Below are positions 1 to 41,819 of a DNA stretch of 41,819 nt, piece by piece. The notes under the pieces were generated by a model. That model was not told the origin of the DNA, did not search any database, and saw only the letters and a list, made by a program, of their open reading frames with translations. How positions within the stretch are numbered: position 1 is the first letter of the stretch; each line of letters begins with the position of its first letter. Location: sequence record SRR31156797_617, one strand, 5' to 3'. A program made the position numbers and the translations under genes.

Positions 1-35
1 TTGGGGTAAAAAGTAGCTGAAAATCTATTTGTACT

Positions 36-43
36 TACTTTTG
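36..43 (+). promoter_or_regulatory. Bacteroidota -7 promoter element (TACTTTTG)
   Basis: Matches the TAnnTTTG consensus about 55 nt upstream of ATG 98. Confidence 0.5.
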
Positions 44-97
44 AGACAGTCTCTTAAATAAACAAATACTTTTTCTAATTGTACAAGACATGGTATA

Positions 98-1141
98 ATG
101 CAAAATCCAGATTACATATTAGTAGGTCAGGGCTTGGCCGGGTCAATATTGGCCTGGAAGTTAATTAATTTCGGAAAAAAGGTACTTGTAATCGATTCTG
201 CCCTCAAGCAAACTTCTTCCCAAGTAGCAGCGGGAATGTTTAATCCGCTTGTATTTCGTTGGCTAACCAAAAGCTGGCTTATTGATGAGTTGTTACCTAA
301 AATGCATGATGTCTATAAGGAAATGGAGGAGCAATTTCGACAACAATTCGTCTTTTATCGGCCCATCTTAAAGCTTTTAAATGAAGAAGAAAAAGCACAT
401 TGGGAAAAGAAACAAATTAAAGGAAAACTTGCACCATATTTGGATAAAATTCTAGATACACCGCCTTTTGAGGGCTTACATGAATATGCCGGTTTTGGAA
501 AGGTAAACAAAGGTGGTTTTGTAAAAACTGGTGAACTAATTCTTTCTATTCGACAATGGTTAGAAACCCGGGATGCATTTATTGAAGCTGATTTTAATTA
601 TGCTGAGTTGAAAATTAAACCGGATTCGGTACTATGGAAAAATATTGAAGCTCAAAAGATTGTATTTTGCGAAGGAGCGCAAGCTGTGAATAATCCATTA
701 TTTCCTGATGTAAAATATTATCTGACTGGGGGTGATATTCTTGAGTTAGAAATCGAGAATTTTCAAGAGGAGTATATTATCAACAAAAACCTTTTCTTGA
801 TGCCCCGGGGGAATCATCGCTATCTATGTGGGTCGACATACATTCATGTAGCGCTGCAATATCAACCTTCTGAAAAAGGTAAAGTTTATCTGGAAAAGGG
901 TCTGCAAAAGATTATAAATGCACCCTACAACATTATCAAACATCGCACAGCAGTTCGTCCAACTATCAAAGATCGCAGGCCGGTAATTGGTTTGCACCCA
1001 AAGTATAAACATGTTGGTTATTTTAACGGATTGGGTTCTAAAGGAGTAATGCTGGCACCTCACTTTGCACAGGAAATGCTTGATTTACTAGAAACCGGTT
1101 TGCTTCCACATTCGGAAGTTAGAATAGAGCGGTTTTATTAA
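98..1141 (+). CDS. FAD-dependent oxidoreductase, DAO/glycine oxidase family (resembles the MnmC oxidase domain)
   Basis: N-terminal GxGxxG (ILVGQGLAGS), SSQVAAG, C-terminal VRPTIKDRRPVIG and NGLGSKGV motifs. Confidence 0.85.
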   Translation: MQNPDYILVGQGLAGSILAWKLINFGKKVLVIDSALKQTSSQVAAGMFNPLVFRWLTKSWLIDELLPKMHDVYKEMEEQFRQQFVFYRPILKLLNEEEKAHWEKKQIKGKLAPYLDKILDTPPFEGLHEYAGFGKVNKGGFVKTGELILSIRQWLETRDAFIEADFNYAELKIKPDSVLWKNIEAQKIVFCEGAQAVNNPLFPDVKYYLTGGDILELEIENFQEEYIINKNLFLMPRGNHRYLCGSTYIHVALQYQPSEKGKVYLEKGLQKIINAPYNIIKHRTAVRPTIKDRRPVIGLHPKYKHVGYFNGLGSKGVMLAPHFAQEMLDLLETGLLPHSEVRIERFY

Positions 1142-1296
1142 ATCTATTAAAGTTGAAATTCAAGCTATCTCTATAGATATTCTTGTGGCGTTGCTATTTT
1201 AATAGAAATCAAAAAGAAGTAGTCGAATCCAGATTAAACAGAATTCCCCAAAAACAAATCCACTCGGGCATTGTTAGCTCCTAATAAAATCAAAGA

Positions 1297-2307
1297 ATGC
1301 CCAATTTTTGGAATGAAATAAAAAAGCCAGTTTTCATGCTGGCACCTATGGAGGATGTAACCGATACCGTTTTTCGTGAAATTGTGTTATCTGTTTCACA
1401 ACCTGATGTGTTAAAAGTACTTTTTACTGAATTTGCATCAACCGATGGCCTTTCAAGTTCTAAAGGTTATGATGCTGTAGCTCGCAGATTAGAGGTGAAT
1501 GCTACTGAAGAGCAAATTTTACGAGAGCAAGGGACAAAACTGGTCGTACAAATATGGGGTAACGACCCTGAGAAATACTATAAAACAGCCCAACACCTGG
1601 AAAGTCTTGGCCGCTTTGATGGTATTGATATCAATATGGGTTGCCCGGTTCCAAAAGTAGTAAAAAAAGGAAGCTGCTCAGCACTGATTAACACGCCACA
1701 ATTAGCCAAAGAGATAATTCAGGCTTGCCAGGAGGGGACTAATCTTCCGGTATCTGTTAAAACGCGCATAGGGTTCAAAGAGGTTGTTACAGAAGAATGG
1801 ATTAGTCATTTACTTGAAACGCCCATCAAAGCTTTGACGATTCATGGTCGCACTCAGAAAATGCAATCCAATGGCGAAGCAAATTGGGATGAGATTGGAA
1901 AAGCCGCGCAATTGTGTGATGCAAATGGTATAAATATTCCTGTGTTTGGCAATGGCGATGTGATGTCATACCGGCAAGGAATAGATTTGACTCAAAAGCA
2001 TGGTTTAAATGGGGTTATGGTCGGGCGCGGAATTTTCCATAATCCGTGGTTGTTTCGTTCTGATGATTTCATCCCAACACTTGAAGATAAACTCGCTTTA
2101 ATTATTCGGCATATTGAACTTTACGCTGCTACATGGGGCGAAGGTAAACGATTTGATACGCTCAAACGATTTTTTAAAATTTATATTAATGGTTTTCGAG
2201 GTGCGGCAGATCTCCGCAATAAGTTGATGCAAGCTACAAAACCTGAAGAGGCTATAAAACTTTTAGTCGAAGCTAAAAAGAATCATCTGGTCATTGCTGA
2301 TAGTTAA
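1297..2307 (+). CDS. dus: tRNA-dihydrouridine synthase (Dus family)
   Basis: LAPMEDVTD, DINMGCP, SVKTRIG, TIHGRT, NGDV and GVMVGRG motifs. Confidence 0.92.
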   Translation: MPNFWNEIKKPVFMLAPMEDVTDTVFREIVLSVSQPDVLKVLFTEFASTDGLSSSKGYDAVARRLEVNATEEQILREQGTKLVVQIWGNDPEKYYKTAQHLESLGRFDGIDINMGCPVPKVVKKGSCSALINTPQLAKEIIQACQEGTNLPVSVKTRIGFKEVVTEEWISHLLETPIKALTIHGRTQKMQSNGEANWDEIGKAAQLCDANGINIPVFGNGDVMSYRQGIDLTQKHGLNGVMVGRGIFHNPWLFRSDDFIPTLEDKLALIIRHIELYAATWGEGKRFDTLKRFFKIYINGFRGAADLRNKLMQATKPEEAIKLLVEAKKNHLVIADS

Positions 2308-2388
2308 TGTTTTAAAATTAATTAAGCAAATAAACAATACAATTAAATGAGCTGTTATGCTTGTAATATTTAACTAAAACTACTGTTA

Positions 2389-3081
2389 ATGAACCGTTTG
2401 TTAGTTCTACTTATTCTTTTCCTTTTTGCAATTTCCGGTCAAGGTCAATCATTTCACATTCGTTTTGACGATTCTGAACAAACCTTAAAAGACGAAACGG
2501 AGCTTGCTATTGTCCACGAAACCAACACTTTAATACAAGAGCATTTCTATATTCACAATCTATCTGATCACCCAATAGATATTACAGTTTTAAGGAACGA
2601 TTCTATTTTACCTGAAGGATTTCAATCCATGTTTTGTTTACATATTTGCTATACACCTGAAACCATTGAGGCCACAGAAACATTGGAGATTGGAGATAGT
2701 ATTTTTTTCACGGTTGATTTGTATCCTTATGATTTAACCGGAGAAGCATTAATAGAATACACTGTTACCAGTGACCCGGATATGGATACCATTCAATTTT
2801 TTGCGAATTTCGATGTTCGTCCTTTGGGGATAGTAGATCACAGCAACTCGAGATTGACAATTTACCCTAATCCTGCAGCAACAAGTATTCAAGTTATGGG
2901 CAATTATAAGGGCTCAAAGGAGTTATCTGTTTTTGATATTTCCGGAAAATTGGTTGCACATTTTAAATTAGCTGAAAATGAATCGCATTTTGACATTTCT
3001 AATTTGAAAAATGGAGTTTATATGATTCGGTTGATTTACGCTAATGGCAATATTTACAGCAAAAAACTGCTAAAAAAATAG
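2389..3081 (+). CDS. Secreted protein with T9SS type A C-terminal sorting domain
   Basis: Signal peptide; C-terminal IYPNPA...FDISGKLV...DISNLKNGVYMIRL...KKLLKK. Confidence 0.88.
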   Translation: MNRLLVLLILFLFAISGQGQSFHIRFDDSEQTLKDETELAIVHETNTLIQEHFYIHNLSDHPIDITVLRNDSILPEGFQSMFCLHICYTPETIEATETLEIGDSIFFTVDLYPYDLTGEALIEYTVTSDPDMDTIQFFANFDVRPLGIVDHSNSRLTIYPNPAATSIQVMGNYKGSKELSVFDISGKLVAHFKLAENESHFDISNLKNGVYMIRLIYANGNIYSKKLLKK

Positions 3082-3150
3082 ATTATCTGTTTTTTCTCAA
3101 CTTATTAGGGAAAGTCTTATCTTTAAAATTACAATTCTAAAATTGATATT

Positions 3151-3624
3151 ATGGAGCTTCGGGATGTTATCATAGTTGTCATTGTATTTATGTTCTTTAC
3201 AGTTGTAATTACACTTTTAAAAGGTCGTTCTAAAAGAAACATTGGATATGTGTCAATGACTTTTCATCAAATGTTTCATTTTAAAGTGGGTATTCTAAAA
3301 GTGGATGGTTCCAAAAAGTTCAGTATGGTAATTGAAAATAACAGTGATAAGGATATCATTATAAGCGATATGTTTCTTGAAATTAAAGAAGGTAATCGTT
3401 ATCAAAAATATGAATTACCGAAATCATCTTTTGACAATTCCAAAGAAATGGTAATCCCTTCTGCTAAGAGTGGTGCCGCATTTTTATCTATAAAAGAGTT
3501 TAAGCGTTTTTTCAAGGAGAGTGCTGTTTTCAAGGCCGTGGCAGTTGATAACACTGACAAAGCTTTCAAGTCTAAAATAATGACTTTTGATGTGGCTTCG
3601 GGTAAAGTTGAATTAAAAGGATAG
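3151..3624 (+). CDS. Hypothetical protein with N-terminal membrane anchor
   Basis: 157-aa ORF with one hydrophobic N-terminal helix; TATCTTTA promoter-like box upstream. Confidence 0.7.
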   Translation: MELRDVIIVVIVFMFFTVVITLLKGRSKRNIGYVSMTFHQMFHFKVGILKVDGSKKFSMVIENNSDKDIIISDMFLEIKEGNRYQKYELPKSSFDNSKEMVIPSAKSGAAFLSIKEFKRFFKESAVFKAVAVDNTDKAFKSKIMTFDVASGKVELKG

Positions 3625-3733
3625 CCTGTTTCATTTTCTTTTTCAATGACTTTGATTGTAAATACAAAAACATTTCGCAAATTTGCTATTAACAAACCTG
3701 GAGTGTTGTTAGTAACTTAAAAATCTACCTCAA

Positions 3734-6700
3734 ATGAAATATATTATACTTTTTGCAGCGCTATTCATTCAGATTATGGCTCAAGCAAACGATGAATGGA
3801 TGCGTTATGCTGCAATTTCACCTGACGGAAAAACAATTGTATTCACCCACAAAGGCGATTTGTATCTTGTGCCTGTGTCAGGTGGAGAAGCAAAACCATT
3901 GACATTTCACAAAGCCCATGATTTTGAACCTGTATGGAGTAATGATGGATCTAAAATCTGCTTTGCTTCTAACCGATTTGGTAATTTTGATTTATTTGTG
4001 ATTGATGTAAAAGGCGGCGAGGCCAAACGTTTGACTTATCATTCTAATAATGAGATCCCATACACATTCTCAAATGACGATAAGAACATCATTTTTGGTG
4101 GTAGTCGATTAGATGCTGCAAATCACAGGCAATATCCAACTGGTTCTCAACCTGAACTATATCAAGTAGCCGTTGAAGGTAGCATGATAAAACAGGTTTG
4201 GACTATTCCGGCTGAAGATGTGCAGGTTAGCAATGATGGTAGTTTTATGCTTTATCATGATAAGAAAGGCGGAGAGAACTATTTCCGTAAACATCATGTA
4301 TCTGCCATTACGCGGGATATCTGGAAATATAACAAAGCAACTGATAAGCATGAAATGATCATTTCATGGAAAGGAGAGGATCGCAATCCGGTAATTGCAC
4401 CTGACCAAAATACTGTTTACTTTTTAAGTGAAAGAAGCGGAAACTTTAATGTGCATAGTTTTAAATTAGATAATCCTAAAGAAGTTAGCCAGGTATCTGA
4501 TTTTAATCCACATCCGGTTCGTTATTTGAGTATCTCAAATGATGGATTACTTTGCTATACCTACAATGGGTCAATATATACACAGAAAGAAAATGAAGAA
4601 CCTGTAAAGGTGAATATTGAGGTTCGCACTGAAGCCAAAGAAAATCGTTTTCAAATGATTGGGATCAGTGGTAAAGTTTCTGAAATGGCTATTTCCCCAA
4701 GTGGAAAAGAAGTTGCTTATATTGTTAGAGGAGAGGTATTTGTGTCGTCTGTGAAAGGTGATATGCATAAACGTATAACCAATACTGCAGCTCCTGAAAG
4801 ATTTATTAGTTTTTCACCCGATGGGAAAAAGCTAATTTATGCGAGTGAACGCAATGCCAAATGGAGCATCTTTGAAACTTCAAAAGTAAATGAAGAAGAG
4901 CCTTATTTCTTTGTATCAACATTGCTTAAAGAGGAGCCAGTTTTAGAGAATGAGAATAATAATTACGAACCAGCTTATTCTCCTGATGGAAAGGAAATTG
5001 CATATACGGAAAATCGCAGATTTTTAAAAGTTTATAATATTGAAACCAAAGAAACCAGAACCCTGGTTGATGATAAAAAGCTTTTCTACATGAGCGAAGG
5101 AGATCAATACTACAAATGGAGTCCTGATAGTAAATGGTTGCTTGTGGAGTATTCACCCGTATTGGCCAATACAGAAGTATTGTTAGTGCATGCGCACGAG
5201 CAAGATTCAAGTATTAATCTTACTAAAAGTGGTTATGGTGATTATTCCCCAGAGTGGGCAAATGAAGGGAAACAGATTCTTTGGTTAAGTGATAGACATG
5301 GTTTACGCTCGTATGCCAATAGCGGATCACGACAAATGGATGTATATTCAATGTTTTTAACCAATAAAGCTTGGGAAGAGTTCAATTTAAGTAAAGATGA
5401 ATATGCATTGATGAAGGAGATTGAAAAGAAGAAGAAAAAAGAAGAAAAGGAACAGGAGAAAGATAAAAAGAAGAAGAAGAAAAAAAAAGACGATAAAGCA
5501 AAAGTTGATAGTTTGCTTGTGAAATTTGATTGGGAAGGACTCTCAGATCGTAAAAAGCGCCTTACAATTCATTCTTCAAAACTAGGGGATGCTGTTTTAT
5601 CAAAAGACGCTCAAAAACTATACTATTTGGCTCGCTTTGAGAAAAATATGAACCTGTGGGAGACAAATCTCCGAACCAAGGAAACTAAAATGATTGTGAG
5701 TTTGGGTGTACAATATGGAAGTTTGGAATGGGACAAAAAAATGAAAACGCTTTTCCTCTTGGCTGATGGAAAAATAAGTACTATTGATTTGGATAAGAAA
5801 TCTAAAAAAACTGTATCCTTAATGCCGAGAATGAGGTTAGATGTTGTGGCCGAGCGTCAGCAAATGTTTGATCATGTGTGGGAACGTAATAAAGGTATGT
5901 TCTATATTTCTAATTTTCATGGTGCTGATTGGGATATGTTGCGTGAAAACTATGAACCAAAATTAGCCTCACTTGGGAATGATTTTGAATTCGTTGAGCT
6001 GCTTTCTGAAATGTTGGGTGAATTAAATGTGTCACACAGTGGAGCCAGATATTATGCTAGCAGTTCAGATGATGATAATACCGCGTCATTGGGAATTTTT
6101 ATCGATTATAGTTATACGGGTGAAGGACTAAAAATTGATGAGATAATAAAAGGTGGGCCTTTAGACAAAGAAGATTTCAATGTTGAAAAAGGAATGGTAA
6201 TAACTGAAATTGATGGACAAAAAATATCCACAGACATCGATTTTGCTAGTTATTTAAATCATAAAGCTGGAAAATATACCGCGCTTACAGTCTTAAATCC
6301 TGACGAGGAATCATCAGAATATGTCACTATAAAGCCTATTTCATTGGGTGAGGAACGTGGCTTGTTATACAAACGCTGGGTTGAAAAGAATGAAGAGGAG
6401 GTTAAAAAATTAAGCAATGGCCAATTGGGTTATGTGCATATCCCGGGCATGAGTGATGGACCATATCGTAATACCTATGAAAAAGTGATGGGTAAATACT
6501 TCGAATGCGATGGTTTGATTGTCGATACACGTTTCAATGGAGGTGGTGATCTGGTTGGAGATTTGAGTATGTTCTTAACCGGCGAAAACTTTATGCAATA
6601 TGCCATTGAAGACAGAACCGTAGGCTATGAACCGGGTTTTAGATGGACAAAACCTTCTGTAGCGATGGTAAATGAAGCAAATTATAGCGATGGACATTGT

Positions 6701-6973
6701 TTCTCTTGTATGTATCAGGATCTTAAAATTGGTAAAATGATTGGCATGCCTGTTCCAGGTACTTGTAGCTTTGCTGGTTGGGAATTGCTACAAAATGATG
6801 ATTTATTGTGGGGATCAATTCCTGTAAGTGCCAAAAATAAAGCAGGTGAGTGGCTAGAGAATAATGAAACCGTGCCTGAAGTGCAAGTGAAAAATATGCC
6901 GGGCATCATAGACAATGGTCGCGATCAGCAATTAGAAAAAGCCGTTGAGGAGCTTTTAAAAATGACAAAATAA
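3734..6973 (+). CDS. Tricorn-like S41 family protease (PD40 beta-propellers, PDZ-like, S41 domains)
   Basis: Signal peptide, repeated SPDGK/WSPD PD40 motifs, LGELNVSH, DTRFNGGG, NYSDGH catalytic Ser region, DQQLEKAVE C-terminus. Confidence 0.92.
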   Translation: MKYIILFAALFIQIMAQANDEWMRYAAISPDGKTIVFTHKGDLYLVPVSGGEAKPLTFHKAHDFEPVWSNDGSKICFASNRFGNFDLFVIDVKGGEAKRLTYHSNNEIPYTFSNDDKNIIFGGSRLDAANHRQYPTGSQPELYQVAVEGSMIKQVWTIPAEDVQVSNDGSFMLYHDKKGGENYFRKHHVSAITRDIWKYNKATDKHEMIISWKGEDRNPVIAPDQNTVYFLSERSGNFNVHSFKLDNPKEVSQVSDFNPHPVRYLSISNDGLLCYTYNGSIYTQKENEEPVKVNIEVRTEAKENRFQMIGISGKVSEMAISPSGKEVAYIVRGEVFVSSVKGDMHKRITNTAAPERFISFSPDGKKLIYASERNAKWSIFETSKVNEEEPYFFVSTLLKEEPVLENENNNYEPAYSPDGKEIAYTENRRFLKVYNIETKETRTLVDDKKLFYMSEGDQYYKWSPDSKWLLVEYSPVLANTEVLLVHAHEQDSSINLTKSGYGDYSPEWANEGKQILWLSDRHGLRSYANSGSRQMDVYSMFLTNKAWEEFNLSKDEYALMKEIEKKKKKEEKEQEKDKKKKKKKKDDKAKVDSLLVKFDWEGLSDRKKRLTIHSSKLGDAVLSKDAQKLYYLARFEKNMNLWETNLRTKETKMIVSLGVQYGSLEWDKKMKTLFLLADGKISTIDLDKKSKKTVSLMPRMRLDVVAERQQMFDHVWERNKGMFYISNFHGADWDMLRENYEPKLASLGNDFEFVELLSEMLGELNVSHSGARYYASSSDDDNTASLGIFIDYSYTGEGLKIDEIIKGGPLDKEDFNVEKGMVITEIDGQKISTDIDFASYLNHKAGKYTALTVLNPDEESSEYVTIKPISLGEERGLLYKRWVEKNEEEVKKLSNGQLGYVHIPGMSDGPYRNTYEKVMGKYFECDGLIVDTRFNGGGDLVGDLSMFLTGENFMQYAIEDRTVGYEPGFRWTKPSVAMVNEANYSDGHCFSCMYQDLKIGKMIGMPVPGTCSFAGWELLQNDDLLWGSIPVSAKNKAGEWLENNETVPEVQVKNMPGIIDNGRDQQLEKAVEELLKMTK

Positions 6974-6990
6974 AATAGAACCATTAAGTA

Positions 6991-7005
6991 CTTCGACAAG
7001 CTCAG
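6991..7005. repeat. REP-like intergenic repeat core (CTTCGACAAGCTCAG)
   Basis: GC-richer motif just after a stop codon that I recall as the core of a widespread Bacteroidota intergenic repeat; only one copy in the window. Confidence 0.45.
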
Positions 7006-7056
7006 TATAAAAAGTTAAGATAGTTAATTCTCTATCTTCATGGTTTTTTAGCTTAA

Positions 7057-7533
7057 ATGATAACCTACACACCCATAGGAACCATCTACACTCCATTTGA
7101 AAGTATCGAAGGTATGCCCATACAATCAAAAGGAGCAGAAGGAATAGAAGGCAAAATAGTTTTGAATCCGGAGTATGTTCCGGCTTTAAAAGATCTGGAT
7201 GGATTCTCACACATTATATTGTTGTACCATTTTCATAAAGTTAATGGATATGAACTGCAAGCCAAACCGTTTTTAGATACTGAAAAACGCGGGATGTTTG
7301 CCATAAGGGCACCGAAGCGACCCAATCCCATTGGCATTTCCATTGTGAGACTTCTTTCTATTGATAGAAATATTTTACATTTTGAGAATGCAGATATGCT
7401 CAATGAAACGCCTTTATTGGATATAAAACCATATGTGCCGGATTTTGACATACATGAAAATGCAAAAGGTGGATGGACAATTAATCGAGCCGATAATTTA
7501 GATCAAATTAAGTCTGATGAAAGGTTCAAATAA
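7057..7533 (+). CDS. trmO: tRNA (t6A37)-N6-methyltransferase TrmO/TsaA family
   Basis: PIGTIYTPF, LDGFSHI, FAIRAPKRPNPIG and TPLLDIKPY motifs. Confidence 0.9.
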   Translation: MITYTPIGTIYTPFESIEGMPIQSKGAEGIEGKIVLNPEYVPALKDLDGFSHIILLYHFHKVNGYELQAKPFLDTEKRGMFAIRAPKRPNPIGISIVRLLSIDRNILHFENADMLNETPLLDIKPYVPDFDIHENAKGGWTINRADNLDQIKSDERFK

Positions 7534-7617
7534 TTTATAATTGACCATAAGCCGCTGAGATTTAGTTTTATAGTTGGATTAGTTTTCGTAACTTGTATCA
7601 ACTTTAATTACAGTCAA

Positions 7618-8004
7618 ATGGGTTCATCTGTCAAGGTTCTGCATTGGATACCACGAGTGATGTGCATGCTAGCTATTGTTTTCATTAGCTTGTTTGCTTT
7701 TGACGCTTTTGATCCTAAATATACATTTTGGCAACAAGTTGGAGCTTTTATTATTCACTTAATACCTTCTTTTATTCTAATAGCGCTGCTAATTTTGGCC
7801 TGGAGGTGGGAGTTAGTTGGAGGAATTATTTTTTCAATTATTGGTATTGCATTTAGCCCATTTATTTTCATTTGGAACTATGAAATGAATGAGTCAATCT
7901 GGATGAGTATTTCAATTATTTCAATGATTACGATTCCTTTTTTAGTAGTTGGCATTTTATTTATTGTAGATTATTACTCTAAAAAGAAACATAAAGAAAC
8001 GTAG
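7618..8004 (+). CDS. Small multi-pass membrane protein of unknown function
   Basis: Four hydrophobic segments; FISLFAFDAF and HLIPS motifs. Confidence 0.8.
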   Translation: MGSSVKVLHWIPRVMCMLAIVFISLFAFDAFDPKYTFWQQVGAFIIHLIPSFILIALLILAWRWELVGGIIFSIIGIAFSPFIFIWNYEMNESIWMSISIISMITIPFLVVGILFIVDYYSKKKHKET

Positions 8005-8045
8005 TCAAAATTCTGTTTACGTCTTTTCAAAACGGATCATTATCT

Positions 8046-8489
8046 TTGAGTAAAAAAGAAATGGAACTTTTGTCTTTCAAAGAATTTCCCCTTAAAGCAC
8101 ATGATAAGATTCGCTATGCCGATACAGATCGTCAGGGACATGTAAATAATGCTGTGTTTTCTACTTTCTTTGAAACCGGGAGAGCTGAGATGGTATACGA
8201 TGAAGAAATGCCAATAATAGAGAATGATTCCAGTTTTGTGATTGCATCAATGAAGGTCGATTATTTGCTGGAAATAAAGTGGCCCGGACAGGTGAATATT
8301 GGGACATGTGTAACACGTATTGGAAACAGTTCCATTTCGTTATATCAGCAATTGTATCAAGAAGAAAAATGTGTTGCAAAAGCGGAGACGGTAATTGTAC
8401 AGGTTGATGACCGAACCGCCAAAAGTAAACCGTTAAGCGCTGAAGTCAGAGAGATACTAAATAGTTGGTTACTTGATGTAAATAATTAA
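8046..8489 (+). CDS. Acyl-CoA thioesterase (4HBT/hotdog fold); start may be TTG 8046 or ATG 8061
   Basis: RYADTDRQGHVNNAVFSTFFETGR motif; IGNSS motif. Confidence 0.88.
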   Translation: MSKKEMELLSFKEFPLKAHDKIRYADTDRQGHVNNAVFSTFFETGRAEMVYDEEMPIIENDSSFVIASMKVDYLLEIKWPGQVNIGTCVTRIGNSSISLYQQLYQEEKCVAKAETVIVQVDDRTAKSKPLSAEVREILNSWLLDVNN

Positions 8490-8509
8490 TTCATTAAATA
8501 TTGTACAAT

Positions 8510-9304
8510 ATGAAACAAATTGTATTATTAATTCTTAACTCACTTTCTTTGATATTTGCATTGGTTTTCAATGGATTACAGGGTAGTAGTTTGTTTGGTG
8601 GAAAGTCAGTAGGTGAAATAAGTCGAAATTATGATACACTCATTGCACCTGCAGGTTATGCATTTGCTATTTGGGGCATTATTTACCTTATGTTGATACT
8701 ATTTGTGATATATCTATGGGTGGTTTGGTCTCAGAAACGACATGGTGATGATATAGTACGTATTAGTTTCTGGTTTGTTTTGGGTAATATTGCTAATGGA
8801 TTATGGATTGTAGCCTGGCTGAATGAGTATTTTGCTTTATCTGTGATATTAATATTTACAATATTGCTATCTCTAATAATGTTAACTATCAGGTTGCGAT
8901 TGGAAATATGGGATGCACCAATGCGAATAATCTTTTTTGTTTGGTGGCCCATTGTAATTTATTTGGGATGGATTGTGGTAGCTTCAGTAGCTAATGTAGC
9001 TGTATGGTTAGTGAGTACAGGTTGGGATGGTGGTTTTTTGACTCCTGTAACCTGGACCATCATAATGATTGGAGTAGCTACTGTTATTTATCTGATGCTC
9101 ATAAAAACACGTAACATGCGTGAGGCTGCTGCAGTTGGAATTTGGGCATTTGTAGCAATAGCAGTAAAGCACTGGGACAAAATTGACTCAATAGCCTATG
9201 CAGCATTGATTGCCTCTGGTATATTGTTTATTGCAATTTCGTTTCATGCATACTTGAACAGGAAAACATTACCTCATAATAAGTTGATTCGAAAAGAAAT
9301 ATAA
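8510..9304 (+). CDS. Trp-rich integral membrane protein (TspO/MBR-related)
   Basis: PAGYAFAIWGIIY and IYLGWIVVAS motifs; about 8 TM helices; ATG 8510 preferred to TTG 8501. Confidence 0.72.
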   Translation: MKQIVLLILNSLSLIFALVFNGLQGSSLFGGKSVGEISRNYDTLIAPAGYAFAIWGIIYLMLILFVIYLWVVWSQKRHGDDIVRISFWFVLGNIANGLWIVAWLNEYFALSVILIFTILLSLIMLTIRLRLEIWDAPMRIIFFVWWPIVIYLGWIVVASVANVAVWLVSTGWDGGFLTPVTWTIIMIGVATVIYLMLIKTRNMREAAAVGIWAFVAIAVKHWDKIDSIAYAALIASGILFIAISFHAYLNRKTLPHNKLIRKEI

Positions 9305-9305
9305 A

Positions 9306-10391
9306 ATGACCAGCATAACGAAACCGACCCTATTACTCGACGAAAAAAAATGCAGATTAAACATCCGTCGAATGGCTTACAAAGCCAGCGAGAACAATGT
9401 ATCTTTTCGACCTCATTTTAAAACTCATCAATCATTGGAAATTGGACAGTGGTTTAAAGAAGAAGATGTTACAAAAATTACAGTTTCGTCTGTTTCAATG
9501 GCGGAATACTTTGCTCCCGAATGGAATGATATCTTAATAGCTTTTCCTGTCAATATTCGGGAAATAGACCAAATTAATAATCTTGCTGAGCGTATTTCGC
9601 TTCAGTTAGTAGTAGAAAGTGTAGAAACAATTGGATTTTTATCTCAAAATCTTAAAAGTCAGGCCGGATTCTATATAAAAATTGATGCAGGTTACGATCG
9701 AACAGGTGTGGATGCCGCAAATTATGAATTAGTTGATCAAATCTTACAAAAAGCTCAAGAAAGCGAAAAGCTTGAATTCACTGGATTTCTCTCCCATGCA
9801 GGCCACACTTACAATACTGATTCAATTACAGATATTTTTAAAATTCGCAATGAGGAGAATTTAGCCATGCTGCAGTTAAAAGCTAAATATATTGGAGCCC
9901 ATCCTAATATAATAGCTTCCATTGGCGACACACCATCATGCAGCTTGGCTGACCATTTTTCCGGTATTGATGAAATCCGTCCCGGTAATTTTGTATTTTA
10001 TGACCTGATGCAGTTGAGTTTGGGATCTTGTACGCCGGAACAAATTGCAGTTGCCATGGCTTGTCCGGTGGTGGCGATTCATAAAAACCGTAATGAAATG
10101 GTAATTTATGGTGGCGGCGTACATTTTTCCAAAGACATGATTCAAATTAATGAAACTTCTATTTACGGGCAAGTTGTTGAAAAAGAAAATGATGGATGGG
10201 GTCAGCCCATTCCCAAAATGATTGTAAAACGGTTATCTCAGGAGCACGGAATCATTCATTTACCCGACGAATATTTTGACAAGTTTAAGGTTGGGGATCT
10301 TGTGTATGTATTGCCTGTTCATTCTTGTATGACTGCGGATATATACGACTCTTATATTACTACAAAGGGCAAAGTAATCAGTCGGTTCTAA
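9306..10391 (+). CDS. PLP-dependent fold-type III enzyme, D-threonine aldolase/D-serine dehydratase (DSD1) family
   Basis: FRPHFKTH (PLP Lys), HAGHTY, GDTP, EIRPGNFVFYD, LSQEHG and PVHSC metal motifs. Confidence 0.88.
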   Translation: MTSITKPTLLLDEKKCRLNIRRMAYKASENNVSFRPHFKTHQSLEIGQWFKEEDVTKITVSSVSMAEYFAPEWNDILIAFPVNIREIDQINNLAERISLQLVVESVETIGFLSQNLKSQAGFYIKIDAGYDRTGVDAANYELVDQILQKAQESEKLEFTGFLSHAGHTYNTDSITDIFKIRNEENLAMLQLKAKYIGAHPNIIASIGDTPSCSLADHFSGIDEIRPGNFVFYDLMQLSLGSCTPEQIAVAMACPVVAIHKNRNEMVIYGGGVHFSKDMIQINETSIYGQVVEKENDGWGQPIPKMIVKRLSQEHGIIHLPDEYFDKFKVGDLVYVLPVHSCMTADIYDSYITTKGKVISRF

Positions 10392-10685
10392 GACTACTTC
10401 TTAATACCTTTTTAAGTTTCGCAAAACTCCTTTTTAATTCAAAAGGTAGGGTAAATCCATTTTTATTCGGCTATATATAAAAGCGAATGAGAAATGTATG
10501 ATTGTTATGAGCTAAGGTGCTGGTTAATGTCTATAAAAGTGTATAATACCTTTAAAATTCTGTTAGAGTAATAAAATTTTCACAGATACAAAAAGGCTTT
10601 CTACTGAATTCTGCCTGTCACTTATTGATCATTTTTGATTTCGCCTTTTTTACACCTTAATATTGACTCATTAAACAAATAATTA

Positions 10686-11432
10686 ATGAAAGCTATTGAA
10701 ACGATATTGGACATGTATTATCCAGTGTCTCTTAAAGAAATGGATAATGTGAAATTAATGAACAGGGTCGACACTAAGTTTGTGTGTCATCCGGGAATGC
10801 TTCCTCTTTTATTATTTGATGTTTTAAAAGACTATAAAGTGCTTGAAATAGAAGGCGGTCGAATTATGCCTTACCGGACTATCTATTTTGACACACCAGA
10901 TTTTAGCATGTATAACCAACATCAAAATGGTAAACTCAATCGATATAAAGTTAGAAATCGTGAGTATTCAGTTTCAGATCTTCATTTTATAGAGATTAAA
11001 TTTAAGAATAATAAAGGGCGCACAATTAAGAATCGGATTCCAGTAAGCAATACGTTAGACTATCTTGATTTAAATGAGCTTTTGTTTGTTGACAAAAACA
11101 CTCCTTATACTGCAACGGAACTTGAAGCTAAATTGTGGAATAGTTTTAAAAGAATTACACTAGTTGGGCAAGATGAACGCGTGACAATTGATTTTGGATT
11201 GTGTTTTAGTGATGTTTTTGGAAGCGAAAAAAAATGCTTTGATATTGCCGTTATAGAAACCAAACAATCTTCACGTAATTTACAGTCAGGTATAGCACTA
11301 TCACTTAAGAAGAACGGGGTAAGACCACAGAACTTTAGTAAATATTGTATGGGAGCATCTGTTCTTTTTGACCATTTGAAAAGTAATAGATTAAAATCTA
11401 ATCATCTAGTAATAAGTAAAATATCAGCATAA
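10686..11432 (+). CDS. VTC-domain (polyphosphate polymerase-like, CYTH/TTM fold) protein
   Basis: LMNRVDTKF, IYFDT, RYKVRNREY, IEIKFK, ERVTID, IETK and FSKYC motifs typical of bacterial VTC-domain proteins. Confidence 0.85.
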   Translation: MKAIETILDMYYPVSLKEMDNVKLMNRVDTKFVCHPGMLPLLLFDVLKDYKVLEIEGGRIMPYRTIYFDTPDFSMYNQHQNGKLNRYKVRNREYSVSDLHFIEIKFKNNKGRTIKNRIPVSNTLDYLDLNELLFVDKNTPYTATELEAKLWNSFKRITLVGQDERVTIDFGLCFSDVFGSEKKCFDIAVIETKQSSRNLQSGIALSLKKNGVRPQNFSKYCMGASVLFDHLKSNRLKSNHLVISKISA

Positions 11433-11433
11433 A

Positions 11434-12144
11434 ATGAGTATCATTTCATCAATATTATCATCTATTCCCATTTTAAATGCAGAAAAAATTGATTTAGAAC
11501 TATTCAATATCGATATCATCGATATGGAAGATTTTAGCGAATTGATTATTCGATTTGTATTTAACCTGGTTGTGAATTTCATTATTGTTAAAGTTTTGTA
11601 TTATAACGCTACTAAGCGGAAAGATTACCTTTTCACTTACATTCTAATTAGTGTTGTTGTTTTTCTTTTATGTTTTCTATTAGAGAATGTAAAATTAGAG
11701 CTCGGCTTTGCACTGGGCTTGTTTGCCATTTTCGGAATAATCCGATACCGCACCATTACAATTCCAATTAAGGAAATGACTTATCTCTTTATAGTCATTG
11801 GATTATCTGTAATAAATGCACTTGCAAATAAAAAGGTAAGCTATGCTGAGTTAATTTTTACGAATCTGGCTGTAGTTGGAGTGGTCTATTTACTTGAACG
11901 TATATGGCTACTCAAACATGAGGGAAGTAAGCGCATCACTTATGAAAAAATTGATCTTATAAAACCAGAAAATTATCAGTTATTAATTGAGGATTTGAAA
12001 GAGAGAACGGGGCTGGATATCAATAGAGTTGAGATTGGAAAAATCAATTTTTTACGAGATACGGCTGAGGTAAAAATATACTATTTCAATGGAATAAATA
12101 GTATGGAATGTGACGATGATCAATTTCCAATAATCGAAGAATAA
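11434..12144 (+). CDS. DUF4956-like inner-membrane protein
   Basis: LGFALGLFAIFGIIRYRT and KEMTYLF motifs; about 5 TM helices plus a soluble C-terminal domain; 1-nt gap after the VTC gene. Confidence 0.85.
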   Translation: MSIISSILSSIPILNAEKIDLELFNIDIIDMEDFSELIIRFVFNLVVNFIIVKVLYYNATKRKDYLFTYILISVVVFLLCFLLENVKLELGFALGLFAIFGIIRYRTITIPIKEMTYLFIVIGLSVINALANKKVSYAELIFTNLAVVGVVYLLERIWLLKHEGSKRITYEKIDLIKPENYQLLIEDLKERTGLDINRVEIGKINFLRDTAEVKIYYFNGINSMECDDDQFPIIEE

Positions 12145-12174
12145 GTAAGCCGTATAGTAATTTAAAAAAGAAGC

Positions 12175-12867
12175 ATGATAAGCAATAGAATAAGAACTAC
12201 GATAATCTTAATTTGTGTTTTAGTAATCTCAGCTTATGCCCAGGAAGAAGATACAAAAGTTGTGAAAGATCTTGAGCTATGGACAAGTGCCGGTATATCC
12301 AAAAAATTAAAAAAGCATTGGAAACTTTCTTATGATCAGGAAGTACGCTTTTTAAATGATATGTCTGAGTTCAGCACCTGGTTTTCTGACCTGGGTGTCG
12401 ATTACAAATTGAATAAGCATATTAGATTTGGGACTAACTACAGATTTTATCAAATAAGAGAAGATAATAATCAATTTGAAAGCCGACATCGGTTTAGTGC
12501 AGATTTCAAATACAAACATAAAATCGAAAGATTTGAATTGGAATATCGTCTCAGGGCGCAAAATAAAGATGAAGACTTTATGGGTAATGAAACCGGGGAC
12601 AATGTTTTTAATTTTAGGAATAGATTATCGGTAGCGTATGATATTAAGAATTTTAAGGCCCAACCATTTTTTGATGTAGAACTTTACAGGCGTATTTATG
12701 ATATGCAAAGTGGTAAGTTCAGTAAGCTAAGGTGGACGCTTGGTGTTGAATTTCCTGTGTATAAGAAAAGTGATGTCAAGCTGTTTTACAGGCTTGATAA
12801 TGAGCTGAATAAAACATATGCTAAAGACACATACATAATAGGTGTTGGCTATTCATTTTCATTTTAA
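12175..12867 (+). CDS. DUF2490-like outer-membrane beta-barrel protein
   Basis: Signal peptide (AYA|Q), amphipathic beta-strands, RNRLSVAY motif, C-terminal GVGYSFSF ending in Phe. Confidence 0.78.
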   Translation: MISNRIRTTIILICVLVISAYAQEEDTKVVKDLELWTSAGISKKLKKHWKLSYDQEVRFLNDMSEFSTWFSDLGVDYKLNKHIRFGTNYRFYQIREDNNQFESRHRFSADFKYKHKIERFELEYRLRAQNKDEDFMGNETGDNVFNFRNRLSVAYDIKNFKAQPFFDVELYRRIYDMQSGKFSKLRWTLGVEFPVYKKSDVKLFYRLDNELNKTYAKDTYIIGVGYSFSF

Positions 12868-12888
12868 AACCACAAAAAAAACAACAAT

Positions 12889-14304
12889 ATGAACAGGATA
12901 AGAAGTAATAACATGAATTTTGTATTGATCACATTATTGGCTTTCTTTTTAAGCATTTCATGCCATGAAGAGGTTGTGGTAGATGATAATGGAGATACCT
13001 CAGGTCAGGGCCTTCCTGATTGGACAACTCAGACGCATTCAGATAACGCAGAGCCAAATTATTCCATGATTTTTCCGCAAGAGCGCGTGAATCGAATCGA
13101 CATTGTTTTCGAGACAGATGAATGGGAAGCAATGCTCCAGGATATGACAGACAATCTTGGTGAGTTTGGAACCGGAGGTGGTCCACCACCGCCGCCCCCT
13201 ATTTTTAAATCTATTACAAATGAGGATTTTACTCCTGTATTTCAACCAGCATCAATTTTCATGGATGGTATAGAATGGTATCATGTGGGAGTACGCTTTA
13301 AAGGCAATTCAAGCTTGCGGTCAACATGGAGTATGGGCTGTTACAAGTTTGCATTTCGATTTGATTTTGATGAGTTTGAAGATGTGTATCCCGAAATAAA
13401 CGACCAACGATTCTATGGATTCCAAAAGATTGCTTTTTCAAATAATTTCAATGATAGATCATTTCTGCATGAAAAAGTTGCAGCTGATATATTCAGGTCT
13501 GCAGGTATTCCGGCACCGCAGACAGCATATTACACCATTTACGTCGATTATGGCGAAGGACCAATATATTTTGGATTGTATACTGCAGTTGAAATTGTAG
13601 AAGATACAATGCTCGAAGAACAATTCGGAAATAGCGATGGCAACTGCTATAAGCCAGAATACGATGGAGCTACTTTTGCCGATGGGACATTCTACACACC
13701 TGATTTCGATTTAAAAACCAATGAAGACATTGCTGATTATAGTGATGTGGAAGCACTATACAACATTATTAATTCAGATCTTCGAACAACAGATGTAAAT
13801 CAATGGAAGAGTGAGCTTGAAGCAGTATTTGATGTGGATGCCTTTATGCATTGGTTGGCAGTAAATACAACCATTCAGAACTGGGATACTTACGGTATAA
13901 TGAGTCATAATTATTATTTGTATCACAATACTGCCACTGACAAATTAGTATGGATTCCGTGGGATAATAATGAGGCACTTAGTGATTTTATGAGAGAGCC
14001 ACTACCACTCTCAATGGATATCGTAACATCTGATTGGCCTTTAATTAAATACCTCATTGAGCAAGATGATTATAGAGCATTGTACGAGAGTTATTTGCTT
14101 CAAACTATTGAAGGTCCGTTTAATCCTTCAACCATTAAAAACACGTACCAGTACTATCATGATTTAGTTGCTGATTATGCTGAGGCTGAGCAGGAAGATT
14201 ATACTTTTTTGCATACAATTTCAGATTTCACGAATGCGCTGGATGAGCAAAATGATCATGCTGATCGCCGATATGATGCAGTTATGGAATATCTTGGAAG
14301 ATAA
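12889..14304 (+). CDS. CotH kinase family lipoprotein (start could be ATG 12913)
   Basis: Lipobox LSIS-C; GVRFKGNSS, NWDTY..MSHNYYLY and WIPWDNNEAL CotH atypical-kinase motifs. Confidence 0.86.
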   Translation: MNRIRSNNMNFVLITLLAFFLSISCHEEVVVDDNGDTSGQGLPDWTTQTHSDNAEPNYSMIFPQERVNRIDIVFETDEWEAMLQDMTDNLGEFGTGGGPPPPPPIFKSITNEDFTPVFQPASIFMDGIEWYHVGVRFKGNSSLRSTWSMGCYKFAFRFDFDEFEDVYPEINDQRFYGFQKIAFSNNFNDRSFLHEKVAADIFRSAGIPAPQTAYYTIYVDYGEGPIYFGLYTAVEIVEDTMLEEQFGNSDGNCYKPEYDGATFADGTFYTPDFDLKTNEDIADYSDVEALYNIINSDLRTTDVNQWKSELEAVFDVDAFMHWLAVNTTIQNWDTYGIMSHNYYLYHNTATDKLVWIPWDNNEALSDFMREPLPLSMDIVTSDWPLIKYLIEQDDYRALYESYLLQTIEGPFNPSTIKNTYQYYHDLVADYAEAEQEDYTFLHTISDFTNALDEQNDHADRRYDAVMEYLGR

Positions 14305-14339
14305 TTACATTTATATAGCGGAAGATTGATAGTAGGGTT

Positions 14340-14386
14340 AGTCCGGAATTGTTATTTTTGAAGTAAAATAATAATTCCGGACTTTT
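14340..14386 (+). terminator. 19-bp-stem hairpin after the CotH operon; probable terminator overlapping a -7 box
   Basis: AGTCCGGAATTGTTATTTT (14340-14358) pairs with AAAATAATAATTCCGGACT (14365-14383) with one G-U, followed by a short T run. Confidence 0.6.
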
Positions 14387-14920
14387 ATGAATGAACGCAA
14401 ATTAATACTCTACATAGCCTGCTCACTAGACGGTTACATATCCAAACCCAATGATGATTTGAGTTTTCTTGACCGCATGCAACAAGAAGGAGAAGATTAC
14501 GGTTATGGAGATTTTATTAAAGATGCAGACACCATAATAATTGGTCGCAAAACCTATGAATGGGTAATCAATCAGGGATTTGAATACCCGCATCACGATA
14601 AGGATGTGTATGTAATTACGCGCACCGGCAAACCAAAAGAAGGTAATGTGACTTATTATGCCGGTGATGTCAAAAAGCTTGTGCAAAACATAAAACAAGA
14701 AGAAGGTAAAAACATATACTGTGACGGTGGTGCTGAAATTGTAAATCTGCTCTTAAAAGAAAAGCTTTTCGATGAGTTAATTATTTCTATCGTACCTGTG
14801 GTTTTGGGAGAAGGAACCAGATTATTCAATGATAATTATCCCGAACAAAATCTTGAGTTAATTTCAGCTACCAGTTTCGATAAGGGCATGGTGCAGTTGC
14901 GGTATAAGATTGAATCATAA
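14387..14920 (+). CDS. Dihydrofolate reductase/RibD C-terminal domain protein
   Basis: YIACSLDGYI, IIGRKTY, GGAEI and PVVLGEGTRLF motifs. Confidence 0.88.
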   Translation: MNERKLILYIACSLDGYISKPNDDLSFLDRMQQEGEDYGYGDFIKDADTIIIGRKTYEWVINQGFEYPHHDKDVYVITRTGKPKEGNVTYYAGDVKKLVQNIKQEEGKNIYCDGGAEIVNLLLKEKLFDELIISIVPVVLGEGTRLFNDNYPEQNLELISATSFDKGMVQLRYKIES

Positions 14921-14947
14921 AGTCAATGATAATACGTTATTAAAATA

Positions 14948-16315
14948 ATGAAAACATCACTCACAATCATTTTAACTGTGATAATTGGTTTTTTAATTGC
15001 CCAAAATGATGACCATTTTAATAAACCCTATATTTTATTTTCTGAAAGTGGGGATTTTTATTTGAGATCAATACCCTTTAATGAACAACCAATAGATCAA
15101 TCAGGTATTACATCAATATTTAATTCAAAAAGCGATGAAGTAGTATATTCAATTAGCCGATATTTTAATTCTAGTGGCATTGCTTTAAGTAATGATGGGC
15201 AATCTGTATTGTGTATTGAGGAATATATTATCATGGATGAAGAGCATCTTGTTTTATATTATAGAAATGGTGAGTTAATTAAGACGTATTGTGCAAATCA
15301 GTTTGTGGATAGAATAGACAAAAAACACAATAATTTCCATTATAAATTTCTTCAAGGTGAGGTTAAAATGGATGAACATTATGAAGTATTCGTGAATCTC
15401 GCCGAGAAACCAATAAGAGTTAATCAAGATTATGTTTATTACGCAAGTTCAAATTCTGAGTTAGTTGTGTTTGATCTGAACACAGGTATCATAGAGCAAA
15501 AACACCGCATCGATATTAATTTTAACGAAGATATCTTGCGAATTGATAAAAGAAAGTTTAATTGGATCGAACATCAATTGCCTCTAAGAAATGGATTCCC
15601 AGAATTGATAAATGGAAAGGCATTTAGCAAAGTGTTTGAAGAAAGATTTGGTTTTAAAAAGTGCATTACAACAAACGGCTTTTTTGGATATTATTTGGAG
15701 TTTTCATGTGTCATTGATAATACTGGTTCTTGTATTGATGCAAATGTTGATTTTAGTGATTCAACCTTAAATAGTGAAATAGAAAGGTTTTTATTGAAGT
15801 TACGTTTTAATAAGGATGTTGTTAAAGACCCCTTTCCGCAATGGCATTTTTATCACAATGAGCTTTATAGATTAGCAGATTTAAATTTAGCAAAAAAAGA
15901 ATTTCATGAGTTTTTAGAGAAAAACCGTAAGAAATGGCAGCAACAAGTTAAAAGAAAATCAATTAATGGTAACTATATACCAAAAAATATAAATGATTGT
16001 TTCAGAGAACTTGATAAATTTCTCTCTAATGATCAAAAAGATACTTTAAAGCAAGTCCATAGAATTAGTTTTTTTGAAGATTTGGAAATAGATTTGATTG
16101 AGAAATGGTCCTTGAGAGAAGGTTCAAGGTTGCAAAAATATTTTTTAGATTTGGGAATAAATGATCATCAAAAAATGGCTCATATTATTGTGGAAACCTA
16201 TTATAGAAATTCTACAAATCAAGACATTAGGTTTCACGAGCTAATTGAAAAGCATAAATCTTCTGAAATTGATGTCTATGAATCAATTTGGAGGAAAGGT
16301 AAAGTTTATAAGTGA
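14948..16315 (+). CDS. Secreted hypothetical protein with a C-terminal DUF6794-like domain
   Basis: Signal peptide (LIA|Q); C-terminal YIPKNINDCFRELDK...WSLREGSRLQKYF..LGI. Confidence 0.6.
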   Translation: MKTSLTIILTVIIGFLIAQNDDHFNKPYILFSESGDFYLRSIPFNEQPIDQSGITSIFNSKSDEVVYSISRYFNSSGIALSNDGQSVLCIEEYIIMDEEHLVLYYRNGELIKTYCANQFVDRIDKKHNNFHYKFLQGEVKMDEHYEVFVNLAEKPIRVNQDYVYYASSNSELVVFDLNTGIIEQKHRIDINFNEDILRIDKRKFNWIEHQLPLRNGFPELINGKAFSKVFEERFGFKKCITTNGFFGYYLEFSCVIDNTGSCIDANVDFSDSTLNSEIERFLLKLRFNKDVVKDPFPQWHFYHNELYRLADLNLAKKEFHEFLEKNRKKWQQQVKRKSINGNYIPKNINDCFRELDKFLSNDQKDTLKQVHRISFFEDLEIDLIEKWSLREGSRLQKYFLDLGINDHQKMAHIIVETYYRNSTNQDIRFHELIEKHKSSEIDVYESIWRKGKVYK

Positions 16316-16318
16316 GAT

Positions 16319-16663
16319 ATGGCCTACGACGAACACCTCGCATATCGCATAAAGATGGTATTGCAGGAAAAGCAAGTTTTCTTTGTTGAAAAGAAAATGT
16401 TTGGTGGGTTGTGCTATATGGTGGACGATAAGCTTTGTGTTGGAGTAATGAAAAATGATCTCATTGTGCGTATTGATCCAGAAGAGTTTGATGAGTTCCT
16501 AACCCTGGATGAGTGTGAACCCTTGGATAAATCTGGTCGTTCCATGAAAGGATTTATTCTGATTGATCCCATCGGAGTCGATATGGAAGAAGATCTGGAA
16601 AAGTGGGTGCAGCGTTGTTTGGATTTTAATCCGAAGGCGAGAGCAAGTAAAAAGAGAAAATAA
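16319..16663 (+). CDS. TfoX/Sxy N-terminal domain protein
   Basis: MAYDEHLA, EKKMFGGLCYMV and MKGFILI motifs. Confidence 0.88.
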   Translation: MAYDEHLAYRIKMVLQEKQVFFVEKKMFGGLCYMVDDKLCVGVMKNDLIVRIDPEEFDEFLTLDECEPLDKSGRSMKGFILIDPIGVDMEEDLEKWVQRCLDFNPKARASKKRK

Positions 16664-16691
16664 GCTTACTTTTATCAATAAAATTATTGTT

Positions 16692-17621
16692 ATGAAAAAC
16701 ATTTGGCTTTTACTATTATTCCCCATATTTTTTTCTTCTTGCTATAAAAAGAAAAGTGATATTCAGCTAATTGAAAGATATTATCTAGCATTAAACAACG
16801 GAGATTACAAAACAGCTTCTTCATTAGTTGCTGAACAATTTGTAATGAGAGAAAATAAAAGCAATTATGAAATTTCTTTTGATATTGAAACTTTTCGTGA
16901 TTGGTTTCAATGGGATTCAGTTTTTAATCCATCATATGAGATATTGTCATCTGAACGGGTAAATGATACAGTGCACATAGCGATTTCAAAAAAATGTGAT
17001 CGTATTATGCTTTTCAATGAGGCACCTTTGAGATACTTAGCATATTTCGAAATATCAAATGGGAGAATTAAAGCAATAAATAGATATAGTTATTTAGGAA
17101 CAGATTGGCAGAAATGGACAAAAAATAAAGAGAGATTTCTACAGTTTGTTAATACTGAATTGAAAGAATATACTGATATTGAGAAGGTGCAGAATTTGGA
17201 ATTTGGTAACAGGTTTAAAAAAGCTATTCAGGTATTTCAATTTTATGACCAACACCCAATTACGTTAAAATCACCTCATGTAGAAATAAGAACATTAAAC
17301 CTGCAGTTTGATGAAAATGGAATCCCATCAGGTGATTATTATTTATATTATAATGATGGTATTGATAGTTTGCTAATTGATAAAGAATATAGCGGTAATT
17401 TAATTGAACCTGAACAATATAGTGAATATAACATCCCCGATAATGCAATAACTGCATTACATTCATATTGGGCAGGTGTAGGTTTGGTGCATTATGTAGT
17501 TAGATCTGATGCGAAGTTAACTGTTTTTAAATGTGCCTACGATGAAATGGAGGTCGTGGAAGCAGGAGAAGGAGAGAATCCATTTAGATATGAGAAATTT
17601 AGAATATTAAGAATAAAATAG
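16692..17621 (+). CDS. Lipoprotein with N-terminal SnoaL/NTF2-like domain and an unknown C-terminal domain
   Basis: ATG 16692 gives MKNIWLLLLFPIFFSS-C lipoprotein signal; IERYYLALNNGD..ASSLVA SnoaL-like start. Confidence 0.65.
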   Translation: MKNIWLLLLFPIFFSSCYKKKSDIQLIERYYLALNNGDYKTASSLVAEQFVMRENKSNYEISFDIETFRDWFQWDSVFNPSYEILSSERVNDTVHIAISKKCDRIMLFNEAPLRYLAYFEISNGRIKAINRYSYLGTDWQKWTKNKERFLQFVNTELKEYTDIEKVQNLEFGNRFKKAIQVFQFYDQHPITLKSPHVEIRTLNLQFDENGIPSGDYYLYYNDGIDSLLIDKEYSGNLIEPEQYSEYNIPDNAITALHSYWAGVGLVHYVVRSDAKLTVFKCAYDEMEVVEAGEGENPFRYEKFRILRIK

Positions 17622-17721
17622 AACTTAAAGTATTTATTTGTAGTCTCCAGGTGTAGTTATTCTCTTGTTAACTAAAAGGAACATCATAAAACTATATAAA
17701 GCCAGCCAGAAATAAATATCG

Positions 17722-17729
17722 TATATTTG
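17722..17729 (+). promoter_or_regulatory. Bacteroidota -7 promoter element (TATATTTG)
   Basis: Exact TAnnTTTG about 30 nt upstream of ATG 17761. Confidence 0.6.
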
Positions 17730-17760
17730 ATTATCATCAGTCAGAGTAAATGCTAAGATT

Positions 17761-18189
17761 ATGATAGTCAGTCAGAAATACCAGGATTTGATTGCGCCAT
17801 GTGGCATGAACTGTGGTCTCTGTATCGGTCATCTAAGAGAGAAAAAACCTTGCGGTGGTTGCTTTAAAATTGACGATGAAAACAAACCTAAAGTTTGTCG
17901 GAGTTGTGCTATTGTAAATTGCGAACATCTGGCTAAAACCGAATCAGGTTTCTGCTACGACTGTGATAATTATCCTTGTACGCGATTAAAAAACCTTGAC
18001 AAACGTTATCGCACAAAATACCGAATGAGCATGCTGGAAAATCTGGAGTTTATCAAAACTCAGGGTATGGAAGCATTTCTGAAAAAGGAAGAGCTAAAAT
18101 GGAAATGTCCGAAATGTGGAGCGGGTTTATGTGCACATAGAGATATCTGCCTTGAATGTAAGCATCCAATTAATGTGAAACTAATGTAG
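17761..18189 (+). CDS. DUF3795-like Cys-rich (metal-binding) protein
   Basis: IAPCGMNCGLC, CGGC, FCYDCDNYPC and CPKCG motifs. Confidence 0.8.
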   Translation: MIVSQKYQDLIAPCGMNCGLCIGHLREKKPCGGCFKIDDENKPKVCRSCAIVNCEHLAKTESGFCYDCDNYPCTRLKNLDKRYRTKYRMSMLENLEFIKTQGMEAFLKKEELKWKCPKCGAGLCAHRDICLECKHPINVKLM

Positions 18190-18203
18190 AAATCACACAA
18201 AGT

Positions 18204-18641
18204 ATGAGAAAGACTGAACCTCCTATTATTGTTGAACAATCTTTTGAATCATCAATCGAAAAATTGTGGTCTGCAATTACCACTCATGCTGAAATGGTTC
18301 AATGGTTTTTTGAGAATATTCCTGCTTTTGAACCTAAAGTCGGATTTCAAACGCAATTTGATGTGCAGTCAGCAGAGCGATTATTTCCCCATGTATGGAA
18401 AATAATAGAAGTTGAACCGCTAGAGAAAATAACTTACGATTGGCGTTATGAAGGTTATCAAGGTACAGCAAAGGTGACTTTTGAGCTTTTTGAACAAGAT
18501 TCTCATTCACTTCTAATACTAACCCATACTGTGTTGGAAGACTTTTCGGATGATATTCCGGAGTTTAAAAGAGAAAGTGGAGTGGAAGGATGGAACTATT
18601 TTATTAAAGATCGGTTAGTTGAGTATATGAATAATACTTAA
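18204..18641 (+). CDS. SRPBCC/AHSA1 domain protein
   Basis: KLWSAIT...QWFF, KITYDW, VTFEL, LTH and GWNY motifs. Confidence 0.85.
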   Translation: MRKTEPPIIVEQSFESSIEKLWSAITTHAEMVQWFFENIPAFEPKVGFQTQFDVQSAERLFPHVWKIIEVEPLEKITYDWRYEGYQGTAKVTFELFEQDSHSLLILTHTVLEDFSDDIPEFKRESGVEGWNYFIKDRLVEYMNNT

Positions 18642-18653
18642 TAAAGTCCTTTT

Positions 18654-20120
18654 ATGGAAGCCGCACTGATTTTCCCAAATCAATTGTTTCAAAACAACCC
18701 TGTAGTCAAAGCAGGCAGAATGATATTTCTTGTTGAGGAATACCTGTTTTTTAGTCAGTATCGCTTTCATAAGCAAAAATTGGCTTTTCATCGCACTTCA
18801 ATGAAGAAGTATGAAGCGTGGCTAAGAAAAAATGGATTTGAGGTCAACTACATTGAAGCAAATAATCCAGAGGCAGATATTAGGAAGTTTTTCGAGAATA
18901 ATATTTTTTCAAAAGTTCATATCATAGATCCGGTTGATAATTATTTGGCGCGAAGAATAAGAGAAGCATGTGGGAAACAAAATATTGAAATTCAGTTTTA
19001 TGATAATCCATCCTTCCTGAATACGAAATCTGATTTAGCAACTTTTTTTAAATCAGAGAAAAAGCAGTTTTCTCAAACCTCCTTTTATACCCAACAGCGA
19101 AAAAAGCTAGGCATTTTGTTGGATGAAGCTCAAAAACCTTTAGGTGGGAAATGGACCTTTGATAAGGAGAATCGAAAAAAATATCCGGCAAAGAAATCTC
19201 CTCCTCCTTTGATCTATCCTCAAAGTGGTAATTTTTACAAAGAAGCAGTTCAATATGTGAAATTGAATTTTTCTGATAATCTCGGAGAATTAACAACATC
19301 GCCTATTTACCCTTCTGATTTTGAATCTGCTAAAGAATGGTTGCAGCAATTTCTGGAGCAACGTTTTTATGCTTTTGGTGATTATGAAGACGCTTTGGTT
19401 GCCAATGAATCTATTTTGCACCATAGTGTTTTATCTCCGCTCATTAATAGTGGGTTACTTGAACCTGGTTTTGTGGTGGATGAAATATTGAAATATGCAG
19501 ATGACAACAATATTGCATTGAATAATACCGAAGGACTTATCCGTCAAATTATTGGTTGGCGGGAGTTTATTCGGGGTATTTATGAGCTTAAAGGATCTGA
19601 GGAGAGAACTAAAAACTTCTGGGGTTTTCAAAGAAAAATTCCACCATCATTTTATAAAGGGACTACAGGTATTGAGCCTGTTGATATCACCATTAAGAAG
19701 TTATTGAAAACAGGATACAACCATCATATTGAAAGACTGATGGTGCTTGGGAACTTTATGCTTTTATGTGAATTTGATCCGGATGAAGTTTATCGCTGGT
19801 TTATGGAAATGTATATTGATGCTTATGACTGGGTGATGGTGCCCAATGTGTATGGAATGAGCCAATTTGCTGATGGTGGTCTGATGTCAACAAAACCATA
19901 TATCAGTGGTAGCAACTATTTAATGAAAATGAGTAATTACCCTAAAGGTGAATGGAAGCAGACGTGGGATGGACTATTTTGGCGATTTATGCATGTTCAC
20001 AGAGACTTCTTTTTAAGTAATCCACGCTTGGGAATGTTAGTTCGCACTTTCGATAAAATGGATTCTGACAAAAAGAACAGACATCTTAAAATAGCAGAGG
20101 AGTTTCTATCAACGATTTGA
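18654..20120 (+). CDS. Cryptochrome/photolyase, PhrB-like (bacterial 6-4 photolyase clade), apparently lacking the Fe-S cysteines
   Basis: LIFPNQLF, HKQKL, GGKWTFDKENR, EGLIRQIIGWREF, HHIERLMVLGN, YIDAYDWV and TKPYISG motifs. Confidence 0.88.
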   Translation: MEAALIFPNQLFQNNPVVKAGRMIFLVEEYLFFSQYRFHKQKLAFHRTSMKKYEAWLRKNGFEVNYIEANNPEADIRKFFENNIFSKVHIIDPVDNYLARRIREACGKQNIEIQFYDNPSFLNTKSDLATFFKSEKKQFSQTSFYTQQRKKLGILLDEAQKPLGGKWTFDKENRKKYPAKKSPPPLIYPQSGNFYKEAVQYVKLNFSDNLGELTTSPIYPSDFESAKEWLQQFLEQRFYAFGDYEDALVANESILHHSVLSPLINSGLLEPGFVVDEILKYADDNNIALNNTEGLIRQIIGWREFIRGIYELKGSEERTKNFWGFQRKIPPSFYKGTTGIEPVDITIKKLLKTGYNHHIERLMVLGNFMLLCEFDPDEVYRWFMEMYIDAYDWVMVPNVYGMSQFADGGLMSTKPYISGSNYLMKMSNYPKGEWKQTWDGLFWRFMHVHRDFFLSNPRLGMLVRTFDKMDSDKKNRHLKIAEEFLSTI

Positions 20121-20149
20121 TATAAACTCCCAAAACTTAAACACTATAT

Positions 20150-21055
20150 CTATTGTAAATAAAAGTTCAAGAAAAGGATAAGGTCATCCATGCTTGACGC
20201 CATATTCCGAATAATGTCGTAGTTATTATCCGCAACAGCAATAAAATTACTTTCTTCTGAGTGAAAACTTTTGCGAATACTGGCCATTAGTTCAGGATCC
20301 TTTTGATCCATTCTTAAAAATGCTTCCCTGATTTTAACTTTTAATTCTTCGTCTAAATTTTCATTAAATACCACAGGAGCTCCCTGAATATCGTGTGATT
20401 TCCAAATAATTTGATATTGTTCGGGTTTGATTTTTCCTTGTTCTTCCAGATATGCTAATGTTGAAACACCACATGCGGCAGCTGTAGCATTACCATTAAT
20501 AACCTCCATAATCGCTTTCTCATGACTTCCAGTGAGCTCAACGCTTTTGAAAGCCATTTCTGCCTGGGGTAAACCGAGTTTTCTAAGCTCATAGCGTGGA
20601 ACGATGTGGCCCGAGGTGGAGGTGGGATGTACGAATCGCATATCCACACTGGCAGCTTGATCTTTTAATTGATCTATACTTTTGATACTCGATCCGGCTT
20701 TCGTGATTATGCAGCTTTTGTAAGCATCGAGTTTGCTGTTTTTTCCAAGTGCAGCAAAAGCAGTATATGCAGAATACTTTGCATGGGCAAAAACATAGCC
20801 GTATGAATTCATGATGAGTAAGTCAACCGATTGAGTTTCCATATCAGCTTGTAGCTCGCTAGTCTTTTTAAATGTTTTAACTTCGACTTTTTGATTTAGC
20901 TCCTTGCTTAAATAATTTGATACTTTATGAAGCATCTTTTGTTTGATGAAATAAGAGCCACCAAGTGTGATGGTTTTTTTGTCCTGTGCCAGGCTAATAT
21001 TTGAAAATAGAAAGGCGAAAATTAGCCAAATGCCTATAATTTTGTTTATTTTCAT
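20150..21055 (-). CDS. PhnD-like phosphate/phosphite/phosphonate-binding periplasmic protein
   Basis: Signal peptide; Y.SCII, STSGHIVP, GSHE and YDIIR motifs. Confidence 0.82.
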   Translation of the reverse strand: MKINKIIGIWLIFAFLFSNISLAQDKKTITLGGSYFIKQKMLHKVSNYLSKELNQKVEVKTFKKTSELQADMETQSVDLLIMNSYGYVFAHAKYSAYTAFAALGKNSKLDAYKSCIITKAGSSIKSIDQLKDQAASVDMRFVHPTSTSGHIVPRYELRKLGLPQAEMAFKSVELTGSHEKAIMEVINGNATAAACGVSTLAYLEEQGKIKPEQYQIIWKSHDIQGAPVVFNENLDEELKVKIREAFLRMDQKDPELMASIRKSFHSEESNFIAVADNNYDIIRNMASSMDDLILFLNFYLQ

Positions 21056-21284
21056 GATTTAAATCTTTATTAAAAGTACTCTTTTACGACGTCGAACTAA
21101 ATTACGAAATACTCATCAATGTGTTAATAGATTGTGAAAATGATTCGCAGTTGACTCTGTTTTTGTGAAAAAATTATATTATTGGCGTCTACCGCAGAAA
21201 AAAATTCTGAAATAGGATTGTTTTTTGTACTTATAAACTTTTTGCTTACACATCAGTTAGCATAGAAACTAAGAACTAACTATT

Positions 21285-22130
21285 ATGAGAACTGAATGCT
21301 ATTTTTGTCATATTAAGACCGTTGAAAAACTGGTCAATAAGTTGAAACCAGAGCCTCGGAAAGCACAAGAGTTTATTTTCAATGTTCACGATACCATTGC
21401 TGCAAATCGCCAATTAAGTAATCCTGAATTGGCTGCCAAAATTCATCGCAATGCCCGCAATATTTTGGATGAATATGATTTGTATGAAGAAGAGAAAAGA
21501 AGGTCGAATCAATTAATACTCGAACAATATGATTACTGGAAAAATGTAATTGAACAAAGTCCATCTCCAATAGAGACTGCCATTAAGTTAGCAGTTGTAG
21601 GGAATGTAATTGATTATGGAGCTCATAGTGTTAAATATGACATTATATCACAAATTGAAGCATTATATCAAAAGCCAGTGCAAATTGATGAATCCGATGC
21701 GTTAGTCAAAGCCATTAAAGATGCCAAATCAATTATGATATTGGGAGATAATTGTGGTGAAATTGTATTTGATAAATTGCTCATTGAAACGATGAACCAC
21801 CCTAATGTAACTTTTGCAGTGCGTGGAAAACCTGTTATTAATGATGTAACCATGGATGACGCCCGGCAAGTAGGAATAGATAAAGTGGCAAAAGTAATTT
21901 CAAATGGTTCAGATACACCATCAACCATATTGTCGGAATGCAAACCTGAGTTTGTGAAAGCATTTAACCATGCTGACCTTATCATTTCAAAAGGTATGGG
22001 TAACTATGAAGGACTGATGCACGAGAAAGATCTGAATATTTTTTACTTATTAATTGCGAAATGCCATGGCGTGGCAGAAATGTTGACAGTTGACCGAAAT
22101 GAGATGGTGGTGACACGAAATATAGACTAA
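21285..22130 (+). CDS. DUF89/ARMT1-like damage-control phosphatase
   Basis: ECYFC, GNVIDYG, DNCGEIVFD, PVINDVT and SKGMGNYEGL motifs. Confidence 0.9.
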   Translation: MRTECYFCHIKTVEKLVNKLKPEPRKAQEFIFNVHDTIAANRQLSNPELAAKIHRNARNILDEYDLYEEEKRRSNQLILEQYDYWKNVIEQSPSPIETAIKLAVVGNVIDYGAHSVKYDIISQIEALYQKPVQIDESDALVKAIKDAKSIMILGDNCGEIVFDKLLIETMNHPNVTFAVRGKPVINDVTMDDARQVGIDKVAKVISNGSDTPSTILSECKPEFVKAFNHADLIISKGMGNYEGLMHEKDLNIFYLLIAKCHGVAEMLTVDRNEMVVTRNID

Positions 22131-22307
22131 CTGTTTTATTATTAAGCAGATTTAAAAAGAATTTTCAGATTGACTTTAAATAGAAAGGATAGCGGTTATT
22201 TTCATATAGAAAGCTACTTTTATTAGGTTTAACTATTTGTTGAACACTTAGATAACAATATTGTCTTATATCATGATAGAACAATTATTTAACTTAACTA
22301 CATAAAT

Positions 22308-22673
22308 ATGTATAATCCGATTAACTGGCTAGAAATAGCCACAAGTGACCTTGAAAGAGCAAAAGAATTTTATGCTAAGGTATTTGATTTAGAATTTCAA
22401 TTTGTAGAAATGCCTGATAGTAAAATGTATATGTTTGGTGATCCTGATAAGAAAGGTTCAGGTGGAGCTCTTGTATATGGAGGAGGCGCAAAACCAAGTA
22501 CAGAAGGTGCACTTGTATACTTTTCATCAGAAGACTTATCGATACAAATTGAAAGAGTTGAACAGGCAGGAGGAAAAGTATTGGTTCCAAAGACAGATAT
22601 TGGCGAGAACGGCTTCTTTGCGCATGTTATTGACTCTGAGGGAAACAAAATTGGATTGCATTCAATGAAATAA
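22308..22673 (+). CDS. VOC/glyoxalase family protein
   Basis: WLEI..SDLERAKEFY..VF, AGGKV and DSEGNKIGL motifs. Confidence 0.9.
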   Translation: MYNPINWLEIATSDLERAKEFYAKVFDLEFQFVEMPDSKMYMFGDPDKKGSGGALVYGGGAKPSTEGALVYFSSEDLSIQIERVEQAGGKVLVPKTDIGENGFFAHVIDSEGNKIGLHSMK

Positions 22674-22699
22674 AGGGCTCTTATTCGTTCAGTGAATTG

Positions 22700-23401
22700 T
22701 TATTTTTCCAATACAGCCATTACCGATTTTTTATAAGTACGTGAGATTGGAAGCTCTTCATTTGCTAAAAAAACAGTCTCTGCATCAAATGATTTGATTT
22801 TATCAATGGCTATTAGGTAGGATCTGTGAATGCGTAAAAAGTTGCATTCACCCAATATGGATTCCATATTGGTTAAAGAATCGTGCGTGACTATTGATTC
22901 GTCTTTGCATACAATTTTAACATAATCTTTAAGACTTTCAATATAGAAAATATTGGAAATATCAATTTTATATGTTTTGCGATCAGCTTTAACATTCAGG
23001 TATTGTGTAGTTTCTTTTTTGGCTTCAGTTTGAGGAGTTTTAATTTTATTATTTCTTTCAAAATATTTATTGATAGCAGCCACAAACCGATCGAAAGAAA
23101 TTGGTTTAAGGAGGTAGTCAATTGCATCAAAATCGAAGGCTTCAACTGCATAATTTCTATACGCTGTGGTGAATATTACACCAGGAATATTTTTCAGCAT
23201 CTGCAAAAGCGAAATTCCACTTATCTCCGGCATCTCAATATCCAGAAAAATCAGATCAATTGGATTACTACGTAAAGCAGCCATAGCCTGCAATGCATTT
23301 TCACATTCACCTGCAAGTTCGAGATCAGGCATTTTGTCGATATAAGCTTTTATCGCTTCGCGTGCCAGTGATTCATCATCTACTACTAAACACTTAATCA
23401 T
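22700..23401 (-). CDS. LytTR-family response regulator
   Basis: VVDDE, LDIEMP, FTTAY, DYLLKP receiver motifs; FLRIHRSY LytTR motif. Confidence 0.93.
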   Translation of the reverse strand: MIKCLVVDDESLAREAIKAYIDKMPDLELAGECENALQAMAALRSNPIDLIFLDIEMPEISGISLLQMLKNIPGVIFTTAYRNYAVEAFDFDAIDYLLKPISFDRFVAAINKYFERNNKIKTPQTEAKKETTQYLNVKADRKTYKIDISNIFYIESLKDYVKIVCKDESIVTHDSLTNMESILGECNFLRIHRSYLIAIDKIKSFDAETVFLANEELPISRTYKKSVMAVLEK

Positions 23402-24440
23402 TTACACTATTTTGATTTATGGGTATAGACAAATGTACATCATAATGCGTACTTTTTTCAATTATATCTAATTTGTAGTTTTTATGAAATAGTAAATCCA
23501 ATCGCTTTTTAACATTAACCAAACCGATACCTCCTACTTTACTTACTTGAGCATTTTGACTTTTACTGTTTGACACTTTAATTTGTAACATTTGTTCTGA
23601 CTCTTCAATTGAAATCTTGATCCACGATTTTTCCATTGATTTGGCAACACCATGCTTGAATGCATTCTCAATAAACGGTATAATAAGCATAGGGGGAATC
23701 TGAATATCCTTTGATTTTAAATTAGAAGTAAAATCCAGATCAACTCTGTTTGAAAATCTTATCTTCTCAAGTTCAATGTAGTTTTCAATTATTTGCAACT
23801 CATTGGATATGTTTATGTTAGGCGTGTTGATTCGATATAGGATATAATCCAAAATATCGGAAAGTTTCATAACTGTATTGGCAGTGTGCTCTGATTTTTT
23901 CATGGCCAATACATATATGCTATTGAGTGTGTTAAATAGAAAGTGTGGATTAATTTGGGTTTTTAGCATCTGCAGCTCTGCTTCAACTTTTTCTTTTTGA
24001 ACAGTTTGTTCATGGTAATCTTTTTCACTCCAGCGTTTGTAAAATTTTATGGCAATAGCTACAAACAAAACAAAAAACATATTGAAAAATAGCATAACTA
24101 CATCAATTAGTTCAGGAAATAGTTTCTGTTCCTGTTCTAATAATTTTACCACTAAAAACAGGGTGAGCATTAACTGAATATAAAAAAACAGGATGATGGC
24201 TACCACTGCAAAAGCAAAAAACTTAATTCGTTTGTTTTTGAGAAGAATTTTAGGAATCAGGTAATAGTTAAATGTATAAACTGTAGCAATAGCAACAAAT
24301 AGATTTATTAAGGAGGCTGCAAAAGTATAGATGTTTGATTGCCCATATCTTTGATAATAGAAGAAAAAAAAGAACCATGCAAAGAACCAAAAAAGTCCAT
24401 GAATGGCAATTCTTAAATATTTATTTTTAGATATATTCAT
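23394..24440 (-). CDS. LytS/YehU-type sensor histidine kinase
   Basis: Four TM helices; LKTQINPHFLFNTLN, PFIENAFKHG, GIGLVNVKKRL; ATG 24440 preferred to TTG 24455; overlaps the regulator by 8 nt. Confidence 0.92.
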   Translation of the reverse strand: MNISKNKYLRIAIHGLFWFFAWFFFFFYYQRYGQSNIYTFAASLINLFVAIATVYTFNYYLIPKILLKNKRIKFFAFAVVAIILFFYIQLMLTLFLVVKLLEQEQKLFPELIDVVMLFFNMFFVLFVAIAIKFYKRWSEKDYHEQTVQKEKVEAELQMLKTQINPHFLFNTLNSIYVLAMKKSEHTANTVMKLSDILDYILYRINTPNINISNELQIIENYIELEKIRFSNRVDLDFTSNLKSKDIQIPPMLIIPFIENAFKHGVAKSMEKSWIKISIEESEQMLQIKVSNSKSQNAQVSKVGGIGLVNVKKRLDLLFHKNYKLDIIEKSTHYDVHLSIPINQNSVND

Positions 24441-24493
24441 CTCTTTTTTGAACAAATATCTGCATTATCATGACATAATGAAGTAAATTTAGC

Positions 24494-24545
24494 TAAAATG
24501 CAGAATTGCTTCTGCGATTTACAGGATAAATATGTCGATTGTCAG
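24494..24545 (+). promoter_or_regulatory. Putative LytTR binding site (direct repeats with 21-bp period)
   Basis: CGATTTACAG (24515) and CGATTGTCAG (24536), plus in-phase TAAAATGCAG (24494), between the kinase and the divergent gene. Confidence 0.45.
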
Positions 24546-24623
24546 ATATATGAGAAAAGTAGCAAGTTATTAGTATAAAAGAGTTAAACAGATAAAATAA
24601 AATAATTGATTTGATTTTCGCTG

Positions 24624-24631
24624 TAGGTTTG
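24624..24631 (+). promoter_or_regulatory. Bacteroidota -7 promoter element (TAGGTTTG)
   Basis: Exact TAnnTTTG about 35 nt upstream of ATG 24667. Confidence 0.55.
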
Positions 24632-24666
24632 AATCAAAATTAGATGTTTAACTAAAACTTTTTATT

Positions 24667-25050
24667 ATGTCACTATTTGAATTTTTGTTTACAACATTCG
24701 GCGGAATCACCTTTTTATTCATAGGATTATCAATATTAGGTGTAGTTGTTTATGGACCTATTCTAACCATTCAGATGTATCGGTTAAAGAAGAAAAGCCT
24801 TAATAAAATCAATATCGACGCCATGCTGATATTGGGGGTAATTGTTTTTATTTCAGGAATTTTAAATCAAATTGCCGGAATGATGCAGGCACTAGAAATA
24901 ATGATTCAAGCAACAGATATTTCTCCTAAAATAGTAATGGGAGGAATAATTGAGTCTTTCAAAGTGCCCGTTTTATGTGCTTTTGTGTTAATTATTGCCT
25001 TGATTTTCTGGTATTTTAACAAAAAGAAATGGGAATCGCTTAATGGTTAG
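24667..25050 (+). CDS. Small membrane protein resembling a MotA/TolQ/ExbB channel segment
   Basis: Three or four TM helices; GILNQIAGMMQALE...DISPKIVMGG resembles the MotA/ExbB TM2-TM3 region. Confidence 0.55.
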   Translation: MSLFEFLFTTFGGITFLFIGLSILGVVVYGPILTIQMYRLKKKSLNKINIDAMLILGVIVFISGILNQIAGMMQALEIMIQATDISPKIVMGGIIESFKVPVLCAFVLIIALIFWYFNKKKWESLNG

Positions 25051-25076
25051 GCAAGTAGATATTAAGTTTTTAATTC

Positions 25077-25103
25077 AGCCCTGCAATTTTGTAGGGCTTT
25101 TTT
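25077..25103 (+). terminator. Rho-independent terminator
   Basis: AGCCCTGCA-ATTT-TGTAGGGCT followed by a T tract. Confidence 0.8.
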
Positions 25104-25119
25104 GTGATCAAATTAAATC

Positions 25120-25127
25120 TATATTTG
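25120..25127 (+). promoter_or_regulatory. Bacteroidota -7 promoter element (TATATTTG)
   Basis: Exact TAnnTTTG about 30 nt upstream of ATG 25157. Confidence 0.6.
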
Positions 25128-25156
25128 TTATTCAATAAAAACAAAAAAATGAATTT

Positions 25157-26287
25157 ATGAAACTAACCATATCATCAAATTTTGACTCGGGAAATATTGA
25201 AGTAATAAGTGCTGAAAATCCTGAAAATATTCAACTTAATATAAGAAAAGACAGCAATTCTGAATTTTTGCAATGGTTCTATTTTCGCATGCAGGGCGCT
25301 AAAGATCAGCCATGTAATATACATTTGTTAAATGCCAAAGATGCCGGTTATCCTGAAGGATGGGACAATTATCAGGCACGTGCTTCTTATGATAGGGAGG
25401 AGTGGTTTCAAATACCAACTAAATACGAAAATGGAGTGTTGAGTTTGGATTTTACACCTGAATTTGATTCGGTTTACATAGCTTATTTTGCACCTTTTAC
25501 CTATGAGCAACATATGGATTTAGTTCATAATGCACAACTTTCTCCAATTTGTAAATTAGAATCACTGGGTGAAACAACGCAAGGACGTTCTATTGATTTT
25601 TTAAAAATTGGTGATGATGATCCTAAAAAGAAAAAGCTTTGGGTAATTGCACGCCAGCATCCCGGTGAATCAATGGCAGAATGGTTTATGCTTGGTCTTA
25701 TCAGTAGATTAATTGATGAAGAAGACTCAGTTGCTATTAGCTTATTAGAAAAGGCCAATTTTTATATCGTACCAAATATGAATATTGACGGAAGTATTCT
25801 GGGTAATTTAAGGGTAAATGCTAAGGGTATTGATTTAAACCGCGAATGGGCAGAACCTAGTATTGAAAATAGCCCTGAGGTTTATTATGTAAAACAGAAA
25901 ATGAAAGCCACCGGCATGGATTTCATGTTAGACGTGCATGGCGATGAAGGATTGCCATATGTATTTATTTCCGGCATTGAAGGTATTCCATCATTCGATG
26001 AAAAACTGAAAACCTTAACTGATCAGTTCATGGCTAATTGGAAAATGGCTAACCCTGACATTCAGGATGTACATGGCTACCCAAAAAATGAACCCGGTAA
26101 AGCTAATTTGAAGATTTGTTCAAAAAATATTGGTGAGGAATTCAAATGTCTTTCTCAAACACTGGAAATGCCATTTAAGCAAAATGATAATATTCCTGAT
26201 GCTGAATATGGCTGGTCAACTGAGCGATCAATTAAATTGGGAGAATCGTTGGTGAATACGCTGCTGAATATGGTTGATGATTTTTAA
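25157..26287 (+). CDS. M14-type cytosolic zinc carboxypeptidase
   Basis: SNFDSGNI, QWFYF, ARQHPGE (Zn), DLNREW, LDVHGDE and TLEMPFK motifs. Confidence 0.92.
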   Translation: MKLTISSNFDSGNIEVISAENPENIQLNIRKDSNSEFLQWFYFRMQGAKDQPCNIHLLNAKDAGYPEGWDNYQARASYDREEWFQIPTKYENGVLSLDFTPEFDSVYIAYFAPFTYEQHMDLVHNAQLSPICKLESLGETTQGRSIDFLKIGDDDPKKKKLWVIARQHPGESMAEWFMLGLISRLIDEEDSVAISLLEKANFYIVPNMNIDGSILGNLRVNAKGIDLNREWAEPSIENSPEVYYVKQKMKATGMDFMLDVHGDEGLPYVFISGIEGIPSFDEKLKTLTDQFMANWKMANPDIQDVHGYPKNEPGKANLKICSKNIGEEFKCLSQTLEMPFKQNDNIPDAEYGWSTERSIKLGESLVNTLLNMVDDF

Positions 26288-26354
26288 ACTATTGCTAAAT
26301 TTTAAGTTTTATTAAACTCATTTTATTAGGTATTTAGTTCTATTATGATAAAGA

Positions 26355-27422
26355 ATGTATAAGTATTTATTGTTCTTAAGTTTATTACTATTCTTTTTCT
26401 CCTGCAAAAAGGATAGCGCTGATAATCAAGAATATTCGAACCCATGGTATTCTGCTATGGATATAAGCACCTATCCTGAAATAGCAACCTACGATCATAC
26501 CTTTTATGATTTGAACAATCAGGAGGCTGAATTTCTGGATATAATTAGAAATAGTGGTGTGAATACCATTCGTTTGCGCTTATGGGTCAATCCGGAAGGG
26601 GAGTATTCCAGTTTAGCTGAAGTGAAAGCGTTTTCACAAACACTGCGAACTTTGGGATTCAAAATATGGCTTACATTACATTATTCGGATACTTGGGCTG
26701 ATCCGGGAAATCAGCAAAAACCCACAGCCTGGTCAAATATTTCTTTTAGCGCATTGCAAGACTCTGTTTATAGGTATACAGCAAAAGTTGTTGTGGACTT
26801 GCAGCCAGAGATCATCCAAATTGGCAATGAAGTAAACAACGGTATGTTGCATCCTGATGGACATTACTGGAATAATAAAACACAGTTTATGGAACTGATG
26901 GAACTAGGAATAGAAGCAATACGAGATCATTCCAGTGATTCAAAGATTATGATTCATTTTGCCGGGTATGATGGTGCTGATTCATTTTTTGATGATATGA
27001 GCGGTTTGGATTATGATTATATCGGACTTTCATATTATCCAATATGGCATGGCAAAAGCTTAACCGATCTCCAAGCTGCCTTAAATGAGTTGGAATTATA
27101 CTATAATAAACCCATACTCATTGCTGAAACAGCTTACCCATTTACTTTGAGTTGGAATGATTTTACTACAAATATTGTAGGTTTGGATGAGCAATTAATA
27201 CTACCGGAATTTCCCGCCACACCAGAAGGTCAGAAAGACTTTATTTTGTTTGTCAAAGAAATAATGGAAGGGTTGGAAAATGGAATTGGCATCTGCTATT
27301 GGGGTGCCGAAATGATTGCCTGGAAAGGTCAACAAGCCACAGATGGGTCGGTCTGGGAAAACCAGGCTGTGTTTAATTTTAACAATAAAGCTTTGCCGGT
27401 TTTGGATGCTTTTAGTAATTAA
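26355..27422 (+). CDS. GH53 endo-1,4-beta-galactanase lipoprotein
   Basis: Lipobox FFS-C; RLRLWVNP, HYSDTWADPG.Q.KP.AW, QIGNE, GLSYYP.WHG and AETAYP motifs. Confidence 0.92.
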   Translation: MYKYLLFLSLLLFFFSCKKDSADNQEYSNPWYSAMDISTYPEIATYDHTFYDLNNQEAEFLDIIRNSGVNTIRLRLWVNPEGEYSSLAEVKAFSQTLRTLGFKIWLTLHYSDTWADPGNQQKPTAWSNISFSALQDSVYRYTAKVVVDLQPEIIQIGNEVNNGMLHPDGHYWNNKTQFMELMELGIEAIRDHSSDSKIMIHFAGYDGADSFFDDMSGLDYDYIGLSYYPIWHGKSLTDLQAALNELELYYNKPILIAETAYPFTLSWNDFTTNIVGLDEQLILPEFPATPEGQKDFILFVKEIMEGLENGIGICYWGAEMIAWKGQQATDGSVWENQAVFNFNNKALPVLDAFSN

Positions 27423-27532
27423 GAGAAACTCTGCCTTCAGTATGATAGAAGTGCCATTTGGAGGAATGCTAAATGGAATTAAATAAACATTAGCTACAAA
27501 AACTTCTACTTGCGCCTTTTATTGCTTTTTTC

Positions 27533-27540
27533 TATATTTG
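27533..27540 (+). promoter_or_regulatory. Bacteroidota -7 element (TATATTTG) with TTG 20 bp upstream
   Basis: Exact consensus; it overlaps the ORF-track TTG start, so the true start lies downstream. Confidence 0.6.
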
Positions 27541-27564
27541 ATTAAACTTCTTTTTATTGCTGCT

Positions 27565-28233
27565 ATGGGTTACATGGGTTTTGGATTGCAAAAATGGATT
27601 TATTCTCAGAAACCACGAAAGGCTTTCTCGAAAGATCGCAAACCTACTGGTGATGAAATATCATCTTATAAAGGAAACGAACTTAATTTGAAAGGTCGTG
27701 AGATAAGAGATCCCGAAAAAGCAAAGATTCGACTTGCTAAAACACGCGAAAAATTAAGAAAGAAAAGGATTCAGGGTAGAGTATTTAGTTTGATTATAAT
27801 TTTCACCTTAACTTTTTTTATCGTGCTCTTGATATCAGGAAATTTTAAATTCACCTCCTATGTGACACAAAATGAAAATAAAAAGAGGTTGATTGAAGAG
27901 CAATATCGGAAAGAAGGATTTAAAGAGTTAATGAAATCTGGTAACAGACATTTACTATATTCTGATTACCCAATGGCTGTAATGAATTTTAAAACTGCAG
28001 TTGAAATTTTTCCTCAGAATATGGAGGCACAAAGAAAGTTGGGTTTTGCTTATTATATGCAATGTCTGAGTGAAGATAGAGGTTGTTCTGAAGCAATTGA
28101 TCAATTAGATTATTTGATAAATAACGATACATCCAGTATTCATTTTAAATATCGGTCGGAGCTACATCTAAAGCTTGGGAATAATGAAAAAGCTGAGTTT
28201 GATGCCAAAAAGTTTAAGTTTTTGAGGAACTAA
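27565..28233 (+). CDS. Membrane-anchored TPR-repeat protein
   Basis: Basic N-terminus (MGYMGFGLQKWIY), one TM helix, TPR-like helices (AVMNFKTAVEIFPQN.EAQRKLGFAY); ATG 27565 chosen. Confidence 0.7.
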   Translation: MGYMGFGLQKWIYSQKPRKAFSKDRKPTGDEISSYKGNELNLKGREIRDPEKAKIRLAKTREKLRKKRIQGRVFSLIIIFTLTFFIVLLISGNFKFTSYVTQNENKKRLIEEQYRKEGFKELMKSGNRHLLYSDYPMAVMNFKTAVEIFPQNMEAQRKLGFAYYMQCLSEDRGCSEAIDQLDYLINNDTSSIHFKYRSELHLKLGNNEKAEFDAKKFKFLRN

Positions 28234-28380
28234 ACGTGCGGAAATGTCTTTTATGAACGATGTTCAAATAAAAAAGATTCATCACAATATTCTCACATGT
28301 TTATGCATTAATTTCAAATCCGCACTATTGGTGGCATGCTTTAATTTAAAATGGGGGTTATGCTTCCAGATGACTTAATA

Positions 28381-28397
28381 GAGTAAAATAGACCTGA
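28381..28397 (+). repeat. Left arm of a perfect 17-bp inverted repeat (GAGTAAAATAGACCTGA)
   Basis: Exact reverse complement of 28937-28953. Confidence 0.92.
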
Positions 28398-28426
28398 CCT
28401 ACTTTTATTCTATATTAGTTTAAAAT

Positions 28427-28858
28427 TTAGGGTCTAGGTTCTAGTTCTCCAATGGTGGCTTTTATTCCACATCTTTCAGGTATAGTTACATTTAGAACTT
28501 TATCTACATGTCCTGACCAGTGAGTGCTTCCAAGAAAAGTATCACCATCCTTACACCCTGGGAAATGAACATAAAGTGAATTATGACTATTCCATACTGC
28601 AACATTAGCAATAAAAGGATTTCGTCTGGAATAAAAATCATATCTAATTTCATCATATGCCTGATCATAAGTGATATATATGATCCAAAGTTCTGGGTTG
28701 ACAATATTTGATTCGTTTGTTGTATTGACAGTTATTTGGCAACCCTTAATATTATCAGTTATATCACCATTTCTTGAGACAACGGTTTGAGCGTTGATGT
28801 TTAGAGTTGTAAAAATTGCAATAAGTGTAACTATTGCGAAGTTAATTTGTGCTTTCAT
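28427..28858 (-). CDS. Small secreted hypothetical protein
   Basis: Signal peptide MKAQINFAIVTLIAIFTTLNINA|Q; 143 aa, beta-rich, three Cys. Confidence 0.75.
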   Translation of the reverse strand: MKAQINFAIVTLIAIFTTLNINAQTVVSRNGDITDNIKGCQITVNTTNESNIVNPELWIIYITYDQAYDEIRYDFYSRRNPFIANVAVWNSHNSLYVHFPGCKDGDTFLGSTHWSGHVDKVLNVTIPERCGIKATIGELEPRP

Positions 28859-28936
28859 AATTCTTGTTTTAATTTATAATTATTGATAATACAAAGTAAA
28901 GATTAATAGTTCTTGTTAATTGTATTAGTTAAATAA

Positions 28937-28953
28937 TCAGGTCTATTTTACTC
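28937..28953 (-). repeat. Right arm of the 17-bp inverted repeat (TCAGGTCTATTTTACTC)
   Basis: Exact reverse complement of 28381-28397. Confidence 0.92.
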
Positions 28954-29224
28954 AGTACTAATTAATCTCATGCTTTCATTTGCGGTTAAATATAAGAAAA
29001 AATGTAAATTGAAAAAAATAATTGTTGTGAATTTGGTATTGGCTCGATTAAATAGACATAACACTTAGTATAATAAATAAAAAACAAAAGTATTTCAATA
29101 TGATATCTCATTAGAAAAGTTAGCCATTTCATGTTACTAAAACAACAAACAAGTATGAATAACCAGATATGCTTTCAACAATTCTTTCTGTTTTTCATTT
29201 AACAAATAGCTAAATTTATTAATT

Positions 29225-29815
29225 ATGAAAACTATTCTAACGACCTTATTTATATTAATATCAACGCTTCTAATTGCCCAGGTTCCTGTTGGAGCATATG
29301 AAGGTAGTCTTAAGCTTGCTTATGATAATGACACAAAAACCGTTACCGGGTATTATGAAAGTCATGCAGGATTTGACCAAAACACAGGTTCACCAAGGTT
29401 TTCTTGTGTTTTTTACTTGAAAGGGACTTTTACCGAAGGTATTGGAGATATCATTACCTATTATCCGGGTGATGAGGAGAATTATATCAGCGGTAAACTG
29501 AAATTTTATGGCGATGGTATTGTTTCAATCAAACTTGACAGGGAGCATGGAGGTTGTATGAATGTGCAGACCTTTTCGGACGCATTTCAACAGTTTCAGT
29601 TTTCGAAATTGGAAGAATGGAAAGCCATCAAATATGTGAAAACCGATAGAGCCTATTTCCACAATGAAAAATCTGACGAAGCAAGGCGCAAGGCCTATGT
29701 GGTTCAAAATGATATCGTTTATGTAGAAAAAATCGAGGGAGACTGGATGTATTGTGCCTATATCGGGAAATCAACCACCAAAGGCTGGATCAAGAAAAGC
29801 ATGTTGAACGATTGA
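29225..29815 (+). CDS. Secreted hypothetical protein with a probable C-terminal SH3b-like domain
   Basis: Signal peptide (LIA|Q); RAYFH...KAYVVQNDIVYV...GDW...TKGWIKK pattern. Confidence 0.65.
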   Translation: MKTILTTLFILISTLLIAQVPVGAYEGSLKLAYDNDTKTVTGYYESHAGFDQNTGSPRFSCVFYLKGTFTEGIGDIITYYPGDEENYISGKLKFYGDGIVSIKLDREHGGCMNVQTFSDAFQQFQFSKLEEWKAIKYVKTDRAYFHNEKSDEARRKAYVVQNDIVYVEKIEGDWMYCAYIGKSTTKGWIKKSMLND

Positions 29816-29850
29816 TATAAAAAGCTTATCTTTAGGCAAAAACAAGTACT

Positions 29851-30477
29851 ATGGACCTTGATAAGCTGGATAAACAATTAGGCGTTGTAAAACAATTCTT
29901 TACCATATTACTCTATGTGGTAGTAATCGTAATTGTGATCGTATTAAGCCCCCAAATCATCGACTTTTATAAAAATGCTGAACTATCTGAAAGCTCCATT
30001 TTAGGACACAAGTGGACTACAGAAGCATTAACTGAAACCAAAGAGGTTTTTGAAACTGCCATTAATGTAAACGATGATAAAGAAAGTGCAGAAGATACTG
30101 AAGCGGATAGTGCTACCCTGAAGTATAGTAAGAAGATTGAGATGATTGACATGCAGCTTCAACAAAAAGCTCCAAACAGGAAGGTTGAAAGTGACAAATG
30201 GATATTTGCAGGTACATATGATTTGAACTCTGATAAATGGATATCACGCTACCTTAATATAGATGGTAAAATAGATAGTAAGCAAATTTATCGACCAATA
30301 TCTAACATTAATATTAGGAATCAACCACCGAAATTTGTCAATGGTGCATGGAAAAAAGGTAGAATAGTTGGGGCGTTGAATCAAGAAGACTATATTGAAA
30401 TTAAGAATATAGAAACCATTCCGGGAACTGACTCAAGCGAGTTTTATTGGTTGAAAGTCCACGTTTTAAACAAATAA
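29851..30477 (+). CDS. Membrane-anchored hypothetical protein with a possible C-terminal SH3-like domain
   Basis: N-terminal TM helix; INIRNQPP...IVGALNQEDYIEI...YWLKV pattern. Confidence 0.6.
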   Translation: MDLDKLDKQLGVVKQFFTILLYVVVIVIVIVLSPQIIDFYKNAELSESSILGHKWTTEALTETKEVFETAINVNDDKESAEDTEADSATLKYSKKIEMIDMQLQQKAPNRKVESDKWIFAGTYDLNSDKWISRYLNIDGKIDSKQIYRPISNINIRNQPPKFVNGAWKKGRIVGALNQEDYIEIKNIETIPGTDSSEFYWLKVHVLNK

Positions 30478-30529
30478 TTTCATAAGATATTACGTTCATA
30501 TTCTATACAACTTGCTGATATAGTTTAAA

Positions 30530-31165
30530 ATGAAATTGTTTCTTGTATTTATAACATTATTAATTCCGCTACTCTCAGTTAGTCAGTCATTAAAGAGCAT
30601 TGAAATCTTTTACCCTGGTGGTAATATAAAGGAAACCTATACTGTGCTTGACTCATCACCTGTGGTAAAACATGGAAAATATCTCTTGAAATATGAGAAT
30701 GGAAATGTAAAAGAAATGGGGAAGTATAAAAATGGTAAGAAAACATCAGAATGGAAAACCTATTATTCCAATTCAAAGCTACGTTCCATAGGTGAATATG
30801 TTGATGGTAAACGTATCGGTATTTGGAACTTTTACAATAAAGAAGAAAAGCTAATCGAAATATTTGATGCGAATACCTGGAAAAAGAAACGAGATGTGAA
30901 TTATTTGCTTTCATTAGGGTGGAATTACATTGGATATCCGGCAATAGCAAAAGAAGAAGGGAAAGAAGGAATCGTTGAAATTACTTTTCATGTTGATACC
31001 AATTGTAATTGTTTGAATTTTGAAGTTGTATCTTATTCTGATCCAATCTTTACAAAAAAAGCATTGGAAGGTGTAAAACATATTACAGATCAGTGGCAAA
31101 AGGTTTTGGATATTGAATGTCAGGATACAATTGTTGCATTTCCTATAAACTTTCGGTTACAATGA
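30530..31165 (+). CDS. Secreted MORN-variant repeat protein with a C-terminal TonB-like domain
   Basis: YENGNVKEMGKYKNGKKTSEWKTYY repeats; YPAIAKEEGKEGIVEITFHVD...PINFRL TonB_C motif. Confidence 0.78.
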   Translation: MKLFLVFITLLIPLLSVSQSLKSIEIFYPGGNIKETYTVLDSSPVVKHGKYLLKYENGNVKEMGKYKNGKKTSEWKTYYSNSKLRSIGEYVDGKRIGIWNFYNKEEKLIEIFDANTWKKKRDVNYLLSLGWNYIGYPAIAKEEGKEGIVEITFHVDTNCNCLNFEVVSYSDPIFTKKALEGVKHITDQWQKVLDIECQDTIVAFPINFRLQ

Positions 31166-31662
31166 TCGAACACCACCCATTTCCACCATTTATCCCCAAA
31201 GGTTGTAATCGGCTGATTATTGGGAGTTTTCCCGGAAAGGAAAATACCCGTAACCCAACTGATGAAAGCTGGTCCTACGGAGCAAAACGGAATCAGTTTT
31301 GGCCCATCATGGAAGCGGTTTTTGAAACCAAATTACCTACTAAAAAATCAAAACAATCTTTACTTGCTGCTCATAAAATCGGAATGGCTGATATTATTCA
31401 AAGTTGTGAGCGCTCCAGGAACAGCAATCTGGATAGTAATTTGATCAATAAAACATACAATCCTCATTTAGAACAAATTATTACAAGTAATTCCATTAAA
31501 CAGTTATTATTTACAGGCAAGGGAGTAATGAATGAGTTTCAAAAACATTTTCTGGTTTCTGAAAAAATTAAACTTATTGCTTTACCATCACCTTCTCCGG
31601 CTTTTATGCGAATGACTTTCAAAGAGAAAGTGGTTGTTTATAAGCAAGTTTTATTAGGCTGA
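31162..31662 (+). CDS. Uracil-DNA glycosylase superfamily protein (family 6, hypoxanthine/deoxyinosine glycosylase-like)
   Basis: HPFPP, LIIGSFPG, RNQFW and LPSPSPA motifs; ATGA overlap with the upstream stop sets the start at 31162. Confidence 0.85.
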   Translation: MIEHHPFPPFIPKGCNRLIIGSFPGKENTRNPTDESWSYGAKRNQFWPIMEAVFETKLPTKKSKQSLLAAHKIGMADIIQSCERSRNSNLDSNLINKTYNPHLEQIITSNSIKQLLFTGKGVMNEFQKHFLVSEKIKLIALPSPSPAFMRMTFKEKVVVYKQVLLG

Positions 31663-31708
31663 AAAACAATCTTTTACTTTAAAATTTCATATTGCGCATA
31701 TCATTTTT

Positions 31709-31716
31709 TAGCTTTG
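31709..31716 (+). promoter_or_regulatory. Bacteroidota -7 promoter element (TAGCTTTG)
   Basis: Exact TAnnTTTG just upstream of ATG 31730. Confidence 0.6.
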
Positions 31717-31729
31717 CGGCAAAAAAGGG

Positions 31730-32833
31730 ATGTTTTGTGATTTAGCTCCAAAAAATATCGAAGAACTTCAAACAACTAATGTGCTGCCTCAAACAACGTT
31801 TTGGGGAAGAGTTAAACGAGATCAGGGTTTTATACCCAGGGGCTTTGAGTTGACCATTTCTAAAGATGTGTTGGTGAGTGTAGGGAGTTCGGTTGAAAAG
31901 CGAAGTGAAGACTTATTGATACTTATCAAGTATGTGGATCGTAATACATGTTTTGCATATGTCCCATATGGCCCCAAATTGGAGCCTGATTTTGAAAATC
32001 AGGGTCTATTCTTAGAGAATCTTTCTGAAACAATTAAACCCTATTTGCCATCTAATTGTATTTTTATCCGCTATGATCTGATTTGGGAAAATCAATGGGC
32101 TGCAGAGGATACATATTTTGATAATAATGGGAACTGGATTGGGCCACCTCCGGATCATACGCAGGAGTATCGGGTAAATTTTAGTACCGTAAAGTGGAAC
32201 CTGCATAAAAGTATTGAGGATAATTTGCCAAAAAACACCTTTTTTCTTGATTTGACACTTAATGAGCAGGATTTACTCTACAATATGAGATACAACACCC
32301 GTTATAATGTTCGCAAGGCTTTTAAAAAAGGAATCAGAGTCAGAGAATATGGTATTGAACAAATAGATGACTGGTACAAATTATATCTCGATACTGCTCA
32401 CAGACACCAAATGGCAGTGCAGGACCGGGAGTTTTTTACTGCAATACTAAAAAATCAGGATAACACCCAAAAAGGTGTTAAAGTAAAAATGTTGATGGCC
32501 GATTTGGATGGCGAATTTCTTTCATCCATGTTTTTGGTCCTTTCAAAATCGAGAGGAACATATCTCTATGGCGCTAGTACGTCTTGCGAAAATAATTTGA
32601 TGGCAAGCTATGCGTTGCAATGGGAATCTATCCGATTATCCAAAAAATGGGGATGTACAGAATATGACATGTTTGGCTCAGCTCCCAATTTAGACAGCGC
32701 GCATCCATTACATGGGGTACACGTGTATAAAAAAGGATTTGGTGGTAATTTGTTTCACAGGATGGGTTGTTGGGATTATCCTTACAATCAAAATCTGTAT
32801 GATCTGTACCGAATACAGGAAATTAAAAAGTAA
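31730..32833 (+). CDS. FemABX-family aminoacyl-tRNA-dependent peptidyltransferase
   Basis: QTTFWGRVK, YVPYGP, T..LDL...DLL.NM..NTRYNVRKA, YLYGAS, YALQW, YDMFG and YKKGFGG motifs. Confidence 0.88.
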   Translation: MFCDLAPKNIEELQTTNVLPQTTFWGRVKRDQGFIPRGFELTISKDVLVSVGSSVEKRSEDLLILIKYVDRNTCFAYVPYGPKLEPDFENQGLFLENLSETIKPYLPSNCIFIRYDLIWENQWAAEDTYFDNNGNWIGPPPDHTQEYRVNFSTVKWNLHKSIEDNLPKNTFFLDLTLNEQDLLYNMRYNTRYNVRKAFKKGIRVREYGIEQIDDWYKLYLDTAHRHQMAVQDREFFTAILKNQDNTQKGVKVKMLMADLDGEFLSSMFLVLSKSRGTYLYGASTSCENNLMASYALQWESIRLSKKWGCTEYDMFGSAPNLDSAHPLHGVHVYKKGFGGNLFHRMGCWDYPYNQNLYDLYRIQEIKK

Positions 32834-32859
32834 TGCTTTTACCAGAAATCCACGGTATT

Positions 32860-32913
32860 ATTCTACCAATTAAACTGCTTATTTGACGAGTCGAAATACT
32901 GATTTCCCCATTC
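32860..32913 (+). promoter_or_regulatory. Putative LytTR binding site (three imperfect direct repeats, 21-bp period)
   Basis: ATTCTACCAATT (32860), ATTTGACGAGTC (32881) and ATTTCCCCATTC (32902) upstream of an operon containing a LytS/LytTR pair. Confidence 0.4.
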
Positions 32914-32984
32914 AGCAACTATTTCTATTTTGTAAGTTATACATCCTTTTACTTTGACGATTATTAATCAAAAAACTTAAAAGG

Positions 32985-33818
32985 ATGAAAACTATAACTG
33001 TTTTAATTTTGACTTTTACTTTTGGGGTTTTCTCTTCAAAAGGACAGAATACGGTAATTGATCATTATTTTGGAATTAATCCAACTGATATTCAAAGCGA
33101 AAGCGCTGAAGGTCAGAGATATGATGTGACTTTAAAATGGCAAAACCTGCAAGCACTGAGTGGTGTGAAAATCAATTGTAATGCTGTGAATGCCACTTAT
33201 ATTGTTGAGCCCAATAATGAAAAAGTGCGGTGGAAAAATGTAAGTCTTGCACATATTACGGACTTCTCGCAAAAAACTTTCTCAGGAGCAAAACTACCCG
33301 CCTTTGATCAATTTACCTACAAAGCAATAGATACAGCTTTTTTATCTGAAAAATTCTATGAGAAAATTCCTGCAGATCAAAGGGATCTGGCAAAATGGCT
33401 TGTTTCTGATGCTATTCAAATGCAAGGATTAGCCTGGTATATTTTTGATAGTCTGGAGTATAAAGAAGAGTTTGTTCCTGAACTTTTGTCTAACTATGAC
33501 ATAAAATTTGAAGATTGGGTTACATTTACCAGCCGCTATCAAAAACTGAAATGGACCGGGATAAGTGAACATAATGGAGAAGTTTGTGCCATTGTCGAGT
33601 TTGAATCATATTATAATCCTGTGAAAATTGATAATGAACAAATGAAGATAAAAGGCCGCTCACTTTATTATGGTCAAATGTGGGTGTCATTAAAAGATAA
33701 GCAGGTAGAGTACGCTAAAATGTTTGAAGATGTGATAATGGAAATAAACAACGCTATGTTTCCGGAACCGCAATTAATAGACTTGCAACGTGAAATAGTT
33801 TTTAATAAACAGAAATAA
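32985..33818 (+). CDS. Secreted hypothetical protein
   Basis: Signal peptide (SKG|Q); 277-aa ORF directly upstream of the histidine kinase. Confidence 0.75.
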   Translation: MKTITVLILTFTFGVFSSKGQNTVIDHYFGINPTDIQSESAEGQRYDVTLKWQNLQALSGVKINCNAVNATYIVEPNNEKVRWKNVSLAHITDFSQKTFSGAKLPAFDQFTYKAIDTAFLSEKFYEKIPADQRDLAKWLVSDAIQMQGLAWYIFDSLEYKEEFVPELLSNYDIKFEDWVTFTSRYQKLKWTGISEHNGEVCAIVEFESYYNPVKIDNEQMKIKGRSLYYGQMWVSLKDKQVEYAKMFEDVIMEINNAMFPEPQLIDLQREIVFNKQK

Positions 33819-33836
33819 CCGTTAAATTTATTGAAA

Positions 33837-34865
33837 ATGAAAAAGACTGCAATCATAATTATTGCGCTGCTATTATTTAGCATCATATTTTCATTGCTGA
33901 TTAAATGGGTGCAGACCGGTAATCCATTCCGCGCTGAAACAATCATGTTTGGAGCTATTGTTTTTCTGAATACAATTGTGCTTTTCCGCATTGCAGGCTG
34001 GTTATTTAAAAAATACGCCACTAAAAATACCAACCAACTTAAAAGGAATCTGCTACCAGCTTACTTACTTTTTGTGTTGGCTGCCTTGGGTTCTTCCCTT
34101 GTAATTGTCAGTCTGGGTGTATATGTTTTTTACCTTATTAAGGGTTTGGATACTTCTCATTTTATTGAACAATTACTATTTGTTGAATTAGCATCCGCTG
34201 TTAAACAATTTGCTGTCTGGATCTTAATCGGATCAGCATTCTTTTTTTACATTATCTGGCGTAAAGCTATTGAGCGGGAACAAAAGTTGCGTGTAGAGAA
34301 CCTCAAGTATAAATACCAGAATTTGAAAGCCCAGGTTAATCCTCATTTTTTGTTTAACAGTTTCAATACACTGTCTGAAATGGTGTATGAAGATTCAAAA
34401 AAAGCAGATAATTATATTCAGAAGTTGTCTGGAATATATCGCTATATTTTGGAAAATGAAGAGGTTGATTTGATATCATTAAAACAGGAAATTGAGTTTG
34501 TAAAACAGTATTTTGATTTGCAAAAAATGCGCGACAATGATAAAATTCAATTAGATATACAAATAAAGGATTCTCAACAAATAAAAATAGTCCCGGTCTC
34601 GTTGCAAATACTGGTTGAGAATGCATTAAAACACAATGCGAGATCGGTAAAATCACCACTGATTATTCAAATCTACCTGATGGAAAATTATATTGTGGTT
34701 TCTAACAATATTGACAAAAAGAATATTGTAGAAAATAGTTCCAAAACAGGTTTATCAAATTTACGAGAGCGGATAAAACTCATTTGTAAACAAGATTTAA
34801 TTGTTTTGAATGATCACAAACAGTTTATTGTTAAACTCCCTTTTATTGTTGACTCCGAAAAATGA
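33837..34865 (+). CDS. LytS/YehU-type sensor histidine kinase
   Basis: Four TM helices; LKAQVNPHFLFNSFN, SLQILVENALKHN and TGLSNL motifs; ATG 33837. Confidence 0.92.
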   Translation: MKKTAIIIIALLLFSIIFSLLIKWVQTGNPFRAETIMFGAIVFLNTIVLFRIAGWLFKKYATKNTNQLKRNLLPAYLLFVLAALGSSLVIVSLGVYVFYLIKGLDTSHFIEQLLFVELASAVKQFAVWILIGSAFFFYIIWRKAIEREQKLRVENLKYKYQNLKAQVNPHFLFNSFNTLSEMVYEDSKKADNYIQKLSGIYRYILENEEVDLISLKQEIEFVKQYFDLQKMRDNDKIQLDIQIKDSQQIKIVPVSLQILVENALKHNARSVKSPLIIQIYLMENYIVVSNNIDKKNIVENSSKTGLSNLRERIKLICKQDLIVLNDHKQFIVKLPFIVDSEK

Positions 34866-35611
34866 AAGTACTAATTATCGAAGATGAAAAGCCTGCTTCA
34901 CAGAAGCTAATAAGATTGCTCCGGGATAACAGTCCGGGGATTGAAATTATGGATGTATTGCGTTCTGTGGAACAATCTGTTAACTGGTTCTCAGCTAACC
35001 CCGATCCCGACCTTATTTTTATGGATATTCAATTGGAAGATGGAATCTGTTTTGAGATTTTCGAGAACTACAAACTTCAAACACCTGTAGTTTTTACAAC
35101 GGCATATGATCAATATACTTTAAAGGCTTTTAAAATAAATAGTATTGATTATCTCTTAAAACCTGTCAGTGAAGAAGAGCTAAAAGGAGCAATGGAAAAG
35201 TACAATGCACTGCACACACCATTTAGTCCGGGTAAAATTGAAACTATGATTGAACAATTTAAACCTGCCGTCAAAGAGCGATTTCTGGTGAAGGTTGGAG
35301 TTCATTATAAAACGATTCAAGCTTCAGATATTAACTGTTTTTATATTAAAGAGCGCTGCAACTTCATGTTGCTTAATACAGGAAAAAGTTACCCGGTTGA
35401 TTACTCCCTTGATAAAATTGAACAGTTGGTAGATTCAAATCAGTTTTATAGAGTAAGTCGCAATTTTATAATTAACTTATCTGCTATAGCGGATATTATT
35501 GCCTATTCCTCACATAGATTGAAAGTTGTATTAGACAGTTGGGTTGAACAAGATGAAATTATTGTGAGCAGAGACCGTGTGGCAGGGTTTAAGGAGTGGA
35601 TGGACAGGTAG
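34862..35611 (+). CDS. LytTR-family response regulator
   Basis: IIEDE, MDIQLEDG, FTTAYD, DYLLKP; FYRVSR and VSRDRV..FKEW motifs; ATGA overlap with the kinase. Confidence 0.93.
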   Translation: MKVLIIEDEKPASQKLIRLLRDNSPGIEIMDVLRSVEQSVNWFSANPDPDLIFMDIQLEDGICFEIFENYKLQTPVVFTTAYDQYTLKAFKINSIDYLLKPVSEEELKGAMEKYNALHTPFSPGKIETMIEQFKPAVKERFLVKVGVHYKTIQASDINCFYIKERCNFMLLNTGKSYPVDYSLDKIEQLVDSNQFYRVSRNFIINLSAIADIIAYSSHRLKVVLDSWVEQDEIIVSRDRVAGFKEWMDR

Positions 35612-35796
35612 TTAAACATTCATGTTTCTGTGACTTATAAGAAAGGGAGAGTTTCAAATATTTATACAGGATAAATATTTACCTGGTATAAAAATAGGGA
35701 ATACTTAATTTTAACTGAGAAAACCTTGATGACAGGAAATCGTGCTTAAAAAGATTCTAAACTAGCTTTACGATAGAATTTTAGTACAGAAATTTT

Positions 35797-35804
35797 TATT
35801 TTTG
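35797..35804 (+). promoter_or_regulatory. Bacteroidota -7 promoter element (TATTTTTG)
   Basis: TAnnTTTG about 22 nt upstream of ATG 35827. Confidence 0.5.
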
Positions 35805-35826
35805 GGCAAATTCAAATTGAAAACAA

Positions 35827-36696
35827 ATGAGATTCACACTCTTAATTATTATTACCACATTTTTGCTTTTAAGTTTAAATAGTTTCGGTCAGGACCTAGT
35901 GGTTACAATGGAAAATGATTCAATCAATTGTAAAATCACCAAGGCTACCCAAGGGCACATATACTTTTATTTTTATAATGGTGATGCGATTAAAGATACC
36001 ATGCTTACTAAAGATGAAGTAAAATCATTTGCCAGAGGTTTTTATGATTATTCAATAGAGAGACCAGAAGTAGTAATTGAAAAAAACAGTTTTAAAGATT
36101 CTCGATTGGCTATTAATGGGGGTTTTGCAAGAATTATTTTCTATGACGACATTAATAATGAGGCATTTGAAAGTTATCTGGAGGATATAAAAAACGGATA
36201 CCATTTAGGTGTCAATATTGTAAGGTTTTATCGTGATCAATGGGGAGTAGGATTAAATTATAATCTCTTTAGGTCAACAGCCAGTAAAATGAAAGTTACA
36301 GTTCACTATGACGATGGTGAGTCAGCAATAGGGGATATGAAAGATAACATATCCATTCATTACTTTGGCCCGTCATTTAATTATAGATGGGCGAAAAGTG
36401 AAAAATATAGTTGGCACGCCAGCGCATCAATAGGCTATATAAGATACATCAACGATTTTGTGTTAATTGACGATTATACATTAACCGCTGAAACTTTTGG
36501 AAGTTCATTCAGTTTAAGTATTGATTATATTGTATCAGAAAATTTTGCTATCGGTACTGAGGCAAGTGTATTTCTGGGTACTTATAACAAATACAGAATT
36601 GAAAGTGGTGATTATTCTGATTCATTTAAATCAGATGATGAGTATTTTACAACATCACATTTTGATCTATCAGTGGGTTTAAGATTCAATTTGTAA
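35827..36696 (+). CDS. Outer-membrane beta-barrel protein with a small N-terminal domain
   Basis: Signal peptide (SFG|Q), QDLVVT..NDSINCKI N-domain, amphipathic strands, C-terminal LSVGLRFNL. Confidence 0.75.
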   Translation: MRFTLLIIITTFLLLSLNSFGQDLVVTMENDSINCKITKATQGHIYFYFYNGDAIKDTMLTKDEVKSFARGFYDYSIERPEVVIEKNSFKDSRLAINGGFARIIFYDDINNEAFESYLEDIKNGYHLGVNIVRFYRDQWGVGLNYNLFRSTASKMKVTVHYDDGESAIGDMKDNISIHYFGPSFNYRWAKSEKYSWHASASIGYIRYINDFVLIDDYTLTAETFGSSFSLSIDYIVSENFAIGTEASVFLGTYNKYRIESGDYSDSFKSDDEYFTTSHFDLSVGLRFNL

Positions 36697-36740
36697 GGAA
36701 TTGACTAAAAACTTTTTTTTGAAAACTAATAATATTAAAA

Positions 36741-37508
36741 ATGAAGACAATATCTATATTTTTCTTTTTAATGTCTTCCATCACTCTATTTGGATTTAGT
36801 GACGGAAGTACGAAAATAACTAGAAGCCGCCAGTCAAATGGTCTTTTATATCAAAGTTTCATATCTCAAAAGCAGATGTTATATGGTGGCTATCCAAAGT
36901 GGCGTTTTGCTTTACAAGGTGGATTTAGCTATATGAATGGAAGTGATGCTCCGGATATGACTGAAGAATTGGAAAATTATATTGATGAACTTAGGTCTGG
37001 ATATAATATTGGTGCTGATGTTTCTTACAATTTCTCGAAAGGTTTAGGTTTTGGACTTAAATATCATCTATATAAATCTTCAAACGAGCTACAAAATATA
37101 GCCTTAGTTGATTCGGAGGGAAATATTTTTATAGGTGATATAAGTGATAATATTAGTGTGAATTTTATTGCTCCAGCGGTTTATTTTCGCTATATCGCAA
37201 ACAGAAATCATCTATTGTATTTAAATTTTGCAATGGGATTATTGTCATACAATAACGATTCAAAAGTTGGTGAACCATTAACCATATCGGGAAAAAATGG
37301 AGCCATTATGTATGAATTTGGTTATGATTATATTATCAATGAGCAAATAGCTGTGGGTTTGCAGTTTTCATATTTTGCAGGTGCTTTGCTTAAGTATGAG
37401 GTAAGCAATGGATCCCAAACTCAAACCTTCGATGCTAATGATGAAGACGTATCGGGATTAGATGTACACCATTTGAATGCATCCATTGGATTAAGATATT
37501 ATTTTTAA
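36741..37508 (+). CDS. Outer-membrane beta-barrel protein, paralogue of 35827..36696
   Basis: Shared blocks (ENYIDELRSGY vs ESYLEDIKNGY; IGDISDNIS vs IGDMKDNIS); C-terminal SIGLRYYF. Confidence 0.75.
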   Translation: MKTISIFFFLMSSITLFGFSDGSTKITRSRQSNGLLYQSFISQKQMLYGGYPKWRFALQGGFSYMNGSDAPDMTEELENYIDELRSGYNIGADVSYNFSKGLGFGLKYHLYKSSNELQNIALVDSEGNIFIGDISDNISVNFIAPAVYFRYIANRNHLLYLNFAMGLLSYNNDSKVGEPLTISGKNGAIMYEFGYDYIINEQIAVGLQFSYFAGALLKYEVSNGSQTQTFDANDEDVSGLDVHHLNASIGLRYYF

Positions 37509-37644
37509 ACTTGTTTTAGTAGGTGTTTTTAAGACTAAGACAACTTCTTATTGCAATGCACTGTATATTACACGACAAGTAGAAGTATTGTGTTTTCTTG
37601 GGAAAACTTTCAAATTGAAATATCTTTAGGCAAAAATAATTTCA

Positions 37645-38547
37645 ATGAAAACTTCATTTTTACTGATTGTAGTAATATTCCTCTTTTCTTGTAATAGTCC
37701 AAAACAAAAGGTTGATAGGTCATCTGATGTAATTGTTAAAGAAAACAAAAAAGCGATAGTTAAAATAGATGAACCTGTAATAAAGGACTCAGTAGTAGAG
37801 CTTGTATTTGAATCCGATAGTGTGAATTTCGATTTTTTTGTAGGAAAAATAAGCTATGATGTGCTTAAGGAACTAGAAAGAATTTTGTTGGACTATAGGG
37901 CTATAAAAAATGATACGCAGATGTATCATTTCTACAAATATAAGTTGGATAAAGCAGCCAACTTAATGGACTCTTCATTCTATGAGTATGTGTCTCGAAA
38001 TGAGCTTGATGGTGAGAGCGAAATTTATGATTGGGGTGGTATTATTCGCGAAACTTTTCCATTTCTTATTGGAGAATACGGAGGAGAATTTGATGGTGTA
38101 GGGATATTTCAAAACTACCATATAATTTATAATAAATGTTTAACTACTGAGGGTAAGAGTGATGAAGAGTTTTTCAAGATTTATATGGATTGCTATGGTC
38201 CGCATAACTCGACATATGATCATATAAACTTTTCATACGATGATGGTAAAGGCTTTTCTAGTATGGGCGAAAAGAGAGTTTTATCGGTGATTCGCAAAAT
38301 TGCTGCAATTGAATCCAGTATATTTTATTATGATTTGATAGAAATTGGGCAGAATATTATAAATATTGAGGATAGTTTTTTCGCTTTCTCAAAAGAAGAA
38401 GTGTTTGAAGAGTTAGATGCCTTATTAATTTTAAAGGATAGTGTTCGATTAAATTTTGATAAAATAGAAAAATTAAGAGCTTTTCTTGATACAACTACAA
38501 CAGAAGTTTACTATGATTGCCAGGTTGGTGATTGTCCTGAATGGTAA
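37645..38547 (+). CDS. Hypothetical lipoprotein
   Basis: Lipobox LFS-C; acidic 300-aa ORF ending in CQVGDCPEW. Confidence 0.72.
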   Translation: MKTSFLLIVVIFLFSCNSPKQKVDRSSDVIVKENKKAIVKIDEPVIKDSVVELVFESDSVNFDFFVGKISYDVLKELERILLDYRAIKNDTQMYHFYKYKLDKAANLMDSSFYEYVSRNELDGESEIYDWGGIIRETFPFLIGEYGGEFDGVGIFQNYHIIYNKCLTTEGKSDEEFFKIYMDCYGPHNSTYDHINFSYDDGKGFSSMGEKRVLSVIRKIAAIESSIFYYDLIEIGQNIINIEDSFFAFSKEEVFEELDALLILKDSVRLNFDKIEKLRAFLDTTTTEVYYDCQVGDCPEW

Positions 38548-38632
38548 AATGCAGCAATAATTATTTTAATCATGTAACATCAACTATTGAATAACGTCAA
38601 TAAGAAAGATAACCACTAATGAAGATCTAATC

Positions 38633-40000
38633 ATGAAAAAATTACTTGTATTATTATTAGTAGTGCTTGTGTATACATCCTATGGGCAAATGCCTAATAC
38701 CATTTCAAAATCAGAAAAAGTATACGGATTATCAAAGTTCTGGCAAGAGGTGAACTACAATTTCATCTATCTTGATAAAGTAGACCATGAAGCCTGGGAC
38801 AAAATGTATAAAGAACTGATCGAGGAGGTTCAAAAAACTGAAAACGACTATGAATACTATCGCTTGCTGCAGAAATTTTGTGCTACACTGAAAGATGGCC
38901 ACACGAATGTGTATTTTCCTGATAAGATTCGAGAAAAGATTCTAAATACCAATTTCGGGGACTACCGCCTTTTCTTAAAAAACATTGATGGAAAGGCATT
39001 AATTACGAATGTAAATAGCAGTAAAAAAGATGAAATACCTGTAGGATCTGAAATAGTGAAAGTGAACGGTCAAAAGACTCAAAAGTATATTGATGAATAT
39101 GTGAAGCCTTATATTTCATCGTCCACAGATTATGTGTTGGAGGATAATGCTGTGCGCAAAATGTTTGCAGCTCCAGAGGGGACTACTTTTGAGGTAGAAT
39201 TTAAATTACCTGATGGTAAGCAAAAAATAATGAATCTCACACACGCAAAGACTGAAGAGAAGGAAGTATACCCACCATTTGAAAAGCGCGAGCTACTTAC
39301 GTTTAAATGGCTACCTGATGATGTCGCCTATGTAGCTCTGAACTCTTTTGGTGATGCTAATATTGTAAAACTATTCGAAGAGAATTTACCGGAATTATAC
39401 AAAGCTAAAAAGCTCATAATTGATTTGAGAAATAATGGAGGAGGTAGTTCCAATCATGCTGTATCTTGCTTACAATACCTTACCAACGATACAGTTTTGT
39501 ATGGGTCAAAAATGTCGAGTCGTTTACATATTCCTGCATACAAAGCATGGGGTAGTTTTGTGAAAGTATCAGATACCGCCGGAAACAAAATGGCAGTGCA
39601 GGCATATTTATCTGGTAAGGACCAATATTACCATTATTTTGAGCAATCAGGTACAAAGATTAATCATGATAAAAAACGATTGGTTGTACCAACCGTTGTA
39701 TTGATTGGTCATGGAACAGCTTCAGCAGCAGAAGACTTCCTGATTTATGCCGATAAGCAATCGCATTTTACAAAAATGGGAGAACCTACATTTGGGAGTA
39801 CCGGCCAACCTATAATGTTTGATATGCCGGGTGGAGGTTCAGCGCGAGTTTGTACAAAAAAAGACACTTATCCTGATGGAAAAGAATTTGTAGGGTACGG
39901 TATACAACCTGATGTATTTGTAAAGAAAACAATCGATGATTATCGAAAAAATAACGACCCTGCATTGGATAAAGCAGTAGAATACTTAAAGAAAAAATAG
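38633..40000 (+). CDS. S41 family peptidase (secreted, PDZ-containing)
   Basis: Signal peptide (SYG|Q); LKDGHT, IDLRNNGGG, TASAAEDF, GEPTFGSTG and GYGIQPD motifs. Confidence 0.92.
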   Translation: MKKLLVLLLVVLVYTSYGQMPNTISKSEKVYGLSKFWQEVNYNFIYLDKVDHEAWDKMYKELIEEVQKTENDYEYYRLLQKFCATLKDGHTNVYFPDKIREKILNTNFGDYRLFLKNIDGKALITNVNSSKKDEIPVGSEIVKVNGQKTQKYIDEYVKPYISSSTDYVLEDNAVRKMFAAPEGTTFEVEFKLPDGKQKIMNLTHAKTEEKEVYPPFEKRELLTFKWLPDDVAYVALNSFGDANIVKLFEENLPELYKAKKLIIDLRNNGGGSSNHAVSCLQYLTNDTVLYGSKMSSRLHIPAYKAWGSFVKVSDTAGNKMAVQAYLSGKDQYYHYFEQSGTKINHDKKRLVVPTVVLIGHGTASAAEDFLIYADKQSHFTKMGEPTFGSTGQPIMFDMPGGGSARVCTKKDTYPDGKEFVGYGIQPDVFVKKTIDDYRKNNDPALDKAVEYLKKK

Positions 40001-40021
40001 GAGTGCAGCTTAAACAGTTTA

Positions 40022-40048
40022 GCCCAATTAGGAATACACTAATTGGGC
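40022..40048 (+). terminator. Hairpin after the S41 gene, probable terminator
   Basis: GCCCAATTAG-7 nt loop-CTAATTGGGC perfect 10-bp stem; weak U tract. Confidence 0.6.
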
Positions 40049-40118
40049 ATTTACTATATGTTTTTTCAGTTTTTATAATAATAAATTCATTTTCTGTAGG
40101 TTATGGCATATATTTTGC

Positions 40119-40126
40119 TACCTTTG
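40119..40126 (+). promoter_or_regulatory. Bacteroidota -7 element (TACCTTTG) heading a ~180-nt leader
   Basis: Exact consensus; the next ATG of a CDS is at 40314. Confidence 0.65.
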
Positions 40127-40313
40127 CATCGAATTAGAAAATAAAGAAAAGTATTTACCTTTCATTTCAAACTGATACATTTTTTTATCCTTTTTCAAAC
40201 ACGCACTATATTTAGAAAAAGAGAAATTTGTATTAAGTTCCCTCCAATCTAAAAGACTTGCACATTAATAATCAAGCTCAGGTAAAAGTTGAGCTGCAAT
40301 TTTTTTTAAGAAT

Positions 40314-40583
40314 ATGAATATTTATGTAGGCAACCTTGATTATAAGGTTGATGGAAACGATTTAAAAGACGTTTTCGAAGATTATGGATCAGTAACTGAT
40401 TCAAAAGTTATCACTGATAAATTTAGTGGTAAAAGTAAAGGATTTGGATTTGTAACCATGGAAGATGCTGCTGAAGCTGAAAAAGCTATCAATGAGCTGA
40501 ATGGTGCAACTTATGAGAACCGCGAAATGGTTGTAAACCAGGCTCGCGAGAAACGTGAATCTAATAACCGTTCAAGATATTAA
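40314..40583 (+). CDS. RRM-domain RNA-binding protein
   Basis: RNP2 IYVGNL and RNP1 KGFGFVTM motifs. Confidence 0.95.
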   Translation: MNIYVGNLDYKVDGNDLKDVFEDYGSVTDSKVITDKFSGKSKGFGFVTMEDAAEAEKAINELNGATYENREMVVNQAREKRESNNRSRY

Positions 40584-40586
40584 GCT

Positions 40587-40778
40587 ATGAGTGAAGGTAA
40601 AGTAAAATGGTACAATGAAACCAAGGGATTTGGTTTTATTGAAATTGAAGGTGGAAAAGATGTTTTTGTACACCGTTCAGGTCTTGAAGACTCATACAAA
40701 GGATTAACTGAAGGACAAGAAGTTACTTTTGACATCAAACAGGGTGACAAAGGAGAAGTTGCCTTTAACGTGAAATAA
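40587..40778 (+). CDS. Cold-shock domain protein (CspA family)
   Basis: [15 protein letters not shown] and DVFVHRS motifs. Confidence 0.95.
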
Positions 40779-40814
40779 TTGATTTTGAGTCTAATCAAAA
40801 TCAAGGATATAACT

Positions 40815-40842
40815 ATACCCATTCCTTTGCGGGAATGGGTAT
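40815..40842 (+). terminator. Hairpin after csp (terminator/attenuator or 3' stabiliser)
   Basis: ATACCCATTCC-TTTGCG-GGAATGGGTAT perfect 11-bp stem; interrupted U tract. Confidence 0.65.
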
Positions 40843-40890
40843 TAGTGTTTTATAGCAAGCTTCAATACTAATAATAGTCTCTTAAATTAT

Positions 40891-41760
40891 ATGCGTCAAT
40901 TAAAAATCACACAACAAATTACTAATCGGGAAGAAAATTCTGTAAATATTTATTTTCAGGAAGTGAGTAAGTATGAAATGGTAAGCGTTGAAGAAGAAAT
41001 TGATTTGACTGTTAGAATTCGCAATGGTGATGATAATGCATTGCGAAAATTAGTAGAAGCAAACCTACGCTTCGTAATCTCAGTAGCTAAGCAGTATCAG
41101 AATCAAGGATTGTCTTTTTCTGATTTAATTAACGAAGGTAATCTTGGATTAGTGAAAGCTGCAAAGATGTTTGATGAAACACGTGGGTTTAAATTTATAT
41201 CATACGCCGTATGGTGGATTCGGCAGGCTATTATGCAGGCTCTATCGGAGCAAACCAGGGTTGTTCGTTTACCTTTGAATCGATTATCAGCAATGAAAAA
41301 GATTCATAAAGCCACCAATATACTGGAGCAGAAATATGAAAGAGAACCCAGTGCTAATGAGATTGCTGAGTTTCTTGAAATAAATGAAGATCAGATTACC
41401 GAAAATGACAAAATAAAAAGTCGTGAGGTATCCTTTGATAAACCATTATTTTCTGATATTGAAGGTGATACAAACCTTTACGATTTTGTCGAAACTGATC
41501 ACTTCCCATCACCTGACAGCGAATTAGTCTCCGAGTCTGTTAAAATCAATTTGGCACGAGCCATAAGCAAGCTTTCCAATCGAGAGGCAGAAATCATGAC
41601 ATTATTGTTTGGATTAAATAATAACCCAGTTCATAGCTTGAGTGAAGTAGCCAGTCTATTAGATATGACGAGCGAAAGAATCAGGCAAATCAAAAGCGCT
41701 GGATTATCCAAGCTCAGAAGAATCATGTCAGATATGAATAGTTTTCATAATAACATTTAA
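40891..41760 (+). CDS. RpoD/SigA-family sigma-70 factor, probably a divergent paralogue of the Bacteroidota primary sigma
   Basis: MRQLKIT start, ANLRFVISVAKQYQNQG, DLINEGNLGL, GFKFISYAVWWIRQ, region 4 ERIRQIK. Confidence 0.9.
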   Translation: MRQLKITQQITNREENSVNIYFQEVSKYEMVSVEEEIDLTVRIRNGDDNALRKLVEANLRFVISVAKQYQNQGLSFSDLINEGNLGLVKAAKMFDETRGFKFISYAVWWIRQAIMQALSEQTRVVRLPLNRLSAMKKIHKATNILEQKYEREPSANEIAEFLEINEDQITENDKIKSREVSFDKPLFSDIEGDTNLYDFVETDHFPSPDSELVSESVKINLARAISKLSNREAEIMTLLFGLNNNPVHSLSEVASLLDMTSERIRQIKSAGLSKLRRIMSDMNSFHNNI

Positions 41761-41777
41761 ATCACTATCCTAAGGAT

Positions 41778-41800
41778 CGCGCGGATTTAAAATCCGTGCG
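41778..41800. repeat. GC-rich palindrome, REP-like or terminator
   Basis: CGCGCGGATTT-A-AAATCCGTGCG, 17 nt after the sigma stop codon. Confidence 0.55.
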
Positions 41801-41819
41801 CGCTACTTGCATCAAATTT

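Follow-up and report, generated by a model that had tools for sequence, protein, structure and literature searches.

Four adjacent genes in a marine Bacteroidales genome very probably form a functional unit, as judged from their conservation, and the two that head the set, encoding a VTC-domain protein and the membrane protein DUF4956, are a conserved two-gene core. Our best, though still tentative, reading is that this unit is a synthase and exporter of polyphosphate, complemented by a conduit in the outer membrane and by a client kinase outside the cytoplasm. The genes lie in a 41,819-nt stretch of sequence record SRR31156797_617 (here called the window), with the following features:

10392..10685, + strand: upstream intergenic region, 294 nt, after an ORF ending at 10391; probably carries the promoter and the 5' leader
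10686..11432, + strand: VTC-domain protein, 248 aa; PF09359; candidate polyphosphate polymerase
11434..12144, + strand: DUF4956 inner-membrane protein, 236 aa; PF16316; candidate translocase
12175..12867, + strand: DUF2490 outer-membrane beta-barrel, 230 aa; PF10677; signal peptide
12889..14304, + strand: CotH-family kinase-like protein, 471 aa; PF08757; probable lipoprotein (Cys25)
14340..14383, + strand: hairpin with a 19-bp stem at the end of the gene set, from its folding energy relative to shuffles

An earlier note on this DNA had described four co-oriented ORFs, a 294-nt spacer in front of them and a 19-bp hairpin behind them. All of this was confirmed, with gaps of 1, 30 and 21 nt between the ORFs on the + strand, and each of the four domains proposed there scored far above its Pfam cut-off. 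The set is flanked by D-serine dehydratase-like and RibD_C genes. The four genes probably constitute one transcription unit, the Bacteroidota version of a widespread VTC + DUF4956 core. The hairpin has one G-U pair in its stem and a 6-nt loop and folds with -24.9 kcal/mol (z = -6.5; 0/200 shuffles folded equally well). Its 3' U tract is short (3-4 U only), it was absent from the output of a terminator scan, and the following ORF begins at 14387. Sigma-70-like matches in the 294-nt spacer were not more frequent than in shuffles (18 vs 19.1 expected). Weak signals of transcription came from one metatranscriptome sample, in which a contig at 10509-10767, where DNA carry-over is possible, spans the spacer into the VTC ORF, and short RNA-library contigs (95-100% alike) fall on all four genes. 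As a weak hint, RNA-library contigs stop at 14321-14332, just 5' of the hairpin.

The conservation of this arrangement was assessed in related genomes. In 72 of the 80 related loci, the gene directly upstream of DUF4956 is VTC, and three of the eight loci lacking this adjacency are cut by a contig end. Among 301 sampled Bacteroidota genomes, DUF4956 was present in all 48 that carry VTC, a raw genome tally that, like the other phyletic counts given here, is uncorrected for shared ancestry; at the places listed in these VTC-bearing genomes the two genes stand side by side. The pair is also adjacent in records of Deinococcus (2 records), Nitratireductor, Aminobacter, Enterococcus and Paenibacillus, and thereby occurs in records of Deinococcota, Alphaproteobacteria and Bacillota. 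The proposal that VTC and DUF4956 behave as a split unit is supported.

The association with the two remaining genes is looser. DUF2490 follows DUF4956 in 52/80 loci and is found in 22/22 genomes with a window-type DUF4956 vs 81/279 others. A CotH gene flanks the module in 14/80 loci (9/42 where flanks are complete), for which the rough chance expectation is a few per cent at 5-22 matches per 4-6 Mb genome. Since CotH flanking is limited to these 14 loci, and the exact order of the window recurs in 3/80, the window represents a minority form. In line with the earlier note, the genes are co-conserved. At the genome level, CotH is encoded somewhere in 48/48 genomes with VTC vs 69/253 without it. 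VTC is missing from 69 of the 117 CotH-bearing Bacteroidota genomes, which means that the CotH family does not generally depend on the module; the dependence runs from VTC to CotH and not in reverse. VTC is also missing in three of the 22 genomes with a window-type DUF4956, one of which retains DUF4956, DUF2490 and CotH. Outside the Bacteroidota, the CotH-VTC-DUF4956 trio forms a co-linear set in Deinococcus taeanensis, and 5 kb of an Enterococcus plasmid hold all three genes. In addition, DUF4956 is fused to DUF2490 in eight protein clusters, with a signal-peptide-like segment inside the fusion, and to CotH in two clusters, via a lipoprotein-signal-like helix; the latter arrangement would put CotH on the outer side, where DUF4956 has its exit.

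The VTC-domain protein matched PF09359 along its entire profile (E 1.3e-27; 97.3 bits, cut-off 23; profile 1-235/235). By Pfam, the 248 residues hold the VTC domain only and no SPX domain, and neither a signal peptide nor a TM helix was seen in the model. The AF2 model of this protein (pLDDT 91.3) gave the yeast Vtc4 structures 3g3r/3g3q as its best Foldseek matches (E ~1e-12, TM ~0.6, TMq 0.61-0.63), with YgiF (E 5e-10) and further tunnel enzymes (1e-7 or weaker) behind. The lead of Vtc4 over Vtc2 and YgiF is modest, and the tunnel-enzyme fold group also holds triphosphatases, YgiF being an example. By sequence, the protein is weakly tied to solved VTC proteins: a single-sequence search matched none of them and a profile reached Vtc2 with E 0.0027. 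We regard the protein as a cytoplasmic triphosphate-tunnel enzyme and candidate polyphosphate polymerase whose fold appears nearest to that of Vtc4.

Invariant basic residues in the VTC alignment include R27, K31, R86, K88, R90, R92 and K105, and K115, R117, R156, R165, E191, K193 and S218-K219 are invariant as well. In the available part of a study of yeast VTC (10.1101/2023.01.27.525886), the catalytic set of Vtc4 is given as K200, R264, R266, K281, Y359, R361, E426, S457 and K458. R264, R266, K281, R361 and K458 are named there as key residues, and among these it is only at K458 that Vtc2 and Vtc3, which are inactive, deviate. When the family was aligned to Vtc2 by profile, R90/R92 fell on R-L-R, K105 on E-K-K and R156 on Y-T-R, while K31, E191 and S218-K219 may correspond, by their order only, to K200, E426 and S457-K458. 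An invariant Phe154 in this clade aligns with Tyr359 of Vtc4; in yeast, the Y359F exchange leads to less polyphosphate, according to the same part of that study. Taking homology and fold together, the chemistry of the system probably concerns a phosphate polymer.

DUF4956 matched PF16316 (E 1.4e-55), which is the sole Pfam match in 17/17 window-type members, and it shares 60-88% identity with many Bacteroidota homologues. The model (pLDDT 70) combines a membrane part of five predicted helices with a C-terminal alpha/beta domain. Its invariant charged residues (R40, R62, K63, D64, E84, R104, R106, E114, K133 and E139) are located in and beside the helices. A fold search with DUF4956 gave no outstanding match, apart from a weak ACT-like resemblance of the C-terminal domain, and a relation to the Vtc1-type channel was not detectable in sequence and fold comparisons.

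The earlier note had cast the barrel and CotH as extracytoplasmic partners, a view that was supported. The signal peptide of DUF2490 ends AYA/QEE, and the hydrophobic leader of CotH ends LSISC, the Cys of which is Cys25. The barrel matched PF10677 (E 3.4e-25) and OMP_b-brl (1.7e-06), and had no match to Porin_O_P (PF07396). In 53 module-linked DUF2490 proteins six Arg (58, 90, 106, 125, 148 and 186) are conserved, together with D32 and E169. The six Arg are flanked by hydrophobic or aromatic residues and are therefore probably lumen-facing, a pattern that would fit an anion-selective pore. In the part of PMC4827864 at hand, DUF2490 is listed as the putative porin TCDB 1.B.81. The corresponding part of 10.64898/2026.07.29.741452 reports a buried salt-bridge/charge network in 238/2,789 DUF2490 models; as these show no clear pore but this network, an open channel cannot be taken for granted. 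DUF2490 is moreover a broad family, found in 103/301 sampled Bacteroidota genomes and widespread beyond the module.

CotH matched PF08757 with E 1.5e-65 and aligned to B. cereus CotH (5jd9) with E 5e-12 over residues 171-412. The lipobox at Cys25 is probable though non-canonical, and the protein is a probable lipoprotein. Asp333 (QNWD) and Asp359 (IPWD) align with the NFD and PWD motifs of 5jd9, in which the two Asp are 23 residues apart, as are D228 and D251; these two residues are required for activity of B. subtilis CotH, as stated in the portion of PMC7821199 available. Both Asp are kept in 11/12 aligned module-linked CotH proteins. A signal peptide-like leader was present in 15/15 module-linked CotH proteins with a complete N-terminus, namely that of the window and 14 of 16 from related loci (L042_67 and L079 are cut by contig ends and were excluded), and type IX secretion tails occur on CotH relatives. 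The composition of the window CotH (27 K+R vs 81 D+E; net ~ -54) is so strongly acidic that polyanion binding would be disfavoured without bridging cations. No sporulation genes were found by Pfam among its neighbours, and a spore-coat context with a cytoplasmic ATP donor does not fit a CotH with this signal peptide, Cys25 and neighbourhood. Bacillus CotH shares the PF08757 domain and both activity Asp with the window protein, but is an ATP-using spore-coat Ser/Thr kinase acting on coat proteins in the mother cell, whereas the window CotH, a very acidic protein, comes from a lineage that does not sporulate.

In other lineages the core adjoins further phosphate-related genes. A Porin_O_P phosphate-selective porin (E 2.4e-47) begins 1 nt after DUF4956 in Pseudoalteromonas; in Nitratireductor, genes for a PHO4 phosphate transporter and a phytase-like protein come after DUF4956. 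A phytase-like protein lies beside the core in Aminobacter, a HAD acid phosphatase and phnDCE lie near it in Deinococcus QL22, and purple-acid-phosphatase-like genes were found at two Bacteroidota loci. CotH would be one of several alternative outside clients; elsewhere the core has phytase-like or acid phosphatase genes as its partners. OprO is selective for polyphosphate. The barrel of the window resembles OprP/OprO in being arginine-rich and encoded straight after DUF4956, the place taken by a true Porin_O_P in Pseudoalteromonas, but DUF2490 is a different, smaller family, and the relation is positional rather than one of family.

Several other known systems invite comparison. The yeast VTC complex (Vtc4/Vtc3/Vtc1) shares with the window the PF09359 domain, the nearest solved fold, the basic tunnel residues and the obligatory pairing of the enzyme with a membrane protein. 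It differs in that the window has no SPX domain, encodes enzyme and membrane part as separate genes, has Phe at the position equivalent to Tyr359, and adds an outer-membrane barrel and a kinase. Moreover, the partner is DUF4956, with five helices and a cytoplasmic alpha/beta domain, and not a three-helix pentameric Vtc1-type domain. PPK1 and PPK2, the canonical polyphosphate kinases of bacteria, would make the same presumed product from ATP, but their folds are unrelated and the PPK product is cytoplasmic. A further comparison is with Gram-positive pel operons, for which the available parts of Whitfield et al. (10.1101/768473) and of an S. intermedius preprint (10.1101/2024.04.20.589940) describe contiguous genes for CotH, a polyphosphate polymerase and DUF4956 (plus DUF4832), with CotH predicted to be secreted. 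In these parts, polyphosphate is suggested to stay cytoplasmic and DUF4956 is not linked to export. The same three families are contiguous in the window, which differs from the cluster described there in lacking the pel locus (pelDEADAFG) and DUF4832, in having the DUF2490 barrel in DUF4832's place, and in its Gram-negative envelope with CotH as a probable lipoprotein; pel or DUF4832 domains were not found in the eight window proteins that were Pfam-scanned. The earlier statement that no functional description is known agrees with the literature searched, in which none was found for the four-gene system, but needs qualifying because the CotH-VTC-DUF4956 trio is already in print for pel loci, with no function assigned in the parts of these sources available.

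In the mechanism that we propose, the cytoplasmic VTC protein would work like yeast Vtc4, taking the gamma-phosphate of ATP to build a polyphosphate chain within its basic tunnel. DUF4956 would have its N-terminus on the outer and its C-terminal domain on the inner side of the membrane, receive the chain at conserved basic cytoplasmic loops and move the polymer across the inner membrane; on balance we lean slightly towards outward transport. From its position and by analogy, the DUF2490 barrel, with its six conserved lumen Arg, would give the polymer access to the outer membrane or a way through it. The CotH lipoprotein, its catalytic Asp intact and its compartment free of ATP, would then use the exported polymer, and it is conceivable, if somewhat doubtful, that polyphosphate is the phosphoryl donor of CotH for surface proteins or glycans. 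A wider generalisation, which we consider speculative and on the whole doubtful, is that VTC + DUF4956 make and export polyphosphate across phyla of bacteria and probably archaea, with the polymer as phosphoryl and energy currency of ATP-free compartments, where it feeds CotH. If true, exported polymer would supply secreted and surface CotH kinases, sometimes fused at the exporter's exit, neighbouring phosphatases would recycle it, and Gram-negatives would use a dedicated arginine-lined barrel across the outer membrane. The four-gene system itself could explain the source of phosphate for kinases outside the cell.

Polyphosphate may also be exported without serving as donor for CotH, which we judge rather unlikely. 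VTC and DUF4956 (with DUF2490) would then build a periplasmic or surface phosphate store, cation chelator or matrix polymer that outside phosphatases, phytase-like proteins and CotH mobilise, trim, anchor or regulate. By analogy, this might be the counterpart of the yeast vacuolar store. The topology expected from homology favours export, as the yeast enzyme deposits its polymer on the non-cytosolic side, as far as the available text goes. Such a polymer would also suit the metallophosphoesterase and phytase-like genes that adjoin the core where CotH is missing, the many genomes with CotH but no VTC, and the proximity of the trio to loci for the cationic Pel polysaccharide in Gram-positives, as described in part of 10.1101/768473. 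However, the fusion of CotH to DUF4956 in some proteins and the intact catalytic Asp make CotH look like an enzyme that acts right at the exit, and a kinase fold that is active outside the cell would still need a donor. An uptake module, in which external pyro-, tri- or polyphosphate is scavenged via the barrel and DUF4956 and VTC either serves as a (tri)polyphosphatase or moves phosphate from polymer to ADP inside the cell, is quite unlikely. The phosphate-acquisition genes near the core in other phyla (Porin_O_P, PHO4, phnDCE, acid or phytase-like phosphatases) are consistent with it, yet yeast VTC genes are phosphate-regulated too, so this context cannot decide the direction. Uptake could likewise draw on the Phe at the Tyr359-equivalent position and on the many tunnel enzymes that are triphosphatases, with YgiF and plant TTM3 among the VTC fold matches. 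Nevertheless, the best fold and family matches are to the polymerase branch, and the Lys by which active Vtc4 differs from inactive Vtc2/3 seems to be present here too, if our mapping is right. Uptake also leaves the link to secreted kinases and the CotH fusions unexplained.

We consider it improbable that no polymer is involved at all, with VTC a regulatory or nucleotide-processing tunnel enzyme, DUF4956 a membrane regulator or ion transporter with an ACT-like, ligand-binding tail, and a regulatory link to CotH. Besides the weak ACT resemblance, such a role would accommodate one divergent DUF4956 with a weak MgtC match (E 4e-6) and a divergent DUF4956-like gene without VTC that stands in an unrelated HlyD/SDR context in 7/7 loci examined (one of the 7 Pfam-scanned). 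MgtC matches were, however, absent from all 17 window-type members, and the phosphate porin, transporter and phosphatase genes that recur nearby, together with the partner in the outer membrane, suggest that a phosphate species is transported. That the four genes are mere neighbours without a common function is extremely improbable, even though CotH and DUF2490 are multi-copy families for which some adjacency could arise by chance. Chance co-location was rejected because the arrangement recurs in related genomes: the adjacency is found across orders and phyla in differing gene orders, the phyletic counts stand at 48/48 and 22/22, and fusion proteins exist.

The four genes at 10686..14304 were recovered as open reading frames (ORFs) on the + strand, and Pfam assigned to them the four domains that the earlier note had proposed:

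10686-11432, + strand: VTC, ORF of 248 aa (Pfam VTC, E 1.3e-27, whole profile)
11434-12144, + strand: DUF4956, ORF of 236 aa (Pfam DUF4956, E 1.4e-55)
12175-12867, + strand: DUF2490, ORF of 230 aa (Pfam DUF2490, E 3.4e-25, plus OMP_b-brl)
12889-14304, + strand: CotH, ORF of 471 aa (Pfam CotH, E 1.5e-65)
14340-14383, + strand: hairpin with a 19-bp stem, one G-U pair and a 6-nt loop

The ORF coordinates reproduce the close packing described previously, with intergenic gaps of 1, 30 and 21 nt and a spacer of 294 nt between the VTC ORF and the preceding D-serine dehydratase-like gene. An NCBIfam search with the four module proteins gave no family, one sub-threshold match apart. The hairpin said to close the set was borne out by folding (-24.9 kcal/mol, z -6.5), as 0 of 200 shuffles folded equally well; on its 3' side there is a U run of 3-4 only, and just 3 nt separate it from the following ORF. 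A simple terminator scan missed this hairpin. The single terminator-like match, at window 13177-13196, was rejected: it falls within the CotH gene, where a Gly-Gly-Gly-Pro(x7) linker is encoded, and arises because Pro and Gly codons are G+C-rich. Promoter-like matches occurred at chance level in the promoter scan. Metatranscriptome contigs from four runs of a single marine sample were 95-100% alike to the window on all four genes, spanned the spacer-VTC junction (10509-10767) and the barrel-CotH junction (12870-13037), and stopped at 14321-14332, shortly 5' of the hairpin. These contigs are compatible with one transcript, weakly so given that they are short, come from one sample and may include DNA carry-over. 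Other parts of the stretch were left uncovered by RNA contigs, which carries no weight. A single DNA run contains the entire window and may be where it originates. Two further proteins are encoded near the module, a 267-aa multi-pass membrane protein without a Pfam family (8501-9304) and one of 455 aa whose C-terminal part is a DUF6794 domain (14948-16315).

The conservation of this neighbourhood was studied by an alignment scan for DUF4956 with one genome per species, which yielded 573 relatives; neighbours were counted by local profile searches on the ORFs of the best 80 loci, all from Bacteroidota or so labelled. Among these best 80 loci, VTC lay directly 5' of DUF4956 in 72, while three of the other eight end at a contig border and five have room yet no VTC. 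DUF2490 was found in 52 of the 80. CotH was present in 14 of the 80 loci (9 of the 42 with full 7-kb flanks), and in the order of the window in 3 of these 14. In four of them CotH is convergent, 3' of the barrel or of DUF4956, and in seven it stands 5' of VTC with a small lipoprotein gene between. The CotH count was made with a profile confined to the CotH domain itself, to which lamin-tail domains and the tails for type IX secretion did not contribute; by a Pfam check, many of 28 CotH-like neighbour proteins were other secreted proteins.

Two more secreted proteins are encoded repeatedly 5' of VTC. A secreted protein of 131-156 aa (e.g. 138 aa at L036:950-1366, a related locus), with YD-like repeats of the rough consensus Y-K-Y-D-x-x-G-x-x-x-E and no Pfam family, is encoded directly 5' of VTC in 35 of the 80 loci. 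A lipoprotein of ~250 aa (e.g. L061:223-975) is encoded in 31 of the 80, either 5' of the gene for the 138-aa protein or in the space that separates CotH from VTC; its carboxypeptidase-regulatory-like Ig domains number one to three. The window holds no counterpart of either protein. VTC is missing at two Bacteroidota loci, L089:6387-9158 and L090:6419-8871, where window-type DUF4956 precedes a protein of 341-356 aa without a Pfam family and a purple-acid-phosphatase-like metallophosphoesterase.

We also surveyed 301 Bacteroidota genomes drawn evenly across the phylum, of which 91 had a match to DUF4956, 48 to VTC, 117 to CotH (E <= 1e-10) and 103 to DUF2490. DUF4956 accompanied VTC in all 48 VTC genomes. 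CotH was likewise present in 48/48 of these genomes, versus 69/253 of those without VTC, so that VTC implies CotH and the converse is false; Fisher values for such comparisons overstate significance because the counts ignore shared ancestry. CotH is moreover multi-copy, with 5-22 matches elsewhere in five Bacteroidota genomes whose modules lack a local CotH. The DUF4956 matches fell into two groups, a window-like one (E <= 1e-39, 22 genomes) and a divergent one. DUF2490 was found in 22/22 genomes with window-like DUF4956 versus 81/279 of the others, and VTC in 19 of the 22. A second kind of pair combines a strong VTC match with a divergent DUF4956, also beside CotH in several genomes, and one genome carries both kinds.

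A divergent DUF4956-like gene occurred without VTC in 43 of the 301 genomes. Its reading as a DUF4956-CotH pairing that dispenses with VTC was rejected: all seven loci fetched (L081-L087) share one conserved, unrelated gene order, and the 43 genomes were for this reason left out of the argument. The one such locus scanned with Pfam encodes BrkB, YceI, DUF6580, HlyD-like and SDR proteins. At L082:5328-6011 the DUF4956-like protein has 227 aa and matches profile positions 5-105 only, in a context of BrkB, MPG, YceI, DUF6580, HlyD-like, a 410-aa protein without a family, SDR and GSDH; this gene is probably part of another system.

Beyond Bacteroidota, a tblastn search of plasmid records with DUF4956 gave 10 records, whose contexts were taken from annotations and Pfam scans. 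Deinococcus taeanensis has CotH, a polyphosphate-polymerase-domain protein and DUF4956 consecutively, and Deinococcus sp. QL22 has VTC and DUF4956 adjoining an HAD acid phosphatase and phnDCE. DUF4956 and VTC are followed by a phytase-like protein in Aminobacter, and by a PHO4-family phosphate transporter and a phytase-like protein in Nitratireductor. In Pseudoalteromonas the order is a lamin-tail protein, a VTC remnant of 104 aa matching the end of the VTC profile only, DUF4956 and, 1 nt later, Porin_O_P (E 2.4e-47), a phosphate-selective porin family. VTC, DUF4956 and CotH share a strand within 5 kb on an Enterococcus faecalis plasmid, and VTC and DUF4956 are adjacent on a Paenibacillus replicon. 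Among 14 control genomes, Bacteroides thetaiotaomicron, Corynebacterium glutamicum and Methanosarcina acetivorans matched VTC, DUF4956 and CotH, and Bacillus subtilis matched CotH alone.

Part of this gene association is already in print. Whitfield et al. (10.1101/768473) mention pel loci of Gram-positives whose accessory genes comprise cotH, DUF4956, DUF4832 and a gene for a polyphosphate polymerase, and propose a regulatory kinase function. In a preprint on S. intermedius (10.1101/2024.04.20.589940), the products are described as a CotH-FN3 protein that is secreted, a VTC-like protein and a membrane protein of four helices carrying an ACT domain; the authors suggest that polyphosphate remains cytoplasmic. 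Adjacent DUF4956 and DUF2490 genes are known in B. thetaiotaomicron as BT3498-99 (PMC10434189), and were lower in iron depletion, without significance, in an iron study of that species. In agreement with the earlier note, full-text literature searches returned no functional study of DUF4956, DUF2490, the VTC domain or the combination of CotH, VTC and polyphosphate.

Fusion proteins provide a separate view of these partnerships. A search for longer DUF4956 relatives, with inspection of Pfam coordinates and sequences, gave 18 proteins. Two clusters join DUF4956 to CotH through a hydrophobic segment resembling a lipoprotein signal, and eight clusters, one with 36 members, join DUF4956 to DUF2490 through a signal-peptide-like segment. 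The one VTC-DUF4956 fusion has a truncated VTC part and is a weak case. Read-through in gene calling is an unlikely origin for clusters that were seen repeatedly. Together the fusions link each of the three partners with DUF4956 and fit the topology proposed: if the C-terminal domain of DUF4956 is inside the cell, the signal-like segment would take the fused CotH across to the exterior.

The VTC protein was modelled as a soluble alpha/beta tunnel (pLDDT 91.3). Its best Foldseek match was yeast Vtc4 (3g3r/3g3q; TMq 0.61-0.63, E about 1e-12); below it ranked Vtc3 and Vtc2, YgiF of E. coli (5e-10) and further tunnel enzymes. A search of PDB sequences with the single VTC sequence gave no match, and by sequence Vtc2 was reached with a profile only (E 0.0027). 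In the profile alignment, R90/R92, K105 and R156 fall on the conserved R-x-R, E-x-K and Y-x-R motifs of Vtc2. K200, R264, R266, K281, R361, K458, S457, Y359 and E426 are named as critical VTC residues in part of a preprint, in which inactive paralogues differ at K458 only (10.1101/2023.01.27.525886); a section of a Nature Communications paper on VTC confirms R264/R266/E426 and describes a 3:1:1 pentamer of three-helix domains. S218-K219 and K31 are invariant in the bacterial VTC clade and, from their order along the chain, may correspond to S457-K458 and K200. F154, by contrast, aligns with the Tyr of Vtc2 at the Tyr359 position, a real difference.

The DUF4956 model comprises five helices within residues 31-162, followed by a small beta-alpha-beta-beta domain. 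Two loops (57-65 and 104-115) are basic, as is the beginning of the C-terminal domain; by the positive-inside rule we read all of these as cytoplasmic, which would place the acidic N-terminus outside. Metagenome bins of Bacteroidales and Salinivirgaceae supplied the closest homologues (79-88% identical). Foldseek against the PDB gave no match at E <= 0.001, and the best hits of a VIA-align wide search, transporter helix bundles at Z 9.3, were within the stated noise for helical models, so that these fold searches showed no demonstrable link to the Vtc1 channel or any transporter family. A DUF4956 profile had no match among PDB sequences, and a protein atlas search no usable match. An ACT-like tail on a membrane domain is also characteristic of MgtC proteins; a relation to MgtC was rejected, as the weak match (E 4.2e-06) was seen in a single divergent DUF4956, from a pair of the second kind (L091:5718-6383), and in 0/17 window-type members.

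The other two products carry putative export leaders. Surface lipoproteins of Bacteroidota are marked by acidic residues after the lipid-modified Cys, and the window CotH has a leader ending in LSISC with acidic residues after Cys25. It is very acidic overall (27 K+R vs 81 D+E). Signal-peptide-like leaders were found in 15/15 module-linked CotH proteins with a complete N-terminus, namely that of the window and 14 of 16 related proteins, the other two ending at a contig border; most of those besides the window's also have lamin-tail domains and a type IX secretion tail. In an alignment with B. cereus CotH, D333 and D359 of the window protein fall on the two Asp that match B. subtilis D228 and D251, and both were kept in 11 of 12 module-linked CotH domains; the substitutions D228Q and D251A inactivate the B. 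subtilis protein, as recorded in part of PMC7821199. The DUF2490 leader ends AYA/QEE, and six Arg, one Asp and one Glu are conserved in module-linked DUF2490. The conserved Arg are predicted to face the lumen, and their hydrophobic/aromatic flanks fit this. According to a 2026 preprint (10.64898/2026.07.29.741452), 238 of 2,789 DUF2490 models contain a buried network made up of a tyrosine, two cations and two anions; TCDB classes the family among putative porins (PMC4827864).

We are confident that the four genes belong to a conserved functional module, most aptly seen as a core of VTC and DUF4956 joined by lineage-specific envelope partners. Family, fold and neighbours make a phosphate-polymer function likely. 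As to direction, outward transport is the default by homology and is somewhat favoured; transport in the direction of uptake is a live rival, to which we assign a low probability. That polyphosphate is the phosphoryl donor of CotH is an attractive idea consistent with the fusions, but tentative, and such a donor is not needed by CotH in general. Compared with the known VTC-type polymerase/translocase, the module would be a variant of that kind in a new form. Bacterial polyphosphate is credited to PPK1/PPK2 and regarded as cytoplasmic. If export is true, a Vtc4-like synthase with an exporter would constitute a second polyphosphate route that places the polymer in the envelope, and would offer a testable answer to the question of the phosphoryl donor for kinase-fold proteins that bacteria secrete into places devoid of ATP. 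The module is common, being found in 48 of the 301 Bacteroidota genomes sampled and also in gut Bacteroides, streptococcal/clostridial biofilm loci and an Enterococcus plasmid; hence knowing what it does would be relevant to surface biology, biofilms and phosphorus cycling.

One related locus, L029 (PBNL01000005.1), is labelled as a Methanobacteriota archaeon. Its DUF4956 is 71% identical to that of the window and its neighbours are Flavobacteriales-like; the contig may be mis-binned. Small proteins of ~165-180 aa were observed just 5' of the module at L058:5265-5771, L065:5257-5796, L074:3286-3801 and L093:5225-5719, that is, at three Bacteroidota loci and in Pseudoalteromonas (L093). Those of L058, L074 and L093 consist of a lamin-tail domain alone according to Pfam, and that of L065 was placed with them by size and the same local-profile match. 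The lamin-tail domain is also fused to many module-linked CotH proteins.
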